Positions 1 to 64,000 of a stretch of 64,000 nucleotides of DNA are shown here, piece by piece. The first letter of the stretch is position 1; each line of letters opens with the position of its first letter. The notes beneath the pieces are model-generated. The model did not search any database, had not been told where the DNA came from, and was given only the letters and a program-made list of their open reading frames with translations. Position numbers and translations under genes: made by a program. Source of the stretch: Ophelia neglecta (taxonomy: Eukaryota); assembly GCA_965285935.1 (NCBI GenBank), contig OZ260663.1, forward strand, positions 104,966,001 through 105,030,000, given 5' to 3'.

Positions 1-379
1 GTCCAAAAATAACAAATTCCTGGTATTTTCCCAACAGACATAAATGATCGACTTCAGTCTATACACTGTACATCACTTATATTGCAGCATCAAGAAGAAA
101 TAACTGCAACTTACTTTACAACATTCATTAGTCATGGGTTTATGGAAAACTTTATGACACAGGAGGAAGAGTAAATATGCCCTAGATTGGTCTGCGTTAG
201 ATTAAATCTCTAGTATATGGCAATTAAGTGCTTTGAGCGGTGAATATCACTGACTAATAATAAACCAGACAGTGATGCCTTTTTGGTCATCTCTCTGATG
301 GGACAACACTATGACATAGCATGATTTTCTTCAGGCGACATGATTTGAGGGGCCGACTCGATTGCTTCTCATATTCGTA

Positions 380-615
380 AACGCCCGAGATATGGTAGTA
401 TAAAGTTTCTTCTCGTGGCCTGTATTGACATGATATCCACGAAAGCTTAAGCTAATAACTGGTTCTTCCCATGACCGGTAGTGACATGATATGGACGGAA
501 GCTTGGGCTTATAGTAGTTAAAGTTCTTCACATGCTCAGTAGGGATAGGATTTCGACGGTAGCTATAAAGAAAGACAGTTCAGGTTCTTCCTATGCACAA
601 TAATGCCATGATATG
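380..615 (+). repeat. Old degenerate ~58-bp tandem repeat, about 4 units
   Basis: GTTCTTC...GACATGATAT..ACG.AAGCT recurs near 427, 483, 544 and 605. Confidence 0.5.
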
Positions 616-2758
616 ATCACTTAGGCGTGTATTCCAGGCAGCGAATTGGGTGAATATTACCCACCTTTTTTGAGTTTTTAGGTTTAACCCCTTTAGGTTT
701 TGTTAGGTTTGACACCTTTTAATATCGGAGGTAACAGTAAATTCGCAAACCCTGTTTATTTCTTCCATCCATTCCTTAATTCATAAAATTCCTTCTCTTT
801 ATAATTAGTTAACACTATTTGTTGCGGCTCCCTTAGTGCAATCTGGTTTGGTTTGATTTGGGTCCTTTTCCATATCCTCTTGTGCATCTTCACTAACTTC
901 CCTATTTGGATTGGACATAGTTGACTTGATAAATGCAGGAAGGTTAAATGAAAAATGAATAGATTTGTCCAGATATGACTAGATCAGTTTTCTAGGCAAC
1001 ATGAAACGGTAATACGCGGTATAAGCCAACCCACGTACAGTTTTGGGTTGGACGAAGTTTCGGTACATTATGTTGGTTTGAAACATGCTTTTGTCAACTG
1101 TCTTTAAAAGACTACAGGTTACAGGCATCGAAGCAATATGAGTTTTTTACGCAAATTTTCGTGCCGATTGAAAGATCCCAGTTACAGTAAAAAAGAGATT
1201 TAATGGCCTTCTCTAGTATACTACTGGTTATGCTCTAGATGGAGATACTACTTAGCCCTCATTTTTTGGACTGATTTGATGGCCTTTTCTCGACTCATGA
1301 TTTGGCTTTGTCTGCCGGTCGTCCACTCCCATTTTCTCAATAGCAAATCACTCTATAGCATTATGACGGAATATCCTGAAAAAATTGCTGAAATATTATT
1401 CTCGAAATTTTCATGCTCATCACAAATTTCATTACAGTAGCAAAAAATACATTAGGACATTGGTTGGACATAAAACGACGTTAATAGATGGACTGAGCAT
1501 ATTGATGACGTTAATATATTGACTGAGCATATCCTTTTTGTCATCATGTCGCAGTATCTTTCACAAGTAATGTCCCGTTGGGATATATTACCATCTGGGG
1601 CGATAATCATGTAAATTGGATTGTAATAACCCCAATAAGCCTATCGGAGGTCAGCTTCTAAGTGACATCTCATGATGAGTGGCTTTGTACTGTTCGGGAC
1701 ACGTTATAACAAGCGTAATGGCCGCTCGTTAGAACCGCTCGTTACGGTCAATCGTAAAGCCGGCTCGTTATAGGCCTAGTTAAGCCGTGTGTATTGAATG
1801 ACTTGTGCCGCACTTATGGTTGTCGAGAATCACTGCATCTTACTGTATGTTCGCGCCATAGATAGACAGAAACAATGAAATATAGACAAAGGATCAGGTG
1901 TAGGGCATGTTAAACTTTACCCTAAATGTATGGAGAGTAGTGGGCTTCCACTAAACACATTAAAATGAAAAATCTGGTCCATAACAGGCTTTATTTAACA
2001 ATTAATGAAGCCTCATCTGACGTTTGCGCCGCGTTTCTCGCCCTTTGCCCCGGGCAACCCAGATATCCTCCTGGAGTAAGGCCTTCATCCTTCTCCTTAG
2101 TTCTAGACCCCGGCGTCTAACGTAGCCTACCATCAATCTCCTGTGCCATCAATGCCGATAGCCCCAAGGCGTTCGGCATCTGTACATTCCTTCTTCTCTG
2201 TCTTTTACTCAGTGCCTCTTCTATGTTTTACTCTTACATGGCCAGAGTACTTAAAGCGCCGTCTCCTTACTCAGCGAATAGTGACGGGAAATTGCCCGCG
2301 TCCCGGTGTCTCGTGCGTGCGCTCCGAGAGCCACTAACTACACGCTGTCGTTTAAAGCGGTAATAGTTAAAGGAGTGACGCAGGGTCGAGGCAGGCAGTG
2401 GAAGGGGGAGCTGTGTGATCGATAACATGTTTAACTCCATCTCAATCTTTATTTCAGGCACTAAATAACCTCACAACACACAGAACACCTGATTAATCCC
2501 AGTTCAGCTAACAACTAACTTACCTGGAGGAGGTGTAAGTGATAAGCAGACAGTGCTTCGGTTCAGCAGAACAGAGAATAATCTACAGGCGGAATAACAG
2601 GAATAGTGCGGCACTAACTTGTTCTGCTAAGGGTGACAGACATAGATATCAGCACAACGTCAGTATATTGCATACCACGTGGGTATTCATTAATAGTTTC
2701 TGCTATAGCGATAAGGATATAACAATATAAAGAAGAGGATACACATATTGAGACAAAC

Positions 2759-2870
2759 ATGGCAGTTCACGCGATAAAAAAGGCTACAACTTTGTCTCCT
2801 TTGTTTGATGTTGGATTATTTCTTAATTTGTTGTCGTTACTTGGAGCTGTGACATCTGGATCGGATAAAG
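2759..2870 (+). CDS. Exon 1 (signal peptide) of SUEL-CUB-CCP type I membrane protein
   Basis: ATG in acaaacATGG context; encodes MAVHAIKKATTLSPLFDVGLFLNLLSLLGAVTSGSDK+G with a hydrophobic core; ends at AAG|GTAAGA donor in phase 1, matching the phase of exon 2. Linkage across the 14.6-kb intron is inferred. Confidence 0.7.
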
Positions 2871-5800
2871 GTAAGAACAGTTGAGTTGTCACTAGAGCAT
2901 GAGGATGAATTCGGCCACGGCCGTAAATACCGCTCGCTGCAGCTTAGGCAAAAAACTTACTTGTCCTGCAATGCACATGGCATATATTTGTTATGAAAAA
3001 ATCATTGTACACTGTTACTTGGCTTTCAACCTTTTTTTGGATTTATGTTTTCGACAGTTTTGTTGTCCTTTCAATACGATTTGAAACGTTAACCGATCTG
3101 GCGCAAGGCAAACTTTCTGACATTATTTCGCTTAAACAAAAATGATGATCGGAAAGCTAAATAGGCGAATGAATGTTCGCTTCCTGTTCCACTTCATTTC
3201 AAGCCCACATTTTTACAAATCTCCAAATAAGCTTGTGAAACCTACCGACTCCGAGAAAGGTAGTTGCTAGTTATTAAATCACCAGGGGCCACCATGTTCC
3301 TTTAGAAACATATTCCCATTCAGTATTAATCAAACTGTAATAGTGTGTATGGTCTTGTGCGAATTCAGCCCATATCGTGCACAGATATATCATGAGAACA
3401 GGCTGAAATTCTGGGAAATTTTCTTGAGTATTATTAGCAATGTACTCTCGTCCCAGAGTGCAAGTTTATGTTTGTTTTATAATGGACCAAATATGGATTT
3501 CTTTCACGAGACAGCCAGTGTTAACATTATTTGATTGCAAACAGTCATCAAAATATTGTCCAAACCCGGCAATTGAATTCTGTTTAATGCCATAAACCGG
3601 TAGATGTTCCGTACTTGCCCGGCCTTACTGGTGTGAAACAACTGCGGTAATTACTACCGAAACAGACAAACCCTGTGCATTATGCCATATATCATATACG
3701 TCAGTAATGAACGCATATTATACTCGTCCCTGCCATTGCTGTACACCGTATTTCCTGTCGTCTTGTACAGACCGTGTTTCCAACGCTCTGCCACATATTC
3801 ACCAGGCTTGACATTATCTTATCTGTCATAATTCCCCATCCTATAATATGCTTTCACATCATTCCCTTTGCAATTAATCACCTGCAGTCAGTCGGATCCT
3901 ATCATACGGATAACTCAATACATCAGCTTTTCTTAGGCTTCCACCGGATTTTACCATCGGTGTTCCAGCTAGAAGCCTTACAGATTCATATTACCTTTTT
4001 TCTTCGGTAATAGTATTATGTTTAAGATATAAACAGGACGAATAGCTATAACCTTTTTTAATGTTATAGCCAGTTTGACATGCCGACTTTCGGTGTCGAA
4101 ATGCTTTACACGTCCAAGCCTCCCGACTTCAAGGTGCTTCTGGAGAAACATAATCGGAATCGATAATAATATATTCGTATCTGAATGATCATTTATTTTC
4201 ACCTGGTAGCACTACGAAATCCGCGAGATAAAGAATGCTAGTGTTATATACATTGTGACATCGGTACATTTTGGCGAGAAAAAACTACCCCAGGGTAGGC
4301 AATATTTTATAGAATAAACTGCTGGCTCTCTATCATCGTGAATGGTAATAATAATTATCACATTTGTTAACATTGGGTTATCAATGTGTCAAAAGTAACT
4401 ATATACTTTTCTTCAATATTCGGTTCATATGAGACAATGAAATCAAGAATATAGCAGACAAGCAAAGATTATGACTGTTATAAATAATCATAGGGCACTC
4501 ACGACTATTGTTCCTCGGTGGAGTAAGGTTGTGTTGACACAAATTATGATGGTTTGACACTGTTGCCGCATGTCTATGGTAACATCCGCATGATAATAAT
4601 TCCGCCCGCGAATTTACTATGTGCCACATACAATCGAGCCTGCTGTTTGGCGTCCCGAGCTCTTACATCATTCTTTTTTGCCTCCTCTGAAAGGATCATT
4701 AGCTAGCATTAACTTCTTACGTTTCATGTCATCGGTCTCCGAGAGAAGAGAAAGTTCCTTTATTTTCAGTAGCAGTCGGTGATCTTCCATCCCGGGTTTA
4801 TTTATTTATGTGTGTGGTGCTTTGGCAGCTGGTTCCTAATGATTTTCGACCTATTTTAAGGACTTTTCTTAATCGATGATTTAATTGGTCTGCCGGTTAT
4901 CCTCTCCCGTTGTTTTCCATGTATAGTACAAATATCTGCCCATGTATTGCTGTCTAAAATTCTAAAAACATCGGGACTGATTACTCGATGGCTAAATCTG
5001 TAATGGAAGTTACAGAAGCCACGTGCTGACATTCCGTGCTCCAGAAAAGACCCGGTTATAACTCCTTACTTTATTCGCAATGTGCCCATTGTGTAATTCG
5101 ATGCTATGAGTACATTTGGTGATTTTTTTTAAATGAAAATTTAACCGTTCGAGGTAATCAAAAATGCCTTCCCTTTCTCTCGTTTATCTAAGTACATGTA
5201 TAACACACGCCTAGAGGGCTTGTGTATTCCTGTATTATATTTCGTCAGTAGATGAGTATAAATATAAGAGCGATGACTCCCCTTTAGACAGTTTACGTGT
5301 AGGTCCTATTAGCCATTGTCTTAAAACCTACGCATTTCAGGACAGCAATTTGTGATAAACGTGGTTCATCCTATGGTACTATGAAGTAGACTTTGTACAA
5401 TCTTCCTATTTAGACTGCAAATGCATCCTTTCTTGGGCTCGCGTTTAATAGGATAAAGCCATCTTTAGTGTCATAATATGAGCGAGCCATGTCCGTCATA
5501 GACTTTACTATGGTATATTTCATATTTGACCATAAACACTTATACAATTTTGTTCTGACAAAAATCATTAAGTACTGTTGTCTACTTTTCATTGTCAGTG
5601 ATATCAAATTTTTAAATTGGTATTAATAATGTTGTTACCGGCTCATTTAGTATTAAAAATCCGGCAATTTATGTAGATGTTTCAGCAGAACAATTTCATG
5701 GTAATTGCGGATTAATAATTGTCTGCATTGTCTTTAGGGCTCCTTATTCTGTTTTTATATATCAGAAATCAGTCGATAGTGTTAAGTTTGCATGATAAGG

Positions 5801-7065
5801 GAAAGAATCTCCGCATTCTGCTCTTACTCCAAACGCATGAGGCTTATTTAAATTTGGTTGCCCACCTACTGATTCATGTTAAGTGTGAAAACCTCTATGA
5901 TTGATCTTACCCTCACAAACAGGTGACTCTAAGTTACTAGGTTTTATAGCTAAGGCGTGTCCGTACAAGACGGACGCAGACGCCATAATAAATAATCTGA
6001 CCTGATACGCGTAAAATGTGTCATCAGACGACAGGAGCAACCCTTATGACAAATCACCTGCCTACAGCCCGGAACAATATATATTAATTAGAAAGACAAA
6101 TATGCACTTAACGGCGCACCAAGTGTTGACAATTGAACATTAACATTTAAGTGGTGTGCAGAAGTGAATCATCTGTGTCAGGTTCTTCCTTTAAGGGGCT
6201 TTTTGAGGATACAGCATTGCGGCAATACAGATTATATGTTGCCAACCAGTCATGGCTCGAATGTGTTTTGTTTTTCCAGGGTTTATATCAGGGCGACAAT
6301 ATCAAACTCGACCACCGTTTTTTCACAATGGTTGTTTGTTGTGATTGGCTAACTCCTTCAGTTGGTAAAATAGCAGTAAAATTGGTAAAATGTGTAAAGG
6401 AAGTAATGCATGAAACCGGTCCGAGATCATAAGGGGCCGTGTGAGAGATACGGTAACAGAAAACACAGTCTTTCGCAGTAATTACACAGCGTCAACTGAC
6501 TCAGAACATTGCAATTTTTAATCAAAATAGGTTGAAGGTGCTATTTATTGATGTCTTAGGACCACAATGAAATATTAGGGCCACAATGAAATGTTCCCTA
6601 TGGGTTTGTTTTACATGCAACCAGAGCCTTTTCCTGTATTTCTTTCGCAAAGTCAAGCAGATCATCCTTATGGTGAACTGTCACCAGACTAGAGAGTGAA
6701 TACTTTTGTAATTAGAAGATTGTCTTCGTTGTCAAATAGACATTCCCTTGCAGATGGCATGCGCAACACATCCATTGTACAGGTGCCAACTCTGACATTT
6801 GTCGAGAGGCGAATTATATTGGTTGCGCATTTTAAAGAACATTTCTTTCCATTTGCATCGTAGCAACCTCTTACTCGGCAACCGGTATGCTGTGAACGGA
6901 AATAACCTGGCCGCCGTCCATCAAATATATCATGCACTTGTATCTTGAAGGTAAATGCTAAAATCCATGCTCGCTTTCTGATGATTGTTGTTGAAGCCAT
7001 CTCACTATAGCGCTTACATTGAATCTTCATTAATCATGGCATACTATTTGTGTTTCGAGAAAATA

Positions 7066-7158
7066 TACATTGAAAGTGTTCAGAATGTTTCTCATATTCG
7101 TGGTCTGAATTTACAGGTGGTCTGATTATAGAGGTGGTCTATAAGGCAGGTTTCACTG
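7066..7158 (-). mobile_element. Truncated copy of the same TA-TSD MITE
   Basis: Reverse complement of the left ~95 bp of 18537-18704; ends CAGGTTTCACTG|TA. Confidence 0.8.
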
Positions 7159-7496
7159 TATATATATTTTTAAATACGACATATAAGTACGAAAGACGAT
7201 GTTTAATGCGTAGGTGCATGGTTGATGTTTTATGTAGCGATACCGGTGAATCATAGTGTGCTTCGGTTAGGTTGGTAGCATATCCTTTCCACTTACCCTG
7301 CCCAAACCATACTTAACTTATACCTGCGTATAAATACTTTGGTCCTGAAGTTTCTCATATCAAGTTATCCGGTATGCGAAGCATAACATATCGTTGTGTT
7401 CGTACCAGATGTATTATTTTGTTTTATATGTTCATAGTGTAGTACATATTTAACACAGGAAACGGGCAAGTGTTATGTGTCGCCTCTTCAGGCTGG

Positions 7497-7605
7497 CTTC
7501 ATCTTTGTGACTGGGACATGCCTGTGGGCAGGTCATACATTATGGAGGCCTTCTCTGTCCGCTCATGACACTTGTTATATCTTCCTTGGTCATGCTGTGT
7601 CATGA
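7497..7605 (+). repeat. Unclassified dispersed repeat (also about 16980-17092 and 28102-28214)
   Basis: Shared TTCATCTTTGT, GACATGCC.GTGGGCAG, ATGGAGGC.TTCT.TGTCCGCTC.TGACA.TTGTTATAT. Confidence 0.75.
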
Positions 7606-10600
7606 CCACAAGGCCCTCATTTATCACTTTCCTGCTTTGTGACATTTTTATCTGGCTGAGGTTGAATGCCTCATGAACATGTTTACCATTATTCAAAAAA
7701 CAAACATGGTTTGCTTTAACCTGCATCTTACAGGCCAGTTTCAACCTGAACTCAGGTATTTGTTGGTTTAAGTAATAATAACTTTGGAATTATGCTTTAA
7801 AATTATGTTTCCATAACTAGTTAATTACTCAATCCCTTTAATTGGGTTCTGGGATCGCATTTACCACAATAATTATGGTTCTACAACTTTCTTTGTATGC
7901 TTAGTAAATTGGCAGTTGTACAAGAAATGGTCAATTTTCAAAATGAGTATAGACAACCGGGCGAAAATAAGAAGATATCGTCAATTCAATCGCCCCAAAT
8001 GCACGATTAACCACCAACTACTAGCCAACATATTTCCTCTCCCCGTTACACAACCACATAATTTAAAATCAATTATTAACGGAATCATAGGAATATAATG
8101 AGAATACATTTAACTTAGTTTGAACTTAGAACATTATATAGGCCTATGTAACTACGTATTGTAAGATACATGGAGACAAATTAAATTCCAGTGGATTCTG
8201 CTTTTAGTCACCGCTATCCTTAGCTGGTATGGCGTGGTGAACATTGTTTTCTTTGTCTCAAAGAGCAGATAAACATGTTTGTTTCTTTCCAGACTGATTT
8301 GATTGGTAAACAAAATGTCGGCTTAAAGAACCGCCAGAAAATAGCATTACACTCGACGAGAACTACCTTTGTGCCGTATCATTTGAGGTTGCGAAGTGTT
8401 ATGAAGTTCATTTGTGTCGAAACCCGATGAACCAAGATCAGGCCATTTGCAGTGTTCTGCCAATTCAGTATAAATACATATAATGTTGGGTGAAGACAGC
8501 CTGTGCTCGGTAAAACAAGGCAGGGAATACACTGCAGTCGAATCTCAACTCTGATGGAAACTATCGCGAGTTGCTAACACAGTAGCGGGGATAAAATGAC
8601 TTGGCCATGTTATTTACTCTTTTAAACGATGGGTTTTCGTAAAAATTCCCTCTAAAAATAAAATATGTACTTAAAGAACTTTGCATTCATACAAGTGGGA
8701 TCCCATGTGGCACTAAGATTGAATTAGTACAAGTTGTTCATACTTATCCTTAAATTAATTCAGAATACTCTTAAATTCGAATATATTTTATAAGTGATAA
8801 TGTGTCTACTGTAGAAATAAAATTAGTCTAAGACTGATATTGAACTCGGTTGACAAACTGTTGTCAAATGACCGACGTTCTTGCGTAACTCTATTAACGA
8901 GGCATTAATCTTAGCATCCACTGGGATTGACTATTTCAATTTCCCACCCTTAAGTCAATCAGGACATCGCCCAAGTGGTCTAATAAGATAATGCTGTGAT
9001 TGCCTTTAGACGGAGGGTGTGTGCCCGGCGAGAGGAGCGGCCCAGTGTATCGTGACCTCTCGCATTATCACACATGTGTATGTGACGTCCGGTAAAAATA
9101 AAACAAAAACCAGTTCGTCTACACTATCCGATCACTTGTACAATATTGGTCTACCAGACAGGCCCATGACAATGGTTCATTAAATTACTGTTCGTACCAC
9201 AAAGGTCTCTTTGTGTGGTTCAGATAAGTTTCCGGATAACACCGGCCCCTACCCCTAATACTCCAATTACTGAATAGGCCTCGGCCCTAGTAGAGTAAAG
9301 ACAATGCTCCTGATATTTCCTCTTCTGTAAATGGAGATCGATGGGGCTGGAGACTAATTCTATTTAGGCCAATAAACCGCCCGGAGGAGGCCAACACTGT
9401 CGTATAACATCCGACGGTGTATATATGAAAATTGGGGGCTCCTGTAAGTAATTGCTCGATGGGACAATGCTGTTGGTTTTCTTGTTTAATTAACACAGTA
9501 ACTTTTATTTATTATTATTCACAATTTACACTTTATCAAATATTATTAGTATAAAGACCACCAATACGGCACAGTTGAAAATGTAGAATGACTTCCATGC
9601 TGTACATATCATCTTTTAAGCAGATAACTCATCTTTGTGTACAAAGGATAAAGTAAAACTAGGCAGTCGAGCTGTGGGCAAATTGCTATTTGTTAGGTAG
9701 TTTGGCGCTTAAGAATAATATATAAGGACATTTAAGTGACAGGAGCATGTTGCTCCGGAGAAACAATTTGTTTTCTTGACAGTCAGGATAAAGTGAATGT
9801 TTTAACAACCACCACCACCTAGCTCCCAGGGTCTTCGCATCCCAACTATGTACATTCTTGTTACCTCTTCCTTTGATTTCTGATGGGCCAAATAGCAATA
9901 AATTAGCGTCATTCAGATGATCTGCATAAAAAAAGCCTGGGTCACGGGTTCTTTACTTCTCTTCTGAATGGTGGGGGGGAGAGTGGGGATTCAAACCAGG
10001 GGACTCCCAACACGTTTTCCCAGGCTCGCACGCCACATTTGTTATGCTGGATTTACGCCAAGATTGTGTTTGTTCAATTCTTTATTCCCCTATCCTTATC
10101 GAGTTGCCTAAGTGCTAAATGTTTTTGTGCTGTCAGAGTTCACCAAAAATGTGCCTCAGGCACTCATACGTTGTATGGGTCAATCCGAAATAGAGTAACT
10201 GACCCCCATAATCGGGTTTGTGTCGGTGGTCATGTTTAACAAGCTGAAAGGTGATCATAAGAAGTAAAATGGACCCCAGTCGGGTCGATCATGTTAAAAT
10301 ATACCCGAGCGCCGGCCAATGGTGCTATTGTATGGATGAGAATTATTTCCAAATAGTTATTTGAAAATGCACTCTTTCGGTGCGCAATGAGCCAATTAAA
10401 ATACGTTAACCGAGATAATGGGGATAATTCTAGTTAAAGATTTCGCTTGTTAAGCCAGGTATGTACTCTGGTTAAGTACAATTCATATAATCGTCTTTAT
10501 AGAATACCAATTGCAACCTCGTTTCCAGCAATTATACATTGATGGTAGCACCCATCTACCTCGGATAGGATAGGAGTATGTTTGAAGCTAATGATATCAT

Positions 10601-11410
10601 TTGTTCAATGCCCATGGTTTAAAATTTGAATGCCGTTAAATGAGTTAACAAAATATTGACGTTAGGATTTCCATTATTTTCTTACCATATTTAGGTTCTG
10701 GGGTCTTCCATACAAATTCCAAACCAGAAATTAATCAACAAGATAATGTTATAAGGATGTTAGTTCATATTGTCAGCACATATATAAGTGCAAGCGTCTT
10801 CCATAAAAATCGAGTTTTGTCTAAAAATGTTGAATACACATTACCTAGATTATTTAGATGTAAATGTTTACCGCTGCTATGACACGTGAATTTGTGTTAT
10901 TTCGACATACGCTCTTATAAGGGCATGTACATATATTATAAAAGAAATCGTTTTACGGCATATTACAACTCGATTCATTCGTGATGATTGGGCCGATTTA
11001 CTTTTCACAGTTCTTCACTAATGCATCTTCTCTGTTCGCTGGGTATCCACATACTGTTTTAAAGCTAATACTCCACCCTCGTCATATTGTCTAGACAACA
11101 TCCGCACTGACAATTACAAACTGCTTATATGCACTATTAATGAGGCAAAGTCCCACCGAAGCATTAACCAGCAGCCAAATTCCAGCTTAGTTTCCCTGTC
11201 ATTTCGGAGTAACAAGCTTATGAAAAGAATAGATCAATGCTGTTATATCTGTTACGTATTCGGAGAACCTGTTTTTTAGATATTTCCATTAACCAAATTA
11301 GAGCTTTCACATGTTAGACTTTTCATCAAAGGCTCTTCAATGCCTGCACGTTATGATAAAATACTGAATGGTGATTAAGGTCTTTTACGGAATAAAAAAA
11401 AGTCAGGAAT

Positions 11411-11610
11411 GGTACCCGGCAGACCAAGCCAAATCATTAGTCCGTGAGTAGTACATTAAAACGGTACGAAGTCACAAGGAGCCATCAGCCACAGCCCCAA
11501 ACATTTAATTACATCAATCTCCAGCTACCAAACAGGAAATCAACTGGTAAATTAAACAATAGTTAAGGGACACATGAATTTGATATCCCTTGCAATGAGA
11601 AGAACCCTTT
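11411..11610 (+). repeat. Old dispersed repeat (fragments also at about 43059-43175 and 61878-62005)
   Basis: TACCCGGCAGACC and TTGATATC..TTGCAATG.GAAG are shared with 43 kb; CACAGCCCCA and TCAATCTCCAGCT.CC.AACAG are shared with 61.9 kb. Confidence 0.65.
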
Positions 11611-13473
11611 ACTTAAGAAAGCATAACTAACAAAAAATTGACGTTTTAACAGAACAGGTGTGCGCAGGATATATCTTATATATTACTAATGATGCTGGCC
11701 ACTCTACGTTCATATTAAGATATTTAATATAAAGCATGCTGTGTTTGATAATAATGTAGCATATTCTCATTGCACGGACAGCCATGAACACACTTTATTA
11801 AGTTAAATAACTGTAAAGTAAGACAAAGACGATAGGCTTTTGATATATATTTTCCATTACGTTTTCTTGTATTCACCTCTTAGTGTATTCAGTAAAGCAA
11901 TCAAGCCTTCAAATTAAGTTTAGTTTTTATAAATAATTTGTGATGAGTAGTGAATTAATGCTCCTCGATGAGTAATTTGGTATCATTTCGAAGAGGTATC
12001 AAACAAAAACAAGTAAATTTTCAATTTCCTAATATGTAGCGATAAATGCGTATAGCATGTCATATTATCAATTACGAATATTTTATTTCGATAGAAATAA
12101 AGGCTTCCTTTCTTCACCATGGTAGCAGATTGCCAAGTGTGATGATCTAATTATTTTTGAACCTCCACATGCGACAAATGACATACCAGTGCTAATTATA
12201 ATTAATAGTCCTGGCTGTGTCTAGGGGAGTCTTGGTCTATTATTATAGAGCCATTGCCTAACCAGATCATGTTTTTCTTGGCTTATCATGACGAAAAAGG
12301 CATTTTCAATTGAAAAAACAGCATGCTGGTATCTAATTCGGAATGTGTATTCTTGTTAAAGAAATCGTTCATGTCACACGTTTTGGTTGCCACTGTGAAA
12401 CCCAATTTTCAGTACATTTTAGCCTGTTCGAGGTTCAGCAGGCCGTCGGCAGAAATCATGTAGGATTTTTTCTTATATTTACATGTTGGTTTGAAAGGTG
12501 CTAACAAATCTAATCTATTCGGATACCATTAAGCAAATCAATCAATCAAGCTTAACTTTAACCATGGTCTTTGACCTGGAAGTGTTACTGTAATGCAGAT
12601 GGCCGTTTACTGTGGTATTTATCTGTAAACGTGCATAGATAAATACATTAGTTTATGGATGATATATGGACTAACTAATCCGGGTAGGAATTTGTACAAG
12701 TCATTGATTATTGTGGCAAAGTACATTTAGCAAATTGCATTAACGGTCAGAGCAAAATGACAGCTATGTTTCAATTAATCACAGCAATGGACCCATATCT
12801 CTCTTTTGTTTTTAACCAGTTTCAATGAGTCACTCAACTCCCATGTTAACTGGGCATAATAAGGCTCTCTTTTTAAATATGTTTATAGGATCATGAAAAC
12901 TACTTTCATTTTTACAGAATTATTAAAATGACAGTTTCATATATTATTTTGATGATTAGTAGTATGTTTTCTGAACGTTTAACATAAAACTTTTGATATA
13001 TTTATTTCCTCTCTGCTTGGAATATTTCTGCATTGTGTATTCTGACCTATTTTCCATCCTTGTCCTTTCAACGTCCGTGCTAAATATTATGCAGAAGGAA
13101 GCCTTAAACGAAGGGGAATGGGTAAGGTGCAGACAAAACAAAATCATCAATCAAGTATAGGCCATTAAATCAGTTCGAAATAAGCAGGAACTGCAGGCTG
13201 CAGGCGTTCAAACATCCCTAGCCAACCCTAGGTACACTTAAAAAAATTTGACATAACTTGCAATGATAAGTAGTCAACAGTTTTGTAGGAAGCGGAGTCA
13301 GAACAGAAAATAAACCATTCAGCAGTCAAAGTCGATCAAGTATGACCTAGGAGAGGCTATGGTGGACTAAGCTATCACATATATTTGAGAAGAAGCCTTT
13401 TGACCTTGTATAACTGAACAAATCGTCTACATCTTCTTTTAAGAGTTGTGAAAAACCTAATTTTGGACAACAG

Positions 13474-13687
13474 GGGCCAGTTTCTGGAAGCAGTCTTAAA
13501 GCTTAATCTGATTAAAATCAGAATTAAGGTATTTAATCGGTGTTAACTTTGCGGGGTTTCTGATATCCGAATTTGGCCTTAGACCTAGCAAATTTGGTCA
13601 ATGGAAACATCGGTTAGCACCATCTCAGCTAATCGGCAATAGACTAATCTAATCCCAAGACTTAATACCTCTTCATGAAACCGGGCC
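13474..13687. mobile_element. PIF/Harbinger-like MITE
   Basis: TIR GGGCCAGTTTC...GAAACCGGGCC with 3-bp TSD CAG. Confidence 0.75.
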
Positions 13688-14331
13688 CAGGATTTCATAT
13701 GATTTTTGCCTACATCAAAGCTGCTTATAACACACAATTGTAGCATTGTGATCTATAAAGGGGAGAAACGCCAATGGGTTTTTATCACTCGAACGTTGTC
13801 GCCTTTTAAAAGACTGTGGCTAATTCGGCATTAATAACAGAACCTTATTCAATAGAGCAGAGCTTTAAGTGGAAATCCTTTCAGTCAGCGCCCCGGGCAA
13901 TTTGTGCTGCTTTCAAACCAGGTTGTCAATCGATTAATGATCTGAGAGGCCCGTTAAACACGTATTCCTACTAGGACCGCCACATACGGTGTGAACCAAG
14001 TGATAGCTGATGACTATGTATTGACCGCAAGAACAGAAATAAGCAATTTTCACTCTATTTGCCGATAAAGAAAGGAATTGGCCATTCTATGACTAAATTT
14101 CCATTACCAGACGGCGGAAGCCCTGGAATCGGAATTCCACCAGGTGTTATCATGCGGCAACATGATTCCTGGCAACGCGAGAGATGTAACTAAACAATTG
14201 AACCCATTCATGCCATGGAAAGGCGTTCAAGCAGATTTTCTTGGGAATATATCTATGCATTTCATTTTAAACTAAGCTTCAAAAATGAGAGGATATTTCG
14301 TATATTTAATTGGCGCCGTATTCTATAAAAT

Positions 14332-14690
14332 GTGCGTGCCGTTACCTGTGCTATGCTACCTCGCATGTAACACAGGCTAGTGTTTGCCGTCACCTCTTCT
14401 ATGCTACCGCGCGTGTTTCGCAGAAGAGTTAATGCCGTAACCTCTACTCCACTGTGGCGCATGTTTAACACGTTTATTAATGCTATAACCTCCACTGAAC
14501 TGCCGCGTGTGTTACACAGACTCGTGTATGCCGTAACATCTTCTACTCTGCCGCGCGGGTTACACAGATTAGTGAATGCCGTAACCTTTACAAGACTGCT
14601 ACGCCTGATTTACAGATAAGTGTATGTCGTAGCCTCTACTACACTGCCGTGCGTGTTACACAGAATAATGTCTGCCGTAACTCTGATTAC
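14332..14690 (+). repeat. 48-bp degenerate minisatellite, about 7.5 units (duplicate at 25453-25811)
   Basis: GTGTATGCCGTAACCTCT...CTGCCGCG...GTTACACAGA recurs every 48 nt (14332, 14380, 14428...). Confidence 0.85.
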
Positions 14691-17487
14691 TGTCAACATG
14701 ACTGTACACTACACGACAACACTGGCGCTCGACCCTGTTTAGGGTTAGGGTTAAGGATGACCACAACCCTAACTCGCCCGCGGGTGAAACCTAGACGAGT
14801 TTATGTCAAACGTCTACTCCATTGCCGTTGTCTGAATATTGTCCAAATGTTATACACACACGTGTATGCCGTATCTTCAAAAGCAATGCCGTGGTCTGAT
14901 TGTTTTACTTTAGACAATAAAGGGGCTTTTAGGATGCCATTCTATTGCCTAATATTTTTTATTTACTCCAGAATAATAAAGAAAAATATCTATGTTCTCC
15001 TTAAATTTAAAGAATGGTATGTATATGATTCTTCAAAAGATATATAGACTAACACCAAAGACACGATCCGAGTTATTAAGAAGAGCAGGAGTTGAGATTG
15101 TGACCTGAAGCAGCTTTAAGAAGAAAACGTCCTTTTATAAAGAAATCCTCTACATTTCCTATCGATAATCTACTTTCGGTCCAAATCATGCGTGTCAAAA
15201 AACTTTTTTCCATCCTTTAAATTCATTGATCTACGGGAAAGCTGAAATTTTCTTTTGTGGTTTACTCCTGGTACCATTATGGGAAGGCTTAGGATAAAAA
15301 CTAGTTACTTCAAAATCCTATCTTTAAACAAGGCCTACATGTTTTATTAGTCAATAAAGGATGGACGCAGTGAATTGAATCAATGGCTCCCTTTAAGTCG
15401 TGTGTTTGCGTGATAACTAGCAAGTCTTTCCTCAATGATTTTGAGTCCGGTTGTCAAGAGAACAAAGAACTCGCTCAGAATTTAATAACAACGGCGCTGA
15501 GTACAAGAAAGTCAAAAAACAAGTCCCACTGGCCCATAGGCGATAATGTGCTTTGTCTTTGGAATAGGCACGTTGCGGTTTTATAAACTTTTATAAAAAG
15601 ACCTAGTATAATGACAAAAGGGAGTGGTTACCCGACTGGCAGGGCAAAATGATCACTTAGGAATTATTAATTCTTTTGTTTCCTAGTCTTCAGTAAACGT
15701 AAGCTTTATGCCAATACATATCAATAGACAGTTCCCGAATTACACATTCGGATGTTAATAGTAATAAAATTACAAAGTTGAAGTCACTTACAATCAGGAG
15801 TAGTGAACAATTTTCAAAGATGCTAAACGCTAATGGTTGTCATGGTAACCTTTGTGTCACGCTGATTGTGCAGAGATTGACACTGATGGAGCCGGCAAGC
15901 ATCTGACACGAGTCTCCTCTGATCGGTAATCACGTTGATCTGAGTGTCACAATTAATTTGCCGTCAAGTCGTTATTGGCATTGACATTGGCCATTTCCTA
16001 CAACCTAGTGTGGGTCATTATTTCAAGCATCTCCACGACATTGGCTTTTCATACCAGAATTATTCTCTTCATTGGATGCAGTGCTCTGTCAATGGGTCTA
16101 GGATCAAATCTCCATGGCAACCCTCATGGGGCTCGGCTTGATGGTCACTAAGATGAAGCAGATCAATGACACAGATGAGTCGTAAAATCCTTGTCAATAT
16201 GAATATATGGCATGAAGATAGAAAACTAGTTTGTTGAGAAAACACACAGCATTAGGATGGAATGATTAAAAAGCCTAACACGTGTAGGAATACCCTCCAA
16301 TGACCAATAACAATGCCTTATCTATTAGCGACAGATGAATCATTATTTCTACATATATATATATAGCATTTAACAATCATATTTACTTCAGGGAAGAGAG
16401 TTCCAACTATTCTACAAATATAAACCTTTGTTTTACGTGGGTGTTCATTTTTAATATTTTAGCAAAGATGTTTATTGAAGTTGATTGTGCAAAATACCGA
16501 AAACGGGTTTTAGATACCGGGTCAGCATTTGTCTCGACCTTCAAAAAGATATAACCCATTAGAAATGTTGATCATTTCAGAAAGTAAATGTGGTATATTG
16601 TATAATGGCATGGAAATCATTTGAAATCTTGAATAAGAGCACAATGTACAGATCGATAAAGTACAATATATATATCGGGAATGGTTGGGAATAATTATAC
16701 TACACCTGAAGAAATATCGCAATAAACAAGACAGTTTAGAGAATTTAGTAGATTATGAAAACCTATAAAAACGCATTAGGACAGAACAAAGCAACATTCC
16801 CGTGGAATTAACATCAACTTGTTTTGAATAGTTTTATCCATAAATTATTTCAAAAAAGGCGCTTTGGCATTGCAAATTAGTCGGGATTAACAAAAGCATA
16901 GAATTAATATAATATTCAACAAGTGAAATAGGAATGAGAATGTATCGCCTATTGCTAGCCAAAAAAAGTACAGCCAGGTTTCATCTTTGTAAATTCGACA
17001 TGCCCGTGGGCAGATTAGACATCATGGAGGCGTTCTATGTCCGCTCTTGACAGTTGTTATATACTACTAACAATCGATCAAGCTGTGTCATATGGCGTCG
17101 TTACAGTATATTGATACTTGGGCTATCGTCTCTCAAAAGCAGTTTTTACTTGGATGCATATTATAACGAGTTATAACGAGATTTTGACTTTTTAAAAATG
17201 ATGTTATATCCAACCAAACCAAACCGTAGCTACGTTATGCCTTGTTTTTCCAAATGTAGTTATACGGGTAGAAAAAATGTGACATGTATGATATTGATAG
17301 AGACTATAAATTTACTCTGGCGGGAATTTTCAACCCAGATAGGGCTTTTGGAGAATAATGTCAAGAAAATAGTGCACCTGCATGATGCAAGAAAAGCACA
17401 AAAAACAGATTTGATAGAAGAACCTAGTTGAACTAAACCGCAATAGTACATATATTGTTTCTTACCAGAATGTAAATTTCATTGCAG

Positions 17488-17766
17488 CAATTCCAGAGTA
17501 CTGCCAATTAGAGAAATTCGAAGCGACCTGCAGTCAGAATCAAGTTATCGTCATGGAGATGGCACGTTACGGACGCATGCGCCTTGGTCGGTGTGTACGA
17601 CGGAGTTACGGATATTTAGGGTGTGCGGCTGATGTTTTGGCATATGTTGACAGGCGTTGCAGCGGGCGGCAGAAGTGTGAATTCCACGTGGCTGACCTTC
17701 ATGGCAGTCAACCGTGCCCAAATGACTTGACCCCCTTCCTCGAGGCTCAATACACATGTCTGGATG
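17488..17766 (+). CDS. Exon 2, SUEL-type (galactose/rhamnose-binding lectin fold) domain, copy 1
   Basis: tttcattgcag acceptor, G|GTAATT donor, 279 nt, phase 1-1. (A)IPEYCQLEKFEATCSQNQVIVMEMARYGRMRLGRC...CSGRQKC...QPCPNDLTPFLEAQYTC has the YGR motif and SUEL cysteine spacing. An in-frame alternative acceptor at 17497 is possible. Confidence 0.85.
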
Positions 17767-18082
17767 GTAATTGTATTTAAGTATTAATGGTCTAACTACG
17801 AAGCAGATAAATTACAGGATAATGCTTGGTCAATGACAGGACTCCGGTCAAACCATCAAAATTCAACTTTTTGTATGTAAAGTCCACATGTTGGGTTTCT
17901 AAGTTTTCATGTCATAAGTACTATTGTTTGAAGTATCAGCATAATCTTATTTAGTGATCGTTTTGCCTAGTGTTATACAAACATGTATTTATTTCTATGT
18001 ATTTATAGCAACACATTATGGAATAAAATTGTATTTAAGTAGCAATTTAGATATGAACTTGTATGTAAAATTTTCATTTCAG

Positions 18083-18481
18083 TCACCAAGAAGTCGCCAC
18101 AGGTGTGTAGTGCTTCGTCGCCGATAGTGATTAACGCACCAAGTGGTTTTCTGGCAAACTCACTTACAATGGAAACTGGACAGGGTTCGCCCACATGTCC
18201 CTGGAAGCTAAAAGTCCTTCCGGGTCAAAGGTTAAACATTACCCTTGTAAACTTTGCTCGTGTGGCCCTTCAGAACCAGGCATTGGACCAGAGTGGAAGT
18301 ATGAAAACAAAGATTTGTTTCCAATACGCCATCCTGAAGGAGGTGGATTACATGCGCACCGTTACGGAGTGTGAAGGCGGCGCGCGCACATCGCACACAT
18401 ACCTATCTACGTCTAACGAGGTAGAGATACAAATACTCACCAAAAGCTTACACCAGATTTACTTTCTGCTTAGTTACCAAG
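18083..18481 (+). CDS. Exon 3, CUB-like domain, copy 1
   Basis: ttttcatttcag acceptor, G|GTAATT donor, 399 nt, phase 1-1. C...SGFLAN...CPWKLKVLPGQRLNITLVNF...C...C...YLSTSNEVEI...FLLSYQ is a CUB pattern. Confidence 0.88.
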
Positions 18482-18536
18482 GTAATTGACAATTACGCTA
18501 TGAAATTCTTTTTCACAAGGTATCGGCTTACAATTA

Positions 18537-18704
18537 CAGTGAAACCTGCCTTAAAGACCACCTCTGTAATCAGACCACCTGTCTATTCAGACCAGCAGTA
18601 TGAAGACGTTGCTGTAAACTTTCAATGTTAAAGAACCTGGCTAAACAGACCAACTCCAAAATCAGACCAGTCCCATTGGTGGTCTGAATTAACAGGTTTC
18701 ACTG
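18537..18704. mobile_element. Tc1/mariner-pogo-type MITE (duplicate at 29659-29826)
   Basis: TIR CAGTGAAACCTG...CAGGTTTCACTG, TA on both sides, internal AGACCA subrepeats. Confidence 0.85.
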
Positions 18705-18860
18705 TATATTGTTTTCATTGAACAGAGTAACCGCATTGCCGATTTTATTCGAAAGTCTTGAAATTGCTTGAATATTTTAAACAAATAATAATATCTTGCC
18801 ACATTCTCTACAGATAGTCGACATGATACTTATAATTATAAGAATTTGTTTTGCTCACAG

Positions 18861-19016
18861 CTGTTGGATGTCCCAATCCGACACTTCCCGGTGATCTGTG
18901 GTACAAACGTACTGGAGAAACAGCCTTGGTCACGTGCAATGTGACGTCTCAGACATGGCGGATAATTTGCACTGAGGGTGAATGGTTCGGGGAGGTTGGA
19001 AACTGCACCAACGTTT
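18861..19016 (+). CDS. Exon 4, CCP/sushi-like module, copy 1
   Basis: ttttgctcacag acceptor, T|GTGAGT donor, 156 nt, phase 1-1. VGCPNPTLPGDLWYKRTGETALVTCNVTSQTWRIICTEGEWFGEVGNCTNV has 4 Cys plus C-x4-W. Too short for the ORF track. Confidence 0.82.
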
Positions 19017-20964
19017 GTGAGTGATTCAAATTTTGTCTTAAAACATATCTGTTTTATGAGTCTTTCACCTGTCTTTGGTGATCAAATTCTGGTAGTGACA
19101 ATTCGCGCCTGACGAATTGAAGGATATTTCTTACATTTAGACAAGAGTTAAAAATCGTCCTGGTCATTCAGGGTATTATCCTATCACAGGGGTTTTGTAT
19201 GGTAGAACTCTTGACTGAAATAACGCATTAAAGGGCTGCTCGTCAAGTGACGTCTCCATGCCAATCGCCTTACCTCAGTGGTAAATGGTACAGGTGGACT
19301 TAACGTAGTGACAAAATGTATAAACTGATATTACACCAAGGCAAACGGCAACGATAGCGATAGGTGGTAAATCCTGTATACTATACAGAATTAACTTGAG
19401 GTTTCATGGCGGAGGCTGTAACAACAATATGTGCCTTATTTGTACAAACTTTTTGTCACCGCTATTGTGAAAAACTAACATTCTGGCAAATAGATTGATG
19501 TAGCCTGGTTTCGCTGACGACAACATAGCAGCTGTTATAGGGACTGTTACTTTTAATTTCCCGGGGTTAATAGCTTTCATTCGAATTTTCTGTGCAAGAT
19601 AATTTGATATATCGTCATATTGCGAACTATTTTGTTTTGAGTATAAAGATCGGTGTTGCCTGGCTAATTTTATATAGGTTTGTACTCGGATGTGTGTGAT
19701 TAGTTTGTGGTGTAATACATTTTCTGTGTGTGTGTGGGTTAGTCAAGTCGGATCTCACCTCTTTTGTGAAGCAAATGCAGGCAGATCTTCGTCTCAACAC
19801 AGGGCGACGTGAATGTGCCAATGCTTTTTGCTTTAAGAAAGTCCTAAAACGCCATCGCTTCGGGGTCTTGTCGGGTTCATGTCATAAGTAAACTGCCCGT
19901 CCCCGTCCTCTCAGGTCAATATACTATGAGTGAGTGCACACCACGGCAAGAAATTGGATACCACTGAACTAATTAATTGCATTAGAAAAACTCCCCCTCC
20001 GTGTGGACTATTGTCTCGTATGTGGCTGGTTCCGATATGAAACGAAAAGATTGCCATTAAACGTGGTGCGATCAATATTTCAGTTCTATGTAAATGTAGA
20101 AAACCGTTCTAATTAGAGCATGAAAGACACTAAACACATTGAATTAGCTCAGTAAACATAATAATCTTGTATGATCAGCTTTTTAAACACACTTGGGGCG
20201 GTATAACAGTTTCGAAAGTCGGAGGGTAAACAATGCCAGGTGACACATCAAACAATTAACCGCTCGTTTTTTTTCACGCGGTATACTATGATCAACCTTG
20301 CCTGCATCTACATCGTCTAGGGACACTATATAACACTCAGATATTTCTTCAATTTCGGCGAGATTGTATTTAAATGAAGGCAATGTTTTATGATTCATTT
20401 CTATTTGGAGATTTCAGAAGAGTTTAACATTTGTCATATTGGTAACAGATAGGGATGCCGCATACACTTAGAGTGAATCCTCCGTGTCCTCCAAATAATT
20501 GGTGACCACATAAAACAAAGCCATGTACTAGCTAACGCCTTACTGTGATCATTTAGTTTCTTATATCCCGTAGCGTGGTTGCCATTAGTTACAAATGAAT
20601 ATTGGTATTCGGTGGGGGGGGGGGGGTACTCTAGCAGACGAGATTTTATACCCATCGATCCTTAAGTTAAATCCAGGCTAACTTATTGCACCGAGAGTGT
20701 AATAATGTAATGTGAGTCAATATATTTGTCAGGGAGCAAGCCACTGAGTCAGGTAGAAGATCAAACAGACGACGGCGTCGCCGATATCCGTTGGTAATGA
20801 CATCGTATTGAATTAAAGCTGTATCAACTGCCTGAATAGGCTGTGTTCATACTCAAAGTTCAAACCTTCACACACATTGACAAAACGCCATTTTCACTCA
20901 TTGCGCGCTGTAATAGTGCAATAATACTTTTTTCTTAATGTACAGCTTCGAATTTTCCACCATA

Positions 20965-21910
20965 GACTGAAGAATTTAGTAATTTGTTACTCTAACAGAA
21001 GCTGCCAGTAACATCGGTTATTAACTTGTTACGAATACGGACTGGGGTGTTTAGTAATTTGTTATGCTAACAGACTCACGCGGTTAATAACTCTTTTGGA
21101 ATACAAACTGAAACGTTTAGTAACTCGTTAACGATCACAGACTGAAGTGGTTAGTAACTCGTTGCCATTACAGACTGACACTGTTAGTGACACTGTTGGT
21201 AACTCGTTGCCATTACAGACTGACACTGTTAGTGACACTGTTAGTAACTCGTTGCCATTACAGACTGACACTGTTAGTGACACTGTTAGTAACTCGTTGC
21301 CATTACAGACTGACACTGTTAGTGACACTGTTAGTAACTCGTTGCCATTACAGACTGACACTGTTAGTTACTCGTTAGGATTTCAAATTAGAACGAGTTA
21401 GTAACTCATCACGATCACAGACTGAAGAGGTTAGTAACTCATTTCCATAAGAGAATAATGCGGGTAGTAACTCGTTCGCATTTCAAGCTGACCACCAAAG
21501 CGTGTCCGAGTGCTTAGGTCGTCCGCCTCGCAAGTGGCGCAAGTGGTCAACCCGGTGTCAGTATAATGTGACTGGGTGGGGTTCCCTGTCTGGTGTCTAC
21601 GGCAGGTACTCCAGTGAGGCAGCACTCTAAAGAGGGCATTGGGCCCACTGTCACAAGTAGGCACCGTGGCGATATGACCAGATAAGTGTTGAAAGCCACG
21701 TAAAACCCACACAACTTGGCACCACCTTGGTGGCGGTAAATAACTCGGTATCATTACAGACTAATTCGGTTAGTAACTCGTTGGGATTACACATCTGAAA
21801 CGGCTACCGGTAGTTACTCGTTACAAACACAGACCGAAGCAGTTACCAACTGGTTACGATCACGCGGTTAGTAACTCATCACAGACTGAAGTGGTTTAAA
21901 ACCCGTTATT
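20965..21910 (+). repeat. Degenerate ~33-bp satellite with a homogeneous 45-bp core at about 21150-21376 (duplicate at 32086-33031)
   Basis: Core unit GTTAGTAACTCGTTGCCATTACAGACTGACACT+GTTAGTGACACT about 4.7 times; flanking units GGTTAGTAACTC...CACAGACTGAAG. Confidence 0.9.
21494..21715 (+). mobile_element. Internally deleted copy of the SINE (duplicate at 32615-32836)
   Basis: Head ACCAAAGCGTGTCCGAGTG and 3' body are present; the B box and about 100 bp are missing; inserted in an intronic satellite. Confidence 0.85.
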
Positions 21911-22934
21911 AGATGACGTGATTCATTAACCTGGTTTTGTGTTAATTTGAGTTAATTAACTAGGCTGCCACACACTACATTTCTTGCGAATACATTCACT
22001 GTGTCGCAGAATGTCTTTCGTACGTCTTTGATGCATTAACTGTTTGGGCCAATTTCGCCCTGTCAGCCTCTGACAGCGACAAATAGGAAGTGGTGAGTGG
22101 GACGATAGGGTGATTACAGGGATTGCTTTAAAAATAAAGCCGTGGTTGACTCTGTCACCATACCCATGCCAGTTAATTGTCAGTTTTCTCAGCCTATACC
22201 TACAGCGTTTAACACCATGTGCCGCGGCGCGTAATGAGTAAAGCCATTTGTATTCTCATCTTGAATGGTATCAAGTAATGACAAGATGTACCGCCGTGCT
22301 TATTAGCCTTATGATAAAATAGTGCGAACTTGGACAATTGATTCAGAAGTATAGTGCAAACAGGCAGGCCCGTGAATTTAAATTTCTAAATTAACAGAGA
22401 ACATATATGCCAGTTCGTTCTAGGACAATTCTTTCATTGAAAAGAAATATTTTAAAACCTGATTTGTGTAATTGTTAAATAAAAAGAGTTCAAAAGAAAT
22501 TTGATATTTCGTTTTTGGGACTCGGTTCGCATGAATTGACGTATAATGATACCACACCAAATAATATACTTTACCATAGCTTCACATGTCGTCTATTGCC
22601 AAGGTTGGAATGCTAAGATAATTGCCATATACAAACTAATATGCTTTATCGCCGTGTGCCTCATTTTAACAAGTCGCTGCCTAATTGTTTAGTCTATGAT
22701 ACCGTGAACTGTGCTACGGAAACGTTAATGTTTACCGCTGCACCATTTTTCTCCAGTTGAGACATATATTTGTCAATTTCAGTTGCCCTTAACGCCAGGA
22801 ATGTATGCCCCCTAACATTTGCCTAGCATTTTGTCCTTTTATCATATTGCTTGAAATCTTGAAATGGGAACCGGCAATTGTTATGTCTGAAACAGTTAAA
22901 CTAGTACTTACATTAAGAAGTGTTTGTTTTTCAG

Positions 22935-22988
22935 CAACAAAGTCTTGGAAGATGGGCCAGCTGTTTGAAGGCAACTCTTTTCCATACA
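22935..22988 (+). CDS. Exon 5, juxtamembrane linker, copy 1
   Basis: tgtttgtttttcag acceptor, A|GTAAGT donor, 54 nt, phase 1-1; STKSWKMGQLFEGNSFPY. Confidence 0.72.
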
Positions 22989-23290
22989 GTAAGTACGTGC
23001 CAGATATGCAGTAAGTACGCGCCAAGTATAATGTAAGTTCGAGTCAAGAACACAGAAAGTACGCGTCAAGTATTACTAAGTACGTGCCAAGTATGCAGTA
23101 AGTACGTGCAAAGTATAGAGTAAGTACGGGCCAAGTATGCAGAAAGTTCGCACGAAGAATGCAGTAAATACACGCCAAGCATGCAGTTAATACGCACCAT
23201 GTATGCGGTAAGTACGCCCCAAGTATGCAGTAAGTACGCCCCAAGTATGCAGTTAGTACGCCCCAAGTATGCAATAAGTACGCGCCAAGT
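22987..23290 (+). repeat. 22-bp minisatellite (CAGTAAGTACGYGCCAAGTATG), about 14 units (duplicate at 34108-34411)
   Basis: Period of 22 nt beginning at the exon 5 donor. Confidence 0.9.
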
Positions 23291-23552
23291 AATTTTTTGG
23301 ATTATTCCTAAATTCACAAGTTTTTAACTCGCGTGAATGATCTGAAAATCCATCTAAAAAGCATTGTCATTGTGTTTGCGGCATACATATACATAAAATA
23401 ACAGTTGGTGACTCTATTCATAGCAAAATATCATTTTGGATTTTGCTGGTTCTTCTCCACAGCCAATTTGTTAGTTTGTCCAAAGACTCCGTTTACTATG
23501 TGACGATACTTATCTATAAGCTTTCAAAAAAAAGAACATGTTATGCTTGCAG

Positions 23553-23640
23553 GTATCCTTATTGTCGTAGCAATTGGCGTGGCCCTTGGAGTGTTTCTTG
23601 GCGGCCTTCTGCTCGTGTGTGCGTCACGATACTTCAGAAA
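23553..23640 (+). CDS. Exon 6, transmembrane helix, copy 1
   Basis: tgcttgcag acceptor, AA|GTAAGC donor, phase 1-2; ILIVVAIGVALGVFLGGLLLVCA followed by basic stop-transfer residues RYFRK. Confidence 0.85.
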
Positions 23641-23930
23641 GTAAGCTAATATACATCTTCAAATAGCATAAATTCATTTGACACCTGAACGCTGTGAACC
23701 AGTTCTGAGGAATGTGCATATATTGTGCTATTTGTTACATTATGGGTAAATTTCGAAAAATTCCACCGTATATGACAGCGAAATAAGAACATGGAAAAAA
23801 TTAAACAATGCCTCTTTGTTCAGTTCAGATATGAGATATTAGTCATTTTAAATTTCTATAATGGAATAGGCAATTTGGGTTTAAATATTCCTTGTAGTAA
23901 GCGAATTATAAATTTGTTTCATCACTGCAG

Positions 23931-24252
23931 GAAGCGTCGTAGCCAGCATCGTGCAGGGAGCTACCCTCAAGATATCTACATACCGGAACAAAGTAAAATG
24001 ATGATGACAAACTATGACGAAACACTTCAAAGGAAACACGTGACCAGCGCTTGTGATTATCCTAAAACTACGGAATTTCAAGGTCAAGGTCAGACAACAT
24101 TAGACCAATCCGGAGGGGTGGACGATTGCAGGTGTCCTTATAGCGCATACGCTAGTCTTCCACCCCCCGGATACCCAAGATGTGCAAATGGACCTTCCCA
24201 ACTCTCGGCTCACGCTCTCGGCTCTCGATATGATCGGAAAGACAGTGTATGA
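23931..24252 (+). CDS. Exon 7, cytoplasmic tail with stop codon, copy 1
   Basis: tttcatcactgcag acceptor, phase 2; KRRSQHR...SAYASLPPPGY...RKDSV*. The seven exons sum to 1410 nt = 469 aa + stop, with the frame kept throughout. Confidence 0.82.
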
Positions 24253-24450
24253 CCAGCACAGGTCCAGAGACGTATAAAAATAACCATGTCGCTTTCCGAA
24301 ACAAGTGTATAAATTTGTGAAAAATAGTCTGTTGGTTGTATTAGGACCCGTGGCCAAAAGAAAACGATCAAACATTAAAGAAACATTCAACAAGGATGTT
24401 TTATAAAGTGAAATCAAGATTATTTTGTTCAAAAATGTAATATATTTGCT

Positions 24451-24456
24451 AATAAA
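24451..24456 (+). terminator. Polyadenylation signal of copy 1 (duplicate at 35572-35577)
   Basis: AATAAA about 200 nt after the stop codon, followed by T-rich sequence. Confidence 0.5.
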
Positions 24457-27400
24457 TGTTATTTGATAAAAAGAAATAGTTTTACTTCAACTTACACATA
24501 GATGTGAAGTCAACTCTTTTCCATTCAACTAATATTCAATTAATCCTTAATTTCAGATAAATCCCTGAGAGTTATAATATGGAAATTTTTTCTTGCCAAA
24601 CAAATATTGTCACCAGTATTCTAAACGAACGTAACATTCATTCAATCAAAACTGTCTTCCTAACTTCCCACACGAACTGAGAGCAGTAATTAATCCCTTA
24701 ATGCCGTATTTTACTCAGTAGGTGTCGCCGTGAATATCTCTCAAGTATACACTTGTGTTCTTGAACTTTGCTAATCATTTTATGCCAATGAGTCCATATA
24801 TCCATATAAGGGAATATGTCTAAATATCGTAGGTATAAACAGGTTTTGAATCAGTGTCAGCGTTTGTTCTCTCACAGTAAGGCAAATGTCTAGTTTCCAC
24901 TGCCAGGAATGGAACATCTTTACATTTTCATCTATTCTCAAGACATCATGAGAGGGCTTACACCGTCATAGCCTCTCTTTTGACCTATTTCATCGCTGTT
25001 TTACTTTAACCACTGACCACTGTTTTTGGATCTGACTCGCAGGTTGTCAATCGATTAATGATCTGAGAGGCCCGTTAAACACGTATTCCTACTAGGACCG
25101 CCACATACGGTGTGAACCAAGTGATAGCTGATGACTATGTATTGACCGCAAGAACAGAAATAAGCAATTTTCACTCTATTTGCCGATAAAGAAAGGAATT
25201 GGCCATTCTATGACTAAATTTCCATTACCAGACGGCGGAAGCCCTGGAATCGGAATTCCACCAGGTGTTATCATGCGGCAACATGATTCCTGGCAACGCG
25301 AGAGATGTAACTAAACAATTGAACCCATTCATGCCATGGAAAGGCGTTCAAGCAGATTTTCTTGGGAATATATCTATGCATTTCATTTTAAACTAAGCTT
25401 CAAAAATGAGAGGATATTTCGTATATTTAATTGGCGCCGTATTCTATAAAATGTGCGTGCCGTTACCTGTGCTATGCTACCTCGCATGTAACACAGGCTA
25501 GTGTTTGCCGTCACCTCTTCTATGCTACCGCGCGTGTTTCGCAGAAGAGTTAATGCCGTAACCTCTACTCCACTGTGGCGCATGTTTAACACGTTTATTA
25601 ATGCTATAACCTCCACAGAACTGCCGCGTGTGTTACACAGACTCGTGTATGCCGTAACATCTTCTACTCTGCCGCGCGGGTTACACAGATTAGTGAATGC
25701 CGTAACCTTTACAAGACTGCTACGCCTGATTTACAGATAAGTGTATGTCGTAGCCTCTACTACACTGCCGTGCGTGTTACACAGAATAATGTCTGCCGTA
25801 ACTCTGATTACTGTCAACATGACTGTACACTACACGACAACACTGGCGCTCGACCCTGTTTAGGGTTAGGGTTAAGGATGACCACAACCCTAACTCGCCC
25901 GCGGGTGAAACCTAGACGAGTTTATGTCAAACGTCTACTCCATTGCCGTTGTCTGAATATTGTCCAAATGTTATACACACACGTGTATGCCGTATCTTCA
26001 AAAGCAATGCCGTGGTCTGATTGTTTTACTTTAGACAATAAAGGGGCTTTTAGGATGCCATTCTATTGCCTAATATTTTTTATTTACTCCAGAATAATAA
26101 AGAAAAATATCTATGTTCTCCTTAAATTTAAAGAATGGTATGTATATGATTCTTCAAAAGATATATAGACTAACACCAAAGACACGATCCGAGTTATTAA
26201 GAAGAGCAGGAGTTGAGATTGTGACCTGAAGCAGCTTTAAGAAGAAAACGTCCTTTTATAAAGAAATCCTCTACATTTCCTATCGATAATCTACTTTCGG
26301 TCCAAATCATGCGTGTCAAAAAACTTTTTTCCATCCTTAAAAATTCATTGATCTACGGGAAAGCTGAAATTTTCTTTTGTGGTTTACTCCTGGTACCATT
26401 ATGGGAAGGCTTAGGATAAAAACTAGTTACTTCAAAATCCTATCTTTAAACAAGGCCTACATGTTTTATTAGTCAATAAAGGATGGACGCAGTGAATTGA
26501 ATCAATGGCTCCCTTTAAGTCGTGTGTTTGCGTGATAACTAGCAAGTCTTTCCTCAATGATTTTGAGTCCGGTTGTCAAGAGAACAAAGAACTCGCTCAG
26601 AATTTAATAACAACGGCGCTGAGTACAAGAAAGTCAAAAAACAAGTCCCACTGGCCCATAGGCGATAATGTGCTTTGTCTTTGGAATAGGCACGTTGCGG
26701 TTTTATAAACTTTTATAAAAAGACCTAGTATAATGACAAAAGGGAGTGGTTACCCGACTGGCAGGGCAAAATGATCACTTAGGAATTGTTAATTCTTTTG
26801 TTTCCTAGTCTTCAGTAAACGTAAGCTTTATGCCAATACATATCAATAGACAGTTCCCGAATTACACATTCGGATGTTAATAGTAATAAAATTACAAAGT
26901 TGAAGTCACTTACAATCAGGAGTAGTGAACAATTTTCAAAGATGCTAAACGCTAATGGTTGTCATGGTAACCTTTGTGTCACGCTGATTGTGCAGAGATT
27001 GACACTGATGGAGCCGGCAAGCATCTGACACGAGTCTCCTCTGATCGGTAATCACGTTGATCTGAGTGTCACAATTAATTTGCCGTCAAGTCGTTATTGG
27101 CATTGACATTGGCCATTTCCTACAACCTAGTGTGGGTCATTATTTCAAGCATCTCCACGACATTGGCTTTTCATACCAGAATTATTCTCTTCATTGGATG
27201 CAGTGCTCTGTCAATGGGTCTAGGATCAAATCTCCATGGCAACCCTCATGGGGCTCGGCTTGATGGTCACTAAGATGAAGCAGATCAATGACACAGATGA
27301 GTCGTAAAATCCTTGTCAATATGAATATATGGCATGAAGATAGAAAACTAGTTTGTTGAGAAAACACACAGCATTAGGATGGAATGATTAAAAAGCCTAA

Positions 27401-28609
27401 CACGTGTAGGAATACCCTCCAATGACCAATAACAATGCCTTATCTATTAGCGACAGATGAATCATTATTTCTACATATATATATATAGCATTTAACAATC
27501 ATATTTACTTCAGGGAAGAGAGTTCCAACTATTCTACAAATATAAACCTTTGTTTTACGTGGGTGTTCATTTTTAATATTTTAGCAAAGATGTTTATTGA
27601 AGTTGATTGTGCAAAATACCGAAAACGGGTTTTAGATACCGGGTCAGCATTTGTCTCGACCTTCAAAAAGATATAACCCATTAGAAATGTTGATCATTTC
27701 AGAAAGTAAATGTGGTATATTGTATAATGGCATGGAAATCATTTGAAATCTTGAATAAGAGCACAATGTACAGATCGATAAAGTACAATATATATATCGG
27801 GAATGGTTGGGAATAATTATACTACACCTGAAGAAATATCGCAATAAACAAGACAGTTTAGAGAATTTAGTAGATTATGAAAACCTATAAAAACGCATTA
27901 GGACAGAACAAAGCAACATTCCCGTGGAATTAACATCAACTTGTTTTGAATAGTTTTATCCATAAATTATTTCAAAAAAGGCGCTTTGGCATTGCAAATT
28001 AGTCGGGATTAACAAAAGCATAGAATTAATATAATATTCAACAAGTGAAATAGGAATGAGAATGTATCGCCTATTGCTAGCCAAAAAAAGTACAGCCAGG
28101 TTTCATCTTTGTAAATTCGACATGCCCGTGGGCAGATTAGACATCATGGAGGCGTTCTATGTCCGCTCTTGACAGTTGTTATATACTACTAACAATCGAT
28201 CAAGCTGTGTCATATGGCGTCGTTACAGTATATTGATACTTGGGCTATCGTCTCTCAAAAGCAGTTTTTACTTGGATGCATATTATAACGAGTTATAACG
28301 AGATTTTGACTTTTTAAAAATGATGTTATATCCAACCAAACCAAACCGTAGCTACGTTATGCCTTGTTTTTCCAAATGTAGTTATACGGGTAGAAAAAAT
28401 GTGACATGTATGATATTGATAGAGACTATAAATTTACTCTGGCGGGAATTTTCAACCCAGATAGGGCTTTTGGAGAATAATGTCAAGAAAATAGTGCACC
28501 TGCATGATGCCAGAAAAGCACAAAAAACAGATTTGATAGAAGAACCTAGTTGAACTAAACCGCAATAGTACATATATTGTTTCTTACCAGAATGTAAATT
28601 TCATTGCAG

Positions 28610-28888
28610 CAATTCCAGAGTACTGCCAATTAGAGAAATTCGAAGCGACCTGCAGTCAGAATCAAGTTATCGTCATGGAGATGGCACGTTACGGACGCAT
28701 GCGCCTTGGTCGGTGTGTACGACGGAGTTACGGATATTTAGGGTGTGCGGCTGATGTTTTGGCATATGTTGACAGGCGTTGCAGCGGGCGGCAGAAGTGT
28801 GAATTCCACGTGGCTGACCTTCATGGCAGTCAACCGTGCCCAAATGACTTGACCCCCTTCCTCGAGGCTCAATACACATGTCTGGATG
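28610..28888 (+). CDS. Duplicated exon 2 (SUEL lectin), copy 2 (no exon 1 of its own)
   Basis: Identical to 17488-17766 including splice sites; expression unknown. Confidence 0.7.
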
Positions 28889-29204
28889 GTAATTGTATTT
28901 AAGTATTAATGGTCTAACTACGAAGCAGATAAATTACAGGATAATGCTTGGTCAATGACAGGACTCCGGTCAAACCATCAAAATTCAACTTTTTGTATGT
29001 AAAGTCCACATGTTGGGTTTCTAAGTTTTCATGTCATAAGTACTATTGTTTGAAGTATCAGCATAATCTTATTTAGTGATCGTTTTGCCTAGTGTTATAC
29101 AAACATGTATTTATTTCTATGTATTTATAGCAACACATTATGGAATAAAATTGTATTTAAGTAGCAATTTAGATATGAACTTGTATGTAAAATTTTCATT
29201 TCAG

Positions 29205-29603
29205 TCACCAAGAAGTCGCCACAGGTGTGTAGTGCTTCGTCGCCGATAGTGATTAACGCACCAAGTGGTTTTCTGGCAAACTCACTTACAATGGAAACTG
29301 GACAGGGTTCGCCCACATGTCCCTGGAAGCTAAAAGTCCTTCCGGGTCAAAGGTTAAACATTACCCTTGTAAACTTTGCTCGTGTGGCCCTTCAGAACCA
29401 GGCATTGGACCAGAGTGGAAGTATGAAAACAAAGATTTGTTTCCAATACGCCATCCTGAAGGAGGTGGATTACATGCGCACCGTTACGGAGTGTGAAGGC
29501 GGCGCGCGCACATCGCACACATACCTATCTACGTCTAACGAGGTAGAGATACAAATACTCACCAAAAGCTTACACCAGATTTACTTTCTGCTTAGTTACC
29601 AAG
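29205..29603 (+). CDS. Duplicated exon 3 (CUB-like), copy 2
   Basis: Identical to 18083-18481. Confidence 0.7.
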
Positions 29604-29982
29604 GTAATTGACAATTACGCTATGAAATTCTTTTTCACAAGGTATCGGCTTACAATTACAGTGAAACCTGCCTTAAAGACCACCTCTGTAATCAGACCAC
29701 CTGTCTATTCAGACCAGCAGTATGAAGACGTTGCTGTAAACTTTCAATGTTAAAGAACCTGGCTAAACAGACCAACTCCAAAATCAGACCAGTCCCATTG
29801 GTGGTCTGAATTAACAGGTTTCACTGTATATTGTTTTCATTGAACAGAGTAACCGCATTGCCGATTTTATTCGAAAGTCTTGAAATTGCTTGAATATTTT
29901 AAACAAATAATAATATCTTGCCACATTCTCTACAGATAGTCGACATGATACTTATAATTATAAGAATTTGTTTTGCTCACAG

Positions 29983-30138
29983 CTGTTGGATGTCCCAATC
30001 CGACACTTCCCGGTGATCTGTGGTACAAACGTACTGGAGAAACAGCCTTGGTCACGTGCAATGTGACGTCTCAGACATGGCGGATAATTTGCACTGAGGG
30101 TGAATGGTTCGGGGAGGTTGGAAACTGCACCAACGTTT
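29983..30138 (+). CDS. Duplicated exon 4 (CCP/sushi-like), copy 2
   Basis: Identical to 18861-19016. Confidence 0.68.
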
Positions 30139-33100
30139 GTGAGTGATTCAAATTTTGTCTTAAAACATATCTGTTTTATGAGTCTTTCACCTGTCTTTGG
30201 TGATCAAATTCTGGTAGTGACAATTCGCGCCTGACGAATTGAAGGATATTTCTTACATTTAGACAAGAGTTAAAAATCGTCCTGGTCATTCAGGGTATTA
30301 TCCTATCACAGGGGTTTTGTATGGTAGAACTCTTGACTGAAATAACGCATTAAAGGGCTGCTCGTCAAGTGACGTCTCCATGCCAATCGCCTTACCTCAG
30401 TGGTAAATGGTACAGGTGGACTTAACGTAGTGACAAAATGTATAAACTGATATTACACCAAGGCAAACGGCAACGATAGCGATAGTTGGTAAATCCTGTA
30501 TACTATACAGAATTAACTTGAGGTTTCATGGCGGAGGCTGTAACAACAATATGTGCCTTATTTGTACAAACTTTTTGTCACCGCTATTGTGAAAAACTAA
30601 CATTCTGGCAAATAGATTGATGTAGCCTGGTTTCGCTGACGACAACATAGCAGCTGTTATAGGGACTGTTACTTTTAATTTCCCGGGGTTAATAGCTTTC
30701 ATTCGAATTTTCTGTGCAAGATAATTTGATATATCGTCATATTGCGAACTATTTTGTTTTGAGTATAAAGATCGGTGTTGCCTGGCTAATTTTATATAGG
30801 TTTGTACTCGGATGTGTGTGATTAGTTTGTGGTGTAATACATTTTCTGTGTGTGTGTGGGTTAGTCAAGTCGGATCTCACCTCTTTTGTGAAGCAAATGC
30901 AGGCAGATCTTCGTCTCAACACAGGGCGACGTGAATGTGCCAATGCTTTTTGCTTTAAGAAAGTCCTAAAACGCCATCGCTTCGGGGTCTTGTCGGGTTC
31001 ATGTCATAAGTAAACTGCCCGTCCCCGTCCTCTCAGGTCAATATACTATGAGTGAGTGCACACCACGGCAAGAAATTGGATACCACTGAACTAATTAATT
31101 GCATTAGAAAAACTCCCCCTCCGTGTGGACTATTGTCTCGTATGTGGCTGGTTCCGATATGAAACGAAAAGATTGCCATTAAACGTGGTGCGATCAATAT
31201 TTCAGTTCTATGTAAATGTAGAAAACCGTTCTAATTAGAGCATGAAAGACACTAAACACATTGAATTAGCTCAGTAAACATAATAATCTTGTATGATCAG
31301 CTTTTTAAACACACTTGGGGCGGTATAACAGTTTCGAAAGTCGGAGGGTAAAGAATGCCAGGTGACACATCAAACAATTAACCGCTCGTTTTTTTTCACG
31401 CGGTATACTATGATCAACCTTGCCTGCATCTACATCGTCTAGGGACACTATATAACACTCAGATATTTCTTCAATTTCGGCGAGATTGTATTTAAATGAA
31501 GGCAATGTTTTATGATTCATTTCTATTTGGAGATTTCAGAAGAGTTTAACATTTGTCATATTGGTAACAGATAGGGATGCCGCATACACTTAGAGTGAAT
31601 CCTCCGTGTCCTCCAAATAATTGGTGACCACATAAAACAAAGCCATGTACTAGCTAACGCCTTACTGTGATCATTTAGTTTCTTATATCCCGTAGCGTGG
31701 TTGCCATTAGTTACAAATGAATATTGGTATTCGGTGGGGGGGGGGGGTACTCTAGCAGACGAGATTTTATACCCATCGATCCTTAAGTTAAATCCAGGCT
31801 AACTTATTGCACCGAGAGTGTAATAATGTAATGTGAGTCAATATATTTGTCAGGGAGCAAGCCACTGAGTCAGGTAGAAGATCAAACAGACGACGGCGTC
31901 GCCGATATCCGTTGGTAATGACATCGTATTGAATTAAAGCTGTATCAACTGCCTGAATAGGCTGTGTTCATACTCAAAGTTCAAACCTTCACACACATTG
32001 ACAAAACGCCATTTTCACTCATTGCGCGCTGTAATAGTGCAATAATACTTTTTTCTTAATGTACAGCTTCGAATTTTCCACCATAGACTGAAGAATTTAG
32101 TAATTTGTTACTCTAACAGAAGCTGCCAGTAACATCGGTTATTAACTTGTTACGAATACGGACTGGGGTGTTTAGTAATTTGTTATGCTAACAGACTCAC
32201 GCGGTTAATAACTCTTTTGGAATACAAACTGAAACGTTTAGTAACTCGTTAACGATCACAGACTGAAGTGGTTAGTAACTCGTTGCCATTACAGACTGAC
32301 ACTGTTAGTGACACTGTTGGTAACTCGTTGCCATTACAGACTGACACTGTTAGTGACACTGTTAGTAACTCGTTGCCATTACAGACTGACACTGTTAGTG
32401 ACACTGTTAGTAACTCGTTGCCATTACAGACTGACACTGTTAGTGACACTGTTAGTAACTCGTTGCCATTACAGACTGACACTGTTAGTTACTCGTTAGG
32501 ATTTCAAATTAGAACGAGTTAGTAACTCATCACGATCACAGACTGAAGAGGTTAGTAACTCATTTCCATAAGAGAATAATGCGGGTAGTAACTCGTTCGC
32601 ATTTCAAGCTGACCACCAAAGCGTGTCCGAGTGCTTAGGTCGTCCGCCTCGCAAGTGGCGCAAGTGGTCAACCCGGTGTCAGTATAATGTGACTGGGTGG
32701 GGTTCCCTGTCTGGTGTCTACGGCAGGTACTCCAGTGAGGCAGCACTCTAAAGAGGGCATTGGGCCCACTGTCACAAGTAGGCACCGTGGCGATATGACC
32801 AGATAAGTGTTGAAAGCCACGTAAAACCCACACAACTTGGCACCACCTTGGTGGCGGTAAATAACTCGGTATCATTACAGACTAATTCGGTTAGTAACTC
32901 GTTAGGATTACACATCTGAAACGGCTACCGGTAGTTACTCGTTACAAACACAGACCGAAGCAGTTACCAACTGGTTACGATCACGCGGTTAGTAACTCAT
33001 CACAGACTGAAGTGGTTTAAAACCCGTTATTAGATGACGTGATTCATTAACCTGGTTTTGTGTTAATTTGAGTTAATTAACTAGGCTGCCACACACTACA

Positions 33101-34055
33101 TTTCTTGCGAATACATTCACTGTGTCGCAGAATGTCTTTCGTACGTCTTTGATGCATTAACTGTTTGGGCCAATTTCGCCCTGTCAGCCTCTGACAGCGA
33201 CAAATAGGAAGTGGTGAGTGGGACGATAGGGTGATTACAGGGATTGCTTTAAAAATAAAGCCGTGGTTGACTCTGTCACCATACCCATGCCAGTTAATTG
33301 TCAGTTTTCTCAGCCTATACCTACAGCGTTTAACACCATGTGCCGCGGCGCGTAATGAGTAAAGCCATTTGTATTCTCATCTTGAATGGTATCAAGTAAT
33401 GACAAGATGTACCGCCGTGCTTATTAGCCTTATGATAAAATAGTGCGAACTTGGACAATTGATTCAGAAGTATAGTGCAAACAGGCAGGCCCCTGAATTT
33501 AAATTTCTAAATTAACAGAGAACATATATGCCAGTTCGTTCTAGGACAATTCTTTCATTGAAAAGAAATATTTTAAAACCTGATTTGTGTAATTGTTAAA
33601 TAAAAAGAGTTCAAAAGAAATTTGATATTTCGTTTTTGGGACTCGGTTCGCATGAATTGACGTATAATGATACCACACCAAATAATATACTTTACCATAG
33701 CTTCACATGTCGTCTATTGCCAAGGTTGGAATGCTAAGATAATTGCCATATACAAACTAATATGCTTTATCGCCGTGTGCCTCATTTTAACAAGTCGCTG
33801 CCTAATTGTTTAGTCTATGATACCGTGAACTGTGCTACGGAAACGTTAATGTTTACCGCTGCACCATTTTTCTCCAGTTGAGACATATATTTGTCAATTT
33901 CAGTTGCCCTTAACGCCAGGAATGTATGCCCCCTAACATTTGCCTAGCATTTTGTCCTTTTATCATATTGCTTGAAATCTTGAAATGGGAACCGGCAATT
34001 GTTATGTCTGAAACAGTTAAACTAGTACTTACATTAAGAAGTGTTTGTTTTTCAG

Positions 34056-34109
34056 CAACAAAGTCTTGGAAGATGGGCCAGCTGTTTGAAGGCAACTCTT
34101 TTCCATACA
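34056..34109 (+). CDS. Duplicated exon 5 (linker), copy 2
   Basis: Identical to 22935-22988. Confidence 0.6.
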
Positions 34110-34673
34110 GTAAGTACGTGCCAGATATGCAGTAAGTACGCGCCAAGTATAATGTAAGTTCGAGTCAAGAACACAGAAAGTACGCGTCAAGTATTACTAA
34201 GTACGTGCCAAGTATGCAGTAAGTACGTGCAAAGTATAGAGTAAGTACGGGCCAAGTATGCAGAAAGTTCGCACGAAGAATGCAGTAAATACACGCCAAG
34301 CATGCAGTTAATACGCACCATGTATGCGGTAAGTACGCCCCAAGTATGCAGTAAGTACGCCCCAAGTATGCAGTTAGTACGCCCCAAGTATGCAATAAGT
34401 ACGCGCCAAGTAATTTTTTGGATTATTCCTAAATTCACAAGTTTTTAACTCGCGTGAATGATCTGAAAATCCATCTAAAAAGCATTGTCATTGTGTTTGC
34501 GGCATACATATACATAAAATAACAGTTGGTGACTCTATTCATAGCAAAATATCATTTTGGATTTTGCTGGTTCTTCTCCACAGCCAATTTGTTAGTTTGT
34601 CCAAAGACTCCGTTTACTATGTGACGATACTTATCTATAAGCTTTCAAAAAAAAGAACATGTTATGCTTGCAG

Positions 34674-34761
34674 GTATCCTTATTGTCGTAGCAATTGGCG
34701 TGGCCCTTGGAGTGTTTCTTGGCGGCCTTCTGCTCGTGTGTGCGTCACGATACTTCAGAAA
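34674..34761 (+). CDS. Duplicated exon 6 (TM), copy 2
   Basis: Identical to 23553-23640. Confidence 0.68.
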
Positions 34762-35051
34762 GTAAGCTAATATACATCTTCAAATAGCATAAATTCATTT
34801 GACACCTGAACGCTGTGAACCAGTTCTGAGGAATGTGCATATATTGTGCTATTTGTTACATTATGGGTAAATTTCGAAAAATTCCACCGTATATGACAGC
34901 GAAATAAGAACATGGAAAAAATTAAACAATGCCTCTTTGTTCAGTTCAGATATGAGATATTAGTCATTTTAAATTTCTATAATGGAATAGGCAATTTGGG
35001 GTTAAATATTCCTTGTAGTAAGCGAATTATAAATTTGTTTCATCACTGCAG

Positions 35052-35373
35052 GAAGCGTCGTAGCCAGCATCGTGCAGGGAGCTACCCTCAAGATATCTAC
35101 ATACCGGAACAAAGTAAAATGATGATGACAAACTATGACGAAACACTTCAAAGGAAACACGTGACCAGCGCTTGTGATTATCCTAAAACTACGGAATTTC
35201 AAGGTCAAGGTCAGACAACATTAGACCAATCCGGAGGGGTGGACGATTGCAGGTGTCCTTATAGCGCATACGCTAGTCTTCCACCCCCCGGATACCCAAG
35301 ATGTGCAAATGGACCTTCCCAACTCTCGGCTCACGCTCTCGGCTCTCGATATGATCGGAAAGACAGTGTATGA
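35052..35373 (+). CDS. Duplicated exon 7 (cytoplasmic tail), copy 2
   Basis: Identical to 23931-24252. Confidence 0.68.
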
Positions 35374-36227
35374 CCAGCACAGGTCCAGAGACGTATAAAA
35401 ATAACCATGTCGCTTTCCGAAACAAGTGTATACATTTGTGAAAAATAGTCTGTTGGTTGTATTAGGACCCGTGGCCAAAAGAAAACGATCAAACATTAAA
35501 GAAACATTCAACAAGGATGTTTTATAAAGTGAAATCAAGATTATTTTGTTCAAAAATGTAATATATTTGCTAATAAATGTTATTTGATAAAAAGAAATAG
35601 TTTTACTTCAACTTACACATAGATGTGAAGTCAACTCTTTTCCATTCAACTAATATTCAATTAATCCTTAATTTCAGATAAATCCCTGAGAGTTATAATA
35701 TGGAAATTTTTTCTTGCCAAACAAATATTGTCACCAGTATTCTAAACGAACGTAACATTCATTCAATCAAAACTGTCTTCCTAACTTCCCACACGAACTG
35801 AGAGCAGTAATTAATCCCTTAATGCCGTATTTCACTCAGTAGGTGTCGCCGTGAATATCTCTCAAGTATACACTTGTGTTCTTGAACTTTGCTAATCATT
35901 TTATGCCAATGAGTCCATATATCCATATAAGGGAATATGTCTAAATATCGTAGGTATAAACAGGTTTTGAATCAGTGTCAGCGTTTGTTCTCTCACAGTA
36001 AGGCAAATGTCTAGTTTCCACTGCCAGGAATGGAACATCTTTACATTTTCATCTATTCTCAAGACATCATGAGAGGGCTTACACCGTCATAGCCTCTCTT
36101 TTGACCTATTTCATCGCTGTTTTACTTTAACCACTGACTCGTTTGTTTTTGGATCTGACTCGCATCATGGAACAATGTTAAGCTGTACTCAATGTTTACC
36201 ACCAGGGAACTGGGGTTCGATATCCTG

Positions 36228-36464
36228 GGTCCAGTTTCTAGAAGTGGTATTAAGTTTAGGTATTAGATTAGCTTATTACCGGTTAGCCGAGACCACACTA
36301 ATCAGTGTTTCCATTGACCAGGAGTAAGTTTAAGACCGAAATAGCTAGGTTTAATACCAAATCCAGCTTCCAGAAACCCTGATTAGCAATTTAAGACAGA
36401 TTAAGCACTTAAATCCTGGGTTTAATCCTAATTAAGAGTTAATACCGCTTCCAGAAACCGGGCC
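36228..36464. mobile_element. PIF/Harbinger-like MITE, same family, opposite orientation
   Basis: TIR GGTCCAGTTTCTAGAAG...CTTCCAGAAACCGGGCC with TSD CTG. Internal TGTTTCCATTGACCA is the reverse complement of TGGTCAATGGAAACA in the 13.5-kb copy. Confidence 0.8.
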
Positions 36465-39400
36465 CTGGAGTTTCCGATGCTGTTGAATGGAGTGGTCTTC
36501 ATTGAAGAGTTTGTTTTTTCTGCCGAGTATCCACTCCCGCCCTTTCTCCTGTTTCCTGCTATATTCGAAACACACTGGCGAATAAGTAGTCAATGCATAA
36601 GAGGGTTACAACGATGATGTGGAATAGCTGTCCCTGAATATTGAAACCCTAAACATGCTGAACCAGAAAAAAAAATCCTATCCTGTATATTCGTTGTTCA
36701 CGTCTTATTTAGTCGTCGTGTATTTGTTAATGGCGTGTATACGGCAATAATACAGTGTTCGGCCCATTCGCAGCCTTTAGAGGTTTTATTCTTTCAAAGA
36801 CACATAAACTTCATTATTTTACCACTTTAAGAAGTCCCAGTACCGCCATTGGAGTAAACCGTAATTTTAATGATTTATCCTGTCTTAAGGAGGCTTGGAA
36901 ATCGACGCCACTAAGACTAACATGGGTTATCAACTTATACCCCGGATGACCGTGTTTCATTTTTGTAATACCCGCCGACATGAAAATGTAAACCTATCCT
37001 GAAAATAAACTGGTCTAGTCACTCGCTATTGTCTTCTGTGGGTGTTGGCCAATTAGACTGTGGTACACAACTGTTGCTAAAAACCAATCCTCAACAAATG
37101 GCTTGTAGACAAAGAGGTGCCACGGAAAAAAATTCGCTGAAGACGGTGAATTAGTCTGTGTTTATTTTCGGGCATGGTGCAGGTCCATACAGGTGTATGT
37201 AAATCATGATTCCGTGTTTCTGGCACAAACAAAAACTATCGTTCTTCAAGCTATATTTATGTATCAAGCACCTAATAGCATTATATTTCAAAGTGTCGTC
37301 ATACACTTAAAATAAATAAATACGATGCTAATGTTTTTTTAGACTGAAGTATGACTTTCATATGAAGGGCATTTGTCATTTTTCTATTCGCATGAGATTT
37401 ATCTCTTTTCAATTTAAAATACGGTAGTGTGTATTTTGATATATTACCATTTTGAAATGCAATGACCATTTACCTCATTCATTATATTTTGCTTATCTAG
37501 TTTATCTGAACAATCAAATTCAAAATCAACGGGAACCATCAGCTGCAGGCCTTTGGGTTTTTTCTTTGCTATTTGTGAAAAAGAAATGTTATATTAAACA
37601 AACTTCAGGTTTGCAAGTCGATTTCTATGAATTATTCTTCCATTTGCATTGAACTTCACTCCTACTGCTGGTAATTTAAACAATTTAATTAAATGAGCAC
37701 AGTATATACCGATTTCAATTTCACTGATTAAAGCTGAGATCAAATCAATTTGCTCTATTCATCATCGGAGAAAGCCTCTTGTAACAAATGACAGATCAAT
37801 ATGATTAGCTCAAGTGAGTAGAGGTAGCATAGATCCATTATACTTATTGATTCAAATGATCACCTTTCATTCTTGTTAACATGACAGCTGGACAAAACAG
37901 GCGGGCGTGTATTCCCGACAGACAAAGAACACTCGTCCAGAAGTTAGTCCATATGTCCGACGTGATCCGACAGAGTCGAAATATACCCTTGAAAAGTGCG
38001 CTAGTCCTAGTGAGAATTTTAAGACAGCACACAATTAAAAGAGGTACCAGTGTGCATAATTTAAATCTGGTACAAAATTGCAGATAAATGACACAAATCA
38101 TAGCCATTAAAGTGGGCCTGAATCCCCCATGTTTGGTTGAGGGGTTAGGGTCAAGGATGGAATGGCTCAATTATGTTTTAGCAAAAATAAAGCATAACCG
38201 AGACACAACACCAAATTCTAAATTAAATGGGTCGAATGTGTCTCTTGTTTTTACCTCATTTTAAATTGTCTCTGTTTTTGGGTTAGTTGTTGAACTAAGC
38301 CTACCATTCGGACATAGACCTTCATTCGATCAATTGATTTTAGGCTTTTGAGTGAAAATATCTAGCCACATGGCGAAGGCAAACCACATCCGTTCTCACC
38401 TTTATTTTGACATTTGCTAATGAATGCATTGAATGAAAACTTCCAAATCATGCTCACGGTGGTTTAGGGATTCATTGGGCTGTACGAAGGTCACCCGTCA
38501 AAAGTCAGAAATCGATGCAGCTTTTTACGAGTAACACTAGTTGGCTTGAACAGATAATTTGCAATCGCCTACGAAAAATCAATACAATCGATCAAAATTA
38601 TGCCCAGAACTCTTAACATGTCTTTGGCCGACATAGGAGCATTGAGAATTGATACTTTTATTGATTAATTAACTAAAATACGAATTCGGAGCTGAAGGAA
38701 CGTTTCCGAATAAATGGTCAGGTGTCGGATTGTACTAAGCAAATGAAATTAGCTCTATGAAGGCAAACAATGAAATGTTTTCATCAAGGGCAGCTAATCA
38801 CTAATTTACATCATCGATTTCAGTCAACACAATACTCTTGAGTGTAAAACTTTGCGGTGTCACTAGCATCGTGATAAGCTGGAAATTATTTAAGTTTCAG
38901 AAATCTTATATTTTATAAGTCATTGACATGATCATATTGTTTTGGAATACCAGATAAGGCCTAATAAGGGAAACTGGCTTTTTATCTCTTCCATGTGACA
39001 AATAAAACTGTGCAGTTTATGTGTCAATAATCACAGAGTTTAACTCCCAGCAATTTATTCTACCCGGGGGGATAGAGTCAGAGTATAATGTAAACTTGTC
39101 GAAAGCCAATGTAGTTCACATATATTGATACCCAAGCCATGCCAATATAAGATTAATACAGTTATATTTGATTGACAGCATGGTTATCTTTATTATGGCC
39201 GGTATGAATGGTGTAACCGCTTCATCAAATCATATGTTCACAACATTTGTCAGGTGGCATGTTTGACATTATATTGTATTTAGACTTAATTGTACATAAT
39301 TGCCATTTCAAATGTGGTCCTTTCATTAAAATCATACTAAGCAATTTAATTAGTAAAATTAATCGAATGAAGGTCAATTTTGAATGACAAACGCATATTG

Positions 39401-40195
39401 AACTGTCTTGCTCATGTTCATTGTCGTAAATGGATAGGCCTATAGCTATAATCGGATAATGAGTCATTTCAGAGCAGTACGAATTTTGCTTGACCTTAGT
39501 CCCGAATGAGAAAAATAAGCTGCTTAATTAATCAAGGAAGCATCACACATTGAATAATTTTCGTGCCTATAAAGATAATAACTCGGTCAAGAAAAGAATA
39601 TAATATATACTGTCCAAGATTGTTCCATTTTGTTTCCCAAAATTAGCGTTTCTGCTTTGCTTTCCTCCTCAGGTGTTTATATATTTGCTGTTATCGATGG
39701 ATTTATCATTTACATTTTTGTACACTCGTTTGAGAATATGCAATGTAATCAGATATCACGATATAAATGAACTTTAAAAATAAAAATACCACAGTCACCA
39801 TTGGCTACTACAATAATCCATAAACTGTTGCTTATGAATAAATTCGACAATCTGTAGACATTCAAACGTTTCATCTGAACGACTGATAAAGGCCAGAAGA
39901 AATGCATGAACCAATTAATTGCTGTTTTAAAGCCCTTAATGACGTCCCGGCATATTTTAATTGCCTGTTTTATCAAATTACCTAAGATTAGGGATGAACC
40001 ATGTCTGATGAGATACCACACTGACAACCCTTCCTTCAATATTTCTGGGAAAGTTTGACACGATAAAATCAACCAGCCTTTGTATCAATATATGATTATT
40101 TTCATAACAGTTGCTGGCTAATATGAAACGAGAATATTGATTGTTAAACCAGATTCAATCAATAGTACACAATGCCAGAAACGGGCAGACCTCTG

Positions 40196-41480
40196 CTTAT
40201 TAGAGTGAGAGGCATATCTCCACACATTGAATTAGCTAGGTAAACACAGCAACGATGAACAAGCCGCTTCTTTAAACACTTCCCGGGTTTTATAACAGTA
40301 TCGAAAGATGAACGGTAAACACTGTCGAGTTGCACATCAAACAATTACACCCTGCTGAACAGTGCCGTATGATTACTACAACCTGTATCAACTGAAGTAA
40401 TACACACAAGGCAAACACGCGGCTAATTTATAAGCACATTATGTCAATGATACTGAACACCCTGGCAGAAGGAGGTATTTCCTGAAACATTAAATTTTTG
40501 ATTTATTTGCGTTAGTCAAGTTTTTTCCATGCCACTATATTTCGGATAGTAACATATAAGTTAAAAAAATCACGCATTTTCGCATTCATTATTGTGTCAG
40601 GCAAATAGACACGTTTTACTAGTCACTATCACATTTGTAATGGTCGATGCTTGAAATAAATAAACAGACTAACTGAGTTTAAACACAATGACCTCCTTTT
40701 TTGTGTCCCGGTGTAATAAGACATGCATTAAATTCAGTTCCATATTGCCTTTGTTTGCGCCAATAGACACAGACAAATCATTTTAACTTTCAAATGGAGG
40801 TTTCTATGCATTTCTTCACTTAACATTAACAATATATGTAAGTGTGGTCATTTCTCCACTCGTTTAAATTTCAAACTCACTGAAACTAAATGATGCGATT
40901 TTTGCCTCGAAGCTATATTATATGACTAAAAAACATGGAAATATTTTACTAATTACTTTTATCGTGAACTGAGCAATAAAAATGTCAGTTAAAATGTTGA
41001 CTTTTTCCTGGTTGTAGGGAGAGAGAGGTGATTGTGGGAAGAAAAAAAAAGGGGGGGGGGCTGCAACTAGCAAACAAGCTTCCAGAATCCATTGACTTTT
41101 CAAATTAATTGTACTCCGACTAATATCCCAGAGAGTGTAATCATGTAATGCATCCCACTTTGTGTGTCAGAGAACGAGCTTCAGCCTGATCTAGGGGGCA
41201 GTTCAAACAGTCGACGGCGCCGCTCACATCCGGCGTTAATTACATCGTATTTGCTCGATTCTGAAACAACCGCCTGACTATACTGTGCTGACTATCACTG
41301 CCCTGGATACGCTCACCAGATCAAGAGGTGAAACATCATTGAGCCACTAAGAAAACACGGGTAAATGAGAACATTTATCATCTTTGGACTATAATACTCT
41401 CATTACATGCTGATGTTTTATTCATGAAGAGGTTTTGAATGGTAGCTCACAGACTGAAGGCAATTAATACCTGGTTGCGA
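40196..41480 (+). repeat. Old non-coding homology to intron 4 (20109-~20990) and to 59500-59660
   Basis: Exact shared words ACACATTGAATTAGCT, CACATCAAACAATTA, GAGAGTGTAAT and ACATCGTATT in collinear order. Confidence 0.7.
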
Positions 41481-44387
41481 GACGGAGTTGTTGATTAAGC
41501 CGTATATCCAACGCAGGATCATTCATAGGAACGTAAACCATCAAGTGATAAAACAGTTCATTAGTGAAAATTACCTCTAGCGCAATGGTTATTATGCAAG
41601 GTGATTTAGCGAATCTAACCTCAATCATTATCCCTCGTAATCATGTTACTTAACAAGGCTGTGGGTTCAATGTGTTCATCTCAAGCTAATGTTATGGTGG
41701 TTGGCATGCTTTCTATATTCAAGCTATGGTAAAGTGTGTTTCGTTTTAAGCAAGAAGACTGGACATAAAAACACCTCAACGCAAAGCGCGAGACACAAAG
41801 CGTGTTCATATGTAACGCAGAATACATCGTTTCTCAGCAGGATTTTGCGCTATTGAAATGCAGGAGTGTTGGACACCAATCTTGTGAAAGTTAAAGCACT
41901 GATTATGTCCTTTAATCCTCGTTTGTTCATCGACCCCCCCCCCCCCCCGACCCCCTTCCCCACATCACTCCTTTTTATAGCAGAGCCGGCGTTTGGGGAA
42001 TCAGAGCCAAACTACAAATTTAGTTTGTCATTAAGGCCTAATGTTATAAACGTGTCACAAATTGCTTTATTAGGTTTTGGAGCAGGTCGCTTTTAGGTGT
42101 TAAGGGCACTTCTCAAAGGAATTAAATGTCTGCCCAAACGTGATAATTATTGTGGCCCGATTTCAGTTCACACACCGGCAACCGTAAAAAGCAATATATT
42201 GAATGTTGGTCAACTCTTCTTTTACATGATGAAGTAGTTATTCTCTATTCTATGATGGTGTGAAACTCGCAGATCATTGATTAAATACACAGACGATAAG
42301 TGGCGAACTTAGGCTTTACATTAACATATAGTTGATGTGCTTGATCATTAGAGGCGCTCGTAGGGAAGTATCCACAAAAGATTGAAACTATGCAAATTCC
42401 AAAGACAGTGAAACAGCCAGTATAATCATTTTCTATGGATCTCTGAATGATCAACATATTTCTTTTACCAAGATAATCAAGACCATACGTGTAGTATACA
42501 TTGGACGTATAAATCTCTTGGTGCACGTTCTTGTCATTCAGGTATTTTCCAACAGATCGGCATCATAAAATTCGATTAACTAAATTGCCTCAACATATAT
42601 ATGGTTTGGCCATTCCAGCTAATAGGCTCGTTATCGCAGCCAGATTAACCTCTTCCAAAATGTTAAGTAAGTTTGTGTCCTGATTGCTGCAGCCTCGGGC
42701 TAGGTTTACACTTGGTGTATGAGAGAAGCACATCATACCCATGGTACACCACGGGGTCTATTTAGGGCCCAGTAACTAAAATAGAGCGACTTTATTCTTA
42801 TACCCTTGTGTCTCGGTACTTTTTTGTTTCTTTAGACATATCAACCGAAAACCAATTTATTATTTTTTACTTTGTCTTGCTCTGTGGGTCTCATTATTTT
42901 AACATGTAAATCCAATCGCTGCGTGAACCTAGTACTTCAGTCCAAATTGTACATGAACACTTTGCGATGCATTTTATATGGGCACATGCTAACCGTAATA
43001 TACATGGAAACTTTGAGGATGCAGTGTACATAACCCCTGTAAGATATACGGTATTTCATACCCGGCAGACCCAAAAAAATCGTTCATCGTAAACTGTCCA
43101 TTAAATGCGAATTAAAAGCGGTCGCAACCTAACAGTTCATTAGATTGATATCATTTGCAATGCGAAGTATTTTCTAAACAAAAGAGCCCGTAGCAGGACG
43201 ATGAAAAAATGCCCTAGAGGATTCTACTATAGACTTAGCTGTCACATACATTTGAAGCTATACGTTAAATAACCCAACCGAAGGATGTACAAGGGACATG
43301 GTAACCTTGATGGTGCAGTCATTAGGTATTCGATTTTACACAGCAGATAGAATAATGTCGTTGTATCATCAGCAAACGAGGAATCCACATTTAACCTTTT
43401 TTTTCTCCTTCTTCTACTTACCCCATGAGTTTTGCATACACATCTCCAAAGGCTTTTACCAATAGGCGGAGGTAGAGAAGGCGTATTTTTTATTTTTGTG
43501 TCAGTATGCTTATTACCCCTTTGACTTCCTTCTAGGTTCCTAGAACTATGAAATCGATCATGCAAAATTAAGCTAATGCTCAAATATAAAGGTATATTAG
43601 CAAACGGAATTTGCACCCTATTTTTATACACAAAATATTTCACAAGTATGGTGTTCATTATAGTTTGTTTAATTTTACTGTACAACTACAGATAAAAAGG
43701 TGTCAAAGGACATTATCTGTTGCCCTAGGAAGGGTTCAAATGTCTAGCAGAAAATGTAACATTAAATAAGACACGTAACATTGAGTATTTATTTTTACCA
43801 AGAGGTTCATATTTTATACCCTTCTCGCGTTCCAGGGCAACAAAACAATGACAAGCTAGTTACGGGAATGAAAGCACTTGAGATGCCCTTAGGGCAGTTT
43901 ATGCGAAGGTGAATAGGAAGTGTTTGGGTCCACTTTATGTGCCTGATAGCTGAAATGTCAATAACCCGGATTTGTCTGAGTGTTCTGGTAGACAATGTGT
44001 CTGACGACCAAGGATCTGTAGACATTAAAAGAAAAATAGGGGAATACATAGACTTAGTGTGCAGCCATGTGTTTTCATTACATGTAAATTACCCCCAAGC
44101 CTTTTCTCAATTCTGTTTGAGCTTAGAGGGTCTTTGTGCGCAGTTGTAGCTGACATTAACTGTTTGTTAAGCCTTGAAGAGGTGATAAATTATTCATAAC
44201 GCGAAGCTCCTGGGTTATCAGTTCGAATATCTCTTGGGACTTCCCGCTGAAAATGCTTTTTTTTATTAACATCTGTGTTTGGTACTCGTGAGTTCCAAGA
44301 GCAATATTTACTTCAGCGTTTATAAAGGTTTTAAATAAAGCTTACTAACTAAAAAAAGGAAGGGGACAGCTAAAGTCGGTGTCGATG

Positions 44388-44508
44388 ACATGGTAAACCT
44401 GGTGGACATAGTTCAAAGGATAAAGGTAAACGTGGAAAAAGTGGTAAACTAGGTAAACGTGGTAATCGTGGTAAACCTGGTAATCATGGTAAACGTGGGA
44501 AACATAGT
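44388..44508 (+). repeat. 9-bp minisatellite (GGTAAACRT)n, left part
   Basis: Degenerate TGGTAAACG/CATGGTAAA units, interrupted by the BEL insertion. Confidence 0.85.
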
Positions 44509-45082
44509 TGTTGGGAAAATACCAGGAATTTGTTAATTTTGGATTATGGCTCTCTATTGTGTATTGGGAAATTATTGTTGGTGTTTAACAGACTGAATAT
44601 TATTATTCCAGTATTAAAATTAAGGTAATTGTACATGTATATAGATACAAAGCTCTAGATAGTAGCTATTCTGTACATGTAGGAAGGATGACGAGCTAAG
44701 TGAGTAGTACGGTATATAGTCTCGGTAATTTTCATATTGTACTTGGTACAAGGTTTTCTGAAGGTGCAATCTGTCACGTCATTTGAACAGCACATCTTTC
44801 AAGGAAAGCTAGCGGTCAGTCGTAAATGTCAGGACAAAGAGAGTTGTATACATATCAGAAATAGTGGGAACACGCTTTAGGTATGTCAACTAAAGAAGTA
44901 TTTATAGCCCTGTAGCTCAAACCAATTACAAAAGGTAGAATTCAGTGGTATTTATAGTAGTGAGCGATAATAGAGTGTGTTAACCATACGAGTATACAGG
45001 TGTTCAGTGTGTAAATTGTATCTTTGTTAAATTGCAGAATAAATATTACAAGCCCCACTGAAGAGTTGAATTATCTGAAACA
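44509..45082 (+). repeat. 5' LTR
   Basis: Identical by eye to 50577-51150. Contains an Inr-like TCAGTC (44816), AATAAA (45038) and a predicted GT-AG intron at 44881-45037. Confidence 0.96.
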
Positions 45083-45103
45083 ACTTCTAAAGCGTCCTTA
45101 AGC

Positions 45104-48100
45104 ATGGAAGATAAAGACCCAGAAACAGCCGCTGAGCAAGGGTTCAGAAATAGAAGAAAACAACTTAGAGCCAGAATTACAAGGACAGTCAATCGTCTGA
45201 AGCAGTCAATACAGAGCAAGCAAGCTAGGGAGAAAGACATTTCCAGGGACTGACAACAGATTAAGAGAGACTATGAAAATGCATTAGATGTTCATTCTGA
45301 AATCTATAACTTTGTAGAAGATGAAGGTGAGATTAAGACTCTCGATGAATGGGAGGCTGATTTAACCCAGCTGATGTATGCAATAGAAGATGTAGTTGAA
45401 CAGTTCTTATCTGATAATCAACCTCAAACCCAGGATGAAGATGTCAACCCTAGAACAACACCAAAGGCCATCCCCCCAACCATGATGGATGTGGCTGCCA
45501 ATAGGCCGGACTCCCCTGATCGTCAGTCAGATGACACATCAGATGGTACCCAGAGCAGTATGACCAGTCGAGACTCATTTGATCGTTGGATCGATGATCT
45601 AACTGAATTCTCAGAGACAGTGTTTTGTAAAACTCTGGAACAAATGACTCTAACAGAGGTATTATATAGGTTAGAAAGTGGTAGAGATGTGCCACAGGTA
45701 CAAATTGATAAATTTAATGGTGACCCTCTATCCTATATTACATTTGTGGAAAGGTTTAAGTTACAGGTTCACGACAAAATCTATTTAACAGATGATAACA
45801 GAATGTTGCAACTAAAGAGTCTCCTAACAGGGGAGGCTGAGAAGTCTATTGCAGGTTTATCTTGTGAAGGTATTATGTATGCCACAGCTTTGAAAACCTT
45901 GAAGGCTCAATTTGGGCAACCTAGTGCTATAGCAAGGGCATATATTAACAAGTTAACAAACAGGGCCAGAATAGGACCAGATGAGAAAAATTTACTGAGA
46001 GACTTTAGTCTAGATTTAACAAATGCTTGTGCAGCACTTAAAAGAATTGACTATATGGCAGACATCAATGCCAATGAGACACTCAGGAGAATTGTGAAAA
46101 GGCTCCCAGATAATCTCATGGACAGGTGGAAGGTCAGAGTGATTGAAATCAGAGAAAAAGATGAGATTCCAAATATAGAGCACATCAATAGTTTCCTGAA
46201 GAAAAGAGTTAAGGCATTATTTGATCCAGATTTTGGGGACCTAAGTAGTACTTCAGACAGAAAGAAAAAACCATTAGGAGCAGTAGATCAGAACTTACCC
46301 AAACAGAGAGAGAGAAAAGTAATCAAGTGCTATATCTGTCAAAATAATCACAGAGTGAATGAGTGTCCTATCTTTCTGAGCCTTACACCAGAAGCTAGAG
46401 TGGAGAAAGCAAAGGAACTGTTTTTATGTTTTTCCTGTTTGAACAAAGGCCATGGCATCCAGACTTGTAGAATTAGGAAAAGGTGTACAAAATGTATTAG
46501 AACACATCATCCCCTGATACATATTGAAACAAGGTTACAGAATACAGAAACTCAGGCAAATTTTACAAATTCCCAAAGTAGTGATTTACAGTCTACCCTC
46601 AATCAAAATCCAGTGAGGCCCTTGACCTATACAGGACATGATCAGAGTGAAGCCATGTTGCCAGTGATCAGAGTAATATTTAAGGCAAAAAATGGCCAAA
46701 TGAGAGAAGGAAATGTCTTGATAGATAGTGGGGCAGGGATAACCATTATCAGAAAACAGCTAGCAGAAGAGTTAGGTATGCAGGGTAAAAGGGAAAACCT
46801 GAGTTTGACAGTAGTCGGCGGTGATGTATTCCATCAGGCAGGAAGCAGGCGGGTCAAGTTCTCAATTCTACCCATTGATGGTACAGAAGAGTTTAATCTG
46901 GAAGCCAATGAAGTGCCTCAGACTATTATGAGCACTAAACCATTAAATCTGGAATGGATCCACTCGTTCCCCCACATAGCAGATATCAATGTCACCCAGA
47001 GAGAAGGTCCCATTGATTTGATCTTAGGTGTGCAATACACCCACTTGCATGCTGAGCTAGAGATTAGGCAAGGCAAACCTTTTGACCCAGTTGCCAAAAG
47101 AACAAGACTAGGCTGGTTTATAATAGGAGGGGAAACAGCAAATTTGCCACCCTCAGGTCAAATATGTTTTGTTGAGAGAAGTGACATTGACTTTGAGAGG
47201 TTTTATGAGTTTGAGTCTCTGGGCATTCAGGCTCCACAGTGTAAATGTACCGCTGATCAGCCAGTGTTATCCTCAGAGAATAGGGAGGCTATGAGTCTAA
47301 TGGAGAAGTCCTGTCAAAAGAAAGAAAACAGGTATGAGATAGGATTACCGTGGAAAGGAAATCCAAGTGACTTACCAGATAGGTATGACATAGCCCTTAG
47401 GCGATTGGTCAGTTTAGAGAAGAAACTTCGAAAATGTCCAGACATGGAAAAATTGTATAGAAAGGCTATGAATGAATTGTTGGAAAATCAATGGTCAAAG
47501 GAAGTGAGTAAGACAGAGTTAGCAAATGAATACTTACCTGTTCATTACCTTCCGCATCAAGGAGTCTATAAACCCGAGAAAGAAACCACTCCACTGAGGG
47601 TGGTATTTGATCCTGCCATCCTGAACACTTACCTGTACAAAGGACCAGGGCTCCTGGGAAACTTACTCAGTATACTGTTAAGATTCAGAGAAAAACCAGT
47701 TGCCTTCACTGGAGATATTAGGAAGATGTATTTGCAAATTCTATTACCAGAGAGTGACACTCATGTACACAGGTACTTATGGAGAGATATGGAGGACAGG
47801 GAACCAACTGTATATAGGTTGTTGAGAGTTGCATTTGGAGATCGGCCATCGCCAGACATGGCAAACTTTGTCATGTTAAGATTAGCAGAGGAATACAAAC
47901 AAAAGTATCCGCAGGCCTCAGAAGTGGTAAAAAATGACAGGTACATGGATGACTTGATCCACTCATGTACAACTGCACAAGAGGCAGGTGCTAAAATGAA
48001 GGAAATAGAAACAATGTTGAGCAAGGGAAGTTTTCAGGTGAAAAAATGGCACTGTTCAGAAATTTCAAAGGCAGAAAAGGTGGCTATAAAAGAAGAAGGA

Positions 48101-50428
48101 AAGAGGATAGAGTTGGATTCTGAGGTTATAAAAACATTGGGTGTTGTTTGGAATTCACCAGAAGATTCTATTGAGTATAGAGTCTGTCTCACAGAAATGC
48201 ATCAAATGACAAAGAGAAATATTCTGTCCGCGATATCAAGAATATTTGATCCACTAGGATTGGCGTCTGTGGTCACAATTCGACCAAGAATCGCCTTACA
48301 AGGACTATGGAAAAGTGGTTATGATTGGGATCAAGAGTTACCAGAGGACCAATGTAAAGTATGGAGAGAAATGTTTGTTGAAATGGAGAGCTTGAACACC
48401 TTGAAATATCCCAGATTTCCTAAAGCAGGTGAAAATGGTGATGTTGAACTCCATATTTTCGCCGATGCCAGTGAAAAAGCCTATGGAGCTGTAGCCTACT
48501 TGTTGTGGCGTGAGGGGATGAAGTCAGAGTGTTCAATTGTGATAGCCAAAGCAAAGGTGGCTCCAGTAAAACAAACAACCATACCGAGATTGGAGTTGAT
48601 GGCTGCACTAGTGGCATCCAGAATGGCCAAAACAATCCAGGCTGAAATGAGAACCAATTTCCATAGAATTGTAGTATGGACAGATTCAAAAATTGTACTA
48701 TATTGGATCAGAGCTGACTCGGCTACACTGAAACCATTTGTAGGGGTCAGAATTGCGGAAATCCAGGAAAATAAAGGTGTTGAATGGAGACATGTTCCAT
48801 CAGACCTTAATCCGGCAGATGATTTGAGCAGAGGGCTGATACCAGAAGAAATCCCAGAGAGATGGTATAGTGGGCCAGCATTTTTGAGAGATACAGAAGA
48901 TATATGGCCAGAAACAATGATTAATGATAAATCAGACATGTCTCAGACAGAATTCAGAAGTCGCAATGTGCCAGTATATAGCATGACAACAGAAGAGAAC
49001 ACAATTAATTGTCAAAATTTCTCAAGCTGGAAGGTCTTGGTTAGAGTGACCGCATATGTGAACCGATTTATCAGTAACTGTAGAGCAAAGGTACAGAAGA
49101 GAGAAACTGAGAAAGGAGGTCTGCAACCAGAGGAGTTAAACAAAGCAGAAGAGTACTGGTTCAAGAAGGCACAAAAAGGGCTCACAAAAACCTATCCAGA
49201 ACTTACACCATTTGAGAGGGATGGAATTATAAGGGTCGGTGGACGACTCAGATACTCAACTTGCGATTATGATCAGATACATCCCATTCTGTTGCCTGCA
49301 GATCACCATGTATCCAAGCTTATTATGAGAGAAACCCATGTGGCTATAGGTCATGCAGCTCCAGAGAGAACTTTATCAGAAAATCGCCGGAGATTTTGGG
49401 TGATAAGAGGTAGAAATCTTGTGAAAGGCATTGTCAGAAGTTGTGCTATATGTAGGAAACTCAGACAGCAACCTCATAGTACCATCATGGGAAATCTACC
49501 TCCAGAAAGGATGAAGCTGTTTAGTCCGCCATTTTTTGTGACTGGAGTGGACCTATTTGGACCCTTCCAATTGAAGATACTTAGGAATAGGACAGTAAAG
49601 GCCTGGGGGGCACTATTTACTTGCGCCACAATGCGGGCTATACATTTGGAAATCGTAGAAGATTTGTCAACACAGAGTTTTCTCCTATCCCTTCGGCGTT
49701 TTGCATCCAATCATGGATGGCCTGAAACTTTCATATCGGACAATGGGAAGTCGTTTGTCGGAGCGCAAAAGGAGTTGAAAAAATTGTTCATTGAAGGGCA
49801 AAAGGAGATTCAGGATTTTATCCTTCTCCATAAAGTCCGTTGGATTTTCACCACTCCCCGTAGTCCTCATCAGGGAGGAATATATGAAAGCCTTATCAAA
49901 CAAACAAAAAATGCTCTGAAAATAGTAGCAGGAGGTCACAAGTTAACATGGAATGAGATGTCCACAATTTTTGCTGAAGTAAAGTGCTTGATAAATAGTA
50001 GACCATTGGGCTACACTTGTAATAATCCTAATGATCCACAACCAATAACACCCAATCATTTACTGTTTGGCAGGGCAAGTGCTGAGATACCTCAAGGTCA
50101 ATTTAGAGATGATGTTTGTGTTAGAAAAAGATTTGAGTTTGTTCAGAGTATAATCAATCAATTTTGGAAAAGGTTCATTCGGGAATATTTCCCCACACTG
50201 AACCGACGAGCCAAATGGTACCGGGAGAAACGACCAGTACAGGTCGGTGATGTGGTGTTAGTCACAGATGAGAATGTTCCACGAGGGCAGTGGCAGTTAG
50301 CCAGAATAGTGGAATTGTACCCTGGGAGAGATGGAGTCATTCGCAATGTTAAGGTTAAAACACAAACAGGGATGTATCAGAGGTCAATACAGAGGTTATG
50401 TCCAGTTGTCGAAAATGATAATATGTAA
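45104..50428 (+). CDS. gag-pol: BEL/Pao Gag-Pol polyprotein, interrupted by one in-frame TGA at 45251-45253 (open from 45374, 1684 aa)
   Basis: Gag KFNGDPLSY; three Cys/His knuckles (CYICQNNHRVNEC, CFSCLNKGHGIQTC, CTKCIRTHHPLIH); protease LIDSGA; RT YMDD; RNase H IFADASEKAYGAVAY and TIPRLELMAA; integrase HHCC plus GVDLFGP/SDNG/YESLIK. Upstream ATG at 45104 is in the same frame. Confidence 0.95.
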
Positions 50429-50576
50429 TATGTTGATATGTGTGGAAAAAGGGTGTAGGTTTTCTTGATTAATTAAGCTTGACAAAATTTGAATCATTAT
50501 AATGTCAATTTATATGTTATTTTGTATTATTTAAAATGTGGTAAATAGTAACCACCTACATTGTGTCCCCGGAGGG

Positions 50577-51150
50577 TGTTGGGAAAATACCAGGAATTTG
50601 TTAATTTTGGATTATGGCTCTCTATTGTGTATTGGGAAATTATTGTTGGTGTTTAACAGACTGAATATTATTATTCCAGTATTAAAATTAAGGTAATTGT
50701 ACATGTATATAGATACAAAGCTCTAGATAGTAGCTATTCTGTACATGTAGGAAGGATGACGAGCTAAGTGAGTAGTACGGTATATAGTCTCGGTAATTTT
50801 CATATTGTACTTGGTACAAGGTTTTCTGAAGGTGCAATCTGTCACGTCATTTGAACAGCACATCTTTCAAGGAAAGCTAGCGGTCAGTCGTAAATGTCAG
50901 GACAAAGAGAGTTGTATACATATCAGAAATAGTGGGAACACGCTTTAGGTATGTCAACTAAAGAAGTATTTATAGCCCTGTAGCTCAAACCAATTACAAA
51001 AGGTAGAATTCAGTGGTATTTATAGTAGTGAGCGATAATAGAGTGTGTTAACCATACGAGTATACAGGTGTTCAGTGTGTAAATTGTATCTTTGTTAAAT
51101 TGCAGAATAAATATTACAAGCCCCACTGAAGAGTTGAATTATCTGAAACA
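50577..51150 (+). repeat. 3' LTR
   Basis: Preceded by a short polypurine tract GGAGGG (50571-50576); AATAAA at 51106. Confidence 0.96.
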
Positions 51151-51460
51151 ATAGTAAACGTAGGAAACATGGTAAACGCGGAAATCTTGGTAATTGTGGT
51201 CAACGTGGTGACAAATGGTGACAACGTGGTAAAGGTGTAAATGTGGTAAGAATGGTAAATATGGTCAAAATAGTAATCATGGTGATTGAAACATGGTAAA
51301 TGTGGGAAACACGGTAACAGGCGGTAAACATGGTTAACATGGTGAACCTGGAAAACCCAAAGGTAATCGTAGTGAACGTTGTGACAAATGTGTAATATGT
51401 GGTGGTGAAGGTAGAGGTGAACGTGGTTTCCGTGGTGGCCTATGTGGCGCACGTGGCCAT
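51151..51460 (+). repeat. 9-bp minisatellite (GGTAAACRT)n, right part
   Basis: The same unit resumes directly after the TSD. Confidence 0.85.
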
Positions 51461-53569
51461 ATACAAATCGTACAAATATAAAATGTAGTTATCAATAACA
51501 CAGCTTCTTTGGGGGCGACGGGCTGGATTGGATTGGAAGCATTAAACTAGCTATTTATTCCACTTTAGACTCTGTGATGAGCTTCTTTAGCTTTATGACA
51601 TTATCAATGCCATTGTCAAATTGTAGTGCATTCAGCTTTCTGTGTTAGTAAACGGAAGACAGGTTTAGTCAGATAGAAGTCCAAGCAGACGACGAAGCTG
51701 CCGAATTCCGCGCCTTATCATTCTAAACATATTCAGTTTTCATGTTTTAGCTCGAACTGTCTGGGCTGGCGTTAAATTTTAAATCGCAATAAACAATCTA
51801 ATATGAGTTATTCTCGAATTTAAAACTAAACAAATATATGAATGATGCATTTTGAGATCTATCACGTCGAGAAAATATTCCCAATTCAAAGAATATAAAT
51901 ACCTAACTATGTAATGTGGGATTGAAAAGCAGTTCCAACTTTCAGTATCCATGTGCACGTACAAGGCCATAGCTCATTGTTAGCGATTAATGACTCATTC
52001 TTATTAGTTTATACATATTAATGTTGAATAAACATAGGAGCTGTGTACAGGGGATAATGGCAATAGATCAGTGCAATCAGCAGAACCACGTTTATCAATT
52101 TCTCATGAAATTCCATGTGCATTCGTTCGATTTGTGTTTTAGCCACATAAAACACATTCCAGGAGTTGGAACTAAATTGCACATTTTGGCCTCGCTTATG
52201 GTAATATGGAGGGGATAGGGGATTGGTGATTATTTATCCTGCATTTCGAAGTCGCGTGGTAAATAAGGTGTTAATTGATTCCTGAGTAGCAACAAATATC
52301 ATTCATGTAAAAACTTTAAACCACACGAGGCACACCACATGAACAGTATAGCGAATTATCTCAATATCCCCCCGCCCCCCTCGTTGTTGTTTATAATAGA
52401 ATATGCCATTTAATTTTACTGCTTTTTTAACTCAGACAGGGAGTGTACGGTATTAGTAGGGGGCCGGAGGGCGGGGATCAAATAAGAGGGAGGAATCAAA
52501 ATTAAGTGTTAACTTCTTCATTTTTGGACACCGCATATTGATGGTGCCTGTAGCAGTTCTCACCCGTGGGGGTCGTTGTACGGTTTAATCCCGACCCTTG
52601 CTGAATCACAAAAACCTCATACGATCACATGTCCATTAATCGTGTAATTTGTTAAATGCCCGCTGAGCTGCCTCGCGCAGCCTAGATTTGATCTCTTCTC
52701 GGCTTTTATCTTTATAGATCAGAAGAACTTTTTCATACATGATTTTGCCAAAGACGTTAAAACTACGAGCCTTTTTGGAACATTTACTGTTTTTTTTCAG
52801 CGTGACGTCGCTGCGATTGTTAAGATGTGACAGAATACTTTCAGATGTTATTTATAATGGGCTTTGCTTTTCACTTTGAATGTTTCTTAGCTCTGACGTA
52901 TTAACAGCCCTTATCCTAGATAAAGGTAGTTCCTATTGACTGCAAACATCAGGTTTATTCTGTGATCATTTCCATCGTCGTCAACGGTTAACAGAGACCC
53001 TGGGATTTTCTCTCTACTGATGTAAACATCACTGGTGATACCTCTGCCAGAAAGCTTCTATGTGTATCTCCGTGATAACTGTATGTCCTCGTGTAGTCTG
53101 TGTGATGCAATCTGAATGTAGCATCAACCTAATTATATGCCTGGATATATTTTGCTTAACTAACCCAATATATATATATATATATTCTCTCTCTTATATT
53201 ATTACTCTCCAGGCTGGAGGAATAAAGAAAATCAATCAATCAATCTCTGAATGGCAGCACGTACCGTTACCAATCACAACTGAGTACTCTCGAACCGACG
53301 ACGTCGACCTTTTATTAAAGCTATATCAAAGAGTGTCCGTGGCGTTACATGTATGACAGATTGCCCTTAGCACAATGAACAATGAATAAATGAAAACAAC
53401 TGCGAGATTATCCGGCTGAAGATACCTCATAGTGTTTAAAACATATGCTGGAGTAAACAAACAACATTAACATTAATCAACCCACACTTATTAATATTTT
53501 CGACATTTAAATTACCAACGATAAAATTTGTCTGACTTTTTATTATATGCCCTTGCACATTTACAGCGC

Positions 53570-53752
53570 TCGCTGCGGGACTACGCAATAGGTGCATTTG
53601 AGATTATTTTTGCAGTTGCCGTATATGTGTCCCCCAATTGAGCAATTGCCGCACACCTGCTGTCTTTGGCAGGGGTCTCTGACACCGTACTCCGGGCATC
53701 TGAAACACCTTAAATGCTTTGGAACATAGGGATTAACCTTGATGCTTAAAAA
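53570..53752 (-). pseudogene. Inverted ORF1 zinc-knuckle fragment of an I/Nimb-type LINE
   Basis: FLSIKVNPYVPKHLRCFRCPEYG...C...VCGNCSIGGHIYGNCKNNLKCTYC: PY-x-P-x-x-LRC followed by three degenerate CCHC knuckles. Confidence 0.72.
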
Positions 53753-53755
53753 CTG

Positions 53756-54500
53756 CGGGTTCGGAGAAGAATATGCCCGACGTACCTCTGCGTGTCGTAA
53801 AAGGCGACTAAAAGGGGGTTCTGTGTGCTGTGGGATGCGACCTGCGTTTTGGGGAAGAGGAATCCTGGTGATTGTACTCAACTTATGATTGTGGTGGTAA
53901 GCGGCATCACACCATTTCGGCCATTGTTTCTCCCTAGACAGGAGACCGTGTTCAGTCTGACAAGGTCAACCGGCTTGTCTTTCACATTCAATGACTAAGT
54001 GTTAATCTGGACCAATTACCAACATAGTTGATGCTGGTTTGGGTGGACATGCATTTGTAGCACTAACATTTGTATGCGTTGGGTTAATCCCTTGACGATG
54101 TCCCCTAGTTGGGCTTGAAGTAAAGGTGGTGCCGACATGCATTACGTACGCAAATTTGAAAGCTTTTTTCCTATAAAACAACTACCTCAAATAAACGAAA
54201 AAAAAAACATTGCGACTCTGAATCTGATGAAGCCACCCCCCACCTAACAATGACTTGTCTCCCTTTTCTTGTCCTGTCGGCAGGTGATCCAGGAAAACCT
54301 ATGGTATCTCTGTCGCCCTTTTCAATACTGAAGGGCGTTCAACGTGTAGCAGGGACGCCTAAAACTTTCAAACAATTGGCATGTGGAGATTTCCTCATCG
54401 AAGTCTGCAGGGACCCACACCATGACAGCTTGCTCGGATTGACCTCTCTGGTAGGGGTTCCCATCAGCTTGACTCCCAATAAAACAGAGAGTAACTCAGG
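53756..54500 (+). mobile_element. 5' UTR and ORF1 N-terminal fragment of an I/Nimb-type non-LTR retrotransposon (degenerate)
   Basis: PFLVLS...KPMVSLSPFSILKGVQRVAGTPKTFKQLACGDFLIEV...LVGVPISLTPNKT resembles I-group ORF1 N-termini (recall); preceded by a structured GC-richer leader. Confidence 0.7.
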
Positions 54501-57500
54501 TTAAGTGATCTACACGCAATACACCTGAAGCGGAAGTGAAAGCTGGTACAAACGTCCCCAAATGTACTTCCTTCCGTTAAAGCTTACTTTTTAACCATTT
54601 AGTCAATGCTGGATAATCACAGAACGAACCACCAACTTCCAAGTGTAAGGGATATATGTATAGCAAATGTGTTTTCTGAATTAATAACATAATGCTTATG
54701 TTTAATCGTGTTAAATAGATTATTCTAGCAGCAACCTCACTAAGCCAATTCGTTATCACTATTCTTTCCCGAATATCCTCATGGCTTTCTCCCATATATA
54801 TCCAATAAAGTCAAATCTCAATATACTTATTACTCCTTTATAGTCCAGGTAGAACGTTTAAATTGGTAACAAATCCCCTGACTACATAAAGGGATTTCGT
54901 AGTAGGCTTACATAATTCTAAGAGTCATTTAGTGTCTTATTTTCGATCAGTATAATCCTATCACCATCAATAATGTGTTAGCAAAATTGTATATACACAG
55001 CATGGCAGGGTATTGCGGGCAAATCGCACAAATGGTTCCCTCTAGAGGGATCCGCCCGGAGAATTGGCAAGGCAACTATTGATTTGGACCGAAATTCCCA
55101 GAAACCATCAGTGGAAAACCCCAAACCATCAATGCTCAGCTCCAGTAGTTTATACAACAAAGATAGTTCTATACTTAAGAAGACATGTGTGAACATATTA
55201 TGCACCACATATAACCAATATTAGCATCCGTTTCCCACCACCACCCCCTGTCAGCCAGTCACACTATTATCAGCCAATGATTTGTCGTACGACATGTCCC
55301 TTTCCCTTATGACTCTGACACGTGTGTCCTTTGGGTAGTGTCGGACGGCTGTCGAATATCATTGTCATCGCTATACAAACAGAAATGGTTACATTTCCTT
55401 ATACTATACCAGGAACGAACATTTCTTGACACACATCGCGAACTAGTCTCTTGAATAGAAATTGGATTCTATTTAGTAGGGGAAAGTTGGGAAATTTGAC
55501 GCATCGAATTTTTTTCTTGAAGTAATAATGATATTCGTTACATGTAAAACTTGTAAGGCCGAGTTCTAGTAACTTCTAATAACTCATATGCCACGTACGA
55601 TTATAGACGGGTATTGCATACTCGCACGCAGTGATATTTCGCTAAGGTCAAAATAAATACTACAATCAGGGAGTATGATTTTGCAGATGGTTGGTTCCAA
55701 ATTTTCGACCAGGTTACTTATAGTTCGAAATTCAGTACCCAAAATACTAAAATATCAGAATGATATGTCATAACGGCTGTTGCCCTTTTTCACTAAATCA
55801 AGAGCCAATGTGGCTTTGGTTACTCTACCAGAATCAGGCTCATGCCTTTAATTATTAACATTTAAAGACTTGTCAGGTCATACGGTCAGGAATTCAGATT
55901 CTGTAAGTGTAGCATGCCAATATTCAATCACATTACTCCGTGACAACAGTATTGGCCAGAGGTCAAGGCGTTAGGTCTCCTACATTAGCTTATCTTGTCA
56001 CAACATGTTCTGTTTTGTTTCCACATTTCTTACTATATATAGCATGACTAGTTGGTGTATTTATCAGAAACATTGAGAATGCCATAGCTAGAGCAAAGGT
56101 ACATGGTCATTTGTCGGCCATTTCAATGATGGAAAACTATTTGGCAAAGCAAATTAAGACTATGGAACGCTGGATTCGCCTGTCCGACATTCCTTCAAGC
56201 ACATCTGGTAGTTCACACACATTACCATACTGAAATGCGATCAGCTAGACTGGGTTACACTTTATTTGGTTCGACCATTCACCATAGGAGGTTCGCTAAA
56301 GAAATGAGGTTCGCTAAATCAATGAGCTCTTCCAATTTGTTCAATAAGGTGTAGTCGATTCCCACAGCCTCGGACTCGGTTTCCATGAACGGAATGGCTG
56401 ACTCAATATAAGGCCAGTCATCGAATTGCATAAATTGGGTGAATATACTAGTTTCAGCAACTTTAACTGGCGAATGTAATATTAATCTCAGTGTGAATAT
56501 ACCGTCGTGTGGTTGTTTTGAAATATATTGGAAGAGAGCCAAGTTCTAACCATGTGCATATATTATTTATCAATTCCGAAAAGCAACGATGCTACTTAAA
56601 GAGGCATCCTGGTTTTGATCTTATAATTACAGCCTGGTATTTATGTTGAAAACAACTACGCTTTCTACGTGTATTTGCTGTAGCCATAGATTTTTGTTGG
56701 TTCTATGCATCGTGGTACCATCGTGTGACAATGAATACTACTATGTGATTCACGATCTTAAGGTTATTAAAGTTAGGCATTTATTACGCACAAGACGCCG
56801 ATAAAGTCTCCAATGTCTCTGCCGGTTTTAGCGCCAAGTTTTATACCATGATTAACTTTTATGACCGTTTTGGGACTGCGCAAAAAGGGAAAAACAATAA
56901 AGTAGAGTTAAGTGTCATCTATGCGCCCAGGGCAGCTAATGACGGGGGTGTCAAAAATGCATGAAACAACGTTGTTGTGTCAGGGAACTCAAGTAATGGA
57001 TACGTGTATGTGTGTATATCTCCCACAGTTCTTCTTTTCATCCATAACTGGTCTTATAGACTCCCTGTTTTTTACCTCAAAGTGACACATTTAACGTGTT
57101 AAGATGAATCTCTTATCTCTCACTATTGGCTTATAATAGTGAAGCAGATATTGTGCGATATTTAAAAAATTGGTAGTTTCTTAGAACAAATATATCAACG
57201 CGTGCGTCCTATGTTCGTGTATTTGGACAACTCACCCGAACAAGACCAAAATCGTACAAATTTATTTAGCTTAAGTGGCGCGTTATTATCTATAGAGACT
57301 AGATTAACGGTATTTATGACTATCCCAAGGATCATATGCACAATGGACAGTGTTAGCAGAGCAGAGGTTAAATATGTGTCTAAAACTCGCCATATTGGCT
57401 AGGTGCAACGTAATTTTGTGTAATAACCGTACTGCCAGACATAAGGTGGCCTGCTGACCGATGGGTCTTTGTCGATACATATAAATGTGCAAAGATAGAA

Positions 57501-57502
57501 GG

Positions 57503-57772
57503 TTGTTGTTCGGGGTTGTACGTGGCTTTCAACACTTATATGGTCATATTGCCTCGGTGCTTACTTGTGACATTGGGCTCAATGCCCTCTTTATAGTGCT
57601 GCCTCACTGGAGTACCTGCCGTAGACACCAGACAGGGAACCCCACCCAGTCACATTATACTGACACCGGGTTAACCAGTGCTGATACTACCCCAAAATAC
57701 TGGGCGCCTGGCAGGGGAGCTATCAGTACCTATTTTTACGTCTCGGGTTTGACGCGATCGAGATTTGAACGG
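57503..57772 (-). mobile_element. 5'-truncated copy of the same SINE with target-site duplication
   Basis: Homologous to 58097-58410 up to the B box; flanked by AAAGATAGAAGG (57491-57502) and AAAGATAGTAGG (57773-57784). Confidence 0.85.
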
Positions 57773-58096
57773 AAAGATAGTAGGCAGCCGATGTGACCTA
57801 TTTTTGCACTTGTGGCAAAACAGTGACATCAAAACAGCTCAGATGAAAAGACTACGCGGCGCTTTCCATGCCACTTTTGCCAGGTAGAAAATATTAAGAC
57901 AGACAAGGAGGCCTGGATCAATGTACATCCAGGCACTTGGTTACTGCCGGAAATGTAAACAAATTCACAAAAGGAGCCGAAGTATAATTGAATTGGAAAT
58001 GTGATAATTGGGCATCATATTAAATTATTGAATGATGTACTAACATCTGATTGCTCTATTGGACTATCACCTATCATAAGCACTGAGACAAACATA

Positions 58097-58410
58097 TTGT
58101 TGTTCTTTGGGGTTTTCAACACTTATCTGGTCATATCGCCACAGTGCCTACTTGTGGCAGTGGGCCCAATGCCCTCTTTAGAGTGCTGCCTCACTGGAGA
58201 ACCTGTCGTAGACGCCAGACAGGAAACCCTACCCAGTCACATTATACTAACACCGGATTGACAGGTCCTGATACTAACCCGAAATACCGTGCGCCTGGCA
58301 GGGGAGCTATCAGTACCTATTTTTACGTCTTATGTTTGACGCGATCGAGCTTCGAACTCCGATCTCCCAATTGCGAGACGGACGCCCTAACCACTCGGCC
58401 ACGCTTTGGT
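58097..58410 (-). mobile_element. Full-length tRNA-derived SINE (Meta/MESC-like body)
   Basis: On the minus strand: A box TGGCCGAGTGG, B box GGAGTTCGAAGC, body ...AGTATAATGTGACTGGGT...CAGTGAGGCAGCACT..., (CAA)n tail. Four related copies in the window. Family name is from recall, not a search. Confidence 0.85.
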
Positions 58411-60529
58411 TAAGAGCAACGAGTGGACGTATTTGTACTCAGTAAAGCGATTTCACGATAATACAAGACGAATGAGGTGAGGAGGTTCTCTGGTTTATAC
58501 GTATTGTAAGATATTGGTTTTTCAAGTATGATTTTTAATTGCGTTTGTTCTTTGCTTTTATTTAAAAACTTTTATAATTTGCTTATATCAGTCGGGCCTT
58601 CACACATGGATTCCCTCAGATTTTCTATAAACTTACCACATTTTAAGTGAGATAATCTAATTTTATGTGAACGTATTTAAATTATATAATATTAAACTAA
58701 CATAATCTATAACTTTGTGAGAATTCTCAAATCTTAGTTGAATGTTAATAGTAATAAGTTTAGGGCCTTACGTATTCCATCCAACTCGATAAGGCGTACG
58801 GGTAAAATGTACATTAGTAATAGGATACCCTCTTTTTATTAACAGGACATGTTTCATGTGTTTTCATACTTTGTCCGTTGTAAAACACCAAATGAGAATT
58901 GAGATAATTCAATTGACATTATTCGATAACGTAAGAAGGATGGCTAATTACCATTTGGAGCAAGGCTAATTCTGCGAGCATGAATTAGTTTGTCACTTCC
59001 CTTCACATTCACATTGAGTGAATAGCATATGCAATCTATTCACAAGTTGCTTAACTGTTCCGAGAGACTAACGTAAACAGGTTCATGTAGGTTCATATTA
59101 AACAAGCGCGGCCATTGTCATGTCCCAAGTGCGGTACTCACTGATGGCGTCAATTTGTTTGAGTCATCTCATAATAAACTGAGTATAGCGCAGTGTCCTT
59201 GTGGTCACAGCATTGCTTTAAAGCAATTCATGTCCTGCTACATGGGCTCTTCATAAATAAAGATATTCACTATAATGAAAGAATGAATTGTTTTTCCACA
59301 CTTAGTGTTTGCACGCGTTTTCTGTTAATTTCTTTATGCTAAAATCATATATGCAGAAAAATGACAATCTATGGGAGCAGCGGGTTTTAAGCTGGGTGGG
59401 TAGTAGGTTTGGAGCAGTGGGTGTTATATTTGTTAGATGGAGTTCGTAACTATAGATTGCGCCAGTTAAACACCATCAAACTAATATCAACGCCATTGTC
59501 AATATGTACTGTGTCTCGCTTTCTTTGTCTGGTAAAGGAAGACAAACTTAGTCAGGTAGGTGTTTAAACAGTCAATGACGACGCCAACGTCCGGGCCTAA
59601 TTACATCGTATTGACGTAGCCGTGTATCATCTGGTCGAGGAGACTCTGGTGATATTCACCGCACTAGACACACACACAGAATTAGGCTGTGTAAAACATC
59701 ATGTTGGTTTTAAGCAAACACTGACAAGTAAGCCAATATGCTACACATATCAATGTTTGAAATATGATATTAAATGTACATGTTTTATTCATGAGAACTT
59801 GTCGTCTGTTCGCGAACAGGCAAAATATAAAGATTAATAATATAGTACAATCATAATTAAAGCATAATTCTCAGCAATATGTCGCTTTTCAAAATCGGTC
59901 ATAGTCTATGAAAAATTTACTTATGGAACTCCATTTGCCACTGGAAACGGTGAGACTGCTGTCCATTTAAGGCCACGCGTATCCTTAAATATGAGTTTTT
60001 TAAGGAAAAGGAGCAAGTCAAATATCATTCTCGGTTTCAGAAGACATGGGAGCGTAATGGACATCGAAGTCGTTAGCGCTTGACAAGCAACAATACTCTG
60101 ACCGCAGGCTACACATATCACATATTTAATGCTAGCTACTAGAACATTTTGTTTAATGACAAACGGTTAATCAATGGCATGCCATGTGGGTAGAATTCTT
60201 GTAGTGCCCCTTCGTATTAGTATACGGTGATACTCCAATTCGTATATTATAAACTATTTTGTGAAGCAGATATTTTGGTTTTAAAAACCATGGGGCCAAT
60301 CGATAAGTATTTGCTTTAGCACAAATAAGAAAGTATAATTTGTGACGAACACATTGCGGAGGTATAGCTGTAGTAATACAGCGTAACAACATGCAGAAGC
60401 ATATTCATGTCCAAAGTGACGTAAGGTAAACAAACACAACGAAGTGGTCTAGTGACAAGGCTGAGGTTAAAATATGTACAAACCAGTCCCTTATTTTAGA
60501 GCCTGTCTCGTGAATATATCAACCTGGAT

Positions 60530-60872
60530 TAATACATAATCCCGGATGAATTTGCGCGATTAGTGTTCGATTTCATAAACGGCAATCTGAGCCTCAAGCT
60601 TTAAGTCTGCTACATAGTTAATTACCGACTTTAAGCCCGGCTTATGCACTGAAAAGTTGCGCGACACCTGTTCATAAAAAATAGGTAAGTATAATACAAC
60701 AGCATTGTTTAACTGACTAACATGTGTTATTATCACCCGAGAGTATAGCAGCGTGGTTATAGGAAACTGTCTCCGTGTTAGTGAAACAGAATTATGTGTA
60801 AGTTGGAGCTCATTTCAAGCCCGGTTCAAACAAGCCTGGCACAGAAGCACATATCTATGAAACAGGCCCCAG
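60530..60872 (+). repeat. Degenerate MITE-like repeat (second copy about 61620-61820)
   Basis: Shared GATTAGTGT, ATTTCATAAACGGCAA, CGACAC..GTTCATAAA; ends with a Harbinger-like terminus ATGAAACAGGCCCCAG. Confidence 0.55.
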
Positions 60873-63800
60873 GACCCCTATAGTGCTTGTAGTGAGCAGG
60901 ACCCTTGGCCAAGAATTGATGTTTTTAGCATCCTTATCATTAATGGCTGGCATGCGGCGATTTCGCTATAATTAACGCCTTTGTTCCATTATTGTGAGGG
61001 AGATTTACCACAAAACTATTGTGTTTTTTTTTTGCAATTCATCATATAGTGTATTTCCAGTATGTTAACACAAAGTAATAGGAACAACCTGTAGGTGATG
61101 ACAATTGCTTGTTGCAACTTACATAAATATTGCTTCATTGATGGTCATGACGGATTCCCCCAATTGGTTTTTGGCTAAGGTTTGTAGGTCAACGATCCGT
61201 AGGTTGGGGCATGGGATGGGGGTGGGGGAGGTGGGTTACAGGCAGCCATTCAGGCAAATCCCTACATAAGGTGTCCGCTTCCATTCATGAACTGTCTACT
61301 CAAAAAGGTCATTGAAATTGCGAAATAGTGTCAATTTTTTGCAACAGATGATAAATAAAATTCACTCCGAATATAGAACTGTGCCCCAGTTGAAACGTTC
61401 GTATGCTGGCCTTGTTTGTTTCACCTGCTAAGGGCAATAGGCAAATGCCAACGCCATTTATAGTGACACGTTACGTACGGCTGAAGAATCCAAGGCATTT
61501 ACCAAGGATTTCAATTTATCAGCAATTGACTATCAAAATATGCATTTCTTGCACTTTTCCCGTGTTTTCGTTAATGTTTTAAGCATCCTTCCCGGTATGC
61601 TATTGCTGTTTTGCGGGCGAAATCCCAGATAAATTTGCTGGATTAGTGTAGATTTCAATTTCATAAACGGCAAGTTGAGTCTGAAACCACAATAATTCTA
61701 AATGTGTGTTTTATCGATTCAAGGCCCGCCTTATGTATTGCAGAGAAGTGCGACACGCGTTCATAAATAATAAGCATGTATGACAGAACAGCGCTGTCCT
61801 GCCGACTTAAATGTGTTCGGTGAATGGTAAGACGGCATTTTCAGATAACAGTAGCAGCTTTAGCAGACAATGCAAATCCATTAAACCAGAAGAGTCCATA
61901 AACATCGGTCGGAAAAAAGTCAGGAACCAGCAGCAACACAGCCCCACATACTTCAATCTCCAGCTCCCGAACAGTAAAAAAGTCTTAATGATAATTAAAA
62001 ATGGGAACATGGAATTAATACCATTAATGATAGAAGTAGTCTATAGATAAATCTTTAGACTAAAGATGATATTGTCTCAAAAATTCAAAAAAGGAGAGAT
62101 GTAGGAAAACCGACATCAAACTGTGGATAAAGTTTGCATTGAATTCAATATAATCATTTTTCCAAACAGTGCACCATAGAATACAGGGAGCATTAAGAAT
62201 CGCACATCGGCGAGTTGTATAAATTGTTTGCCACTTGTTACCAATTGTTACCGCTATCGATCCACTGTAAAAACTACTGAGATATAACCTCGTGCATTGT
62301 TTGGGGGATATGATTACGTAGTCAAAACCTTGTGTAGGCACAATCTTTGTAGTAATATCGGCCATGTAGTGGCAATTTTCTATTTATCACACTGTTTTCC
62401 ATCGTCATTCGTTAATGGCACGAAAGCGCTGTTCTCATCAGAGATGTCTTAGCGGAGAGAGATATGCAAACAGAAGATGGGCGTACAAATTGCTACATTC
62501 TTTTGCAACATTGCAGGAGCCAAGGGAGAGTTCTAAGTGAGTGGACACTCTTATCCAGTTGATACCTTAGCACTATATTTTCGTCCAAATGTTTGTAGTT
62601 TACAGATACATTTATTGATATTAATAGTAATCATAATTAGAAATTAAGAACAGATTTGTGCTTTGCTTCATCCCAGAGGTGCATTTGTCCCAGTAATATA
62701 GGGCATGATAATCATCAAAAAGTGGTACCTTTGGCCATAAATTTGAACAAGTCAAGTCTGGTGGGCTGGAACAGGTAAAGGCATCTGATTATATCATTAA
62801 ATTACATAGCCAATCTTTTCCTTTTTCGAAGTTGATGGACATGTGGTTGTCCAAGCCTGAATGAGCATTTAATTGTAAACAGGCGGCATGTATAAAGGTG
62901 TGTTTCAACTAGTGCAACAACTGTAGTGTGTGAACATTCATTTAAAACTAGTGAACATTTCATACCAAGCGTTGGTGAAAAATCAGTTAGAATTAGCAAT
63001 CAGACTAAACAAATAAGAAGACAACCAAGAAGATGAGAAGCTATATTATAATACTGGTCATGGACACATTAAGATTTAAAAAAGAATCGCTAGGCTGAAA
63101 AACACCACAACGTAACATAGTTTCAAAGTCTGGTCTAATCCGCCTTTTCGTATAAAAAATCCACTTCAATGTAAAACTTGGCTAATTATTTTTCGACTTT
63201 TACCAAATATTACCAAGAAGCACAATTTATGTGTTTTTGGAAGTGTCATTTACTCAGATTAAATAAAGCAAATTGTACCGTTGTTCATAAAAAAAAATAC
63301 CAAGCTTATTGTACGAGAGACCTGGCATAGAAGTGTTAACTTCCAGTCCGTTTGTTTGCCCATTTCGTGATCTTCATTCCATGGACGAAAAGAAGAAATG
63401 GTCTCCTTATTAATGTGTTTGCGAGACGCATAATATGAGTAAACATCATTTATCACAATTGATCATGTTAATTTAACTCTTATCATCCATCGAAATTCAT
63501 CTTGATATTACTCAATGGTAGTAGTAGCCTCTGCTATATGCAAAATTGTAATCGAGGCCAACATACATGCATGATTTAATTGATAGCAATCTTTACTCCT
63601 TTGGAACGGGGTAACTTATGTGCATTTGCAAGGAATTATATCATTTGTCCAAAATGTCAGAATGGGTGTGTCGCTTGCCTTGATTGCATTTGAGTAGGAG
63701 ATCCATAACCATCGAGGGCGAGTCGTGTGTCGAGTGCTCTGCCAATAAAACCGCATTTCCTTTAATGTTGGGAAATAAACGCCTTCACCCGGGCTGGTAA

Positions 63801-64000
63801 AGTCAAAACCACGGGATAGAGGTGGAATGCTCATGTCGATAAGCGTGCTGATCAATAGGGGATCACAGTTCAAGGGGACCATATTGTTTGCCAAAGCCAC
63901 AGACCTTTCTACACGACGAACATGGGCGCGAATTAGTACCCGCATGTTTTGCATGTAATGTGAACATGATATCGCCTCGTATTGATCATCGTAACATTGC

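Follow-up and report, generated by a model that had tools for sequence, protein, structure and literature searches.

How does a retrotransposon begin reverse transcription when it carries no primer-binding site (PBS) for a host tRNA? The question is raised by an LTR element in a 64,000-nucleotide stretch of the Ophelia neglecta genome (assembly GCA_965285935.1, contig OZ260663.1, positions 104,966,001 to 105,030,000, forward strand), hereafter the window, to which all coordinates refer. An earlier note, made from the sequence alone, described a BEL/Pao element in which the bases following the 5' LTR lack a TGG-type PBS and are instead complementary to a site in the LTR, and proposed that the full complement arises only when a small intron is spliced out. 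We asked whether this arrangement is real, whether it recurs in related elements, and whether it is better explained by a primer completed by splicing or by some other means.

A young BEL/Pao element without a tRNA-type PBS

We first defined the element and its parts.

44504 to 44508, no strand: target-site duplication ATAGT, 5' copy
44509 to 45082, plus strand: 5' LTR, 574 nt, TG...CA
44864 to 44873, plus strand: initiator-like context around the proposed transcription start at A44872
44872 to 44880, plus strand: proposed exon 1 (ACGCTTTAG), the first nine bases of the putative self-primer, complementary to 45087-45095
44881 to 45037, plus strand: proposed 157-nt spliceosomal intron in R (GTATGT...pyrimidine-rich...TTGCAG)
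45038 to 45043, plus strand: AATAAA poly(A) signal starting at the first base of proposed exon 2, whose first two A (45038-39) would complete the 11-nt primer
45038 to 45082, plus strand: exon-2 part of R plus U5 (45 nt), the template of the predicted minus-strand strong-stop DNA if, as inferred from the Tf1 model, the spliced RNA is cut after base 11
45083 to 45084, plus strand: 2-nt spacer (AC) between the LTR end and the PBS
45085 to 45095, plus strand: PBS TTCTAAAGCGT, complementary to the element's own RNA and not to a tRNA
45104 to 50428, plus strand: gag-pol open reading frame (DUF1759 gag, aspartic protease, RT, Pao peptidase-family region, integrase, DUF5641)
45251 to 45253, plus strand: single in-frame TGA in this copy
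50571 to 50576, plus strand: polypurine tract (GGAGGG within the conserved CCCCGGAGG-type motif), immediately before the 3' LTR; the same motif occurs in relatives
50577 to 51150, plus strand: 3' LTR, carrying the same exon-1 segment (50940-48), intron (50949-51105) and AATAAA (51106-11)
51151 to 51155, no strand: target-site duplication ATAGT, 3' copy

The two LTRs are 100% identical, and the complete element spans 44509-51150. A Pfam scan of the open reading frame returned Peptidase_A17 (3e-48), DUF5641 (1e-30), DUF1759 (1e-12), RVT_1, and Integrase_H2C2, which together with the TG...CA ends, the 5-bp target duplication (within the 4-6 bp expected of the family) and the polypurine tract identify a BEL/Pao LTR retrotransposon. 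The 762-Mb genome contains about ten full copies at 98-100% identity, and the PBS is identical in all 10 full copies. Three sequencing runs of one sample, compared with 44300-45700, proved to be DNA contigs, with a flank depth of about 24 and an element depth of about 270. These contigs show no joint other than the LTR wrap-around, and one of them joins 44508 directly to the sequence after 51155, indicating that the insertion is still polymorphic or heterozygous and that the family was active very recently. The majority contig of the family in these runs reads differently within the codon that is TGA in this copy. The insertion lies inside a 9-bp-period minisatellite.

The observation in the earlier note is confirmed in every sequence detail. 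The 5' LTR ends at 45082 and is followed by AC and TTCTAAAGCGT, with no TGG. ACGCTTTAG is followed by GTATGT at 44881-86, the interval ends ...ttaaattgcag at 45037, and AATAAA starts at 45038; the donor and acceptor positions given in the note, 44881 and 45037, are the first and last intron bases. Joining 44880 to 45038 yields an exact 11-nt reverse complement of 45085-95, 2 nt from the LTR edge, whereas the unspliced sequence gives 9 bp plus one G-U pair. This match is only modestly unlikely on its own, as a complement of 9 nt or more between the LTR and the first 20 nt after it appeared in 37 of 2000 dinucleotide shuffles (p of about 0.02). The case rests on recurrence and covariation in related families.

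The PBS covaries with the LTR across 16 families

We collected relatives at 50-56% amino acid identity in pol from public assemblies; families and contigs are denoted by L numbers. The hosts are Haliotis asinina (L052), H. rufescens (L053), Lineus longissimus (L139), Actinostola sp. (L143), another NCBI assembly (L141, L142), and several environmental and other assemblies, so that abalone, a nemertean, and a sea anemone are represented and the pattern spans at least three phyla. The families form one clade with 100/100 support against more distant BEL elements. In each we defined the LTRs from the two copies and the target duplication and then asked what in the LTR is complementary to the first bases after it.

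None of the 16 families has a tRNA-type PBS. Each instead has, 2-5 nt after the LTR, TT followed by a stretch complementary to a site inside its own LTR. Counting back from the end of that site, positions -7 to -1 are Watson-Crick paired in 13 of the 13 families tabulated, and L057, L142, and L143 show the same exon-1 pairing by eye. The pairs change on both sides at -7 (four pair types), -6, -5, -4, and -3; examples are ACGCTTTAG/CTAAAGCGT in the window, CCTTCAG/CTGAAGG, TAATCTTCAG/CTGAAGATTA, AAACGAG/CTCGTTT, and TCCTCAG/CTGAGGA in L057. A conserved host RNA cannot follow each family in this way. Exact matches to the PBS and to 45083-45100 in the 762-Mb genome occur only at element copies, near-matches to 45083-45100 are at control level, and there are no tRNA genes in the window. 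Because the sequence just past U5 is by definition where minus-strand synthesis starts, these results strongly support priming by the element's own RNA rather than by a tRNA. The ICTV profile describes the family as tRNA-primed (PMC8742986), and we found no report of self-priming in BEL/Pao in the literature that could be searched.

The complement ends at a putative splice donor and resumes after an acceptor

In all 13 families that carry the interval, the complement ends in AG and is followed by GTA, although the downstream sequence is not alignable between families; L053 shows the same CAG|GTA. A pyrimidine-rich AG followed by AA lies 45-97 nt before the LTR end, often abutting or near the poly(A) signal, as in cag|AATAAA in the window and cag|AATTAAA in L055, L075, and L141. 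This length range holds for all families with a recognized acceptor and for the two lineages without the interval (L142 and L143 by eye). In the window, the proposed acceptor is the top-scoring of 16 AG candidates, and the intron occupies the same position as those of 12 other families. By our 3' splice-site score, which is crude, the acceptor ranks first or second in 9 of the 10 scored families, but in L056 it is not among the top three of 38 AGs. The borders are those of a GT...AG spliceosomal intron with an AG|GTA donor.

The two PBS bases that would pair with the AA after the acceptor are TT in every family, and +1 and +2 pair in 12 of 12 families tabulated. In Lineus, the top-scoring acceptor is followed by AAAC and the PBS reads GTTT there, which gives 11 bp across the junction against 7 plus one G-U without splicing. 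However, the AA:TT pairs never vary and so give no covariation, and pairing beyond +2 is not enriched across families, so that the 4-nt extension in Lineus adds only about 1/16 beyond the invariant AA:TT. This part of the argument rests on conservation and not on compensatory change.

The junction was evaluated only by base-pair counts and folds. With leaders starting 2 nt upstream of the complement, the primer-PBS helix is part of the minimum-energy fold in 7 of 10 spliced leaders, in both families without the intron, and in 3 of 10 unspliced leaders (one of them with 6 of the 7 pairs). Duplex energy is better for the spliced form in 9 of 10 families, by 1.4 to 6.3 kcal/mol, and equal in L058. 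Splicing would also bring the partners from 200-650 nt apart to 45-97 nt.

Two lineages have lost the interval precisely

L052, from the chromosome assembly of H. asinina, and the L059/L061/L067 family have no GT...AG interval. Their LTRs read ...CTCTTCAGAA... as one piece, a 10-12 nt contiguous complement of their PBS. The flanks are homologous to exon 1 and exon 2 of intron-bearing relatives, with GAGATCCAC upstream and AATCTT...ATTAAA..GAAATCTC downstream, as in L140. L059 carries a full 5' LTR and 1 kb of flank, which points to a DNA rather than an RNA assembly; either way, L059 and L061 show the joined form. The two lineages are not sisters, as L052 groups with L053, L056, and L058 (98/99), holding the families without the interval together costs 113 log-likelihood units (AU p=0.0008), and 0 of 200 bootstrap trees do so. 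The interval has therefore been removed precisely, at the predicted borders, at least twice. This is what reverse transcription of a spliced RNA produces, and on this evidence from sequence the splice occurs in RNAs that are replicated and the joined sequence works as a primer site.

A conserved context at the inferred RNA 5' end

Nine bases before the junction there is an A in 16 of 16 families. It is preceded by pyrimidines at -10 and -11 (15/16 each) and followed by C at -8 (13/16), with a purine-rich run at -17 to -14. Pairing does not explain this, because -9 and -8 pair in only 7 and 5 of 13 families. The context YYA(+1)C resembles an initiator. If transcription starts there (A44872 in the window), exon 1 is 9 nt and the primer is the first 11 nt of the spliced RNA, the same length and place as in Tf1, in which the first 11 bases pair with the PBS and RNase H cuts between bases 11 and 12 (PMC7175516). 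All 11 bases pair in the window, and in most relatives bases 3-11 pair. This start site is inferred from sequence alone. Very short 5' exons are chemically competent for splicing, but a capped first exon of 9 nt would be unusually short.

Other possible marks of the RNA 5' end were considered and set aside. TATA-like words lie 21-41 nt upstream of the complement in some families (TATACATA at 44848-55 in the window), but they are not at a constant distance and are absent in others. In one rearranged copy, the 3' LTR begins 2 nt into the primer segment, which could have been a footprint of an RNA 5' end; its 5' LTR is complete, however, and the 403-nt filler begins with an inverted repeat of about 22 nt, making a post-integration rearrangement more likely. 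Contigs L062, L064, and L072 all start at the same base inside the intron, but the preceding 8 bases equal the start of the Illumina adapter, so that this is probably a trimming artifact and not a transcript end.

A model for a splice-completed self-primer

We favor, with somewhat better than even confidence, a model in which this element belongs to a BEL/Pao clade that has replaced the tRNA primer with a self-primer completed by splicing. Transcription would start at or next to A44872, and the first nine bases would be joined to AA at 45038-39 by removal of the intron within R. As in Tf1, this 5' end would fold back onto the PBS, or pair with the PBS of a copackaged RNA, be cut after base 11 by the element's RNase H, and be extended from its 3' OH through the spacer, U5, and the exon-2 part of R. 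The resulting strong-stop DNA would transfer to the 3' R, where the intron is normally still present and would be copied together with exon 1 and U3, so that both new LTRs regain it. When the 3' copy is also spliced, the progeny would have LTRs without the intron, as seen in two relatives. All of the roughly 20 LTR copies of this family in the genome keep the intron, so that splicing of the 3' copy must be rare. One possibility is that the acceptor abutting the poly(A) signal makes splicing and 3' end formation mutually exclusive there.

The sequences themselves establish the complementarity, its conservation and covariation, the GT...AG anatomy, and the precise losses, whereas the spliced junction in RNA, the start site, the RNase H cut, the choice between cis and trans priming, and the escape of the 3' intron from splicing are inferences. 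The interpretation in the earlier note, that this element builds its primer by splicing, is therefore partly supported. We regard self-priming as very likely and a primer completed by splicing as somewhat more likely than not, and we have less confidence in obligatory dependence on splicing. The main counterexample to strict dependence is L053, which is intact with 99% identical LTRs and keeps CAG|GTATGA but has no AG in the 44 nt between its CAG and the LTR end, so that it must prime unspliced with 10 bp plus one G-U. The families with the fewest splice-derived pairs have the longest exon-1 complements, suggesting that total duplex strength is what is selected. The broadest form of the model, to which we give about even chances, is that a whole clade of BEL/Pao retrotransposons in marine invertebrates (Mollusca, Nemertea, Cnidaria) makes its primer in this way. 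Nuclear splicing of the 5' R would then license an RNA to prime, while the unspliced 3' R passes the intron on to the next generation.

Alternative explanations

The strongest alternative, although we consider it unlikely, is Tf1-like self-priming by the unspliced RNA. Here the working primer would be ACGCUUUAG(G), pairing 9 bp plus one G-U with 45086-95, and the intron in R would be real but serve another purpose, such as expression, export, control of the 5' poly(A) site, or packaging, with the two extra pairs after splicing as a by-product. In the window, the unspliced duplex is already -12.9 kcal/mol, only 2 kcal/mol weaker than the spliced one. L053 looks functional without an acceptor, all LTR copies of the family retain the intron, and a 17-nt motif conserved inside the intron of one subclade suggests that the intron has a function of its own. 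However, in most families the unspliced match is only 7 bp plus G-U, against 9-11 bp spliced, and the helix is rarely in the minimum-energy fold of unspliced leaders. The second T of the PBS TT and the AA after the acceptor are invariant in all families although the surrounding sequence has diverged beyond alignment, and the unspliced model explains neither. Relatives without the intron also pair through the AA.

A less likely possibility is priming in trans by a separate short RNA. Transcripts that start in the 5' LTR would be spliced and polyadenylated at the AATAAA that abuts the acceptor, and the 5' end of this small capped RNA would prime on the PBS of a full-length unspliced genome. The acceptor abuts or lies close to the poly(A) signal in many families, and this model would explain why progeny always keep the intron. 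It is pure inference, however; the poly(A) signal is 15-40 nt further downstream in several families, and the primer RNA would still need an RNase H cut after base 11.

A host tRNA, tRNA fragment, or other host RNA as primer is very unlikely, because although tRNA priming is the textbook state for Belpaoviridae (PMC8742986) and half-tRNA primers exist in copia-type elements (PMC6317226), it is contradicted by the covariation at five positions and by the lack of any exact complement outside element copies in the genome. Chance complementarity in a defective element is equally improbable despite the modest shuffling result and the in-frame stop in this copy, because the family is polymorphic and nearly identical across copies and the pattern recurs with covariation in 16 families.

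Relation to known priming systems

Tf1/Tf2 and the Tf1/sushi group of Ty3/gypsy chromoviruses prime with the first 11 nt of their mRNA (PMC7175516; PMC6317226). As in those elements, there is no tRNA PBS here, the PBS is complementary to the element's own R region, the duplex is 11 nt in the window and in Lineus, and the complement sits where an initiator-like motif would place the RNA 5' end. By its pol domains the present element is BEL/Pao and not a member of the Ty3/gypsy group, and its 11 nt are split in the DNA as 9+2 by an intron, which is 140-570 nt across families. As here, self-priming that arose independently of Tf1 has also been inferred from sequence for whole lineages, the plant Tcn1 (gypsy) and TAR/Houba/Osr-1 (copia) lineages, but those complements are contiguous in the LTR and no splicing is involved (PMC6317226).

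Canonical BEL/Pao elements (Belpaoviridae, Semotivirus) have an 18-nt PBS for tRNA-Arg or tRNA-Gly (PMC8742986), and Saci2-like elements use tRNA-Leu, Gly, or Lys (PMC12471100). The present element shares the gag-pol domain set and order, the LTR ends, the 5-bp target duplication, and the polypurine tract; it differs in the primer, as its PBS pairs with its own LTR and has no tRNA complement, a difference of mechanism that does not remove it from the family by gene content. Penelope-like elements are the known retroelements that keep spliceosomal introns through transposition (PMC2377424), and they likewise have a functional-looking intron close to the transcription start in the terminal repeat region that is retained by new copies. 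They are not LTR elements, do not use a PBS, and their intron has no proposed role in priming. Retroviruses use the major splice donor to separate genomic from subgenomic RNA, so that a splice decision in the 5' leader decides what an RNA can do in replication. In retroviruses the unspliced RNA is the replication template, whereas here the spliced 5' end would be the form competent to prime. We found no description of a primer assembled across an exon junction in the literature that could be searched.

Implications

Priming is the step that defines how every LTR retroelement and retrovirus starts replication, and only two solutions are established, host tRNAs (whole or half) and the Tf1-type self-primer. 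This finding would add self-priming in a third superfamily that is described as tRNA-primed, a primer that does not exist in the DNA and is assembled by the host spliceosome, and an LTR element that keeps an intron through retrotransposition, with natural processed derivatives showing what happens when it does not. It also matters for annotation, because PBS-based LTR finders that expect tRNA complements will misjudge these abundant invertebrate elements. The arrangement gives a concrete, testable link between RNA processing and the choice of replication-competent RNA.

Insertion Site and Copies of the Element in the Genome

We examined the target site of the element in the DNA runs of the sequenced sample. 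Two runs, X1 and X2, contain a contig with the empty target site (window 44508/51156) as well as contigs with the insertion, indicating that this copy is heterozygous or polymorphic. The element is inserted in a minisatellite of 9-bp period (GGTAAACGT-like units), and the array continues on both sides of the insertion (window 44425-44503 and 51154-51356). The gag of this copy carries a single in-frame TGA at window 45251-45253. The majority contig of the family in the DNA runs reads differently within this codon, so the stop appears to be private to this copy or to a few copies. Elsewhere in the window, two direct copies of a 256-nt unit, 87% alike and 587 nt apart, were observed at 57515-58357 and are unrelated to the element.

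A second copy of the same family is located just upstream of the window start (G000:C5:104959390-104965745, where G000 is the host genome and C a contig), on the opposite strand and about 45 kb from the copy described here. In another copy, L021 (G000:C12:14019973-14023182), the end of pol, the polypurine tract, U3, and the first 2 nt of the primer segment, equivalent to window 50013-50941, are replaced by 403 nt of unrelated sequence that begins with an inverted repeat of about 22 nt. Although the right breakpoint falls at the equivalent of 44874, 2 nt from the proposed RNA start, this structure is probably attributable to a post-integration rearrangement. Finally, four places in the genome (G000:C2:53014162, C2:99566435, C2:101006201, and C8:12110630) carry a PBS-like word, ACTTCAAA(A/T)GCGTCCT(T/A)A, which differs from the PBS word of the element at the base pairing with position -2 and, in two of the four, at a second base. 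A possible explanation would be that these places represent an older sister family.

Sequence Features of the Proposed Intron, Leader, and PBS in Related Families

We next compared the LTRs and leaders of related elements. A 17-nt motif, AAATATGATCGGAATGT (ATGCTTGG in L141), lies 35-55 nt before the acceptor in the putative intron of the related elements L055, L063, L075, L140, L141, and L143. This motif is conserved inside the otherwise unalignable intron of one subclade, including the sea-anemone element (L143), and may have a role in packaging or dimerisation or as a branch region. Eight of its bases equal the start of the Illumina adapter, and three short-read contigs (L062, L064, and L072) break exactly there. 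In the relatives L053, L055, L063, and others, the last bases of U5 (for example, GTACCA or CTACCA) are complementary to a TGGTAC or TGGTAG word 20-40 nt downstream of the PBS, an arrangement reminiscent of the U5-IR stem that flanks the Tf1 and retroviral PBS.

Single-sided variation was found within one family without the intron, in which L059 has G where L061 and L067 have A in the PBS, while the LTR site is unchanged. This substitution turns one A-U pair into a G-U wobble, a tolerated single-sided change. More distant BEL/Pao families in environmental contigs (L078, L079, and L080, BEL elements of about 28% identity) also lack a TGG PBS, with post-LTR sequences TTGAGTAAAAAAC... and TGAGTAATAAAC.... 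These observations raise the possibility that non-tRNA priming may be wider in the superfamily.
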